Positions 1 to 64,000 of a stretch of DNA of 64,000 bases are shown piece by piece. A program made the translations under genes and the position numbers. Within the stretch, counting starts at the first letter, position 1; each line of letters opens with the position of its first letter. The notes beneath the pieces were generated by a model. That model saw only the letters and a list, made by a program, of their open reading frames with translations. It made no database searches and had not been told where the DNA came from. Origin of the DNA: Narcine bancroftii (taxonomy: Eukaryota); NCBI RefSeq assembly GCF_036971445.1, contig NC_091475.1:53010001-53074000 (forward strand), given 5' to 3'.

Positions 1-17
1 TCAATCCTGGAGAGGCA

Positions 18-145
18 GGAAACTGCAGATGCTGAAATCTGGAACAAAAAAATTAGCTAGTTCCTGAAGGAACTCAGCAGGTCAAGGAGCATCTGTGGGG
101 AAAGGGGGAGACGAAAGGACTTGTTAAAGTTTAGGATTGAGACCA
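18..145 (-). mobile_element. Penelope-like terminal repeat fragment
   Basis: ctgcagatgctgaaatctgg...ggaactcagcaggtcaaggagcatctgtgg; the same motif recurs at 12080, 16200, 44510 and 63700. Confidence 0.6.
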
Positions 146-199
146 CACATATTTTTAATCATATTTGCAAATGGGAAGAATGCTGTTCATCACTATAAT

Positions 200-720
200 T
201 ATTGAATCCTACACTGGAGCTGCACCACCCCACGTTGGTTCATGCCCTCCTCCAAGGGGCCATGTCCTTCAACAGTATACAATGCTGTAGAAGTCACTGA
301 GGATTGTTCTTTTGGATTGGTTTCCTCATCTTGGATCTCAACGCAGTACATTCCAAAGTCCACCAACCCTATGTCTGATGTCTGAATCATTTGAACACAA
401 ATGTGGGTTTGGAACAGACATTGGGAATGTTTGACGGCAGTCATTTGCTATTTTAAACAGGATCTCTTCAGTCTATTCATGACTGTTTTTGCATCCCTCT
501 GAGGTGTGCCAAGGACCAGAACAAATTGTGCAAATGGTCCTTCACTCTTCATATCTTCAGATCCCTAAATAAATTCCAGCATAATTACAATGAAATGAAG
601 GGCACTGTTCATATCCACAAGATTCCACACACTCTCGTCCAGGCCCATAATCTTGGTGACATATCTTGATGCATGTCCATTTCTTACATCCATTTTAGAT
701 GTTTTATTATGCAGTAATTT
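200..720 (-). mobile_element. Old degraded LINE 3' region, probably RTE clade; a second copy of part of it lies at about 1214-1330
   Basis: Minus-strand remnant ending C..C..S.IGL-like; segment 378-490 is repeated with divergence at 1214-1330. Confidence 0.35.
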
Positions 721-1384
721 GTGTTGGCAATTAGCCATTGACAAAAGCATAAATATTTATTGCTTCAAGCTTACAAAACTGTGACATGAATTGAAGAGGC
801 CAGCTCTTCCCTTTCCATGCACAATTTAGCTGTCAGTATATTTTTAATGAAACACTTTATTAACAGAACTCCATATTTTCCTTATGAAATTAAAGGAGGC
901 AATTCAACTTAATGAATCAGTGCTAGCACTCACAGGTCAATCCCATTCCAGTCATAATTGTTGCAGTAAATATTTTCAGAACATAACTGTGTAAAATTAT
1001 TTAGTTCTTATTCTTTCTTGTACTTGGAAGATCAGGCAGCACTTGTAAAAAGAAAAGGAGAGTTTGTATTTCTGGTCAGACTCATCACTTACATTTCTAA
1101 TCATTTTCCAGCTTCCCAAAATGTCAATCTGTATGCTTTCCTGAACACTTTCAAAATTTTCATTGTTTTCTAAACTATTTTAAGAGCAACTTTTGAGTTA
1201 TGTTGCTTGATTAATGTCTGAATCATGTGAGCACAAAATGTGATTTTGGAGCGGACACTGGGAATCTACCACATTTAACTGCAGTCCTTTGCTGTTTTGA
1301 ATGGGATCCCTTTGGTCTGTTTATCACTCTGTATATCTTCCCACAATATTATAATGGATGTCACAGCATTATTTAATTTGGAGG

Positions 1385-1560
1385 TACAGCATGGTTACAG
1401 GCCCATCTAAACCACAAGCCCATGCTATCCAAATACACCCCTGTGACCAGTTGAGCTTCTAACCCACACATCTTTGGAATGTGGGAGGAAACTGGAACAT
1501 GTGGAGCCACACAGATACGGGGAGGAAGAACAAACTTCTTACAAACAGCACCGGATTCTG
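1385..1560 (-). mobile_element. V-SINE-type tRNA-derived SINE (partial)
   Basis: Reverse of the core gtttcctcccacattcc and the CR1-like tail (tacagcatggttacaggcc). Confidence 0.65.
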
Positions 1561-1959
1561 TCCACTTGCATCTTGATTATGAAATGCCTTCCATACTGTG
1601 ACAAAAAATATCAATTAGTTACTGGTTTGCTGAATGGGCTCATGCTATTTATTCTGAATATCATGTCATTCACTGCCCAAGATTGTATGCTATGCCAGAA
1701 CATGGGTCAAATTCATATTGCTGCACCATTCCACTAATTCACCTTCTTTCCCTGCTCCCTTTTGTTATTTGTTTTAATTGAAACTCTGTTTCACAAACAT
1801 AAACATGCAAAAAAAAATTAATGAACAATTAATACATCATGTTGCAGCTAAGAATAGTTTGTCTTTGATGTGACTCGTCTGTTTGGTGGTTTCAGGATGC
1901 AAATTAACCACCATTGTTGTGATTATCAGTATTAAACGTTCATGTAAAGAATATGGGGA

Positions 1960-3590
1960 TAGAGAAAGAGAGAGACTTGGGTGAAGGGTTTAATTAAAAA
2001 AATGGAAAAGCCAATGTTAATGCTGTCTGTTTGGAAAATGCCCAGATGGAATATTATATGTTGTTCCTACAATATGTGTAGAATTAAAATGTTTGGGCTC
2101 TGGGTGGTCGTTGTTATTGTACTGGACAGAGTGAAGGTGCTCAACAAAATGATCTCCCAATTGGCATCGAGTCTCTCCGATGTAGAGCAGACCACAATGG
2201 GAGCACTAGATGCAGTAGATAACCCCTGCAGATTCACAAGTGAAGTGTTGCTTTACTTGAATCCATTATTTGGGTTCCCACGTGGTAGTGATGGAAAAGG
2301 TGTGAGCACATGCAGTATATTTTGCAGTCACAGGGTTAGGTACCAAAAGAGCGATTAGAGGGAAGGGAAGAGTGAATGAAGGGGTCCTGGAGAGAGTGGT
2401 ACCTATAGAAAGCGGAGAAAGGGGGCAAAAATATGTATGCTGGTGGTCTGTAGGTTGCAGAAATTGTGGAGGATAATATGTTGGATGAGGAGCAGTGGTT
2501 CTCAACCTTTTTCCATTCACATACTACATTAAATATACCCTATTTCATAGGTGCTCTGTGATTAGTAAGGGATTGCTGAAGGTGTTATGTGGGTGGAAAG
2601 AAAAAGTTTCAAAACCACTGTTTTAATTGTACCTAATTGACTCGTTGTATGCATGGTTTCATAACTCCAAAGGAAATTAACCAATGACAATTTTTCTCAA
2701 GCAAAATATTTCAGTAGCAATTGGGTCTAGATCAATAATTCTCAACCTTCCCTTCCCACTCACATACCACCTTAATTAATGCCTTACTAATCACAGAGCA
2801 TCAATGGCATTGGGATTGCTTAAAGTGGTATGTGAGTGGAAAGAAAAAGGTTGAGAACCACTGATGTGGAGGGTGGTATGCGAGGACAAGGGAATCCTAT
2901 CCTTTTTGCATCTTGAGGTGGAGTGGGCCAGGGCAGATGATCGAGAACTAGAGGAGATGTGGGAAGGGCTGAGTTGATGGCAGTAGAGAGGAAGCCATTT
3001 TTATTTGAAGAAGGCAGACATCTCGGATGTTCTGGAATGGAAGACCTCATCCTGGGAATAAATGTGGTGGAGGCAGAAGAATTGAGAGGAAGGAATAGAA
3101 TCCTTATGGGGGACAGGGCATGAAAGGGTGTTGGTAGATTCGTGGAAAGTATCTGTAGAGACTTTTTCTCCTAGGATGGAGACAAAAAGAGATCAAGAAA
3201 GGGGAGAGTGTTGGCAGAGATGGACCAAGTAAATTTGAGGGCAGGATGAAATTTAGCAGCAAAATGAATGCAGGAGGCAGCACCAATGTAGAGGAGCCTT
3301 GCCTATGTAAGCTTGTTGAATGGAATGTGTCACAAAGGCAACAAAAGGGCAGGCATTCTCTTGGACCCATGTAGGTACCCATGGCTACCCTTTGACTTGG
3401 AGCAAGTGAGTTGAATCAAAGGAGAGGTTAATGAGGGTGAGCACAAGTGAAGGAGTCTGGTGCTGGTGGAGGGTGACTGGTTGGGTCTATTGTTGAGAAA
3501 GAAACAAAGGGCTTTGAGTTCTTCAGTATGGGGGATTGAGGTGTATAGAGGTTTCATGTACATTGTGAAAAAGAGGCAGTTTTTGTCGTA
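1960..3590 (-). mobile_element. Penelope-like retroelement remnant (RT plus GIY-YIG endonuclease), interrupted by a hAT MITE
   Basis: Minus-strand peptides LYTSIPHTEELKALCFFLNNRPNQSPST and MGTYMGP (Penelope RT), and GVIYCI.CSHCGLLYIGETRCQLGDHFVEHLH (GIY-YIG) at about 2130-2230; frameshifts and stops present. Confidence 0.88.
2493..2863. mobile_element. hAT/Charlie-type composite MITE, copy 1
   Basis: TIRs CAGTGGTTCTCAACC / GGTTGAGAACCACTG; 8-bp TSD atgaggag / atgtggag. Confidence 0.9.
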
Positions 3591-3718
3591 ATGGAGGTCA
3601 AAAAACAGATGGATTACAGGTACACAGTCATGAAAAACTAGACACCAGCAATGCAAGCAAACTGATGTTGGCCTGATGTATATTCCCCCATGTCTTCAGA
3701 TAGACAGAGCAGACTCTC

Positions 3719-4084
3719 GCCCCTTTTCCATTGGCATCTTGTCCCAGGAATTAATGGGAAATTAATTGGTTTAGGGTCTGATGGAAAAGGAAAACAATCA
3801 GCATGCTGGCATCAAATCACGCCGGGGATTGACAGCCTCTACCCCTATCCATGTCCCCAGTGTCAGCTGGTGCCGGCATGCTGATTAAACCAGTGGAAAA
3901 AGGGCAACTTCCATCTATTCCATTCCATTCAAAGGTAGATTCTCTGATCCCTGGGGATGAGTTATGTTCAAAGGAAAAGCAGTCAGTGTCCCGGTTAAAG
4001 GTGGCCCAGTGGAAACAGCACAGGGGGTTTCCTATCCCGGGATACTGCACGACCAATTAACTGGGATGCCAGTGGAAAAAAGGC
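3719..4084. mobile_element. Non-autonomous DNA transposon (MITE family B), copy 1
   Basis: TIR gccccttttccattggcatc / gatgccagtggaaaaaaggc; collinear full-length copy at 23385-23750; superfamily unresolved. Confidence 0.85.
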
Positions 4085-6231
4085 TATTTTAAAAAGCACA
4101 AACAAACCATCGCGATATCATTTGTTTGAATGTATCCATCATTTTGATCAGTGCTCTCTGTGCTGAAAGGACATGAACAGAAAATGCTTGAAACACACTT
4201 TCAGTCATGCAGCATCTGTGAGGAGAAGAACAGAGTCTGAAGTGGGTGATGATGTCTCTCTTTCTAAATCATGACTTCCTAGTCCAGTCTTTTCAGTTTG
4301 TTAAGTAGAATTCCAGTAGTGATCTGGTGAAGGAATATGTCCTTGTTGAAGTAGTTGACTGTTGCATTTTGTCAATTTGATGTGCAAAACCTAAGCAGTG
4401 GTTTTCTTCACAATGCCCAGCCACTGCAGAAGACCTGCTGTCTTTCAATGTCCATGCACACGCACTTTGGATTAAGACGTCAATGCCAGGCTATATTGTA
4501 GCACTCAAATTCTGTTTAAGTTCGATCAAAACCATGAGGGTTGTTTGCTTCTGTGCAATTTTTCATGGCAATTGGTAAATCTCCATGTTTTAGTGATTTA
4601 TCATGAGTGAGCAATTATATTGTTGCATACTCTCATGTTAGGCATTCAAATCAAAACACTTAATTATCCATCAGTGTTTAATTCAACAGTGGCAACAAAT
4701 TTACAAATTATTTTCATACTTGCAAAAGTCTGGATATACTTTGAAATTTTTTAAAATACACTTTGAACAAAAGAACAAGATTTCACAAAAAGACATTGGT
4801 AATGAAGTGGAATCTGTTTGGAATGCACCGTAGCTCAGTCCATTAAAATATGTTCGATAGCAGTTGGTTTCTGTGTGAATGCAGTGCCTTAAAAGAAAAC
4901 ACCAGGAAATATGCAAAAGAGGCTGAGTTAAAGCAGCAACTTTGTTTTGTCTCTTGTTACCTATTTGTTTGAATAACCTTTGTTCTTATTCAGGTGTCAA
5001 AAATGCTTGATCATAGCATTGAAATATATTTGGGATTATGACTATTAAGGCTTAATCTATGATGAGGAAATTTTTAAATTTGGAATGTCATCATCCAAAT
5101 CTACGTAGAGATTGCAGAAAATGCAGAAGCTGAAACTGCGATTTGACTTAAAACAGATACAGGCCCGATAAATGGAGCTCTCCACGATAATTTGAATGCT
5201 CAACATGTAAAAACTCATTTGGATGGTTTTGTCATGTGTTTAATATTCAAGCAAAGAAGAGCATTGTGCTGTTTTTAATTTATGGTTTGTAATTAATTAA
5301 GCAATAACAGCTGTTGTATTTTGTCATTTCGTTCAACTGTGTTAGTACATTCATCAGAGAATGAAAATCCCCTTTATTCCATTGAATTGAGCAATTAGCT
5401 CCGAAGAAATTTTTCAGAAACGAGGTTCAAATTGGCTTTGTTTGTGTTGGGTCGCGTTAGAGGCCCTCCCATTGCTGACTGAAGGTGAACAAGTGTGAGA
5501 TGCTGCCTTTGTGTTGCCCGCAGCATCAGGTTGGAGAATGAGAATGATGCTGAGGAGGTAGACAATGTGATAGGTTAAATTAGGATCAGCGTTTCACTTG
5601 AGACTCTTGGCTTCTCATTGTTGGGCTGAAGCCCATGTGTCTTTGCACCAAAGTAAACGAGATGAAGATGTGGCAATATAAATTGAAACTTTACCCAATA
5701 TCACGTCAAGAATAAAAGCAGCATGATGTTTGATGGAAGAGACTCTCTATTTATGGTTTGAACTACCTGGCAGGCATAAAGTCAGGCTCTTCTGCTGTTT
5801 CAGCTAAGAGTAAAATGTTCTTGGCTGGTACCTTTGAATATTTTTTTACAAAATAGTACTTTGAAAAAATGAACAAACAAAATTCTAGTAGTTAGCTTGC
5901 AATTTCTGCATTTAAAAAGTAAGATCAATCAGCTTATTATCAAAGGTCAGAAAAATATTGGAATTCCATCCAAAGGAGAAGATAAAACATTAAAGTGGAA
6001 AGTACAATAATGAATGGTCATTATACATTTGAAAAGGGACATCTAACAAATCCAGTCTGAGTGATTTTTTTTTAAAGAGGGTCTGTGTCATCTATTTTGT
6101 GCATGTGTCTTAAAGAATAAAATGTGCCAAAGAGTGTAACTTTTCGTAAGTTGTTATGTCAATCATTGCTGTCAATTGGACGTTGTTTGATATCAATAAA
6201 GGCTTGCAAGTAACAATCTGCTGTAAGAGTG

Positions 6232-6850
6232 GTCAGTATTTTGGGCCAGAACCCTTCCTCAAGACTGAGAGTGCAGGGGGAGACAGCCAGTATAATGATA
6301 ACAGGCTGGGAGGGGTTGGACAGGGGATAGTTGGGGTTGCTGAACCAAGGATGATGGACAGAGGTAGTTGATTAGCAGGTGTGATGGAAAGGGAGAGAAA
6401 GGCAAAAGGAAAAAATGTGAATCAGGTGGCAGGACAAGTCAGAAAGGGTGAAGGGTGCAGGTGATAAGTGGAGACCAAGGCTGCCAGTGCTCGAAGTTCA
6501 CAAAGGGAAAAGGCAATGAATGTCATTGGGGAGAGGTGGAAGACAGATGAGATGAAGTGGAAACAGAGGGGATTGGATGGGGATGTGTGCAGGGGGCAAT
6601 AGAGCCAAATATCCAGGAGAGAAATGTGGGTAGAAGAGGATGGAACAGGAATGAGAGGGGATGAGAATGTGTGTGGGTCTGGGTGAAGTGGGTGGGGAAA
6701 GCAGATACAAAATGGCGGGGAAGAAGTAGTAGCTTGGAAAAAGAGAGCGGAGACTCATCTCCTGAAATTGAAAAATGTGAAATTTATACCTTTTTCCGAT
6801 TGATGATGTTCGACCCATAGATTCCAGTATCTGCAGTATATCGTTTGTCG
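6232..6850 (-). mobile_element. Penelope-like 3' region with terminal repeat
   Basis: Reverse hammerhead-type core (tcagtcttgaggaagggttctggcccaaaat) followed on + by the GA-rich tract typical of these elements. Confidence 0.6.
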
Positions 6851-7789
6851 TCATTAACAGCGTGTTTATTTGAAGCTCTATTTTCTATCCATGCCATATG
6901 AAACAGAAATAAATTGAGGGTCTACATTCCCTATATTGGTGATGAGGATGGTATATTGTTGGGCAAATGTAGCAAGACAGTAATCAAATTCAAAGAAAAG
7001 CAAACAGGACACTATTAAGAGAGTGATAATGATGGCAAGTGGAGGGTATGGCAAATATGAGAAATTACAGCCATTATCTTAGTACATGTAGTGGGTGGAG
7101 ATATTCCTGAGAGCGAATGATCTAACCAGGCTGATTCAGAAAATGGACTGATCCCATCAGCTGTGAAAAGAGGAGGGCAAAACAACTAACAGTGGTGGAA
7201 CTGGAGATATCACGAAAAATGGACAAGATGACCCACAAGACCACTGTGAGAACTTAGATGGGACATGTTAATCCAGCACGTTGTGATTTTTAAGAGTTTC
7301 ACCTTTCACTTGGTTGGCCAAGGGTGTAAAGAAATGGGCAAATGTGTTGTCAGATTCAAGATATTGGCTGGAAGGTGCTATCTTTAGACCTTTGCAGATT
7401 TGGATAGTTAATTGGCATAAATTGCTGGAACGACTCTGGAGGTTCTGAGGAAGATGGGTTTCCACTGGAGGTAAGTGAGTCAACTTAATTTCCATGGTGT
7501 TGAGGAATTAATTGAATTGAGTGACTGTGTGCTGCAAAGTATTGCAGTGTTGGAACATTCGAGCTATGTGGTCCAGAAGTCAGCTGGGTTCCAGAGGCCC
7601 ATTGTCTGGATCTCGTACCAGGATTAACAGTTTCATCAAGGTGGCCATGCAGAATGAGAAATCAATACCCATTGCATAGACAGGTGAAGATAAACTGGGG
7701 AGACAAAGGTGATGGAGGCAAGTAACTCTTACCAATTGATGGAACTGGCCTTACAGAGACATCAACTTTGTCACCTTTCATCATCCCAT

Positions 7790-7970
7790 GACTATAAGAC
7801 AGAGAGGCAGAAATAGGTCATTCAGCCCATCGAGTCTGCCCCACTATTTTATCATGAACTGATCCTTTTCCCTACTCAACCCATTGCCTGGCCGTCTCTC
7901 CATAACCTTTGATGCCCTTTGCTGATCAAGAATCTGTCTTTCATAACAGCCAATGAACTAGCATCCACAG
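7790..7970 (-). mobile_element. CR1 LINE 3' tail
   Basis: ataagacagagaggcagaaataggtcattcagcccatcgagtctgcccc..ccataacctttgatgccc, the reverse CR1 3' end. Confidence 0.65.
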
Positions 7971-8340
7971 GAGGAGATGTCCTGAGTGGCAAACAGTAAC
8001 TCATGAATTGTTGAAGACAGGTTGTGGTGGAAATGAAGATTTTGTTCACTCTGAGTAATGAATGGAATCATGATTCGAAGTCATGACCAGTACAGTAGTG
8101 GACTTTATGACTATTTCAATGAAAGACGACATCTGCTTCACCAGAGGGTTCAGACAATGGGTGGGCTGTTGATGAATCATCACAGAGTCCAGAGGTAAAA
8201 ATTCGGCCAGTCTATTGATCAACCAACATGCACATGCAAGGGAGAAACGCTGGCAAAGGAATTTCAGGTTGACAGAGTATAGTGTTTCATATATTAGAGA
8301 GAACCAGTTTAGAGGTGTCTCAACTAGACCCTGTCTGAGT

Positions 8341-8550
8341 GAAGCACAAAAGTTTGCAGGTGCTCTGATTGTAATAAAAACACACCAAAATGCTGGAGGA
8401 TCTCCGCCAGTCTTTCAGCATCCAAAGAATACAAAAAGGGCTCATTCTGCTTATTTCTTGAGGAAGGGCTCAGGCCCGAATCATCGGCAATATATCCTTT
8501 GTCTCCTATGGATGCTGAAAGTTCCTCCAGCATTTTGATGTGTTTTTACT
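8341..8550. mobile_element. Penelope-derived fold-back element with hammerhead-like core
   Basis: Inverted arms aaaaacacaccaaaatgctggagga / tcctccagcattttgatgtgttttt around ttgaggaagggctcaggcccgaatc (8458-8482). Confidence 0.7.
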
Positions 8551-9349
8551 TCGATATTTGGGACTGATATTTCTCATACATCCAGCCTACTTTTGTTATC
8601 TCAAGATGGCAAAGCATTTAAAGTCTTTGCGTCCTGTGCTCTTGACCAAATAACCTTTGCTGTCTGTCGCAGTTTGAACAACCAGTGCTGAGCTCATGAC
8701 TCCTCTGTTACTAAGCTTCTGAAGCGCTTAATTTGTTAAAATGGACTTTGCCAACATAGTCTTTTAACAGCATACAATATATTTTAAGTTGCAGTTGATA
8801 GTTAACTTATAGGGTTACGTAATTAACTCACACAATGAGTCATTTAAGAGAATCAAATCAACCTACACAATCATGATGTCATAGAACAATTATATCAGAG
8901 GTTGGTGTTTGTGCTTAGACTGTTTCAAAACCCCACCAGCCTACACCAAACACACACAGTGAAACTGATGCTGAAATACAGTGGGATGTTGGAAGGTGTC
9001 ACATTTGACATGGAATCACTTCAGTCAATTCAGATCGTGCGTTTGAGGTGGAGGAGTCTGCATAGGTATTGAAGAAAGATATGGTCTCTGGGATTCTAGT
9101 GCATAATCAGCAGAAGGGCTTGAATCAGACTGGGGTTAACCTGGATACCTTGTAATACCATGAAGGGGAAATTTAAGGATGAGGAGGATCTCATGTTATG
9201 CTCCCTCAGGTTTAGACACACTGAAATTGGTCAAAAGAAGAGAAGATGGGAACCATGGTGACTGAATTGCATGCATCTCCTTCCTATTAACTCTGGTCAT
9301 GCTGTAATAAAAAGATGATGGATTAGAAATTGATTGTGTTCGTGTTTAT

Positions 9350-9610
9350 AGAAACATAAATGCTAAGAGCACAGGAGGTCACTCAGCCCTTGAAGTCTGT
9401 ACTGACTCTTCTCGCCTTGCTCTTCTCCACCTTATATTTATCCATTCTCCTCATGAAGGGTGCACTGTTACTTGTCTCCGTCAAATCCATAGATTGTGCA
9501 TTCCAGATTCCAGACACACACTGAATAACAAAATCTCTTCTCCATATGTCTCTTCAATCGTTTTCCCTTTATTTTGAATCTGGTGCCTCGACTCTTCTGC
9601 CTGTCTGTTC
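9350..9610 (-). mobile_element. Old CR1 3' end
   Basis: gcattccagattccagacacacactgaataacaaaatctcttctcc, similar to other reverse CR1 tails in the window. Confidence 0.5.
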
Positions 9611-11299
9611 TTGGAACAGTTTTCCTCTCTCGGCTCTGCCCAGACCCCTTGCCATTTTGTACTTGGTGCTTCAGCTCCTCTTCCCATCTTCTCCTGGAAC
9701 GGCTTCCCCCTGCTGCCTCTCTCCCTAGACTCCTCACCATTTTGTGCACTTCCATCATATCAGCTCTCAGCTTCCCTTCTCCAAACTTCCCTTTTCCAAC
9801 TTCTCTCATCCAATCTTCTGCCTGCAATTTCTCATCCGAGGAATCAATCTCATTATTATTTTCTGGAGCTCCTGTCAGATTTCCCAATCCTTAGTCAGTA
9901 AATGACCATTTTCTTTTCATCGTCATGGTTGTCAACTCCATGTATGTCTTGTAAATATTTACCAGTACAATGTTATACGTACATAAATCATGAAAGAAAT
10001 GAATATTCGAGGGTTTGTTTCTTTTATAGGGGAAAAGTTATTTCTCTTCAGTCTGTCTATAACATGCTGGATATTGTTACCTGTTTAAAAAAATAATGTT
10101 TGGAAAGAAGTTCTGATACCTATCCAAAACAAATAACACACAAGCCCTGCAGGAAGAGGGGGAGTTCAAAAAAAAAGCAGTGAAGCGGCAGATATAATTT
10201 TAGTGTAATTATAAGGCTTGATAAGTATCCTCTAATGGACCAATGAATGTGTTGCTAAAGGGATTGCTGTATGGCTTCTGGACAAATAGAAAAAAATATA
10301 TTTCAGGGGAGCTGGAAAGCAGCTGTAAGAATGGGATCAGGGCTTCTGCTAATACAGGAAAAAAAAGACAGGTGAGGCTCCTTCAGAGAGCACACACACA
10401 CCAGACAGACTGTGGAGGGTTGAATGGCATGTTTCTGTTGTGTACATCTTATCCACACAACGCTCTGTACGTTGAAAGAGTCCAAACGTTTCATGACTTG
10501 TTCAGAAGGAATGCATGCTTGCTGATACCTCCGAACCATCAAAGTTTTCATCACTGCCAGAGAAGAACTTTAACAAGTCTCTGTCGAGAGTTCCTGCTCA
10601 CCAGGAAATTCTCCACAAAAACCCAAGAAGCCTCTGATCTACTGGAAAAGATGGACGGACAACTAACTATCTGTAATATAAACGAAAGCAAACCTCATCC
10701 AGTTATCATAAATGCAAATCCATTGTTTTGCCCACAGAAGATATACCTCATCAGTTAAATAAAATGTATATGTAAATTAATTTTAATGACCAGAAAATAT
10801 ATTTTTTTTTCTAACAGGTGGCCCTAATGACCTATTTTGTCATTAAATATGAAATTGACCTCAAAATCTGATGGATGCTCATATGTTCTCATGCCAAGCA
10901 GTTTTGTGCCATAAATCAGTTTAATTCTTGCCTTTCTGCCAGGTTGTTCTGAGTTGAGGATCAGAAAGAGAGGGTTGTGCATTAAAGCCCCACTTCAGTC
11001 ATTTCTCATAATGGATGATCAAATCAGGTTCAAGGTCATCACTGGGAAAATAACCCCTCCCCATGCAATGGGTAAGAGGCACATGCTGAGGAAATTTTAG
11101 GATGTGCTTTGTTTAAAATTCCAATAAACATATAAGTAAATATTCTATAATTGTTAAAGGAGGTGAAGGTATTTTTGATTTTCGTGTTTGCATATTTTTC
11201 ATGATAATGTGTGACTTGGCTCTTCTGTGTTCTGTGACAATGTTTCATTGCGGATTTGGATGCTGATCTGTATCTCGTTTTACAATAGTTTCCACATGC

Positions 11300-11690
11300 T
11301 AATTTTCCATCTGGGTACCCTCCAATCAGATGGCATTTTACATCAACTATGGTTTCTGTTCAGCCACTCCCCGTTCTCCCTCTCTTACCCATCCCTCTGT
11401 CTCCTTTCCTCCAGCCCTCCACCCCCTTCCCTCTCCATTCAGTGAGCTGTCACCCTGCTCAAAAATTTCTCAGCTTTATTTTCCCTCTTCTGTCCTCCCA
11501 CCCATAGCCACCAGTGACCTCTTGCCTGTGGGCCTGTTCTTCTCCCCCTGCCCATCTCCCCACCATTTTATTCAACTGCCTGCCTGTTTTTTGCTCATAC
11601 ATTGATCAAGGCCTCAGGCCCAAAATGTTTGTTGTGTATTTTTATCTTTGCTATATAATGAACAATGCAGATTTTCCTGTTTAACTCCTT
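11300..11690 (+). mobile_element. Penelope-like 3' end (end of ORF, CT-rich tract, terminal repeat)
   Basis: IFHLGTLQSDGI (Penelope C-terminus), pyrimidine tract, and attgatcaaggcctcaggcccaaaatgtt core. Confidence 0.75.
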
Positions 11691-12039
11691 AATTATCTTG
11701 TCATTTTCTGAACCAAAATATTGGTTGTCAGTGCTGTTATATTGATGGGTGATGGAAGCTGTCCCAAGATGAGGATCATGTGACATTTTGAAATTGCATT
11801 GAGAAAGCATTCTCAGGCTGCATTTCATATTGCTTCATTAAGTGGACGTTACATGTGCAGCCAAGGTGGAAGTAATGCGAGTTTCATCTTGGTTTGTTTC
11901 TTTTTGGTGGGGGGGGGGGGGGGTGAGGGAGGTAGTTGAGTTTATTGTGTCAGTACCTTCAGTTGAACATTATAGGGAAAGTGGGACAGGGAGGGTCCTT
12001 GGCCAATTTGGAAAACTTTGAACATACAGAGTGAAACAG

Positions 12040-12232
12040 GGAGGTTTTCAGACGCTGTGATTATTAGTTAATACACAAAAGTGCTGGAGAAACTCAGCAG
12101 GTCCTGCAGCATCCACAGGAGGCAAAGAAAACCAATATTTTGGGCAATATTTAGCTATATATCTTTCTCTGTGGGTGATGCAGGACTTGCTGAGTTTTTC
12201 CAGTACCTTTGTGTATTAACTAATAATCCCAA
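12040..12232. mobile_element. Penelope-derived fold-back element (long hairpin)
   Basis: Arms of about 65 bp, gattattagttaatacacaaaagtgctggagaaactcagcaggtcctgca.. / ..tgcaggacttgctgagtttttccagtacctttgtgtattaactaataatc; possible TSD catacagag at 12023 and 12234. Confidence 0.8.
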
Positions 12233-12900
12233 GCATACAGAGATGTTCAAATCCAAAAATCAGTGAGATCAAGTGTGGGTACATTCTTAATAGGGATGAG
12301 TGAATGCATCAGATCAAAATGCTAAGACCTAATGACTTTAGTTGACACTTTACAAAAGAAAAGTGCATACGTGGAACAGAAACATAAGGGGAAATGAGGA
12401 AGGCTGTGACAAATGATCAACAACATAAAGGGGAAAGAAAAAGACTTTTATCAACACATTAATCAACACTTGCGATGCAAATTTCTCCTTGAGGGTCAGG
12501 GATGATGAGGGTGCTTATCAAATATTTTCCCACAAGTCTGGCAGTTGATGATAAGAATTATTCTTTGGGAATAAATGTGCAAGATTCACTTCAGGCAATA
12601 AATAATCAAAGTAGTGAATGGAATCTAATGTTGAAAGATCACCAGGCCTGGATGGTGTACATTACAGAATACTGAAAACATACAGCTAATTTGGAAGCAC
12701 AGTTTGTTGAGGAGTGTTTGCATAAATCAGATGTAATCAACGTCGATTTGTGAAGGACAACTTTGTGCTGTATAACAAGAGTCACTGCACAACCACTAAC
12801 TCAGATCACATCTCTGAATGGTTTGCATGACATCAGAAATATTCTAAATTTAAGCCTTTTCAACTTTATTTTAGTTCTTGAGCAAATCATAAACTGTATT

Positions 12901-13055
12901 CAGGGGTGGCCTTTTAATTTTTTATTTAGACATACAGGCCATTTCAGCCCACGTGTCTGTGCTGCCCAATTACCCTACAATCCAGGTACATACTCTTTGG
13001 CCGAAATGGCCTGTAACCGTGCTGTATGTCTAAATTAAAAGTTTTGCCACCCCTG
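12901..13055. mobile_element. Small hAT-ended element containing two inverted SINE tails
   Basis: TIRs CAGGGGTGGC / GCCACCCCTG; internal atttagacatacaggccatttcagccc.. and ..ggccgaaatggcctgtaaccgtgctgtatgtctaaat. Confidence 0.7.
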
Positions 13056-14939
13056 GACTCGATCATCCACATGTATGCCTTATGCCGTCAAAGGTGAAAT
13101 GATCAGAAGGATGCATTTTGAGAATAGAAAGTAAGAAAGAGCAACAATCTTTATTCTGGCTGAATGTGACATGCCTTTGGACGCTTGTTTTCCATGAAAA
13201 CATGATTCGGGCATGTCACGAGGAATTATGTGGAACTGTGCTAATGATGTTTAAGTGGTGGAATGCAGTGAGGCTTGGTCAGTGCAGGTCTGTGGGCAAA
13301 TAGATTGAGGACAAAGTTGAAGGAAAGAATGCGCAACTGTTTGGAGAGTAAAAGTGACATTACATGTATCAAAAATTCTCAGCTCCCAAAAAGAAAAAAT
13401 GGTGATATCAAGAACTAAAGACGTGAAATCACAAAGTTAAACAAGAATTCAGCACGTAGAATTCGAAATTAACTGCAAATTTATGGAGGGTCCATTGCTT
13501 TTAACCTCCTTGCTTGTGGCATGCTGTATGAATGGAAATGAAGTTCTCCAATACCAGACCATGGTGAACAAGAATGCCATATAAGGCAACATAATGAAAT
13601 GATCTGGCTGCAACATTATAATGTCCTGAATTTAATTCATGAGGCAGAAATTGAATTTTATTATAGTTTTGACATAATGTAGAAGAAGCTCAAACATTGA
13701 CATGTGTGAATAATCCAACTTAATTAATTGAACCAAAAGATTGTTTTAATTGTATAAATTAAATGTATGATTAGGATGGAGCTGATGAATTTGTGAAAAT
13801 GCCTCAGCAATGAAATTGAAGTTGATCCTTTAATTTATTTCACACTTTGAGTCTCTGTATGGTTGATATCCCGATATTTTCAAACAATTGCAAATGTTCT
13901 CTTGATTTTAAAGCTGGTTCATATAACATTCCAATCACTAACCTGGAATAGAGGATTTCAAGCAATAGTCATTAGCGAATCCTGCATTGGCATGGTTCAG
14001 AAACCTTACCTGTTGTCCACTTCAGTACATGGGCTATTTTAGTTCCATTGAATATCTTGTATAGAGTTTTGTCGTACATTAAATGAGTTCTGCTTTTCAG
14101 TCTTTTAACTATTTGGTACCTTCAAAATACCTGAGATTGATAGGACTGGTGCCTCACTTCCCACTGCACCACAAAATGAACAACTACTCCAGACAACTGG
14201 AATCGTTACAAGCGTAAAATCTCATTGCGGAGGTAAAATGCGAGTTTCAATTAATCAGTTTATTGCTTACAGTTTGATCTGGCCTATTTTGTATCTTGCA
14301 CTCAGGCATCTATTATGTTATTCTAATTACATTTTGGAATAGTAAGCTGTGGATGATTAATCAGGAGACAGTTTTTCAATTAGGAAATTCTAAAGGGAGT
14401 AAACTTGTTCCCAGGAGTTCAAATGTACAGAAATATTGAGGCTGAGATGAATAGCAGATAGTAGAATGCATTTTATCTTTGCGCATTTCACCCTTCAACA
14501 ACCAAGATGCCTGGTCTTTCACCAGCATGACTGAAATGGCTGCTATAAACAACCGAGAAAACTTCACTGGTGGATTTAAGGTGACTTCATGGAGTAGTCA
14601 GTTGACCAGGGAATTTGATGTTCAACTTGGATTCCAAAACTCTTCCTTCATCAGACACCAAAATTGGAAATACAATAACTGCCGCAAAAATGCACAGTAA
14701 AGCAACAATACACTTGCTTAGAAATACAAGAGATATAATGTTTTGATATTTATTACTTCAGGTCATCTTCTTAACCATGAAAGAAAGAGCATGTTTGGAA
14801 GATTTAGTTGAAAACTAGGTATCTTTATGAAGAATGAAGTCACCCTCCTGAGCTGAATGAATGTCAAAGATGACCAAATTTTACAGAACACAACTGATAA
14901 TTGTTATAGTAAATGTTTAATTTGATGGGTTAAAAAAAA

Positions 14940-15745
14940 TTACAAGAAGAGACTTGGACAGCTTAGGAGAGCAGGCCAAGAAATGGCAGTTGAGATACCA
15001 TGTTGAGAAATGTATAATTGTGCATTTTGGAAGAGGAAATAAACAGGCAGATTATTATTTGGATGGGAAAAAAATTCAAAGTTCAGAAGTGCAAAGGGAC
15101 TTGGGGGTCCTTCTGCAGGATAACCTAAATGTTAACCACCAGGTTGGATCGGCAGAAAAGAAAGCGAATGCCACGTTGGCATTCATTTCAAGAGGAATGG
15201 TGTGTAAGAGTAAGGAGGTGTGGATGAGGCTCTATGGAACACTGGTGAGACCTCATTTGGAGTAACTGTGTGCAGGTTTGGGCCCCTTATCTTAGAAGGG
15301 ATATAATGATGTTGGAGAGAGTACAGGGAAGATTTACCAGGATGATTCCTGGAATGCAAGGGCTAACATATGAGGAACGTTTATCGGCTCTTGGACTGTA
15401 TTCACTGGAGTAGAGAAGAATGAGAGGGGATCTCACAGAAACATTTTGAATGCTGAAAGGATTGGACAGAGTAGATGTGAATAAGATGTTTCCCTTGGTG
15501 GGTGAATCCACTTCAGTACATTAGAATTAGAATTAAAACAGATGAGGAAAAATTTATTTTGCCTGAGGGATGTGGATTTGTGGAATTCGTTGCCACATCC
15601 AGCTGTTGTGGAGGTTGGATCATTGGGGGAGTTTAAGGAGGAGATTGATAGGTATCTAATTAGACAGGGGATCAAGGGATATGGGGGAAATTCTGGAAAT
15701 TGGAACTAAATGTGAGAATGGTTTAGCTCAGGGAGGAGTTGTGAT
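14940..15745 (+). mobile_element. CR1 LINE, 3' portion
   Basis: Peptides WQLRYHVEKCIIVHFGRGN..QRDLGVL..LYGTLVRPHLE..CVQVWAPYLRRD (CR1 ORF2 C-terminus), with stops. Confidence 0.92.
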
Positions 15746-16199
15746 CTACATACCTTTTCATGTTTTCCAAACCATATCTCTGTTGGTATTGGTCCGTGCT
15801 GTTGCAGTTTTATTCCTGGACTTCCAGGGCATTTTGGTTCAGAAGTCCATGGATGAACAGATTTGGGATTTATCATGAAAAGTGCCCAGTGCAATGAAAA
15901 AGAGATAAAGGTCAATATTTGCAGAGGTTAGACCACAGGGCATTTGTTTAAAAACTGCATATTCTGCTGCAGAAAAGATTTTTTTTAATGTGTTGAGAGC
16001 AAAAATTAACAAGAAATCACCCACAATGGGACACTATAATTGTGGGGGAAATCAGCCTATTGCAGTGTCACAATCTGATCAGAGAAAGTTGAAAGTTCTT
16101 TTGTGTTTCGATTCAATGAAAAAGAATAAAAACATCTCTATGTTCGTTCAGGCAAGGGGAGTTCCATTTAAAATCTTAAAAGCGAGTGCGGCAGAACCG

Positions 16200-16320
16200 A
16201 GAAACACAAAACTGAAGCTGCTGGAATCTTAAGCAGATGGCAAGTTGCTGGAGGAACTCAGCAGCTTAGACAGCATCTGTGGAGAGAAATGGTTAGTCAG
16301 TGAACCCTTCATCATCACCT
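16200..16320 (-). mobile_element. Penelope-like terminal repeat fragment
   Basis: tgctggaggaactcagcagcttagacagcatctgtggag..aacccttcatca. Confidence 0.6.
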
Positions 16321-16936
16321 CAGGATAATTTTGTTACCAGGAGGGCTAAACAATTATTGACTATAGTGGTTTGGCAGAAGGCAGGCTTGAAACAGAGAAC
16401 ACCATCTTTTCAACGAAGATGATTAGGATTCAGGGAAAAGAACAGGGCAGTGGAATTAAGTTATGGTGTAATCTAGCAGGGGAACTGCTGCTTTTGGTTA
16501 CGCTCCGTGTGGCGATTCAGTAAGTGAACATTCTAAATGAGGACAGTGGCAAAGGTCACAAATCATGAGCCCAACCCTGGAGATGGCAGCACATAACTTT
16601 CTGTTGCTGATCATCTTGATTAACCTCACCTATCCTCAGATGTTCCCATGCCAACTAAAAATTGCACGAGCAATGAGAGATGAAATGAGAGAAGTTCAAC
16701 CATGTTTGTACTTTGATATTTGGAAATACAAGTTGCTGACAGGTTGAAATTATCATTGCTTCCCAGAGGAGATGTATGGTGTAAGTAAACAGACCTTTCT
16801 GGAATCGATTCCTTTTGTTTAGATTCAAAAGACTGAAGGGTTTCCAGAATAAAAGTTTCAAGTTATTAACATGAATAGGTCAATAAATTAGTGAGAAAAA
16901 ACTTTGCACTAGTTTTTAAACCGAGAACAAATAGAA

Positions 16937-17307
16937 CAGTGGTTCTCGACCTTTTTCCACTCACATACCACTTTAAGAATTCCTGATACCATCAGGGCTC
17001 TGTGATTAGTAAGGGATTGCTTAAGGTGGTATGTGGGTGGAAAGAAAAAGTTTGAAAACCACTGTTTGAATCATACCTGATTGACTCATTATGTGCATGG
17101 TTTCATAACTCCAAAGGAAATGGGCCAATGACAATTTTTCTCAAGCAAAATATTTCAGTAACAATTGGGTCGAGAGCAGTGATTCTCCACCTTCTCTTCA
17201 CACTAACATACAACCACAAGCAATCCTTTACTGATCACAGAGCACCGATGGCATAGTGATTATTTGAAGTGGCATGTGAGTGGTAAGAAAAAGGTTGAGA
17301 ACCACTG
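16937..17307. mobile_element. hAT/Charlie-type composite MITE, copy 2
   Basis: Same TIRs and internal structure as copy 1; flanks aaatagaa / aagtcgaa. Confidence 0.9.
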
Positions 17308-17629
17308 AAGTCGAAGCTGGAGTCAGACCTTTCAGAAGATAAGGAATCACTTTGGTAGTGGTGGAAGACAATTAATATTAGCACAGTGTTTTATGAGCCA
17401 AATGAGGAGTTGTCACTGATCAGTCATCAATGGCAGATCATGCTTCGCAGATGAATTGGTATATTCCTTTTGCTATCTTCTGCATAAGACCGTGCCCACC
17501 ACCTCTTCTCGGATGAACTACAGAAGAAGGAATCATCACAGCTGGTGTGCTCCCCTGCTTCCAGAAACACCAGAACCTAGATCATGTATTGCCATTTCAG
17601 AAATAATTTTGACCTCTCATTTTTGCATG

Positions 17630-18870
17630 TCGATTTAAAGACAAAGAATGAGCACATTTTTATTGCACAGACCAGAGTCAAAGCCAATGGAAAAGAGAGG
17701 GCATAAAAGGAAGCACAAATTAGTGGGAAGATAGAGGATTGGGAAGTTTTTAGAAACCTGCAGAAGGTAACTAAATAACTCATAAGGAGAGAATAGATGA
17801 AGTATGAAAGTTGGCTAGCAAATAATATCAAAGAAGATGCAAAAACCTTCTTCAAGTCTATAAAGATTAAGATAGTGAGAGATTAAATCTAGGACCACTA
17901 GAAAATGATGCTGGAAAAATAATAATTGGTGATAAGGATGAGGCTGAAGAACTGAATGACAATTTTGCATTGGCAGTGTGTCAGAGGTCGAAGGGTATCA
18001 GGGAAGGGAAATGAGTGTAGTTACTGTTTCAAGGGAGAAGGTACTCAGAAAGCTGAATAGTAAAGGGTTTACAACTCCCAGATCAGATGGATTTCACCCT
18101 CAGATTTTGAAAGAAGTAGCCATAGAGATTGTGATAATTATCTTTCAGGGACCATTAGATTCTGGGATGGTCTGGGAGCAATGGAATATCGCATACTTCA
18201 CCTCACTATTCAAGTCGGTAGGGAGGCAGCAGAAAGGAAATTATAGGCTGGTTAGTCTGACGTCAGTGGTTGGGAAAATGTTGGTGTCAATTGTCAAGGA
18301 TGAGGTTATGGAGTACTTGGCAAGGTAGGCCAAAGCCAGCATTTTCCTTATGGGAAAATCTTGCTTGACAGGCCTATTGGAATTATTTGAAGAGGTATCA
18401 AGCAAGCTCGAAAAGGAGATGCAGTGGATGTGGACTATTTGGATTTTCAGGTGGACTTTGACAATGTTTTGCATGAGGCTACTTAACAAGGTAAGAACCT
18501 CTGGTATAACAGGAACCGTGCTCAGTATTTGAGGAAGGATGTCCTTGCATTGGAGGCAATGCAGAGAAGGTGGACTGGGTTAATTCCTCAGATGCAGGTT
18601 AAGAAGAGTTGGGCAAATTAGGCCAAGATTTGTGAGAGAAGAAGAATGACAACTTATTGAATCATAGAAGATTCTTAGAGGGTTTGACAGGGTAGATACT
18701 AAGAGAGTGTTTCCCCTGGTGAGGTTTATCTACAACCAGAAGGCACCGTTTCAGAACACTCCATGTCAGATGGAGCAAAGGAAAAAGTTTCAAAGAGGCA
18801 TAAAACTTTGGACTTCATATCAAAAGACAGGAGTGAAGGGGGAGTCATTGGATATTTTCTCAGATAGAAA
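17630..18870 (+). mobile_element. CR1 LINE remnant (RT region and 3' part, internally deleted)
   Basis: Peptides SDGFHPQILKEVA..GNYRLVSLTSVVGKML..GKSCLTGLLELFEEV. Confidence 0.88.
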
Positions 18871-18922
18871 GTGCATCTCATCCTCAGCATCCCAAGGATG
18901 CAGATGTTTTAAAACTCCAAGT

Positions 18923-19125
18923 TGTAGTGATTGGGATTCACGGGCGGTGTCCTGAACTGACGACTGCTTCCCAGCCCCTCCCCCCCACGGGCCCTTATAT
19001 AACCCTGGTTTCCCATCTAAACCCTGAACCCCTCTGAAGCCTGTTCATGAACCCTACCTATGTTGTAAGCTCAGAAAAGAGTTATTTCTACCTCCAGTCG
19101 AGTATGAGCTTTTATCTGCCCTACA
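18923..19125 (+). mobile_element. Probable solo LTR (Gypsy-like)
   Basis: TGTAG...CTACA termini and internal TATATAA; no clean TSD. Confidence 0.55.
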
Positions 19126-19147
19126 ATGATGAAACTACTGTCCCAAG

Positions 19148-19366
19148 TGTAAATGTCATGACCTTTCCTAGTTGACCCTGCTCTCATTGCCTGGCTCATG
19201 ACTCCTCCCCCTTTCCTCCCTATAAAGACTGTCATGCCACAAGCCTGCCCCCAGTTCGAGTCCAGGTCAGTGTGAACGACCAACAGAGGGATGCTGTCCA
19301 TGTCTTGTAAATAAAAGCCTTCAGTCTTGGCAATTTCAGTCTTTGTGTAATTGATTGTGCTTCGAT
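19148..19366 (+). mobile_element. Probable LTR remnant
   Basis: TATAAA (about 19221), AATAAA (about 19310) and a gtaattgattgtgc end typical of short Gypsy LTRs. Confidence 0.45.
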
Positions 19367-20870
19367 ATGAATGTTAGTAAAGTAAGAAACACCAATTTTC
19401 AGAACTTATTTACAAACCATTGTTGCAGAAAACAAAAAAAAAGTTTATTGTGGAAAACTTGTTTCCGTCACTGTTATTTGACTGCAGCAAATTTGATTTA
19501 ACTGCTCTTACATCTCTGACATGCCATTCCATTTTTGGATTGGAAATTAAAATAAAAGCTTTTTCTCTTACAATCCTGTATCTCTCTTTGTTCTTTCAAC
19601 AAACCAAAAGTGACGAGAGGAAGTTCATTTCATTCCTTTTGCTTCTGACCTTGAGGTGAATGTGTGAATTTCCCTTTTTCCTTCCTTTCTTCAGATAAAT
19701 TGAGAGTGGGGTTTTCACTCTGAGGGATCATTATCATTTTTATTCTTTGAACCAAGGAACTGCTTGACTTTTAACTTCTGGGCTGGGCTGAATCGTCCTG
19801 CAGATTAAACTTGCGGAAGACATGCCACCACAGATATGTATATCCCTTGCTGCAAAGTTGAATTATTAAAATAATTCTAATGCATCTTGATTTGAAGTGG
19901 TGCAAATTGTGACTTTGGTATTATGCAGGTTTAAATTTGCAGCATCTAACTTCATAATTATATGTTGTGAACATTCCAATTATTTAAATCAGCATTTACT
20001 ATGCACAAACAGAAGTTGAAGCACTCTGAGTAATAAAGCATGAGCTTTTGTTTGCCTCAAGATTAATAAAGAAGTACAAAAGACACCAGTTGCAATCAGT
20101 TTGCTTCATCAGCCCAAGTGGCAGTTCACAAGGGACATCACGGTGTGAAAATTACTAGCTTCTTGAATAGTCTGTGAAATAGAAGTGGAGATGGACTTTT
20201 AGTGTCTTGTAATTTAGCTAACTGATAAAGAATCTATTGTTCTACCCACTACAACAACCCATTTCTTAAATGTATCTTGAGTTTCGGGTCCATAACCTTT
20301 ATCTTTAGCAGAATTGTCATGCATCACTCCTCGATGTTTTCTCGAAAGCTGGCATCAATGTCAACTGTGTGTTTCAATCCCCAGAAAGTGTTATGGACAC
20401 AATTTGATCTCAACTTTTTCCAACTTTTCTTCTGACATGTTGGCTAAATCTTTTAGTCTTGCATTTCCTTCATTGATCCTCCAGGAAATCCTTCCCTTGA
20501 TGCGGCACTATTAGAATTGCAATTGTCCTGGCCTAATCTGTCGATGTTTGAAAATGTATGTACTTATCCAAGCTGGCAAAATTCTCAGGAATTCTCAACA
20601 CTCACATGACATCATTGATCATATCCCTTCTTTTATCATTGAAGAAATAATGTCAGACCCAGGTTTTGTCATATAGGGTGAATTAATTAAGCCCTGAAGA
20701 TGTTGGTATTATAATTCATCAAAAAAAGATTCACCTCTCTTTTAGTAGGGAACAAATGTTTCTTTATAATTGGAATGATTTTTGCTGAAATAACAGAGAG
20801 AGGAGACAGCTTGTGAATAAAATATCAATCATCGTGTTCCGTCGTGAGTTTTTTTAGTGTATTGTGTGAG

Positions 20871-21075
20871 TGTAGCAACTGAGTCGCAGTGTGAAATGAA
20901 GGAGAAAATGATCAGACGTAGTCGAGTCGAAGTTCAGTAAAAGTCGTTACTCAAACAGTCACCTCCAGCTTTTTAAAAACCCACGTGTTCCAAATGACGT
21001 CATCACATTGTGACATAATGACGTCACTCGGAACCTCCTGAGCTGGTTCGATTAAGCGTCTGGTAAACTGCTACA
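20871..21075. mobile_element. Probable solo LTR
   Basis: Perfect 7-bp terminal inverted repeat TGTAGCA / TGCTACA; CpG-rich interior; flanks tgag / agag. Confidence 0.6.
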
Positions 21076-21895
21076 AGAGAGCCATTTTTCTCTTTCTCAC
21101 CAGTTCCAGTCTGTGTGCAATGTATTTTTGAAAGACCCTTTTTTGCAATATTCTAATTATTTTAAATATATTTAGCAATCAACCATCATAACAAATACAG
21201 AACATCAAGAAAACTCCTCACACCCCCCCCCCCTCCCCTCTATGCAAGTCCTGTTAATCAGAGAAAGAATGAAGAGAAAGAAACACAAAAAGAACATTCG
21301 ACCGTCAGTGCGTTCAGTAAAAAACATGGAGACACGATAACACTGAACAACATTGTTAAAAACTTTAGAGGTCTAAGATTCTTATCCATTTTGCCTGTCT
21401 TGTGACGTCTTTGTGAGTATTGAAATTAGAGCAGAGGATTCAGTGCAGGCACAGTGGACCAAAGACATACTGTGTGATTTGATTAAATGTCATTCAACAC
21501 GTTGTGATTCACAGAGATGCTCACTTTCTCAGTCTTTTGTTGTCTCTGTGCACCTTTTTAATCTCTCATGAATGCCCTTATTAGTTTCCCTCCATGCTCC
21601 CCCGATCTCCACTTGCCAATCTTGCTCTGCATTGGAATCTTTTGATGAACCACTTGTAATCATGATTCCTCAACATTTATCGATAATCATTTGTTCTGCT
21701 CACTGAATCTTTAATGGAATTCCTTTACATATTAAGACCATTGTGCTTGGTTTTGTTTTGGTAACCCTATAATGGCAAAAGAATCAAAGTACTAAATTTA
21801 CGAGCTGGAAGAAAGAGACCTGAGAGACTTTTCACTATGTATAAAGCTTTTGCTTGTTTTTCTTCTTGCTCTCATCGATGTGAATCTGTATCTAC

Positions 21896-22486
21896 ATGCT
21901 CTTTCAAGCAAGGAAAATGCCTGACTGTAAAGACCTTTCTGAATGAACTATGGCCGGCTCTGAGGTGCCAAATCCAATCCTTCTCAGGGAAGGATAATCA
22001 GCAGAGCGCTGCGCTCTCCAGCCTGGCTTCAATATCTAGTGGCTGCAAGTGGCTGCTTTGGGGCGGGCTGATGACACCGTCAGCTTGCGACCCATCTTCC
22101 CACTCACACCTCAAGCCAGGGCCAGTGGGGCCATCAGGGGGCAGGTGGTGCGGGCTGTGACATCTGCTTTGGCCTTCAGGCCGCTCTCTGCAGCTCAAAA
22201 TGCAGCAGAACAATGGCCGTCTTCCCTACCCATGGTCCCCCACACAGGTAGAACTGTTCTGGGAAATAGAGCGGTTCCAGCTGCATGGGGGATTATAGGT
22301 AGGGAAAACTGCCATTGCTCTGCCACGTATTTATGGTGGGAGGTGCAACGGAATCAGTCGCCCCACCTCCATCGGCTCTGGAGGGGAGGCATCACTCAAT
22401 ATGGCTGCTCTATGCAAGGTAAGTTTTAAGATTTCCCTCCACGCTTGTAGCCAGCCTCTAGGTGGAAGCCTGGCATGAAATGGCCT
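21896..22486. mobile_element. PIF/Harbinger-like MITE (family C), copy 1
   Basis: Collinear with 26444-27187; internal hairpin 22203-22324; flanks tac / gac. Confidence 0.75.
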
Positions 22487-22719
22487 GACGTCACATGTTT
22501 CCTTTTGTTTTCTTGGTTCACAGAATCACACTGTGGATGTCCATTCAGCCCATTGTGACGTCACCAGTCAGATACCATCTTATTCCTCGCCTATTTCATT
22601 TGAAATGTTGATCTTGTTCAGTTTGAAGTAATTATTGAATATTCATTGCATATCCTTGATGCTACAGCATTCTCGATCACCTGCATTTTTTCCCTTGCAT
22701 TGCTTTCAACATTTAAGAG

Positions 22720-23380
22720 AGGTTGAAAATTTATGCAAACCATGCCTGAGGGTTTTGCCTGCTCTAGATCAGCGCAGTTAATTGTTTTTCAGGGAGCACT
22801 CCTGCATTCACCTGTAGTGGGCCTCCTCAGCATAACTGTTGTCTGCCCAACAACAGTGGTATATTGGCATCATTGAGTGCACTTGCTTCACTTCTGGTGT
22901 ACAATGTTAACCTCTCTTCTCAACTCAAGACACAAGAACATGATTTAGGAGTCATATGACAAATATAAATCCCAACCATTGCATTGATTTCTTGCATATA
23001 GCACCTCCCAGCAAGTTGAGATTCCTGCTTTTATGTCCATATATTGGGGTGTCATCATGAAATTTCCCTTCCTTCCCAATGTTGATTGTTTCAATGACGT
23101 GGCATGCAGGTCCGAACTGAATCCTATGGTCCAGTTTTATCCCATGAGTGGGGTGCAAAGCCTCCTCAAATATTTTCACCACGGTTGATATCAGGAGGTC
23201 ATAGTGGATGCCAGTTCTGTGTGAAGCACACCAGATAAGTCTCAGCTTCAACTTCCAGGAATTGATTTGTCTGCCATCACCTTTAAAAAGGTGCCGTGAG
23301 ATCTGTCGTCTGCAGCCACAAGGACAAGCACTTTGGTTTGGTGTTTTATCTAAACATTGGCATTCACAGTACAATGACTC
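22720..23380 (-). mobile_element. Very old RTE-type LINE RT fragment
   Basis: Minus-strand degraded motifs resembling TVVTIFKK, GVKQGCVIAP and YADD. Confidence 0.45.
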
Positions 23381-23384
23381 CTTA

Positions 23385-23750
23385 ACCCCTTTTCCACTGG
23401 CACTTTGTCCCAGGAAATAAGGGGGAATTGACCAGTTAAGTGTCCAGTGGAAAAAGAAAACAATCACCATGCTGACGTCAAATCACACTGGGGATTGATA
23501 GACTCTACCCCTACTCATATCCCTGGCGTTAGCTGATGCCAACATGCTGATTAAACCAGTGGAAAAAGGACAACTTCCATCCATCCCATTCCATTTGAAG
23601 GTAGGCTCTCCAATCCCTAGGGATGATTTGTGTTCAGTGGCAAAGCAGTCAGTGTCCTGGTTAAAGGTGGCCGAGTGGAAACAGCACAAGCGGCTTCCTA
23701 CCTCAGGCAACTGCACGGCCTCTTAACTGGGATGCCAGTGGTAAAAGGGC
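23385..23750. mobile_element. MITE family B, copy 2
   Basis: TIR accccttttccactggca / tgccagtggtaaaagggc, TA on both flanks; near-identical pseudo-ORFs to copy 1. Confidence 0.85.
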
Positions 23751-25394
23751 TACAATTTTACTCAGCCCAGACAAAGTGGGGATTGAACCCAGAACTCGAA
23801 GCTTCATCAGGTCACAATTAACGTGTAAGTTAACAGGATTTTTTTTTAATCAGAGACTTGACAACTTTTAAAGCCTTTCCTATGAAAGATTCATCTGACA
23901 AAGAAATGTGCGGTCACTGAATATCGTGTGGATTATTCTTCAGCTGTTGAGTCTTCTTGCATGAGGTGAGGGGTGTATGTATGTTTCTCCACACATAGCT
24001 GGAAGTTTGGATAATGGTTTCTAGAGTGTACCTGGTAAGCTTACCTAAACACATCTCAGTTGTGTAATTGCATTTCAAAAATTGGAGTCCTTCAGGGACA
24101 CAAATTAAATTACAATGTTGTTAGCTTTGCAGCACAGTTTGCATCTGAAGTCTCTCTACTGCACTGATGGGGAAACTTGGCAAACCATGAATCACCAACA
24201 GTTACTGCACTACTCCATTTGTGGCTAGAGCTGATTCTATTTTGTTTAGTTAACGTTTTCATTAAAATATTTTATTGCTCTGAGAATTGTAAGCTTTCTA
24301 GTGAACATCTTAAATGACTCCTGGGAATGTAATCAAGATTGAGCGATAATTTTAGCTAATAAGATTTAACAAATTGCAGCTAACGGCCGGGATTGCATGC
24401 TTAATTTTTGCAGCCATTTGCTGAGAATTGTTCTGAAAGGTTAGTGGAAGATTTGGCACGGCTTTAGGTTTTTTTCAAGCTTGCATTTACCCTCTGAAAG
24501 ATTGTGTTCAATGCACAATTATGCTTTCCCTTTGCCAGGCATAGACAGATGTACATTTCACATTCAAAATTTACTGATTCAATTTTGGCTGTTTTTAAAG
24601 TGTCCTCAAGCTGAAATGAAGAACAATCTTTATAGACTTAACCTTTGCTCAACTTCAGCACAAAAGTGATTTGGTAATAGTGCAAATATGGAATTAGCCA
24701 AGTAATTTGTTTTTAAAACGATTATGTACAATAACATTGTTTTAATTGTTGGCACTGGTTTAATGTTTTAATACTCTGCATGTCCTGAAACAAACAGTTC
24801 AGAATGAATATAAAGTGCAGATTTTATTCTTAAAAAGTCAATTTAGCTGGTTATGTTTGTGCACAGCTTTACTCAGCCATACCTCACAAGTAATGGATTG
24901 CCTGAGGGAAGGAAGTATGCAGAACACATTTGTATCAGTCGGACTCCATGAAACATGTTATATGCCTCCTCAGCATTAACTCAGATAGCTTTGCTTCTTT
25001 ATCTCAGAATCAATCCCAACAAATAGAAAATGTAAAAAAATTTAGAATACATTTGAGCACCAATTTCTTTCTACATCTGTGTATGGATTTTTTTCTCCAA
25101 AATGAAACCAAGATTTGCAAAGCATTTGTTTTTAATATTTTGTACTCATTCCCACCATTTATCTGTGGATTGTTCCATCTTTCCCTAGATCCCCTCTTCA
25201 CTTGTTCCTTCCCTCTTAGTGATGTCCACAGGCTCCAATCTATTTATCAGTCAAAGTAAGTCTGTTTCCTGTGTTCACCTCTGAGGTTGTCTCCAAATGT
25301 CAACCATACCCCAGAAACCTGAACCTCCAAATAGATTTCAGATTTATTGACATCACATACAACCCTGAGATTCCTTTTTCCTGTGGCGTAACAG

Positions 25395-25690
25395 GGAAAC
25401 CCCAGCTGAAGTGCCTGCTGTGATTGGGGGGGGTTGTTGGGGCAGAGGGGTCAGAGCGATCACCGGGGGCAGATGGGTCAGCTGCTGCGGGGTGGGGGGA
25501 GCATAATTGATGGTGGAGGGGGTGACTGACAGCTGGTGGGGGGATCGATAATTTGCGTGATACGTCACCTACGGCGTCATCGCGGGGATCGGGCTCACTG
25601 GGTAGACCCCATCCAAACTTGAAAGGAGCTGACTAATCACACCTGTGTCCCTGGAGGGCTACCCAGGTGCTGCAGCATAAAAATGCCCAC
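25395..25690. mobile_element. GC-rich DNA-transposon fragment related to 36526-36937
   Basis: Shared end ggagggctac(cc/gt)aggtgctgcag(ca/tt)taaaa. Confidence 0.5.
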
Positions 25691-25699
25691 TGCTTTCCA

Positions 25700-25993
25700 T
25701 GAAACCTGCCCGCCTTTTCTTTCCCCTCCCCTTCTTTCCTGTCTTTCCAGTTCTTCCACCCACCCAGCTATTCCTCTCCCTCTCATTGCTGCTGCCCCCT
25801 CCCTCCTTTCTCCACCTATCATCTCCTGCCACCCTCCCTTCCCCCTTCTTCTCTTTTGTTTGGGCGCTTGCCAGCATTTTCTCATACTTTGATGGAAGCT
25901 TAAGCCCGAAACATTGGTTATGTATCTTTCCCTTTGCTTCATAAATGGCCCTGTTTGACCTGCTGAGGTTCTCCAGCATTTTGTGTTTTTACT
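25700..25993 (+). mobile_element. Penelope-like 3' terminal region with hammerhead-like core
   Basis: CT-rich tract, then ttgatggaagcttaagcccgaaacattgg and gacctgctgaggttctccagcattttgtg. Confidence 0.75.
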
Positions 25994-26443
25994 TATCATT
26001 TGTTACTATCTTATGGAGTTTTGACATGTTTTAAGATTTTTTTTAATTTGACTGATACTTTATAAACGCAATATCAAAGAGGCTCAGATTACTTGATAAC
26101 CTTGTGCAGTGTGGAGGGACAGCTGGTTCAGCCCTCTGCATCTGAAAAGGTAGCTCTGGGCAAGGCTGGTGGATACTGACACTGAACCCAGACACCAAAC
26201 TGTGACCAGTGCTATTTGGCCCGTTATTAAAGTTTTGATAAATAAATACATATTAAAGGTGGATTATGGTTATTTATAGAGTTTGGTTATTATTATTGTA
26301 AAAAGACAGCATTATAGAGACTATTTGCTGATTTCTAAATCAACTCATATACTCAAGATGAAAGCAACTGTCACAATTATGTTGTGAGGATGGACCCAAG
26401 GCCATTAAAGTAGACAAACCCTGAATGGGAATGCTGTGCCAAT

Positions 26444-27187
26444 AGGCCCTTTCAAGCAAAGAAAAAAACCTGACTGTAAAGGTGGAGATTCTTAACCCTT
26501 ACATCGCGAGACTTACCTTTTTCAATATGCTGTGTCCGGCTCCGAGTCGCCAACTGCAATCCTTCTCGGGGAAGTATAATCAGCAGAACGCTGTGCTCTG
26601 CTGCCCCATATGAATGTACAGCTGTTACATTAAAGGCGGTGTTGATGATGCCATCAGTCCACGACTCATCTCCCCACTCACCCCTCTCCCTCCATGACCC
26701 CCTCAAGGCAGGGGCAGTCAGCAGGTGCCATCGGGGTACAGGCAGCCGGCGGGAGCTGTTAGGCAGTGGGGACCATCAGGGCAGGGGCTGTCAGCGGGGG
26801 CCGTTGGGGCAGGGATCATCAGTGGGTGGCCGGTGTGGGCTGTGACAACCTTCGGGGCCACACTCTGCGGCTCAAAAGACACAAATGTCTTCCCTACCCA
26901 TAATCCCCCACGCAGCTGGAACTGTTCTGGGAAAAACATAGCGGTTCTAGCTAAGTGGGGGATTATGGGTAGGGAAGACGGCCATTGCTTTGCCACGCAT
27001 TTATGACAGGTGGCGCTGCAGCATCAGTCGCCCTGCCTCTATCAGACCCGGAGGCACTATGAGGTGCCGCTTCACATGAATGCGATGCAGGAGCAGCCTT
27101 TTAGGGCTGTTCATTGAAAAGTAAGTATATGTTTTCCCTTCGTGCTTATAGCCGGCTTCCAGGTGGATGTCTGGAATGAAAAGGCCT
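26444..27187. mobile_element. PIF/Harbinger-like MITE (family C), copy 2
   Basis: TIR aggccctttca / tgaaaaggcct with 3-bp TSD aat / aat; internal hairpin at about 26887-26980. Confidence 0.8.
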
Positions 27188-27819
27188 AATATTAAAAAAT
27201 GTTTCATTACCTCTGTCATTAAAGATGCAGCTCATTCCAAAATTTATATCTGATGTCTCCAAAGATTTTACTTGAGGATCATACAAAGTTACCTGCTTAC
27301 TTCTCTAAAAAATGCATGAAGCACTGGAAATCTGACTTTCTGCTCAAAACCCAAGTGATGGCAAGTCCTTGCGTTTGAGATTTTGTGAGCTTTTTGTCAA
27401 AGCAAAATAAGTTGATGGAGTTTTTATGAAAGAATAATGTTGAGTACATGCAGGGTGACCGAATCTTTGGACCTGAAATAAACATAAATGTCAACATCTC
27501 TGTTAAAATGTCAGAATAAACGAGCATATCAGGAGAAATGAGAAGTCTGCCAATTTAGTAACTTGCCTTGTACCTGTTGGGAAGGTGGAGTTGAAATTGG
27601 CCAGGCTAAAATTCTTGCACTGACATTTTAAAAAAGCTTTGAAAGCATACCCGTCCTGCTCCTTATCTTGCTTCCATGTTGATTGTTCAGTTTTCTCTCC
27701 TTTGACTTGGGAAAAAAGTCACTCTTCTCCTGGGATCATTTTTTTTTAAAGTTTAGGTCCTCATTTTAATGTCAATCTTACATTTTTGAGATGACTATCC
27801 AATTGTTGTCACAGATGTA

Positions 27820-27991
27820 GAAATTTTTTTGAATATTTAATGTTCAAAAACCATCAACAAATCAACTTGCACACAGAGTATGTGTTAATCCCATGTGCTC
27901 ACTTCCCTCCCTACCTCCATCCCCTATATAATTGATGAAGCAATCAATAAACATTAATACAGAATCAATTAACTACCCTTCCCTGTAAACG

Positions 27992-28024
<33 letters not shown>

Positions 28025-28160
28025 TATGTCTGCATCTTCTACTTTGCAAGTGGGAAAATTAGTCAAACTGGGTACCAATATAACTCAAATAAGGTTTCCA
28101 TATTGAAACAAATGTGTCATAATTCTTTCTTGTATTGTAAGTGATCTTCTCTAGGATGTT
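27820..28160 (-). mobile_element. L1-clade LINE 3' end containing a (CA)n tract
   Basis: Minus-strand LEKITYNTRKNYDTFVSIWKPYLSY, typical of the fish L1 ORF2 C-terminus; (CA)n at about 27994-28023. Confidence 0.65.
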
Positions 28161-29094
28161 ACTATGTGTTATATCAGATGAAATGTGATTGGGTTCAGAA
28201 AAGATTCCTCACATTGAGAATCATTATGTGTGATTAATTACTTTTTTGCATCAGTGAGGAGAAAAACATTTACTTGTGTGCAAGGAGTCAAGGCCAGGAA
28301 TAGATTATACTCAGCATGTGTGGCTCGGCTTGTTTAAAAAGGCATTCACTCATAATTTTTTGTCACATTGCAACATGAAATGCCAGGTTTGTTGGGGATG
28401 TTGCTTCATGGAAAGTTGGAGAACGGAAGGGGCAATACAACTGAAAACAAAACAATCTAGGGGCAGCAGAGTGTAATTAAAGCAGAGCTTTAGTGATTTC
28501 CATTTAGATGGGGAGACAACTAAATTATGCATTGCAAGCAGATGTGAAAGATTTAAGCATTAGAACTGGGAGGAAAACATCCATTCTTTGCAAATTAAAA
28601 AAGGAACCTTGTGCTTTTCACTATTTGTAAAGATTTGCCATCTGTATTTCATGAGCAATTTGGAAAGATGCATTCTGGTTTCACGTGCAAAATACACAGT
28701 GGATAAGTGGAACAGACTGGTTTAAGTTCTCTGAAGTAGTATTTTTACACAGCCTTTCACCAATTGTAATTCATGCGAAACAAATTTTAATTAGTCAAAC
28801 CACTATTAACTATTCAAAGTTTCTATATCGAAGGAAGTAACTATGAATAGAAAATAAACTCAGATCAGAAACATTATGAACATTTAATGAGCATTGTTCT
28901 GTCTTGCATGTCCCTGTATATAACTCAGTATCTGTGGTGAGGTGGTGTGTTGCTGACGTGGCCATGAATTGTGAGCACAAGAGAAGCCCTAAGGTTCTCA
29001 ACACCATCCCAAATGCTCCTTTAAGTTGATCTGCCATGAGCTCATGATGCCTAAGTGTTAGTGGGGATGTTGCACTTTTTTTAATTTCAATTTT

Positions 29095-29340
29095 TTTTAA
29101 TTTATGTATACAGCACGGTAACAGAGCAATTCAGCCCTACGAGTCCATGCCGCCAAATTTACACCCATTGACCTACACCCTCGTATGTTCTTGAAGGGTA
29201 GGAGGAAACCAGGGCCCCCGGAGAAAGCACACGCACTCATGGGGAGAACTCTTTACAGACAGCGTGGGATTTAACTCAGGTCTGCCGTGATCGCTGGCGC
29301 TGTTCAGGCGTGAGCTAACTGCTGCGCCAACTGTGCCACC
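29095..29340 (-). mobile_element. V-SINE (tRNA head, V core, CR1 tail)
   Basis: Homologous to the copies at 30025, 33374, 35300 and 51464. Confidence 0.85.
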
Positions 29341-30024
29341 CAAGGAAGCTTTGAGCACATTCTTGAATTTTTACTCTGTCTGCATGCTCATAACCTCCAA
29401 TAGTATTGCTCAGAATGGGGTATCTGTTTCAGAAATCTAGGGAATGTGAAGGCACCTGCCAGTGCAATGTAGCTCGTGGTGAATAATTATCACCCTACTA
29501 CTGAGGACATTGGTCTGGGAGAGAATGCTGATGTTAGTTTGCTATTCCTCTAAACAATTTGAAGGATTTTATGCAGACAGTATTATCAGTAATGTTATTA
29601 TTGCTGAGTTACCCGAATTATGGGCAGTCCATAGACTGCATGCTTTGTTCCAATGTGTCAGTTGATGATATTCAAATATTCCTTTACTCACTTGACCAAA
29701 TTCATTGCTGGTGAGTTGCAGCATCTGTCATTGCTGTCAGGGAGCTGCAGATAGATTGGAAGTAGACTACGTTAAAATTATTGTCAAATGGCCATGTGGT
29801 GCAGGTTGGAGGTGGACCTTTTACTTGCAGATGTTGAATGCAAGGCCAGTTCCCTGGTATTCTTTGGCGATGGGTTGATGATATCAAGGAGCTTTTTGTT
29901 TCAGCATATGCACGTGTGAGTATCGTCCCCTTGTTGGGAAAAACGGATCTTTCCCTGCATTCAGCACAAATTATTGTCATTCTTGTACAAGGTGTTGCTG
30001 TAAAAACAGCCTGTATTCTTTGAT

Positions 30025-30277
30025 TTAAATTTTTTTTTACATAAAATATGGTAACAGGCAATTTCAGCCCACGAGCTCGTGCTGCCCAATTACACCCACT
30101 TGACCTCCAACCCCAGCTATGTTTCGAATGGAGGAAGGAATCTGGAGCCTCCGGAGGAATTGCGTGCAGACATGGGAAGAACGTAAAACTCCTCACAGAC
30201 AGCGCAGGATTCAAATCCTGGTTTCAATCGCTGGCACTTTAATAGTGTTGCGCTAACCGCATCGCTAATCATTCTGT
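30025..30277 (-). mobile_element. V-SINE
   Basis: Reverse of gcggttagcgcaacactatt..gatttgaatcc..gtctgtgaggagtttacgttcttcccatgtctgc. Confidence 0.85.
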
Positions 30278-30284
30278 CCTAGAG

Positions 30285-30392
30285 ATGATACTTTATCTTT
30301 GCTATATAAAGGACATTGTTTGACCTGCTGAGTTTCTCCAACATTGTCTTTTTACTTCAACCACGACATCTGCAGACTTTCATGATTTATTT
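30285..30392 (+). mobile_element. Penelope-like terminal repeat fragment
   Basis: atctttgctatataaaggacattgtttgacctgctgagtttctccaacatt..tctgcagactt. Confidence 0.65.
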
Positions 30393-31990
30393 CCATGCTT
30401 CTAATTACCTTGCCATAGATTTGAAATCTTTTACAAATAATAAGAAATTATAAAACACTTATAATTTTAGAAAACAGTTGCTGTCATAAACTAACTATTT
30501 TGTGCTTCAGCAATACTCCCTGGCTGATGGGACCTTTTCGGAGCAAATATTGGAGTCTGTATATGAGGAGAATGCTCAGAGACTAATCTTTCCAAGCCAC
30601 ATATCTTTTGCATAATTTGCATTCGTTTGACAGCTTTGAGCTTTACGAGGAAAGGATAATGATACAAGCAACACTAACTGCTTTTATTGAAAAATAAATT
30701 CTGCAAGTGAATCTGAGCTGCCAGATTGAACATTGAACAAGCGTTACATCATTTGCTTTTGAAAGGTAGCTTGGAGTTCAAGATTAAATTGTTGGAGCAC
30801 AGATTACTTTCTAGCCTTTAGAGCACACAATATTATGCACTATTGGAATAAGAAATATTATACCACTAAGAATCATCGGCATTACTTGATGGTTCTTTAT
30901 TAAATAGAAATAAAATTATTACTCACCTTACAGTACCTTGGTAGTTTGGAATCTTTGAGTTATTTATGAAGGGACAACAATTCATTTTGCAAACTGATTA
31001 TATTGCATACTTCCTCATTATTGCCCTAAATGGACCTTGATTATGATCTCACCACTGCATGCTGATATTTCAGTATATATTTGTGGTCAAAATCAGCATT
31101 ACCTGTTATTAACATTAATATCCAAAATGATACCCATGATCAAGTGTTGCTGTGTATCTCCAATAGTTTCTCACGGTGAGAAGATTTTGCACCAACCAAT
31201 ATTTGTCAAGACTACAATTTCTACATCCACAGTAATTTTGTGACTTCCATTCAGTCGTCACTATTTGCCACACCAGACTGAAGGACACTGCAATCAATGC
31301 TAAAAACTCATACCCCAAGACAATTGTTCAAATTGAACCAGAGTCTCCAAGCTCTTGGGCTTTGCCTCTTGTTTGATGTTGCTTACCACTGAAGTATTGT
31401 GGGTTAAGAGATGTATGAGGCCAAGTGATTTGTAACTTTAGTATCTGTTATCATGGAATATGCCTGGGTTCATCTCTTTGAACTGTGGATCTTTGATCAT
31501 GATGGCGATGGAATCACTGTGTCACACTGTTCCTGGTGGAGTAGGTTATAAAGTCCCTGTGTCATTCAGCAAGTTGTAGTTCACTCTGCTGGGACTGAAT
31601 ATAGTTTAACAGCAATTGAACACAAAACTGCTCCAATCCCTAACACCTCCCCACTGGCGTTGCCAAATCTGCCTGAGAGCCCAAGGTCCCTGCTCCAATC
31701 CCAGCCCAGTGGCATCAGCATAAAACAACAACAAAGAACAAGGGAAGGTTTTTCAAGCACGAAAATAAGTTTAATACTTACCTTGAATACACTTGAGTAC
31801 ATGAGAGCTCTGTTGGATTTTAAATAGTGCTAATAGCGCATCAGAGTCCCACTTGAGTATAGTGTGTGTATAAAAAAATTTAAAAAATTTAATCAACTTG
31901 TGACGTCATGTCATCACCAAAAAATTTTCTCAGATAACTGCAAATTTGGTAAAGTGGTTTTCAGATAATGGGAAACGTACTGAGTTTTAT

Positions 31991-31999
31991 ACACACACA

Positions 32000-32078
<79 letters not shown>

Positions 32079-32120
32079 ATATAAATAGATATAGATAGAC
32101 AGAGATGGATAGATAGATAT
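31991..32120. repeat. (CA)n microsatellite followed by a degenerate (GATA)n tract
   Basis: Directly visible; about 43 CA units with one interruption. Confidence 0.97.
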
Positions 32121-33373
32121 AAATTGTGTACGTAACTGCCTTCACTGACCTTCAGGTAGAACCTTGGCATCTGCAGTCATGAAATTGTACCTTCATGTAA
32201 ATTTATGAATTAGAAGTGAAGTTCAACAGTTCGACTGTATAAAGTACTTGTCTGACGTTTAATTATAATGAGAATGATCTCATGTAATGGATCACAGGCC
32301 CTTCATACTTACTGTTTTTAGTGTTGAAAAACAGCAAGCTTCTTACTGGAATGAAAATTTAGTAGTTATTTCCATTATCTTCAACACTGATATTCCATTG
32401 TATTAATTAATTCCTTTCATGCAGAATGTTATTCAACAATCAGTTGATAATTGCAAATCTGTTAAACTGACAGGTTACTTCTCTTGCTTTTAATTTCAAG
32501 CTTCAAATTTTGAGGCAATACTTGTGCAATTCTGTTCATATCTGAGACAATATTAAAGTGAAATATTGAAATATGGAACAAGGGAAGCTACAATCAATGA
32601 ATGTGGATTAGCAATCTATTGTATTGAAGTAAGGATGCCCCATTCATTCAATTAGCAGGTGCAGATTACACATCAGTGGCAATTTAAAGCAATGAAAGCC
32701 TAAGATCAAAAGGTGGTGAATACTTCTGCAAATACAAGTGAAACAACATTCACAATAACGTGGAACTTTATTTGGGTCTGTTTTTTGGACTTGCGATAAT
32801 GCATGCTTTTATAACTTTTCATGAGACCTGCTGCTCTTTTGGTTGTGTTCAGAGCAATGAAAACATACTTTAAATTACGTTGGGTTTAGAAACTTGCTCC
32901 ATAAAATGTTGTAAGCAGTTGTTTCTCTCCATGCTACCTGATGCTGGCTGCCTTCTTGAGTCTGAACGAATGGGAGGTCAGGGTCTGTGATGGACCCTGA
33001 ATGTTTTACATTCAAGTGTTTCAGTCATAGTACACTGTTTAAAACATTTATATGAATATGACTCCAGATTGTCAGTCAATGAGGCTAAATACTATCTATA
33101 TTTAGATCAAATGGTGGAAAGAGGAATTTCGTACAGTGGAAGGTTAACAATCCAAGTTACCAATTGGTAAATGAATGGTTGAAAATGAAAAACAAACAGA
33201 TGACTTTCTGTTATTGTCATAAATCAGAACAGTGATTTTATATCCAAAGTTAATTAACAATAATTCAATGATTTTCTGCCATTGTTTCAATCTCAGTCAT
33301 GTAAACCTTGTAAAAATTTGTGTATATTAATGTCTCAAAATTCTACAGACAAGTTATAAAGAACATAACATAG

Positions 33374-33625
33374 CGGCCACACAGTTCGTGTAGAGGTTAG
33401 CACAATGCTGTTACAGTGCCAATGGCCCAGGTTCGAATCTGACACCGTCTGTAAGGAGTTTGTACGTTCTCTCCGTGTCTGTGTGGGTTTCTGTCGGGTG
33501 CTTCGGTTTCTTCCCACCCTCCAAAACATACCAGGGATTGTAGGTCAAATGAATGTCATTGGGTGGCATGGGCTCATGGACCAGAAGGGCATGATACCAT
33601 GCTGTATATCTAAATTAAATAAATA
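33374..33625 (+). mobile_element. V-SINE, full length
   Basis: B-box ggttcgaatct, core gtttgtacgttctctccgtgtctgtgtgggtttc..cggtttcttcccac, tail ccatgctgtatatctaaat. Confidence 0.88.
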
Positions 33626-33629
33626 AGAG

Positions 33630-34700
33630 GAGGATTAGGCCATCTGGCCTGTCGAGCCTGCTCTGCCATTCAATGAGCACGTGCACAAAAACAGGCCCTT
33701 TGTCCTCTGGTGTCTGCACTGAACATGGTACTCAAATTAACCTAGTGTTCTGCTTCTTTGTGCACCATGCTTGACCCTCTGACCTGCATCTTCATGTGCC
33801 GAACTAAAAGCCTCAAGTGTTGCTTTCCGACCTGCTTCCACTATAACTCTTGGCATCCTGTTTCAGGAACCTAACAATCTGTACAAAAGAACTTGCCCTG
33901 CACATCTTTCGACTTTCCCTGCACCCACCTTTAATGCATATTCTTTTGCATGTGACATTTTTACCCAGGAATAAAAGATTCTGTTTCAGCCCCATATAAT
34001 TTAAAAGTGCCTCTCAGGTCTCCTCAGAGCCTCTAATGCTCTAGGGAAAACAATCCAAGTTCATCTCATCTCTCCACATAGTCTCAGTCCTGCTGATCCA
34101 AGCAGCATCTTGGATCGAGTGGCCATTTCCAATTTTCCAAAAAGGAGGATATGGTCATAGGTTGCCATAGTGTATTTTTAAAAAAATATATTTTTTTATA
34201 AAATTGAAACCATACATATATGGTGTGTGTGTGGTAATCTATGGCCATGTCCTCCTTTTGGAACAGCTACCCAAAAATTCCTGGTAAATATCTTCTGTTC
34301 CCTTTCTAAAGCCTCCACATCCTTCCTGTAATGAGGTGAACAGAATTGCACACAGTACTCCAAGGGCAGCTTAACCAAAGTGTTATGGAGTTGCAACATG
34401 ATTTCTTTAATTTTATTCTGAGTGCCCCCCCCCACCCCCATTGTAGCCATGCACCTTCTTTATCACCCTCTAACTTGCTGGGCACTTTCAAAGAGCTTTG
34501 GACCTGAACTCCCAGATCCCTGTGCTTTTAAGAGACCTCCAATTAACTGTGTACTTTCCCATGACATTCGACCTCCCAAAGTAAATCATCTCCCATATGT
34601 GGATTAAACTCCATCTGCTATTTATCTGCCCGTATCTGCAGCTGACCTTAATACCGTTCTATTCTTTGATAGCCCTTGACACTGTCCACAACACTTATTA
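33630..34700 (-). mobile_element. CR1 LINE 3' portion (fragmented)
   Basis: Minus-strand LHNTLVKLPLEYCVQFCSPHYRKDVEALEREQKIFTR. Confidence 0.85.
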
Positions 34701-35299
34701 ATTCCTGCAGCTGAAATTATGATGGTTCCATTGAGGAGTTGGCACAGTTTCCATATCATCTTGGCATTGAAAACTTGGAGACTATTTCATTGTGAGCTTC
34801 TTTTGATTGGTAATGGCAAGGAAATCCATTTTCTACATGAATGAATTTCAGATGTGCGATCTTCCAATTAACAGGCATTCTGGTTGGTATAGTTAAGAAA
34901 CTAGTTGAGTGTTTCAGATCGGTAGCAGGATGATGGGAAGCCAGACATAGGGGCATCCACTGGAGTTCTGGAAGAGTTGAGGAGGAGCAAATTGTTTGCA
35001 CAGTCTAGTTTATTACGATGCAATATATCCCACCGCCCACTCCCTTCCACTCCCCCCTCCCCTCCCCAAACTCTCCTAATTTTGTGGCCTTAAATTGTAG
35101 ATTTTAGTGTCCCACTCCACTGAAAAAATTATGATTTTCTTTCCATCCAGTCCAGAATGACAAATGTATTAAGTCAGCATTAATTTATTTTGGAATGCAA
35201 GATAAATTGCTCATGCTTGTTTTATAATATATGAAAGCAGCTGTGGGATGTCATGGTTTCTGGGCATACAACACATCTTAAATTAAATTCAAAACTAAA

Positions 35300-35567
35300 T
35301 TTAAATTTGAATTTTTAAAATTTAGACATACAGCATGGTAACAGGTCATTTCAGCCCATAAGCCCACGCTGCCCAATTTCACCCAATTAACCTACAACCC
35401 CCGGTATATTTTGAACGGTGGGAAGAAACCAGAACCTCCAGGGAAAACCCGCGCAGACACGGGGAGAATGTACAAATTAGTTACAGACAGCGCGGGATTC
35501 AAACCTCGGTCCCAATCACTTGTGCTGTAACATCGTTGCGCTAACTGCTACGCTACCCTTGCCGCCC
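35300..35567 (-). mobile_element. V-SINE, full length, relatively young
   Basis: CpG-retaining copy with an (aaattt)n-like tail. Confidence 0.88.
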
Positions 35568-36525
35568 TCTTTGAGAGAAACCATCAAATTAATGACATCT
35601 CATCCATTCAAGTGAACAATAAGGCTGTGTGTTTTCCATCAATTTTGGATATTGCACTAGACTTCACCATCTGCATATTTTTCTTGTTTAACAACAGTTT
35701 TCCCACTTTGATGGTTAATAACAGCAGAAATTCTGCTTCTGGTATAAATTTGATCTCTTCCAAGGGAGACCAATGACACAGCAATAAACAAAAGAAAAAT
35801 CTGAAAAATAAATGGGAGTGAACAAAAAGCTGGTGATTTCAGAATGAAACGAGCCATGTGTTCAATTCATGCAAGAAAGCCATTACCATACATTGTCCAA
35901 AAAAATGAGATGTTAATTAAATATTCTAGGGTTACAGAAGTCATGATTAGCATTTCTTCTGCATTAATTCCCTGCGTGTTATGCACAAAACAGAGTCTCA
36001 GTGAAGGGCATCATGAAAAGTGACTTCAAGATCATCAAATATTCCAAGCAGTTGATGTTCCTTAACTACACAAAAGGTTCTTTGTCATTTTTAATGAATG
36101 TATGCACAGAATGAAAATGGTATTCCGTTCACCATTCAATGTGATATTCTCAGTCTTTATCCTTCTCATACTATAAGTTTTTAAGATAAATTCTTTGAAA
36201 GTTCTTATTAATCTTTCAATGAAAAGTCTCTAACAATTAGTGTTGAATTTGCAGATATTTTAAATAATGTTCTTGAGATACCTCATCAAGCAAGTGGTTT
36301 TGCAGAAAGCGACGAAGTCTTTGAATGCACCAGTTGTTATCCATTGTCCAAAGTGTTTATTTAGTGCCCTGAGCTATGATTTTTCAACATCCATTCCTTC
36401 ACTTGGTGCGCTTCATCGAAACTTACTCTCTTTTAATTTTAAGGTGTGTTCAATTGCATTTTGCATTGACAAATGTAGTCAAGATTAACAGCTCAACATG
36501 ATGCCCAAGGTGTACTGTGTTACCT

Positions 36526-36937
36526 AGCCTTTGAATGTGGTCGAACTGCCGTGTAAAATGGGGTTAACCAGGCAATTTGCCTTGCTAGTGCCCCAGTTAC
36601 GTGGCAGTTAGAAAGGGTCTGACCCAGTCAACCCCTTTGGAATCTAACCAGGTCCTTTACCTACCTCAGAGATAGTCAGACAACCCAGTTAAATTTACCT
36701 GGGTCCTGTCCACAGGCGATTTGAAAACTAAGATGGCCGACCCATTTATTCCAGTGACGTCAGCGCTTGCATCCATGTGTAACCGGGCAGCCAGCATCTG
36801 AACAACTGGCTGTACTTCCGGTCATTGCAGAGGCGATTTAATGGGTAGATTCCCCTGCAATTTAAAAGCACCTTTGCCCTAGTAATCGCCCCCTGGTCCC
36901 AGGAGGGCTACGTAGGTGCTGCAGTTTAAAAGAGGCT
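36526..36937. mobile_element. Non-autonomous DNA transposon (GC-rich, Harbinger-like ends)
   Basis: agcct..aggct termini; right end shared with 25630-25690. Confidence 0.55.
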
Positions 36938-39469
36938 GCTGTCTCTTTGAGGGTTCCAGTCAGTGTTTTTTTGATTGACTTGGTGTGTTTGGAATATTTA
37001 ATATTCACTGGAAGGGTGTCATTTGATCTGCTCAGTTTAAGGGATATTGTTGCATACAAGTGATTGTGGTTTGCTGGCTTTGATAGACTTCAGGAGAATT
37101 ATGAGAAATAACTTAGTCATTGTGACTTCAGTGGTGACGAGTCATTCTGCATGTTTTTATGTTTGCATTTGGCACTACATTCTCTCCTGCACTTTTTGGA
37201 CTCTTTCCAAAGTCACTATGAGTATAGTGACTACCATCCATAAAAAAGCTGCTCGGAAGTTTGATGCGTTAGAACAAGTCCAGTTGAGTTTTAAATGGTT
37301 AATTAATTAACATAAAAAGACTCATTACGTCTGTGGTAACATTCTTGAACTTTGTAACGGCAATGTTCCTGATAATATCATGACATGCTTGCGAACGATA
37401 ATGGTCAATGTGTGACGGTCAACAGGAAATATCGGAGTCCCACTCACTCACCATCTATCCCGCCATTACAGTCAATGAAAGCTAACGACTCTCCAAGCCC
37501 GAAAAGCTCCACACATGCGCCAACAAATTAAGTTAATAGTGTGTGCACACCGGAAGATGCAGAACACGTGCAGCCTCCGGATCCTGGGATGCAGCCGACA
37601 CCCGCAGCCAACCCAACAATGGTAAACAATGTGGAAAGGATTCTTCTCACCTCAAATCTTGTATGATATTTTCAACCATGTGTCCACCAATCCGTCTTAA
37701 CTTAAATTTTGACTTGCAGTTATTTAATGCACTCCTCTGCAGACTTGGCTGTTTGGTCATATCTCATTTGTTGCTACATTTAATAAAGAAAAACTTCAGT
37801 TTCTACAGTCTCTTCAGAACTTGTCAAATCTTGGACTTAGACTAATCTTTATGATGCCAAATTTGAAATGCTGGTTTCCCAAAGTACAATGCAGTGTTTG
37901 AGAGCTTCACAATCCAATGATAATTATAATCCAATGATCTTTAAAACAAAAAGTGATAAATGAGCTTTGTTAATAACTTCTTTATATTTGTCCCTTTATG
38001 AATGATCAATAATTACCATGCTCACTTTGAGAATTCTAATTTTATATTCGATTAAAGACTTTTAAAAACTTTCAAGAAGAAAATGTATGACATGATTCAG
38101 AAAAAAAAAGGTTTTTACCTTGATTTCCTTGTTTAAATGCTTGCGTTGTATTGGTGTTCATTTACAGCGAGAGAGTTAATATTCCAGCACATGCTATTAA
38201 AAGTGTGGAACAAAGCAGTTCACTTTTATGTCAGAGATTATTTGGTTAGATATAGGCAGAAATTCAACATACAGAACACCATTTGAGTTCTCAGATGATG
38301 ATTTTTTTTTAGTTTGGGCAAAACAGAGGGATTGAGTTATTTTTCATATTTGGAATAATCCCTCACTGCGTTGATAGGCAGGTGAATATCAGATCTGGAA
38401 CACCCTCATTCCTTCAGATTCGTGTTGCTGTCATATGGTTATTATGAGCTTAAATCAAAGCAATCAAATCAGTTATTTTGGTAAAACAAGTGAGAAAATT
38501 CCAATCCTCAATCCAGTAACTTGAGTCTCATCCAGAAATAAACATTGGAGTGAACTCTTTTGCCGCGACAATGTGAATGAGTGGCATTTTAGTTATTTTT
38601 GCTCTTGGGTGCAAAGGGTAGCCTGGGTGTGAAAATCAAGTTAAGCTAGCTCTAGCATATCTTTCATGTAAAACGGAGCCAACTTCACTTATCTGCGTGG
38701 AAAGCAAAAAGAAAAACTGCAGATGCTCGAAATCTGAAACACTGAGCAGATGAAACAGTTTACACTACTACATGACAAAGCATCTTGGGCATGAAAAGTG
38801 AATGTTTCTCTTTTTATCAATGTCATTTGACTGGCTGGCTGTCCAGGCATTTTCTGATGTATTCTACCTGATGTCATGTCCATTTCAGACCATGGTTGGC
38901 CTTGAACGTGGAATCAAACTCAAATTTTTTTTCTTTGTTCTATACCTTGATGAATTTCATTCCAGATTCATTTTATTTCCTACTGTTAGGGGTGCCTGGC
39001 AATGCTCATAGTGACTTGTTTACCTTTCTCTGCAGAGAAAAGTTGGAATATACAAGAAATAAATTATCATATATATTATATTTTTAATGTATTATTACCT
39101 GACAATTAAGGAAACCTTTGAAAATGTGATGAAGATGTATCCTCTTTGCTTATATTCTTGCAATGAATATTGAGACATCTTCTTCAGTAAATCGTGCTAC
39201 CTTTGGTAAGGTCATTGAATGACCAGTTAAAATGATAAAGGAAAGAGAACTGAATGCAAATATGTGGGGTTATCAGATGGAAGATTGTGAGGAAACTAAC
39301 ATGTTCCTCACAGCAGTGATGAATGGATTTGGTGAAACCTGTTGCAAACACCCATCAATGTTATTATGTTATGGATCACTCTGTTCATTGTTTATTTCCC
39401 TTTCATTTCTTTTCATCCCACGGATCCTATTCCTCAAAGAAAGATGAAACAACCAACCCTGCAGCACTT

Positions 39470-39995
39470 GCAGTATTTCTTCAATTACTGGTTCACGGCT
39501 TGCCAACGGCTATATGTTGTGAGGTATTTGAGGAAATTCAGTATGCCACCGAAGACTCTCAAAATCTTCTACAGGTGGAGAGCATTTTAGTTGGTTGCAT
39601 CACTGTCTGGTATGAAGGTGCCAACATTCAGGACAAGAAAATATTCCAGAGGGTTGTTGACTCATCCTGTGATATCATGGGCACCAGACTTAACTCCATC
39701 AAGGACATCAACAAGAGGTGGTCTTAAGAAAGCACCTGCTATCCTCAAAGGCTCCCACCTCCGAGGCCGTGCCCTTTTCACTCCGCTACCATCGGGAAAA
39801 AGATACAGGAGCCTAAAGACGAGCACTCAATGACACAAGGACAGCTTCTTCGCTGTTGCCATCAGATTCCTGAATGATCAATGAACCAAAGTCATTGCCT
39901 TACTTTGATTTTTTGTGCTCTTTTTTTTTGTAAGGTGGTTTACACTGTGCTGCCGCAAAACAACAAATTTTGTGACTGGTTCATAGCAATAAAGT
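39470..39995 (+). mobile_element. Rex1/Babar LINE 3' end
   Basis: Peptides LRKFSMPPKTLKIFYR, ESILVGCITVWY and LFTPLPSGKRYRSLKT. Confidence 0.85.
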
Positions 39996-40423
39996 TACAG
40001 TAACAGCCACTTTAGATGTGATTTTTGATCTGTACAGCACTTCGATTAATGTGAGTTTTAAATGTGCAATATAAATAAACTAAAATCTGATTCTGATTCA
40101 GATGAAATTGCAGTTGGAAGCAAATGGTCTTTTTTCTCTTGAAGAATCTCTTTCCATCCTCATAAAACTACTGCGGCTGAATGATGATTGAAAATCATGC
40201 GTGGAAAGTCACCAACATGAATCCTGCTGAACTCTTTGTTCTCACTTTATTTTCACTCTGACTGGATGATTATTTGGTATACCTTGAAAATCTTATTCAT
40301 TTATATTCTGGAAAGGTGATAAATTAAAAGAAGTTCCTCAAGACAGACGTAAAATTAACTTGTGAAACCTATGAAAATCATGCATACAGCCTTTGGCCTG
40401 TATTTCTCTTTTTTTTTTCCTTC

Positions 40424-40705
40424 TGTGGTGGTACACCACTGACCTACTGCAGGGGGCGACCTCTGTACCTGCAGAAGAGCATGGGGACAAGACAACATCT
40501 GGCCGGCTGTCAATCAGCCGACCTGAATGGACCAAGCCCCACCCGGTCGGGTGTCAATCACCCTCCAGGATATAAGCCTGAGCCAGCCCTTTGAAGTCTC
40601 TCTCAAAGCTCACAGCAGCACAATCTCACAATCTTTACATTGAATAAAGCCTGTTGTACAGTCTTTTGGTTTTGTGTGTTTGCTTCCGACTGACAGCACA
40701 CCACA
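40424..40705 (+). mobile_element. Solo LTR (Gypsy-like) with perfect 5-bp TSD
   Basis: TGTGGTG...CACCACA termini; TSD CCTTC at 40419-40423 and 40706-40710; TATA-like gatataag at about 40569 and AATAAA at about 40643. Confidence 0.88.
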
Positions 40706-40714
40706 CCTTCAATG

Positions 40715-41140
40715 CTTTCACTATTAAGAACATGTATAAGAAGGGGTGTCTCAAGTAAGCAGCCTCCATCACCTCAGACCCTCACCTCCCAGGCCATGCC
40801 CTCTTCACACTGCTATGATCAGGAAGGAGGTGCAGGAGCCTGAAGATGAGCACCCAATGGTACAAAAGCAGCTTCCTCCCCTCCGCCATCAGATTTCTGA
40901 AAGGACAATGAACTCACTTCACTCTTTCTATTCTTTAGCACTAATTTAGTTATCCTTAAATAATGTTTTTACGGAAATGTAATTTATAACAACCAGCCAG
41001 AATGCTCTCTATGACTCCCATGTAGAAGTTTTCAAGAGCCTTCAGTGACATACTGAATTTCTTCAAACACCTCATGATGTATAACCACTGGCGAGCTTTC
41101 TTCACAGTCGAAGGAAGTGAAGAAGTCTGCCGTGGCAATA
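40715..41140. mobile_element. Two Rex1/Babar fragments in opposite orientation (+ 40715-40985; - 40990-41140)
   Basis: Minus-strand KKARQWLYIMRCLKKFSMSLKALENFYMGVIESILAGC; plus-strand 3' end similar to 39720-39890. Confidence 0.75.
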
Positions 41141-42701
41141 TCTAAAATTGGCAGGTAGCTGGTGAAAGGGTGGCTAGAGTAAATTATCATTTTGATTTGA
41201 CCTGTGCCTTGGAACACCGTGATTTTTCAGTGCCTCTCCGATTGCTCTCTCTCTCTGCACTCACCAACCCCTTTTGTCTTAACAACTGCTTGATGGTGTT
41301 GCTGTTGCAAGTTTGGTGTCACTCCAGGGTTTGATGCTTCATATTGTTCCTTTTGAATGAGTCAGCAAACAGAAAGCATGAATTGAAAATTGAGTGCAGG
41401 CTCAAAAAGCCAATGGCCACAATGAGAGCACTCCATTATCAAATTAGGTAAACAGAATTCTACAAATTCTAATCAAGCAAATGTTTTCTTTCTTCAATTA
41501 GTTCCTTTCATCCGATATGCTTTTTAAACCCACCATTCTCTTATTTAAGTTGAGATTCAAGTCCATTGCTATGAAGTGTCTGTATTTCAGTCCTTTCTGG
41601 TTTTTACACAGCCACTGCCAAATGGGAAATTTTCACAAAATTCCCACAACACAGGCTGTGTAAAAAGTTCAGAACGGAAATGATTGACTCATTCCAATTC
41701 TGAAAATTTTCTTGCGGCAGCCCTAGATAATTTTGCAGATTGCCTGCAGTCTGAACTGAACTGCAGGTGGTCTGTAACAATGGGCTAATGAATACAGTGT
41801 ACATGATGATGTGCGATGATGAGTTCAACGCGAGACATTGCAACGCGGGAGATTTAAATGCGAAGCAAGGTGACGTGTACTTACCAGCAGCCGTCAACCA
41901 CTATGTTGAATCATTGGAGTGATGCTGGCAGTAACAGGATCTGTGGATCCAGAGCCATCTTTGCTCTTCTGTCCTGGGGCTTGTTTGGATGCAGGTGAAT
42001 GATGTTACTGATGATGTTGACGCAGTGATGCCGTGTGTCTCACATACGTCATACATCATGGGCAACATCAACTCATGTTAAGTCTACATAAGTATCACAC
42101 CTACAATACTTTGTCTAAACACGCAGCGAAATCCGTACCAGGTCATTCTGTGGGAACAGCCATTCCAGAAGGTAAGTGTGAAAACCGACAATGCAAAAAT
42201 CATGTTCTTTATGTATAAAAACCATAATTGAAAGGACTCTCGAATCAAATTCTTGGTTAATTGTTGCATTTGAGAAGCCTTCATTTCGAGGGCATGGCTC
42301 TGACAGTCATATGATCACATGACCCTTCCCACTCCTGACCCATCGTCACAACTGCAAGCAATGAGCACTGAATTGCACAGAGATGTCATGGGATCCACTG
42401 GCCAAACTGAGAAAATGGTGCTGAAGAAATTTGGATTTTTTTTGTTGAAATAACAGAAGATTGATGAGACAAATGAATCTCAAAGATACTTCATAGAATC
42501 CCACATTATATCAATGTCAGCAAAGCTGAAGCACAAAAAAAGAACTGGCTGCAGGATCATAAATTGAAAAATGGAGATAAAAAGCAGAGAATTGTATTGA
42601 AGATTTGATTCTCAGACTGGAATAAGGTGAACTAATATGTTCCCCAGAGCTGTGGCCATTGATTCCTCTGCTAATTCAAATAACTTGAGCATGATCTACA
42701 G

Positions 42702-43059
42702 CAGTGGTTCTCAACTTTTTTCTTTCCACTCACACACCACTTTAAGTATTCTCTATGCCATCAGTGCACTGTACTCAGTAAGGGATTGCTTAAGGTGGGA
42801 TGTGGGTGGAAAGAAAAAGTTTTAAAACCATTGTTTTAATCGTACCTTATGTCAATATGTCGTTATGTGCACAGTTTCATAATTCCAAAGGAAATGGGCC
42901 AATTACAGTTCTTCTCAAGCAAAATATTTCAGCAACAATTGAGTCTAGAGCAGTGACTTTTAATCTTCCCTTCCTTATCACTTACCACCTTAAGCAATCC
43001 CTTACTAATCACAGAGCACCGATAGCTTTGGGATTACTTAAAGTGGTATGTGAGTGGAA
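42702..43059. mobile_element. hAT/Charlie-type composite MITE, copy 3 (right end hit by an RTE insertion)
   Basis: Left TIR after atctacag; collinear with copy 1. Confidence 0.88.
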
Positions 43060-43516
43060 GATCCAGCTGCGCTGGATGGGTCACGTCTCCAGAATGGAGG
43101 ACCATCGCCTTCCCAAGATCGTATTATATGGCGAGCTCTCCACTGGCCACCGTGACAGAGGTGCACCAAAGAAAAGGTACAAGGACTGCCTAAAGAAATC
43201 TCTTGGTGCCTGCCACATTGACCACCGCCAGTGGGCTGATAACGCCTCAAACCGTGCATCTTGGCGCCTCACAGTTTGGCGGGCAGCAGCCTCCTTTGAA
43301 GAAGACCGCAGAGCCCACCTCACTGACAAAAGGCAAAGGAGGAAAAACCCAACACCCAACCCCAACCAACCAATTTTCCCTTGCAACCGCTGCAATCGTG
43401 TCTGCCCGTCCCGCATCGGACTGGTCAGCCACAAACGAGCCTGCAGCTGACGTGGACTTTTTACCCCCTCCATAAATCTTCGTCCGCGAAGCCAAGCCAA
43501 AGAAAAAAAAAGAAAA
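43060..43516 (+). mobile_element. Young 5'-truncated RTE-clade LINE
   Basis: Open frame IQLRWMGHVSRMEDHRLPKIVLYGEL..FPCNRCNRVCPSRIGLVSHKRACS*, A-rich tail, 12-bp TSD ATGTGAGTGGAA (43048-43059 and 43517-43528). Confidence 0.93.
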
Positions 43517-43559
43517 ATGTGAGTGGAAACAGGTTTCTGCATCAGACAAATATTGGGAT

Positions 43560-44500
43560 TTGATTCTTAAATTACTTAATATTTCTTCACTATGTGCTCG
43601 ACATTCTGTTAATCATTTCAAGGTTGTACATCAGATCTACATGCTTAAAGATAAATTTTTCCATATAATTCTTGATCTAAATCCCCAATGTGACAGATAT
43701 AATGACGGGGAAGCAATCTTGATACATATGTTCTGGTCTTATTGGGTTCTTGATCCTTACTGGAGGGAGATTTTTTTTTTGTGTTTTGTCAATAATATTG
43801 CGTGTTAATCCTGAACCTCATCCTTTAATGGCTTTGTGTGGACTGTTAGACAATATTAACAAGCTATTTTCTTCATCTGATTGTCAAGTCATACTATTTA
43901 CAGCTCTTACGGCATGAGAGCTCTCCTACTTAGATGGAAAGATCCTGTTCCACCCACTAGTACTCAGTGCTTAATTTAGAAAAGATCAGGTGTTCCACGT
44001 TTTATATTAACACTAATTTTCATAAAATTTGGAGTCTTTTTATGAACTATTTTTGGGCTCATTAAATCTGTTTGTCTTGATCATTGAATGTATTTATTTA
44101 AGTATATGGTTTTTCCTTCAGTTAGTAATGTTTTATAGATTCGGCAGAACTATACTACCTCTAATTTTATGTCAAAACATCCAGGTTTTGTCAGTTGGGG
44201 GTCAGTTATTTGGTTTTTTTTGTCATTCTGACAACATTGTATGGGGAAAGGGTTTATCATTATTGTTTTATTTTGGGAAATATACTTGTATTCTTCATAT
44301 TTGGTAACCTTGTTTCTCTATACAATGTGTTCTTGTTCTATAAAATGGTAACAAAGCCAGAATAATATGAAGGGTAAAATTTGAAGGTAATAAAGAAAAA
44401 TGGTTGGAGCTTGATTTACACATGAGAAAATATTTGAAAGTGGAAGGTCCTTTTGAGAAATACAGTTCAAAGGAGAAGAATCTGATCTTCCCATAAATAG
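43560..44500 (-). mobile_element. Degraded L1-clade LINE ORF2 fragment
   Basis: T-rich plus strand with degraded L1-like motifs; no intact frame. Confidence 0.45.
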
Positions 44501-44504
44501 ATCA

Positions 44505-44980
44505 AACTCATAGAAATGCTGGAGGAATTCAGCAGATCTCTTAGTGTCCAAAGGAGGTAAAGATATTTAACTCATGTTTGGGACCTGAGCCCTTCTTCAT
44601 TAACCATATAACCATATACAGCACAGAACAGGCCAGTTTGGCTTTACTAGTCCATGCCGGAACAAATCCCCACCCTCCTAGTCCCACTGACCACCACCTG
44701 GTCCATACCCCTCCAATCCTCTCCCCTCCATGTAATTATCCAGTCTTTCCTTAAATGTAAATAACGTCCTTGCTTCAACCGCCTCTGCCAGAAGCTTATT
44801 CCACATCCCAACCACCCTTTGCGAGAAGAAATTTCCCCTCATGTTGTATGAGTAAAAGGCAGGGGAAGGAAGAAAAACAGAGTTAGAGGAAAGGAGACAT
44901 AGGCAAAGTGTGGGTGGTTAATGGAAAATGGAGAAGTCGATGTTAATGCCATTCAGTATCTCACTCCAGCAGGGTATGGT
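44505..44980 (-). mobile_element. Penelope terminal fragment interrupted by a CR1 3' tail (44602-44845)
   Basis: aaatgctggaggaattcagcag..gacctgagcccttcttca, then taaccatataaccatatacagcacagaacaggcc (reverse CR1 tail). Confidence 0.7.
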
Positions 44981-45059
44981 ATCCACCTGTTTCGGTGCCC
45001 AAGAAGAGTGTAGTAACCTACCTTAATGACTATTGACCAGTAACACTTACATCAACAGA

Positions 45060-46310
45060 AAATAGAACATAGAACAATACAGCACAGTTCAGGCCCTTTG
45101 GTCCTAGATGTTGTACCAACCCAATTAATCCTTCCTAAAAAAAGAATTAAACCTCCCTACCTCATAACCCTTTATCTTTCATTCATCCACATATCTGTCT
45201 AAGAGTCAAATGCTCCTAATGTTTCAGCCTCCACCATCATTCCTGGCAAGGCATTCCAGGCACACACAAATCTTGGTGTAAAAAAATTTTACTCCTAATG
45301 TGTACCCTAAACTTCCTTCCCTTAACTTTGAACATATGTCCTCTGGTGTTTGGTGATCCTGCCCTGGGAAGCAGGTGCAGGCTGTCCACCCTATCTATGC
45401 CTCTCATAATCTTGTTGACCTCCATCGTCCCCTCTCAACCTTCTATGCACCAAAGAGAAAAGTTCCAGCTCTGCTAACCTTGCCTCATAAGACTTGTTTC
45501 CCAATCCAGGCAACCTGTGCGACAACCTTGAGGGATGTATAGATTTGCACCCCAAGATCCTTCTGTTCATTCATACTCTTAAGTAACTGGCCATTAACCC
45601 TGTACTCAGCCTCTGGTTTGTCCTTCCAAAACTCACACTTATCCTGAGTGAAATCCATCTTCCACTTTTCTGCCCAAATCCGCATCCTGTCTATATCCTT
45701 TTGTAACCTTCAACAACCTTTAGCTCTATCCACAACTCCTCCAACCTTCGTGTCATCCGCAAACTTACTGACTCATCCTTCCGCCTCTTCATCCAGGTCA
45801 TTTATAAAAATCACAATGAGCAGGTGTTCCAGAACAGATCCCTGCAGCACTCCACTAGTCACCGACCTCCAGAAAGAATATTTCCTTCCCCTACTACTCT
45901 CTGCTTTCTTCCTGTGAGCCAATTTTTTTTATCCACACAGCCAAGGTCCCAATGATTCCCTGCCTCATGACTTTCTGGATGAGTCTCTTGTGGGGGATCT
46001 TGTCAAATGCTTTGCTCAAATCCATGAAGACCATATCTACCACCCTACAATTTCTTTTGTAACCTCCTCAAAAAACTCAATTAGACTCATGAGGCATAAC
46101 CTTCCCTTCACAAGGCTATGCTGGCTGTCCTTGAGTAGACTGTACTTCACCAAATGCTCATAATTCCTATTCTTAAGAATCCTCTCCACTGACATAAGAC
46201 TCACCAGTCTATAATTTCCAGGTTTTTTTAAACAAGAGGCCAACGTTAATCTTTCTCCAATGCTCTGGCACCTCCCCGGCGCCAAAGAGAATTTAAAAAT
46301 CATAGCTACT
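45060..46310 (-). mobile_element. CR1 LINE (RT to 3' tail, internally deleted)
   Basis: Minus-strand KKPGNYRLVSLMSVERIL..GRLCLMSLIEFFEEVTK, KFADDTKVGG, WAEKWKMDF..KDLGVQI; (atagaac)n tail at 45062. Confidence 0.92.
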
Positions 46311-46319
46311 GCCCTAGTG

Positions 46320-46930
46320 GTGGTGTTTTAAAAAGCTGATGATGAACTCCTCAGGAGTTGGCGGAGCTTTGTTTTGACACCAGAAACCCTGGCAAATTTC
46401 TACAGATGTGTGGTGGAAAGTGTGCTGACCGGCTGCATCATGGTCTGGTATGGGAATAGCAATACTCCTGAGCTTAAAGCCCTCCAAAAGATTGTGGACA
46501 CAGCCACAGGACAAAACAGGCAAAACTCCCATTATTGAGTACATTTACAGGGAACAGCAATCATCAAAGACCCACACCACCCAGCACACAATCTCTCTCA
46601 CTGCTGCCATTAGGAAACAGGTATAGGTGCCACAAGACTCACACCACCAGGCTCAGGAACAGCTGCTATGCCTCCACCGTCAGCCTCCTCAATGACAAAC
46701 TCAATCAGAGACTCATTTCAGAGCTCTTACTTGAGTACTCTATTGATTTTCTTTTTGTTCTCTCTGTATTGCATAGCCAGTTTGTTTACATTCGTCATCT
46801 GTTCACAGTTCTTTGTATGTTTCCATATTTACACTGTGTACAGTTTTTTTTGTATTATCAATTTGTGGTAATTCTGCCGCGCCCACAGGAGGAGTCTCAA
46901 TATGTACTCTTACAGTAAATCTGAAATCTG
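46320..46930 (+). mobile_element. Rex1/Babar LINE 3' end; an upstream piece lies at 44985-45058
   Basis: Peptides FYRCVVESVLTGCIMVWYG and LLPLGNRYRCHKTHTTRLRNSCY; tctgaaatctg tail. Confidence 0.85.
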
Positions 46931-47513
46931 GAATGGAATGTTTGTTTCAGGAGTCTGGTGCATTAGTTGGTATTTGTCACCTTGTCCTATTTACATTTAA
47001 AAATTATGTCTTCTTTGTAGATAAACTTCTGTGTTCAAATTTTATATTGCAGGCTAAAAATTCATCCACCTATTTGTATTTTATTTCTTGCATTGTTCAG
47101 TTAATCAGTTGTAAATTACATTGATGATCACAGATTGTCCTCGATTCATTTTCATGAATATGGAATGCTAATTCATTTATCTTTCCCACAATTGCAAAGG
47201 TTGTGTGGATGGTAATGTTGAATGTTAATATGCAAAGTTAACAAGGATCCCTATTTCCTGCCTTTCTGTGTTCCTCGAGGTTACAATTTTCTGCAAAATG
47301 GAGATGCATGTTCCAGAAAGGTCTTTTCTGTGTGAATCAACATGCTAGGATGGAAACTTCATTGTATTTCTGTCTGATTATGTTTTTTTTGTGTGTATTT
47401 GTTGGTGCTGACTGTGATTTTTGCCGCAACCTTGCTTTATGTGCAGAAAATGTGAGCTCATCTGTAGTGCTTTGCAGTCAGCAATCTAAATTCTCTTTGC
47501 TTTTGTTTTACAG

Positions 47514-47689
47514 GAATTACAGGATGGAATTGGAAGCCAGAAGGCTGCTGTCGCTGGTTTGAATGTGACCGGAGAAGATATTATTGGACAGTCGTCACCT
47601 GTTGATGGCGGCATCCTCAAGGAGAAACTGTGTGAGCTGAACAGACGCTGGCAGGAAATCTGCAGACAGGTGGATGAGAGAAAGAGAAG
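47514..47689 (+). CDS. DMD: Dystrophin internal coding exon, orthologous to human DMD exon 45 (spectrin-like rod repeat)
   Basis: Acceptor ttctctttgcttttgttttacag and donor AAG|gtaatt; length 176 nt, phase 0 start and phase 2 end, as in human exon 45. Translation ELQDGIGSQKAAVAGLNVTGEDIIGQSSPVDGGILKEKLCELNRRWQEICRQVDERKR(R) aligns without gaps to the recalled human ELQDGIGQRQTVVRTLNATGEEIIQQSSKTDASILQEKLGSLNLRWQEVCKQLSDRKKR. Confidence 0.93.
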
Positions 47690-47899
47690 GTAATTTCATG
47701 GTTTCTCTTGCACACAAGCGCCATAATGTTGAAGGAGTCGTTTGAGGTACAAGATGGCCTTGTTTCAATGCTTTGCTGTATTTGAGGTGTATATAGTAAA
47801 AAAACTGGAAATTTTTCACATTCACCTCACCATCTGTGACCATGAAAATAAACTGATTATCCGTCATCTGTTCTCCTTTTACTGAAATCAAATGTGTAT

Positions 47900-48460
47900 A
47901 TTAATCAAGGACAGGAGCAAGCCACTTGGCTCATGATTCAGCTCTGCTGTTCAATATCATCTCAACTGATCTGATTCACTATTCCTTTCATCATTTCCTC
48001 CTACCCTGGTAACCTGTCACTTATTTGCTTATCTCAAATCTATTTATTCAAAGACTGCTTTCACCCCTTGTTGAAGAAGCAAGTTCCTGTCTCCAAGACT
48101 TCTGGCCCCTGGTTCCAGTGTCTCCACAAAAGGAAGCGTCTTCACATCTGCCACATCAAGACCACTCACAATCCCATGTTTCATTCAACTTGCCTGTCAG
48201 TCTCCCTCCATTCCAGTGGAAACAGCACAACTCCATCCAATGTTATTGAGAAGACAGTCCACCCATCTTCTTTGCTTCAAATGCATTGCAAGCATGGCTT
48301 AAATAAGGAGATCAATTGTCTAACCAGTTCTCCAGAATTGTTCTGATCAATGCCCTACATGAATGAAACCACGCTGTTTGGTCCGTCTAATTTTCAAAGC
48401 TAGAACATTCAATTAGCTTTTCAAATTAAGATTCTTGCGCACTGTTGATTGGTGAATCAT
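47900..48460 (-). mobile_element. Old CR1 3' region
   Basis: caggagcaagccacttggctcatgattcagctctgctgttcaatatcatc and downstream degraded CR1 motifs. Confidence 0.55.
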
Positions 48461-48904
48461 GTGTTCTTACACCCAGATCCCTCTCCACCTGATCTGATCT
48501 GCCTCAATGTATCCATTAATTTAGGACAAAATTACACCAATCACATTAACAAGCATCAAAGCTTCCATGTTCAATCTTGTTTCTGTTACTGTATTTCCAT
48601 GTCTTGGCTTCAGTGTTGTGTTCTGAGATTATCAAAAAACCATAAAATTGTTGATTGTGGGATTAAAGCCAAAGCACCCAAGCAGTGTTGACCTTGTAGC
48701 TCATGTTCAGTCATTAAATGTTCACCTGGAGTTTAACTTGACAAGTGGTTCAGAAAGGATGATCAAAATGATTGTCAATGATGTCACACCCCTATCATGA
48801 TCTCACCTATACTGCTGTATCCAATGTGCAAGAACTAGGTTAGCAATGCAGCTCCCTCCACCCCACCCCTTCCCCCAGTACCCAATAGCTCAGTTAAATT
48901 CCAC

Positions 48905-50090
48905 CTCAAGTTCATTATTATCTGACTGACCATCTAAAACCAGACAAAGCAGCATTTCTCCAGACCATGGTGCATACATACAATACACAGCACATCATAA
49001 TCACATATATGCATAAAGATATCAAATAAATATGGATACATATTTTGGAATAATTTACTCAGGATCATCAATCTCACAGCAATTTCCCAGTCTGGGAGTC
49101 CTGATTTTAATGTTCTTGTACTTCCTTTCTGCTGGTATTGTGTCAAAGATGCAAAGAATTCTCAATAATTTTTGGAGTCCTATTTAAGCAATGCTCCCCA
49201 TAAATGTCACCAAGAGAGCAAAGGGAGACCCTGGTGATCTTCTCAGCCGCTTTGATGAACCTCAGTATGGACTTCCAGTTTGATGCTTTGCAGCAATATC
49301 TCGTAATCTTGTCAAATGAATGGAATATTTGTCTTTGCAGCACACAATAAGGCAGGTGGCCTCACCTAATGGTGCACAGCACAAAGTTACATGAGGGGTT
49401 GTGAGAGATGCCTGCTGCCCAATGAACAAGGGTTCAGCCAGTGGAAGAGCCTCTCTTAGACCCAAAAGGTTCCTCTCTTTGCCTGAGCTATTTCTACCTT
49501 CTGCCCATCCCCTACTCTAACACTTTCACGGTCATTTTGTGGTTCCCTAAAAGGCAAGTGGCTTTGTTGATTGACTGTCAGTTTTATTATTCCTACAACG
49601 ACTGATGTTGTTTTGCATTGAGCAACAGAGAAGGCAAAAAAGTGCCAATGAAGTTTTAGGATATAAAGTCATACAAGCTTCATGTGAAGCATGTTTGGAT
49701 GTTTCTGCGGCCCCCTCTGCACCCTTGCCCCCAAAAAGCTCTGAGCTACAATCAGACTGAATGAGTCCTTTGACGTTGCAATGTGAAAAATGGTCCTGCT
49801 GACTATAATTGCCAGTGTTTTGTAAACTGTCAGGTCTATTGGTGGGAATTTCTTGATTGTTCATTGGTGAGCAGCAGATGGGCACCAAGGACTCCTTTGG
49901 TTGTGCTGCTTTTGGAGATTGGCCACCTGCCATTTGTTTCTGAGGCTGGGCCTGGATGAACTCTGCCTGCTTGTAGTCGCCCAGTGTTATGGTAGAGGTG
50001 TGGACTGGTGAAGTAGGGGCATGAAACAACTTTGATGAAAGGTTGGCAGAGATTTGAATCACAGTCAGCAGATAGCCAGTTGGATTAGAA
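48905..50090 (-). mobile_element. Degraded Rex1/Babar-like LINE (3' end 48905-49440; endonuclease-like remnant 49540-50090)
   Basis: Minus-strand IKAAEKITRVSLCSLGDIY and ITLGDYKQA (GDFN-like). Confidence 0.55.
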
Positions 50091-50380
50091 CAGTGGTTTT
50101 CAAACTGCTCCCCAGACTCACATTCCACCTTAAGCAATCACTCTGCCATCAGTGCTCTGTGATTAGTCAGGGATTGCTTAAGGTGGGATGTCAGTGGGAA
50201 CAGAAGGTTGAGAATCACTGCTCGAGACCCAATTGTTACTGAAGTATTTGCTTGAGAAAAATTGTTATTGGCCCATTTCCTTTGAAGTTACAAAACAGTG
50301 CACATCTCAAGTCAATTAGTTAGCAATCTCTTACTAATCTAAGAGCACCTATGGCATTGGGATTGCTTAAGGTGGTCTAT
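50091..50380. mobile_element. hAT composite MITE, copy 4 (reverse orientation, truncated)
   Basis: cagtggttttcaaact..gagaatcactgctcgagacccaattg. Confidence 0.85.
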
Positions 50381-50569
50381 GAGTTTAGTGGGGCAGTTTG
50401 AATTAGAGTTTTGGGAATTGGGATAATCATTGAGGTGGGTTGTCATAATGTGCTGGTATTGAGGAGATCTATGAGGTGCTGGGGTGCGAACTGGTGAAAG
50501 TAAATAGCTATACCTACAGCTGTCCCACTCTGGCACTGCATTATTCATGCCTAATAGTTCCAAAAAAGA

Positions 50570-50940
50570 ACTGAGTTAATTGTCATACAATTTACATATT
50601 CACATTGAAATTCTTACTTGCTCCAGAAAATCAGGCATTTAATAAAAAAACTACAATTGAATTGAATTAAAAAGACATAATTACCAAAAATAGATCATTA
50701 AAACTCCAAGCTAGAAAAATATGTGGAGCTGCAATAGTTCAGACAGCCATTTTGTGGTGATGCAGCAGTCCTTAATCAGTATAGCAAGGGGAGCTTCATG
50801 AGCCTGAAAACCATTGAAAAGGAACTGTTCTTCAACTCGGAGGTGCTGATCTTCAGGTTTCTGTACCTTCTACCTAAAGATAACAGTGAGATGACGTTGT
50901 TACCACGGTGATGGGATCCTTTATAATGTTAGTTGCCCAA
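50570..50940 (-). mobile_element. Rex1/Babar 3' end
   Basis: gaactgttcttcaactcggaggtgctgatcttcaggtttctgtaccttctacc, the reverse of the family 3' end. Confidence 0.65.
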
Positions 50941-51463
50941 TGTAGCGAACTTGGTCCAGACACAGTGCTGCAGATGGAATAAAGCATCTTGTTAGGGTTC
51001 TCATTTCAGAAAAAATGCAGGAGAGTAAAAGAAGACATGAGAAAAATCAGCTTCAGTTGTACTTGAGCATAAAGAAATCATGGGCTTTATGCAAGTGACT
51101 GCTGACAAGAATGGTGCACTTGACATTAATATATTTTGAGGGGTAAAATTGCTTATCAGCAGACAGCTGGTGGGGTAACAAAATTATTCTGTGCAATACT
51201 CAACAAAGGGAAGGCAGAAAAATATCTCGTAATCTTGTCAAATGAATGGAATATTTGTCTTTGATGTCACTGAGAAAAGTTCAAGACTATATATTTGGCA
51301 CATGCTCAAGAACTTAGTCTTAATGCACCATTTGTGCAAGACTAATCCATGCATGCAGCATCCACTAATAATAACTGTTTCTTTATTATTTCTCAATTAA
51401 CAGTATTTGTCTTGGTGTGTGGTTAATTATATTTCCCTGTGTACAACTTCAATTAAATCAACT

Positions 51464-51705
51464 GCAGCACTGTTGGCATAGTGGTTAGTGGAATGCCTTC
51501 ACAGCGCCAGCGATCGGGACCGGGATTTGAATCCCACGCTATATGTTAGGAGTTTGTATATTCTCTCCAGGTCTGCGTGGGTTTCCTCCACGAGCTCCAG
51601 TTTCCTTCCATCATTTGAAACATACTAGGGGTTATAGGTTAATTGGGTGTAAATTGGGCGACACAGACTCGAGGACCAAAATGGCCTGTATGTCTTTTTT
51701 TTTAA
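51464..51705 (+). mobile_element. V-SINE
   Basis: A-box-like tggcatagtggtt, gatttgaatcc, V core and CR1 tail. Confidence 0.87.
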
Positions 51706-53574
51706 ATATGATGTGGAAATCAATTTTACATTTGGACTTTTTGAGTTTTCCTTTTGCAATATAAAATGTGAATTTTTCATGAAATATTTAGACTGCATTC
51801 TGCATTGTCCTGTTTCTTTTCAGTTGTATGCAGGGGATTACAAACTAATTTTCATCTTTTCTTTCTTGTTGCTGCAATTTCTTTTTTGTGGGAACAGTTA
51901 CACCTCTTTCTGCTCTTGGTTTTGGGGCATATCAGCTTCACAGAGCTGAGCAATCTTGGAGGCTGTGTTTAAAAGCATGCAACTCAAATTGCACATTCAC
52001 GACTTCTGATTTCCTTTTGTAAATGTGACTTTCCATTTTTGCTTCATATAGTAGCTGTAAAAATTTCCATCCTTGTAAATTTATTGCTGGTTCAAAGCTG
52101 TGTTGCCGTGCAAGGCAAAGTTGAACAATGAAAATAGAACATTGAAGCCGAAGCAAAATCATATCCAGAGCATAGAAATCCTTTCTATTGTTTAATGCAA
52201 GGTAGCATGAATCTGGCACCAAATTTCTGAATGACAGGAATAATAATGAAAATAACCATTTTAACATTGGTTCATAAAGTTATGTCCATGAAATATGGTT
52301 TGTAGAATGGGTCATCTTTTTGAGCAGAGAATCGCAGCCTCACTCCTCCATAATTCTAAGGATGGCTGGGCAATTGAAAGCAGATATGGTACATAAGATG
52401 AGGAGCTAAATGCTCCAAATTGGGCAACACATCACAAGTTGAGGAGAATCAGCATGATGAATTTCATTTCAGCAGTTCTTGTTTTTGACTCAGTGAAGAG
52501 GAATAATAAAACAGTTTCTCAAATGAAGACAAGAAGACGTGGTTGGTTCTCAACAGATGGGTGATCTTTCTCATACTTCCACTTCTCTATTGTTAAACAG
52601 TTGCCAAAATAATACTGTGATTGGAGCTGTGTTGGAGTCCAAAAATAATGATCAATTTGTGGGTAATTGTTTTAGCTCTCCAGTGAAAGGTATAAATAAT
52701 AATTGCAATTTAAATAGTGAATGGATGAATCGTCACCAAGTTATCAATAGTTTCTTTAACAGCTTAAAAATGTATATATTTGAAAACTTCTCAGAGAGCA
52801 CTGGCAATTTTTCATAATTTCTCGTGAACTTTATAAATGGATCAGCCCCTGGTTACTCCCCAAACTCTGCTGGATATGTACCACCCTGAAAAAGAATCTA
52901 TGACAGAAATTGTCCGTCTCTGTTATCTTGTGGAGTTTTACATTAAATGAAGCAATGATCTCTTTATGGGATTACGATTTGTTTTTCACCTTTCAACTTG
53001 CAGAATATAATTTAAAAGGCTTCTTGTTGAGTTGTGACCGAGTCCATCAATAAATTGACCAATTCATTCATAGTTTTGATGAGTCAAAATTTAGTCTCTG
53101 CCTTGAAGTCAGACCAAACATTTGCCTTTGAAAATTGGCAGCTCAGTGTTCCTTCCAATTAAGTTTCCATTGGTGATCATGCTGTCCAAGAACGCAGAAG
53201 AACGTGAATGCTATTAAAAGTATCTCAACAAGAAGAAACCAAATTGCCTGCTGTTTTAATGCCAGCAGAGAATTTATCCCATGATACGATCAGTGGATAA
53301 ATCTTTGAACTCGAACCATATTTCTCTGCTTCTTATGTTTTCCCTAAGGCTTGATATTTTTTATAGGATCACATTCAGTCAAACCTCAGTGCTTTAACCA
53401 TGAAAATGAGATGATGCAAAGTATGTATTTGATAAGATCAAGCAACAAGTCAATTCATTAATGTTAGTGGAAAGAAAAAGAGCAGGATTGTGTTCAAACA
53501 AGAAAATCTTCAGATGTTGGGGTGAAATGCAATATACTAATGTGATGGAGAAACCCAGCAAGTGACATCGAGAG

Positions 53575-53945
53575 CTGTGGTTCTCAGTTTTTTTTCTTCC
53601 CACTCACATATCTCTTTAAGTAATCCCTATGCCATCAGTGCTCTTGGATTGGTAAGGGATTGCTTAAGGTGGTATGTGAGTGGGAAGGGAAGGCTGAGAA
53701 TCACTGCTCTAGACCAATTGTTAATGAAATATTTTGCTTGAGAAAAATGGTCATTGGCCCATTTGCTTTGGTGTTATGAAACCGTGCACATAATGAGTCA
53801 ATGAGGTACGATGAAAACTGTGTTAGAACTTTCTCTTTCCACCTACATACCACCATAAGTAATCCCTTACTAATCACAGAGCACCAGTGGCATAGGGAAT
53901 ATTAAAGTGGTATATGAGTAGAAAGAAAAAGGTTGAGAACCACTG
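53575..53945. mobile_element. hAT composite MITE, copy 5 (reverse orientation)
   Basis: TIRs ctgtggttctcag / ggttgagaaccactg; flanks atcgagag / atctcgaa. Confidence 0.9.
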
Positions 53946-54659
53946 ATCTCGAAGAAGTTGGTTAACTTCAACTTCCAATGCATGTTGCATGACCTCCTGA
54001 ATTCTTCCAGCACATTAGTGCATTGCAGGAGCAAAATTGTGATTAAGTAAATTGCGGGGTGTCTTTTGTGCCAAAGTTCAGCAGGACTGTTTTCAGATCT
54101 GATAGAAAGAATCCTTATGTGCTGTACAGAACTCACTTTATTGCTGTTACTAGTGGAACCTATCTCAGAAGTGCACTCGAGCTGTTTTATCCACAGCACC
54201 TCATTTCCATTGGTCCACAGCTTCACTCGCAACCTACCCTGTGGTGAGCCCAAATTCTAGAGACCTCACCACTGGTGTGCTCATTTGTACCCTCTTGGTC
54301 ACTTCTCTGTACCCCAACCTGGGTCGATCTATTGACCAACTCAACCCATTATGTGACCATTACCTTGGGCATGCAGGTTCAGATCTACAGAGATAATACC
54401 TTTGTTACCTAACACCCTTCCCCTCACACATGTTTGATCCCAGCAATTGTTCCTTGCATTCTCTGACCAACATTTTAGGATTCTAGTAGGTACAAGAACA
54501 CTTTTAACAGTTGTTTGTAAAAACATTGTGAATTGGAACAGGATTCAAGAAATAGTTCTACAAAGAAAGTAGATGTTGCACTGCAAAGGATTCTTACAAA
54601 GACAGAATGTTTGATTTTGAACAGAAATCAAGGCTCATTTGTCATTACTGCAACTGAAA

Positions 54660-55040
54660 GAGACGTAAGAACTCCAAATGCTGAAATTTTGAGCAGATAC
54701 CGAGGCTGGAGGGGGGTCTGTGGAACAGGCAGCAGCCACAGAGAGCAATATACAGTCAGCATTCTGGGGAAGGACCCTTTTTTGAGACTAAACTGGGAAG
54801 GGGAGATAGAGGGGAGAGAAGGACTGGGGAGTGGTTGAGGTGAGAGAATACTGGTGGGAGAGGTGGAGAAACAGATAGGGAAGGAGAACACTGAGGGTGG
54901 GGACTTTGAGAGAAAGGGAATAGGTAAAGAACAGATGAAAAGAGTGCAACCAGACCGAGTTGGGGGGTTACCTAAAAGTAGAAAATTCATTGCTCAGGTT
55001 GTTGGGTTTTTTTTGATGTCCTGGAGGAACATGAGGTGTT
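54660..55040 (-). mobile_element. Old Penelope-like 3' region
   Basis: Terminal-repeat remnant plus GA-rich tract and gaacatgaggtgttgttcctc. Confidence 0.6.
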
Positions 55041-55556
55041 GTTCCTCAAACCCAACATTGTGTCATTTTTGTCTTCTCTCAATTCAGGCCTTTTCCCTTC
55101 CGTGTGTTACTCAGTGCAGAGCTAATGCACAGGATACTCTGCCGCAGTCTGCTGTCGGCAATTTGCATTCGCTGATGATGTCCCCGTCTCAATCATCCAA
55201 TGAAAAGCACCGTGAAATTGCCAAAAGAATGGAAATATGACATTTCAGCATATATTTTACCTTCTGCTTGCCTCATGTCTGCTGAGGATAATGGATTAAA
55301 ATTCCCTTCCTTGTAACTTGTGACTTTTCATTAATGTTGTCTTTGCAGCCTTGTTTGTAGACATTTTGCTCAAGACAAAATGAAGATCTATGGCCAGCTG
55401 CCAATGGTATTTAATCTTCAGGGTGCCATCAATTTTTTATGTTGGTGAACAGCCCTGGTTCTTGCAAGACAATGAGGAAGTTACTTATGACTTGGCCTTA
55501 ATGGAACATGGAAAACAACTTCAAACCCAATCACACCAATGTCAAGCTGAACTTCT

Positions 55557-55697
55557 NNNNNNNNNNNNNNNNNNNNNNNNNNNNNNNNNNNNNNNNNNNN
55601 NNNNNNNNNNNNNNNNNNNNNNNNNNNNNNNNNNNNNNNNNNNNNNNNNNNNNNNNNNNNNNNNNNNNNNNNNNNNNNNNNNNNNNNNNNNNNNNNN
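55557..55697. other. Assembly gap (141 N)
   Basis: Run of N in the sequence. Confidence 0.99.
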
Positions 55698-55699
55698 CT

Positions 55700-56020
55700 T
55701 CATTCAAAACACGGCCTTTGTTCTTAATCATCCACATCCAGCAAATACCCTCAGTGCTTCCTTGGAGAAAAATAGTCATCTCATCCACTAATGGGATCCA
55801 ATGAAAATGGAGTCAGAACATCCAAGATGCAATTTACAATCTCAGACCTCTTCGACAAGAGCCCATTGAAGCCCAAAGGAAAGGTTGGAAACAGCACACC
55901 CACCCAAACACCATCACGCACCTCCTACCCCACCTGTAGTGCTGTCTGTTATTTATTCAACAGCCTCATCGGCCACCTCAAAACCCACAGAACTGCAGCT
56001 GAAGCAACCTCACCCCTTTG
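55700..56020 (+). mobile_element. Ancient RTE LINE 3' end
   Basis: Degenerate zinc knuckle YPTCSAVCYLFNSLIGHLKTHRT. Confidence 0.55.
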
Positions 56021-56094
56021 AACTGTCAGAGAAAAGCAAGAATTGCCTTTGAATTGACTGGCTTGTGAAGCCATGTTAGTGGTAATTGTAATTT

Positions 56095-56222
56095 AAACTG
56101 CATGTAGACCTCAGATTGAGGTTAATAAACTGCTCGGAGATCGTAAATTGAGGTTAGTAAACTGCATGGAGACCTCAGATTGAGGTTAATAAACTCCATT
56201 TTGACCTCAAATTGAGATTAAT
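56095..56222. repeat. 32-bp minisatellite, 4 units, with palindromic core
   Basis: Consensus aaactgcatggagacctcagattgaggttaat. Confidence 0.9.
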
Positions 56223-57429
56223 AAAAATAGAGTGAGTGAATAGAGTGAGTACAACCAATTTTAATTCCCTTAGGGGCGTTATTATTTTAGACCTATTCAA
56301 TTAACTGACTAAATTCCTTGGTCACTATGAACTTGCCTTTTGATCAATATTCCAGCTTTGTGGGTTGCCTTGTTTAACTTGATCACTATCCAACTGTGTT
56401 CCCATTTATTTGCTGCCAGTTTGGGTCAAATTGGTATTCCCACTGGAAGTATGGTGACCTGAGTATTAATGTGCAGAGGATAATGTAATAGATTTTAAAG
56501 GTTAGTAAATTGTAAGGAAGAATTTTTGCATAACACATCAAAGTAAAACTGAAGAAAAAGATAAATGAAAATATCGAGGAACCAATAATTGAAATAATAT
56601 TATGTCCAACCACTTTTTAAGAGTGTATGATCTGCATCAGTTCTGTCTTTTAAATACCATTGTTATTGGAAAGGAATGTAATTTTTCACTGTGTCAATAT
56701 TGTGAGTTCAACCTAGAGCTGATGCACAAGTTTATTTTACACATAAAATTTCCAAGGCAGGCCTTCGAAGGATGTGAGGAATGGATTACCAGAGTATTGG
56801 TGCTTTCACTGTTGAATTGATTTAACACATTCAGTTTGGCAAAGTTTTGTGAGGAACTTTCTCAGAGTCTTATTACACAAAATGCGTCATGCATTCCATG
56901 CACATATTTTCAACATAAAGAAATTAAAATAATCAATTGTTTTTTTTTCCCGGGGGAGGGGGGGAGTGAGAAAACATTTTACTCAATTTTCTGTGAAAAG
57001 CATTGTGTTCAGTAATCTAAATGGCGATTTATTTTTCAAAAGCAATAACAGGCCTTTTTATTTTGCAACCCCGCATTAAAGCTGGCTCACAGAAAACAAA
57101 AGGTGAATTGGCCTTTTATGGTGACAGCTGATCATGTGGATCCAACGTTCCCTTTATGGAGAGCAGAGTCAGGAGCTGTTTTTCAGAGCTGAAGGAGGCT
57201 GGGCGAGTGGTGAAGTCATGCCTCCCATCACCATGATGTCAAACAAACACGTCAGCAAGTGAAAAATTAATAGAGGCATTTCCCTCGCACTCAAAAGAAT
57301 AACAAAACTTTTGCCATCACTCACATGAATCGAGTAATTAACCTTTAGAGACAAATTGCGTTTGCTATTGCCTTGTATCTGAACACACTGAGCACTTTAA
57401 AATTTCCGCTTGGGTCACAATCGCGACGT

Positions 57430-57652
57430 GATCAGCCTTCCCCTTTCCAGCCACTTATAGTGGCATTCATTTAATGGAGGAGGTGGAGCGACTACACTCC
57501 ACCTTTAAATGTACCCCCCGAGGCTGATGGAAGCTGGAGTGTATTTCAGTAGTCCATCCACCTTTGGACTTTTTATGGAGGTAAGTGCGGCAATGTAAAG
57601 GTGGAGAATCTCTGTCTTTACAATCGCCTTTTTTCTCTCCATAAAAAGGCCT
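57430..57652. mobile_element. Harbinger-like MITE fragment related to family C
   Basis: End ataaaaaggcct and gtaaaggtggagaatct shared with 26444-27187. Confidence 0.5.
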
Positions 57653-58145
57653 AACGAGAAGAAAATACTTTGTGTTTTGAGTGTGGTATGATCAAAGTAT
57701 ACTGCAATTATCCGGAGTACAGTCCTATCTATTCCATTGGGGATCAACTTCTTTTATCCTCTTTTGTACCTCCTTTTGGTAGAAGGCCCAAGAATAAGAG
57801 CATTCTCTTCATCTGACCTTTGAACATTTATTCTGATGAGGTTTAAAAAAAAATGCACAGTGTTGGCTGCTTTAATCAACTTCGTAATTCGGCATCTTAA
57901 AAACTCATTGCATTTGGTGAGTAATTGAATGCTGACAACACAATTGGTTTCATTTCACATGGTTGTAAATTCCTCTGAGTATAGTTAAATGTTTAAAATC
58001 CAGGCACAATTTCAATCAAAATTAGACTTGGAATTTTCTTGCTGATAACATTGTGCCTCGAAGAGAGGAACATTTGTCCAAACAAATGTACACTACCTCT
58101 ATTCAATTAATTCTAGTTGTTTTTTTTTTCTCTTTCTTCTTTCAG

Positions 58146-58157
58146 AAAGAAACCAAG
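58146..58157 (+). CDS. Candidate 12-nt alternative microexon of dystrophin (adds 4 codons, R-K-K-P)
   Basis: ttgtttttttttttctctttcttctttcag|AAAGAAACCAAG|gtatgg; multiple of 3 and no stop in the exon-45 frame (AG|A AAG AAA CCA AG|). No transcript evidence available. Confidence 0.5.
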
Positions 58158-58159
58158 GT

Positions 58160-58695
58160 ATGGTCTTCACAGGTATTTTCTTGAAATGGCAAAACAACCT
58201 ACTATATGCTGCAGTCAATTCTCAATCACATCCATTTCAGTGTTTAATTCTGATGCACCATGGAAGTTCAATCTGGCTCTCTCATTTACCTCCATTTGAC
58301 ACGTCTCTTCTGTCATTCTCATTTCATTCAATTATTTCCCAGACCAGTGTGTCACTCCTGTTTACTTCATGGAATATTCTCAGTGTGTCTTTTTCATTGA
58401 CTTCATTAGAGAAGGTTCATTTTCAGTTCCTTCCATTTAAAGCAACCTCAATATCTCATTTTCACTGACTCCATTATATACCACTCCAATGTGTCATTCT
58501 CATTTTTGCTATTAGTGTCAATGTGTCTTTCTCAATTACTACAGTTAGATAGAATGGCAATATACAATCACATTTTGTCCAATCACAAGCTTTAGCTTTA
58601 ACGTGTCATTCTCATTTCCTTGCATAAGATGCATGTCCAAAATGTCATTCCAATTTACTTTCATTGAATGCAAGTCCTTGAGGAAACATTCACCA
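58160..58695 (+). promoter_or_regulatory. YCAY-rich cluster (putative NOVA-type intronic splicing enhancer) with one TGCATG (RBFOX motif)
   Basis: About 28 YCAY tetramers by hand count, many as tcattctcatt doublets; TGCATG at 58630-58635. Confidence 0.45.
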
Positions 58696-59074
58696 AAAAA
58701 AAAATTAAATCTGGTGCCAAATTCTAATTATTCTCACTCTATGCTTTTTATGCGCCAATGAAATGGAAGATTACTCTTGCAGCATGGGTAGTTAACAACT
58801 ATTTGGCTGATAGCAATTTGATTTTGTATCATAATATATCTTCACCCTCCATTGCATCAGATGTCATTTAAGTCTCAAGATTTGAAACCAGCTTCATGAA
58901 AAATAAAATCATAATCCCATTAAGACAGCAGAAGATTCAGCCTGTGTGCTGTTTTCAGGGAAGCCATTTGGATGCTGCCAGATTTGATTTGAATTGAGTT
59001 CTTACAAACATAAGAATGAACTTGTTTGGTTTTGCAACCAACATTTTAACTCCTTATTACTTCTATTGAATTTA

Positions 59075-59590
59075 ATTTGATTTGGGTTGTTTATTGTCCT
59101 GTGTATCAAGTTGCAGTGAAAAGCTTCATTTTGTGTGCTATCCAAGCAAGTCATCCAATACCTTGTAGAGCAGGCCGTGCAAGAATATAAACCTATCGAA
59201 CAATAAAACAAAAGAGCAGGATATTGTGTTATATACCACAAAAATGTTATTGTGTTAAAGAAAAAAGTACAGTTAAACAATGCAAGGCATCATCTTATGC
59301 TCAAAGGACATCCATTCAAGAATCTGATCATTGAAAGAAAAAAAATTGTTCTTGAATCTGGAGGTGCTTGAATATATTGGCTGCTTGCCCGAGGCAGCAG
59401 GAGGTGAAGAGAGAGTCAATGGAGAGGAGACTGGTCTGCATGATGGCTGGAGCTGTGCTCAGATCACTCTCCTGCTGTTTGTGGTTGTGGGCAGAGCACT
59501 CCCTGTATCCAGAGAGGATACTTCCAATGGTTCATCCATAAAAATCAGTAAGGAACTGGGGGGCGTGCCAAATTTCCTCAAGTCTGGAAA
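59075..59590 (-). mobile_element. Rex1/Babar 3' end
   Basis: cattcaagaatctgatc..ttgttcttgaatctggaggtgc, the reverse 3' end. Confidence 0.6.
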
Positions 59591-59739
59591 GTCAAATGTA
59601 GCATTTTATTTTGTTGCATTTACAATTCTGTTGAACAGTCTAAATTCTATTAGTTAGTATTTTGAATGCATGCAGTTACTCACCAGATATAACTCTGCTG
59701 TCTGACCCACATACTGAATTAGTGTTCGTCTGTGGCGTT

Positions 59740-62097
59740 GCTCATTATTAACTCCCCATAAGAATGGGCCACAGCAGCACTACAAAACTGCTTTGAGACC
59801 ATGGACTGGAGTGGTTTCAGGGAGCCGGCCAACTATGATGGCCATTTAAACATCGAGTAATACACGAGCTCAGTGATTGGCTGCGTCAACAAATGCATTA
59901 AGGATGTCATGGAGATCAAATGATACACAACCAGGGCTAACCAGAAACCATGGTTGGACACAGAGGTCCGTGCACTTCTCAGCATACATGATACTGCATT
60001 CAGGGCAGAAGATAAGATGGCACTAAGATCAGACAGGGCTGAACTCTCCCATGCAATCTGTAAAGCAAAGCGTAGGTACGCATAGAGATCCATATATAGA
60101 TAAATGACACCGGTGACACAAAGCGCATGTGGCAATGGATCAAAACTATAACAGGCCACAAATGAACCTTGCGATTCAAAGACAATAACACCTCTTTTGT
60201 GGACAGTCTGAACCTCTTCTATGCACAATTCATTGAGAAGAACAGTCTGACACTGAAGAGAGCTCCATTTCCCCCCAGATGAGCGGACACCTGTATAGGT
60301 GCAGGTGAGGAGAATCCTATCCAGGGTGAACTCAAACAAGGCAGCAGAATGAGACAACATGCCCACTCAGGTGCTGAAGGACTGTGCAAACCAGCTAATG
60401 CAGTTCCTTATAGGCATCTTCAACATATCATAGTAGCAGTCCATCATCCCCTTGGGTTTGAAGACAGCTACCTTTATCCTGGTATCAAAGAGGGAGTCAT
60501 TAAAAGGCCTCAATGACATAGGCCCAGTGGCACTGATTTTCACCATTATGAAATGCTTTGTGTGTCTGGTGATGGAATGCATCAAAGAACACCTCCCAGC
60601 AACACTGGAGCCATTTCAATGTGCCTACAGGCAGGACAGTTCCACTGATGATGCTATAGCCTTGTCCCTCCACTCCATTCTGTCCTACTTGGAGAGCTAC
60701 ACTGTGCATGCCAGTTGATTGACCAGCTTGACATTTAATACTATCACATTGAGTACTTGCTGGGACTCAACACCTTTCTCCGCAACCAGATTCTGGCCTT
60801 CCAAATGGAAAGACCAAAGTCTGTCTGGGTTGGCAGTAGAATGTCGAGCACCGTCAGGCTGTTCCCTGGCCACCTCAGAACTGTGTACTCAGCTGGCTCC
60901 TATTGCTGAGCCACGACTGCATTGCCAGATGTAGCTCCAACAGTGTTATCTGGTTTGCAGATGGCACAATAGTACTTGGACTCATCAGCAACAACAATGA
61001 GTTGCACTACAGAGAAGAGGTGGAAAATATTGTGGAATGGTGGTGCAAAAATAACAACGAATCTCAAAGTGAATAAGACAAAGGAGGTGATTGTGAACTT
61101 GAGGAAAACCAGGGACTACCACTCTCCACTACGCCTTAATAGCTCAATAGTAGAGAGAGTGGAGAGCACCGAGTTCCTCAGAATCCACTTAACATGACCT
61201 ATACTGGGCACACATGTCCTCACTTGTCAGGAAGGTGCAACAGTGTCTGAACTTCCTGAGAAAGCTGAAGCGGGCAAGGCCATCATTCTATCAACTTTCT
61301 ACAGGCGCACATTCGAGAGCATCCTGGCTGGCTGCAACAGTGTGGTATGGTTGCTGTAGAGACTTGGATTGGAGGTTGATCCACACAAGTATAAAAGCAG
61401 CAGAGAAGATCACTGGAATCTCCCTCCCCACCCCCCCCCCAATATGGTAATTTACCATATTGTTGTTCAAAGAGGGTTTGTAAAATCAGAGAGAACACCT
61501 GGCACCTCAAGTGCAGCATCTTCTAGCTACTCCCATTGATAAAGAGGTACAGAAGTATCAGAGCCAGAACTACCACGCTGAGAAACAGGTTCTTCCCACA
61601 GGCAATAACAGATGAACTGCTGAAAAAACTCTCTTGAGATGCCACTTTTTATTAATACGGTGGAGAATGCCTTACCCAAAACGCATGGGACCAGAAGTGT
61701 TTCGGATTTTTTCAAATTTTGGAACACCATTTAAAAAATCCACTCCTTTGCTCGAAGATACATTCATTCACATTACAAGTATTTACATGTGCCCAAATTA
61801 ACTGAAGTAGACGTATATTGAAAAATCTATACTCAGTAATGCACTACTTGCGTCCGGTTCTCCGATTGGGATTTCTGAACTCAATTATGTATTACCTTAT
61901 GGGATTATGAATGAAAAAAATGTTAAATTTTGGATCATTTCAGGTACTCAGATCAGGGGTACTCAACCTGTTTATTTTAGAGATATTTATACATGTACTA
62001 GTCTCCACATCTCAATGTCTGTATGTGCATTTGCATTATTTTGCATTCTGGACTGAAGAACGCTACTAGTACAATCGGATGATAAATAAACTTGAAT
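59740..62097 (+). mobile_element. Rex1/Babar LINE, long degraded copy
   Basis: Peptides [60 protein letters not shown] and VRKVQQCLNFLRKLKR. Confidence 0.9.
61658..61970. mobile_element. Tigger/pogo-type MITE resembling Tigger4/MER46
   Basis: TA|cggtggagaatgccttacccaaaacgcatgggaccagaagtgtttcggatttt ... gatcaggggtactcaacctg. Confidence 0.7.
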
Positions 62098-62099
62098 AT

Positions 62100-62700
62100 A
62101 TTCAGTGACTTACTTGCACAGCTCTGTGGTAGAAAAGAATCACAATACTCTCAAGGGAAGGCACTTTTATTCCTGACTTAAACAAGCAATTCTTCAATCT
62201 AAATCTACACCCCCTATCTCTGGACACTTCCAGAAGGAGAATCATCCTCTCATGTTACAATACAGTCACCTCTTAATCTTCTCAACTCTAAAGAATTGGG
62301 ACCCAGTCTGCTCAAACTTGCTTCAGCCAAGAAATCAACCTGTGAATCTTATTCCATCTTGACCTTATCCCAACTGCTGTTTTCCATGCCCTTTATCTCT
62401 TCTGCTTTTTGGAACCTCAAAGAACTCCAATTAATTTGTCAAAGGCAGTTTCTCTTTTATCAGGCTGCCTGATTACACCATGATTTTTGAAGTGTTCTGT
62501 AATATTAACTGAGGATTTTTCCCAGTGGTGCATGCCAAACGATCTGATCTGAAGTTTCTGCTTTGCATGTCATTCTTTTCGAGAGCATCTGCCTATTTAA
62601 AATTTACTCGGACCTTTCGGAATCTGGGTAATTTTGGAATATCATAATCAAGGCTTTCATCATCACTGCAGCCTTTTCTCTTGGAACCCAGTATTTGGGA
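62100..62700 (-). mobile_element. Old CR1 remnant
   Basis: cacagctctgtggtagaaaagaatcacaatactc..tcacctcttaatcttctcaactctaaag. Confidence 0.5.
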
Positions 62701-62771
62701 ACATGAAGTCCAACTTCAATCCCATTTCTTTCCTCCAGTGACAAGTGTTTTCCTTACTCACTTTAAATTCA

Positions 62772-64000
62772 TGTTTGTCTCTGAGGCCAAAGTCAGAACA
62801 TCCTTCGAGAGGGTGAACCCTCGCAAGGCATCAGGCCCTGATGGCGTACCTGGCAGAATACTGTGCCAACCAACTAGCTGGAGTGTTCATGGACATTTTC
62901 AACCTTTCATTGCTTCAGTCAGAGGTTCCCACTTGCTTCAAAAGGCCATCAATCATCCCGGTGCCCAAGAAGAGTAGAGTGACTGCCTCATGGCTCTCAC
63001 CCAGTAGCACTAACATCTACTGTGATGACATACTTTGAGAGGTTGGCCATGGCTAGATTTAATTTGTATCTAGGTAAAGATCTGCACCCACTGCAATTTG
63101 CCTACCATTACAATTGCCTTGCAGCAGATGCAATCTCACTACCTCTCCACTCAGACCTGGATCACCTTGACAGCAGCAACACATACATCAGGCAACTTTT
63201 CATCAACTACCGCTGAGCTTTCAACACCGTTATACACTCAGTACTGGTCAACAAACTCCAAAACCTGGGCATCTGCATCCCACCCTGCAAGTGGATCATT
63301 GGCTTCCTCGTTGGAAGACCATAGTCAGTGTGAATCAGAAACAACGTCTCCCCCTCACTGACAATCGGCACACAGGCACCTCAAGGATGCTTGCTTAGCC
63401 CACTGCTCTACTCACTTTACACCCATGACTGTGTGGCTGGGCAAAATTCAAATGCCATCTACAAATTTGCCTGACACTATAGTAGTCGACAGAATCATGG
63501 ACGGCAGTAAGGAAATGTACAGGAATAGAGAGAAGAGCTTGTTGAATGGTGTCATAACAACAACCTTGCACTCAACATTAGCAAAGCTCAGGAACGGATT
63601 GTGGATTTCATGAAGGGGAAACCAGGAGAACACAAACTACTCCTCATTGAGGAAAGACACAGGATTCTGTTGACACCGTGGTTAAGTAAAAAAAACATAC
63701 AAATGCTGGAGTAACACAGCAAGTCAAACAGTGCCTTTATATAGCAAAGGTGAAGATACAAACCTTGATGAAGGGCTCAAGCCCACAACATTGGTGATGT
63801 ATCTTCACCTTTGCCACATAAATGCACTGTTTGGCCTGCTGAGTTTCTCCAGCATTTGTATGCTTTTTCACTCCCCACTGAGAGGTCAGCAGTGGAGAGG
63901 GTAAAGAACTTCTAATTCCTGGGAGTCAACTACACTGAAGATCTGTCCTTGGGTCATCATGATGCAAACTTGAAGAAGGCTCGCTAGCAGCTATATTTCG
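62772..64000 (+). mobile_element. Rex1/Babar LINE RT region (runs off the window)
   Basis: Peptides [39 protein letters not shown] and GCLLSPLLYSLYTHDC. Confidence 0.92.
63653..63872. mobile_element. Penelope-derived fold-back element with a hammerhead-like core in its loop, inserted in Rex1/Babar
   Basis: Arms 63685-63760 and 63798-63872; loop accttgatgaagggctcaagcccacaacattggt; degenerate TSD actcctcattgag / actccccactgag. Confidence 0.82.

Follow-up and report, generated by a model that had tools for sequence, protein, structure and literature searches.

The DMD gene around the site

The window, meaning the whole 64,000-nt stretch of DNA analyzed, contains a single dystrophin exon, at 47514–47689 on the plus strand. 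This AG/GT-bounded open frame of 176 nt, which ends in phase 2, was assigned to exon 45 by size and sequence, using a number that we take over from human DMD. It matches named dystrophins, is covered by contigs in 3/3 of the runs described below, and encodes a peptide with 72% identity to chimaera dystrophin and 52–68% identity to the amniote proteins listed, so that its owner is probably a ray or shark. From the genome (3.3 Gb), 600 kb was fetched on each side of the window and 70 DMD exons were mapped. Exon 46 (G000:C16:53084577-53084724, L003:577-724) lies outside the window, starting 10.6 kb past its end, and intron 45 is 26,887 nt long. Exon 48 (L009:4991-5155) is 165 nt here and 186 nt in human DMD; bird and alligator proteins align to it without extra residues.

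A candidate 12-nt exon in intron 45

All elements of the candidate exon are on the plus strand. The polypyrimidine tract (58117–58143) is 27 nt long with one G, lacks TGC and contains three copies of TCTT, presumably a PTB-type motif. The tract is followed by the acceptor AG (58144–58145), 12 nt of candidate exon (58146–58157) and a proximal donor, GTATGG (58158–58163), exactly the sequence and place given in the preliminary description. That account was also correct in naming the gene and exon 45, in the phase, and in predicting that inclusion would add four residues, RKKP, without a change of frame. The only consensus branch-point match within 80 nt upstream, a predicted YTRAY-type motif at 58107–58111, lies 39 nt upstream of the candidate exon. 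The proximal donor scores 8.6, an average value that 30 of 70 training donors reach.

A second donor, absent from the preliminary description, lies 15 nt beyond the first (58173–58178, score 7.75) and would produce a 27-nt form (58146–58172) encoding 9 residues. Both donors preserve the frame, and both forms are within the 3–27 nt, AG/GT-bounded, in-frame class of microexons. If both donors are ignored, the frame stays open from 58146 to 58299 (50 codons to a TGA); AATAAA occurs at 58902 and 59202, downstream of the acceptor.

Splice-site strength

To score AG..GT pairs spaced 3–30 nt apart that exceeded the cut-offs, weight matrices were built from the 70 DMD exons of the same genome, at sites picked automatically (a few of them wrongly) and with the candidate outside the training set. 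Over 1.264 Mb, the candidate pair, with a score of 25.0, was the best of 1258 sense pairs and outscored every one of 1070 antisense pairs. Its acceptor had the top score on either strand and outscored 70/70 training acceptors.

The best antisense decoy, 9 nt long and in frame, scored 24.1. A 10-nt sense pair in intron 43 (G000:C16, ~190 kb before the window, L024) scored 23.9; it is out of frame, carries a UGC and may be a decoy or a poison-type exon. Below a score of 22, antisense hits were as numerous as sense hits or more so. A motif as strong as the candidate's thus turns up at random roughly once in every 1.3 Mb of strand, and the splice motif alone is therefore no proof of an exon. When DMD exons 71 and 78 were used as positive controls, neither was recognizable among the best five candidates of its own intron. 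Three genuine agrin microexons of the same genome scored lower than the candidate (Y, 12.8; Z8, 13.6; Z11, 20.2), so that a high score is not a marker of a genuine microexon.

Assembled transcripts

Contigs were examined from three runs of one study, which carry no tissue labels and are presumed, as a guess, to be RNA. In 3/3 assemblies exon 45 is joined directly to exon 46 and the candidate is skipped. The contigs that carry both exons are 1787, 9735 and 3975 nt long (depth 189, 75 and 18), and no letters intervene at the junction (contig positions 206→207, 7173→7174 and 976→977, respectively). As a second line of evidence for skipping, the loose ends that precede exon 46 correspond to the end of exon 45. 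Since the letters of the two exons are contiguous in three contigs, skipping is what these samples show in assembled form. Inclusion limited to certain tissues or to a minority of transcripts is compatible with this result, because contigs drop minor forms and the tissues are unlabeled.

No joint between exon 45 and the candidate was found among the joints listed (51 others are outside the list). Positions 58113–58242 are covered by none of the contigs listed, a gap that proves nothing. Two sequence differences were recorded in these runs. At 47558, within exon 45, run X2 has C versus T, most simply read as the allele of another individual, and at 58062 one X1 contig (depth 5) is missing 2 nt, through polymorphism or error.

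Conservation, paralogue and repeat content

Out of a set of 366 proteins, 142 passed the cut-offs for both exons (45% and 35%) and 224 were dropped; 142/142 span the exon 45/46 junction without an insert, a sample consisting mostly of birds that includes two chimaera fragments and no shark or ray. Homolog and representative searches returned no full-length shark or ray dystrophin, only a single-exon relative (P0178) and the two chimaera fragments. A utrophin-like paralogue of exon 45 was located at G000:C9:75582872-75583039 (L124, L126–L135), where the next intron is ~3 kb, versus 27 kb in dystrophin, and the best 10 candidates in 100 kb contained no in-frame counterpart in the matching intron. 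No mammalian counterpart of the candidate exon was found, and a 24-nt pattern over the candidate had 0 matches in metagenome contigs, which is uninformative. A full-text literature search, within the portions of the papers it reached, did not turn up any description of a microexon in intron 45 of DMD; subscription papers, supplements or VastDB could list one.

No repeat-free run in the 120 kb tested is longer than the one that surrounds the candidate (54889–59373). This run includes a stretch of N, and the ~3.7 kb beyond the N is still the longest. Only 3.7% of bases in the 120 kb are in a repeat-free run of that length, which fits, weakly, with selection against insertions. Segments 57900–58400 and 58160–58760 each have a single match in the genome, as judged by a search that skips very common words. 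Exonization of a transposon tail, with the tract being an antisense poly(A) tail, was considered and rejected: the site is single-copy, has no repeat match and has low depth, compared with thousands for repeats. Because the site is both repeat-free and single-copy, it contains no recognizable transposon tail.

YCAY motifs downstream of the candidate

Downstream of the candidate is a YCAY- and TCAT-rich intronic stretch (58226–58648, plus strand) that was absent from the preliminary description and is predicted to be a NOVA-type enhancer. The cluster was first spotted by eye and then tested. The 500 nt after the candidate (+1 to +500) contain 26 YCAY, 25 of them in this stretch, and 14 of the 26 are TCAT; the means are 9.7 and 3.0, respectively. 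The stretch consists of ~36–39 nt units in a decayed tandem array and is also rich in TGTGT and GTGTC. Tandem Repeats Finder reported 0 arrays in 57000–60000, and a separate repeat search showed the decayed array only.

How unusual this density is depends on the comparison. Over the 1.264 Mb, 14 TCAT were reached at one sense locus, the candidate's own, and at four antisense loci, while 26 YCAY were reached at 18 sense and 10 antisense loci. None of 5000 mononucleotide shuffles reached 14 TCAT, and the YCAY excess over dinucleotide shuffles was not significant (503 and 609 of 2000). Some 4-mer was equally enriched in 8% of 926 tiles. None of the 70 training exons had more than 7 TCAT or more than 23 YCAY downstream, and 26 YCAY or 14 TCAT followed none of 992 antisense candidate acceptors. 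GTGTC (z 9.2) and TGTC (z 5.1) were also strongly enriched downstream.

NOVA silences exons from the upstream side and enhances them from the downstream side, where +10 to +40 was the interval tested; CCAT is typical of NOVA-enhanced exons and TCAT of silenced ones, as given in the accessible text of that study (PMC4054596). The 190 nt upstream of the candidate contain no YCAY. A NOVA-type cluster, with three close YCAY downstream and none upstream or within, is present, with sums of 12 at +126, where the first scoring window begins, and 14 at +296. As log10, these sums are 1.08 and 1.15 versus a published cut-off of 0.6, for which the accessible text states no log base (PMC2014790). The same score is also reached by ~5% of 200-nt tiles, and over the first 100 nt after the candidate it stays at zero. 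There is only one YCAY at +10 to +40, where enrichment marks NOVA enhancement, and TCAT outnumbers CCAT 14 to 5 in the candidate's cluster, compared with 4 to 8 for agrin Z8. As a NOVA signature, the density is genuine, and the position and motif type are not textbook.

The first 500 nt of the intron after exon 45 (47690–48190) contain 23 YCAY, the highest count for any of the 70 exons, and have a tight cluster at ~+125 to +155 (score sum 22) that may influence the same decision between inclusion and skipping.

Predicted effect on the protein and on Dp140

The Pfam spectrin repeat ends three residues past the exon 45/46 junction, which we take to be the boundary between R17 and R18. In an AlphaFold model of an insert-free chimaera fragment (mean pLDDT 80, pTM 0.48), the junction falls within an unbroken helix (residues 56–115) and has pLDDT 87–90. 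Four additional residues, one of them a proline, would likely kink the helix. The nNOS site is in R16–R17, and R17 binds syntrophin, according to the accessible part of a published account (PMC10789850).

Dp140 splices onto exon 45 and is translated from exon 51, and the text available to us leaves its presence in cartilaginous fish open (PMC1790709). Exons 45–50 contain no methionine, compared with 2.6% in the other exons (P about 7e-4). Exon 51 (exons 45–51: window 47514–47689, L003, L009, L010, L013) retains a methionine in the MPSSLL context and has another methionine 13 residues earlier; intron 44 measures 217 kb. The locus thus agrees with most of the published criteria for Dp140, which suggests that Dp140 may exist in cartilaginous fish. 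If it is made here, a neural microexon at the site would be untranslated in Dp140 and coding in the longer isoforms only.

Interpretation

The candidate is, on balance, probably a real cassette exon. The narrower reading, that it is a neural, NOVA-type cassette microexon with skipping as the default, is given slightly less than an even chance. These and the gradings that follow are judgements, not computed values. The neural microexon proposed in the preliminary description gained support from a downstream YCAY cluster that resembles the one after agrin Z8 in layout and from a repeat-free setting; on the other side are skipping in 3/3 assemblies and the absence of UGC. Nothing in the analysis supports its suggestion of an electric-organ isoform.

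The neural reading would work as follows. Ordinary exon definition needs more than 12 nt, so exon 45 would be joined to exon 46 by default. Outside neurons, the TCTT-rich tract would probably be covered by PTB-type proteins. Binding of NOVA to the YCAY cluster (+69 to +490) would probably favor the proximal donor, as we infer for agrin Z8, and 58146–58157 would likely be included in neurons. The four residues would enter the R17–R18 helix and probably kink the rod beside the R16–R17 nNOS/syntrophin region. The fullest version is somewhat unlikely as a whole. In it, sharks or rays would make a neuron-specific dystrophin through a microexon that is switched by NOVA and has a choice of two in-frame donors (4 or 9 residues). 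The microexon would insert a basic, proline-containing hinge between R17 and R18 by the nNOS/syntrophin site, under an enhancer built from a TCAT-bearing tandem array.

A serious possibility, which we place below the neural reading, is that the site is a silent decoy or pseudo-exon, in which an AG and a GT came by chance to follow a T-rich tract near a decayed TCAT-bearing minisatellite, and that it is spliced in never or only rarely. Skipping in 3/3 assemblies and the absence of the insert from 142/142 proteins are as expected of a decoy, as are the antisense decoy of nearly equal score (24.1) and the internal repetition of the TCAT-rich stretch (period ~36–39 nt). Human DMD introns offer precedents, pseudoexons that score well as splice sites but are seldom included (0.4% and 3% in the table rows considered; PMC5206723; PMC7175933). 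However, one site would then have to combine by coincidence the highest-scoring splice pair, the richest sense-strand TCAT cluster and a repeat-free run longer than any other nearby, and 26 YCAY or 14 TCAT lie downstream of 0/992 antisense candidate acceptors.

It is improbable that the candidate is a real cassette exon of another kind, with inclusion in muscle, heart, electric organ or embryo driven by UG- or U-binding proteins (by motif, the CELF, RBM24 and TIA types) and NOVA neutral or repressing. The enrichment of GTGTC and TGTC downstream (z 9.2 and 5.1) points in this direction, as do the accessible statements that TIA proteins can bind TCAT-rich clusters (PMC4054596) and that NOVA represses 9- and 12-nt ROBO exons (PMC6687390). 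Against it, all three runs contain spliced dystrophin contigs (depth 18–189, up to 9.7 kb) that skip the candidate, and dystrophin-rich samples would often be muscle. Use of the acceptor in some other way, for a 27-nt exon, an alternative last exon (50 codons and a stop, hence a truncated dystrophin) or multi-step intron removal, is very unlikely: the second in-frame donor (7.75), the open frame as far as 58299, the AATAAA motifs at 58902 and 59202, and the frequent coincidence of DMD pseudoexon sites with predicted recursive sites, as reported in the accessible text (PMC7175933), would fit, but no listed contig runs from exon 45 into the site, the AG lacks the following GT that a zero-length recursive site needs, and intron 45 is only 27 kb long.

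If the neural NOVA-type reading is true, the candidate would be an 80th, lineage-restricted DMD exon. Physiological splicing in the dystrophin rod is sparse, and neural microexons are a well-known class. A regulated insert at R17/R18 would be a natural test of the rod's tolerance of a kink next to the nNOS/syntrophin region, and the site falls in the exon 45–55 zone targeted by exon skipping.

Comparison with known microexons and DMD cassettes

Short alternative exons elsewhere in DMD provide one comparison. Human exons 71 and 78 and pseudoexons 1a, 21X and 51X are, like the candidate, short or cryptic cassettes of the same gene with good splice scores; exons 71 and 78 encode C-terminal parts, whereas the candidate lies in the rod. 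In human muscle, the accessible text of one survey describes 12 low-level DMD splicing events, none of them in intron 45 and none shorter than 32 nt (PMC5206723).

The candidate shares with the SRRM3/4 neural microexons the 3–27 nt class, frame preservation and a strong pyrimidine tract. Those exons have a UGC between branch point and AG in 74–79% of cases and lack it in 21–26%, as stated in the available text (10.1101/2024.09.17.613571). In contrast, the candidate has no TGC at −40 to −3, and its tract abuts the AG, whereas theirs is set back and the 3′ site is weak. NOVA represses ROBO1/2 exon 6b (9 and 12 nt) through both flanks, according to the accessible portion of the report (PMC6687390); the candidate has the same size and YCAY in a flanking intron, but its YCAY are downstream only.

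Agrin was located by Pfam in the same genome. Its Y (12 nt, G000:C5:143117950-143117961), Z8 (24 nt, G000:C5:143108631-143108654) and Z11 (33 nt, G000:C5:143103760-143103792) exons are all present on the minus strand (L139–L140), with identities that we assume from peptide motifs and position. Agrin Y and Z11 have 8 and 7 YCAY and 1 and 3 UGC, respectively. Agrin Z8 has 21 YCAY at +1 to +500, none at +10 to +40 and no UGC, compared with 26, one and none for the candidate. Both Z8 and the candidate are short in-frame cassettes with an acceptor lacking a nearby UGC, few YCAY in the first 60 nt of the downstream intron and a diffuse, distal YCAY cluster beyond. They differ in that Z8 is 24 nt long, has weaker sites (13.6 versus 25.0), TGCATG at +50 and a CCAT-rich rather than TCAT-rich cluster, and is known in other chordates. 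In Ciona, inclusion of agrin Z requires downstream YCAY clusters, according to the accessible text (PMC12445529), and by analogy Z8 may be NOVA-regulated in this fish, as a single control. The candidate thus resembles agrin Z8, unlike the SRRM3/4 type.
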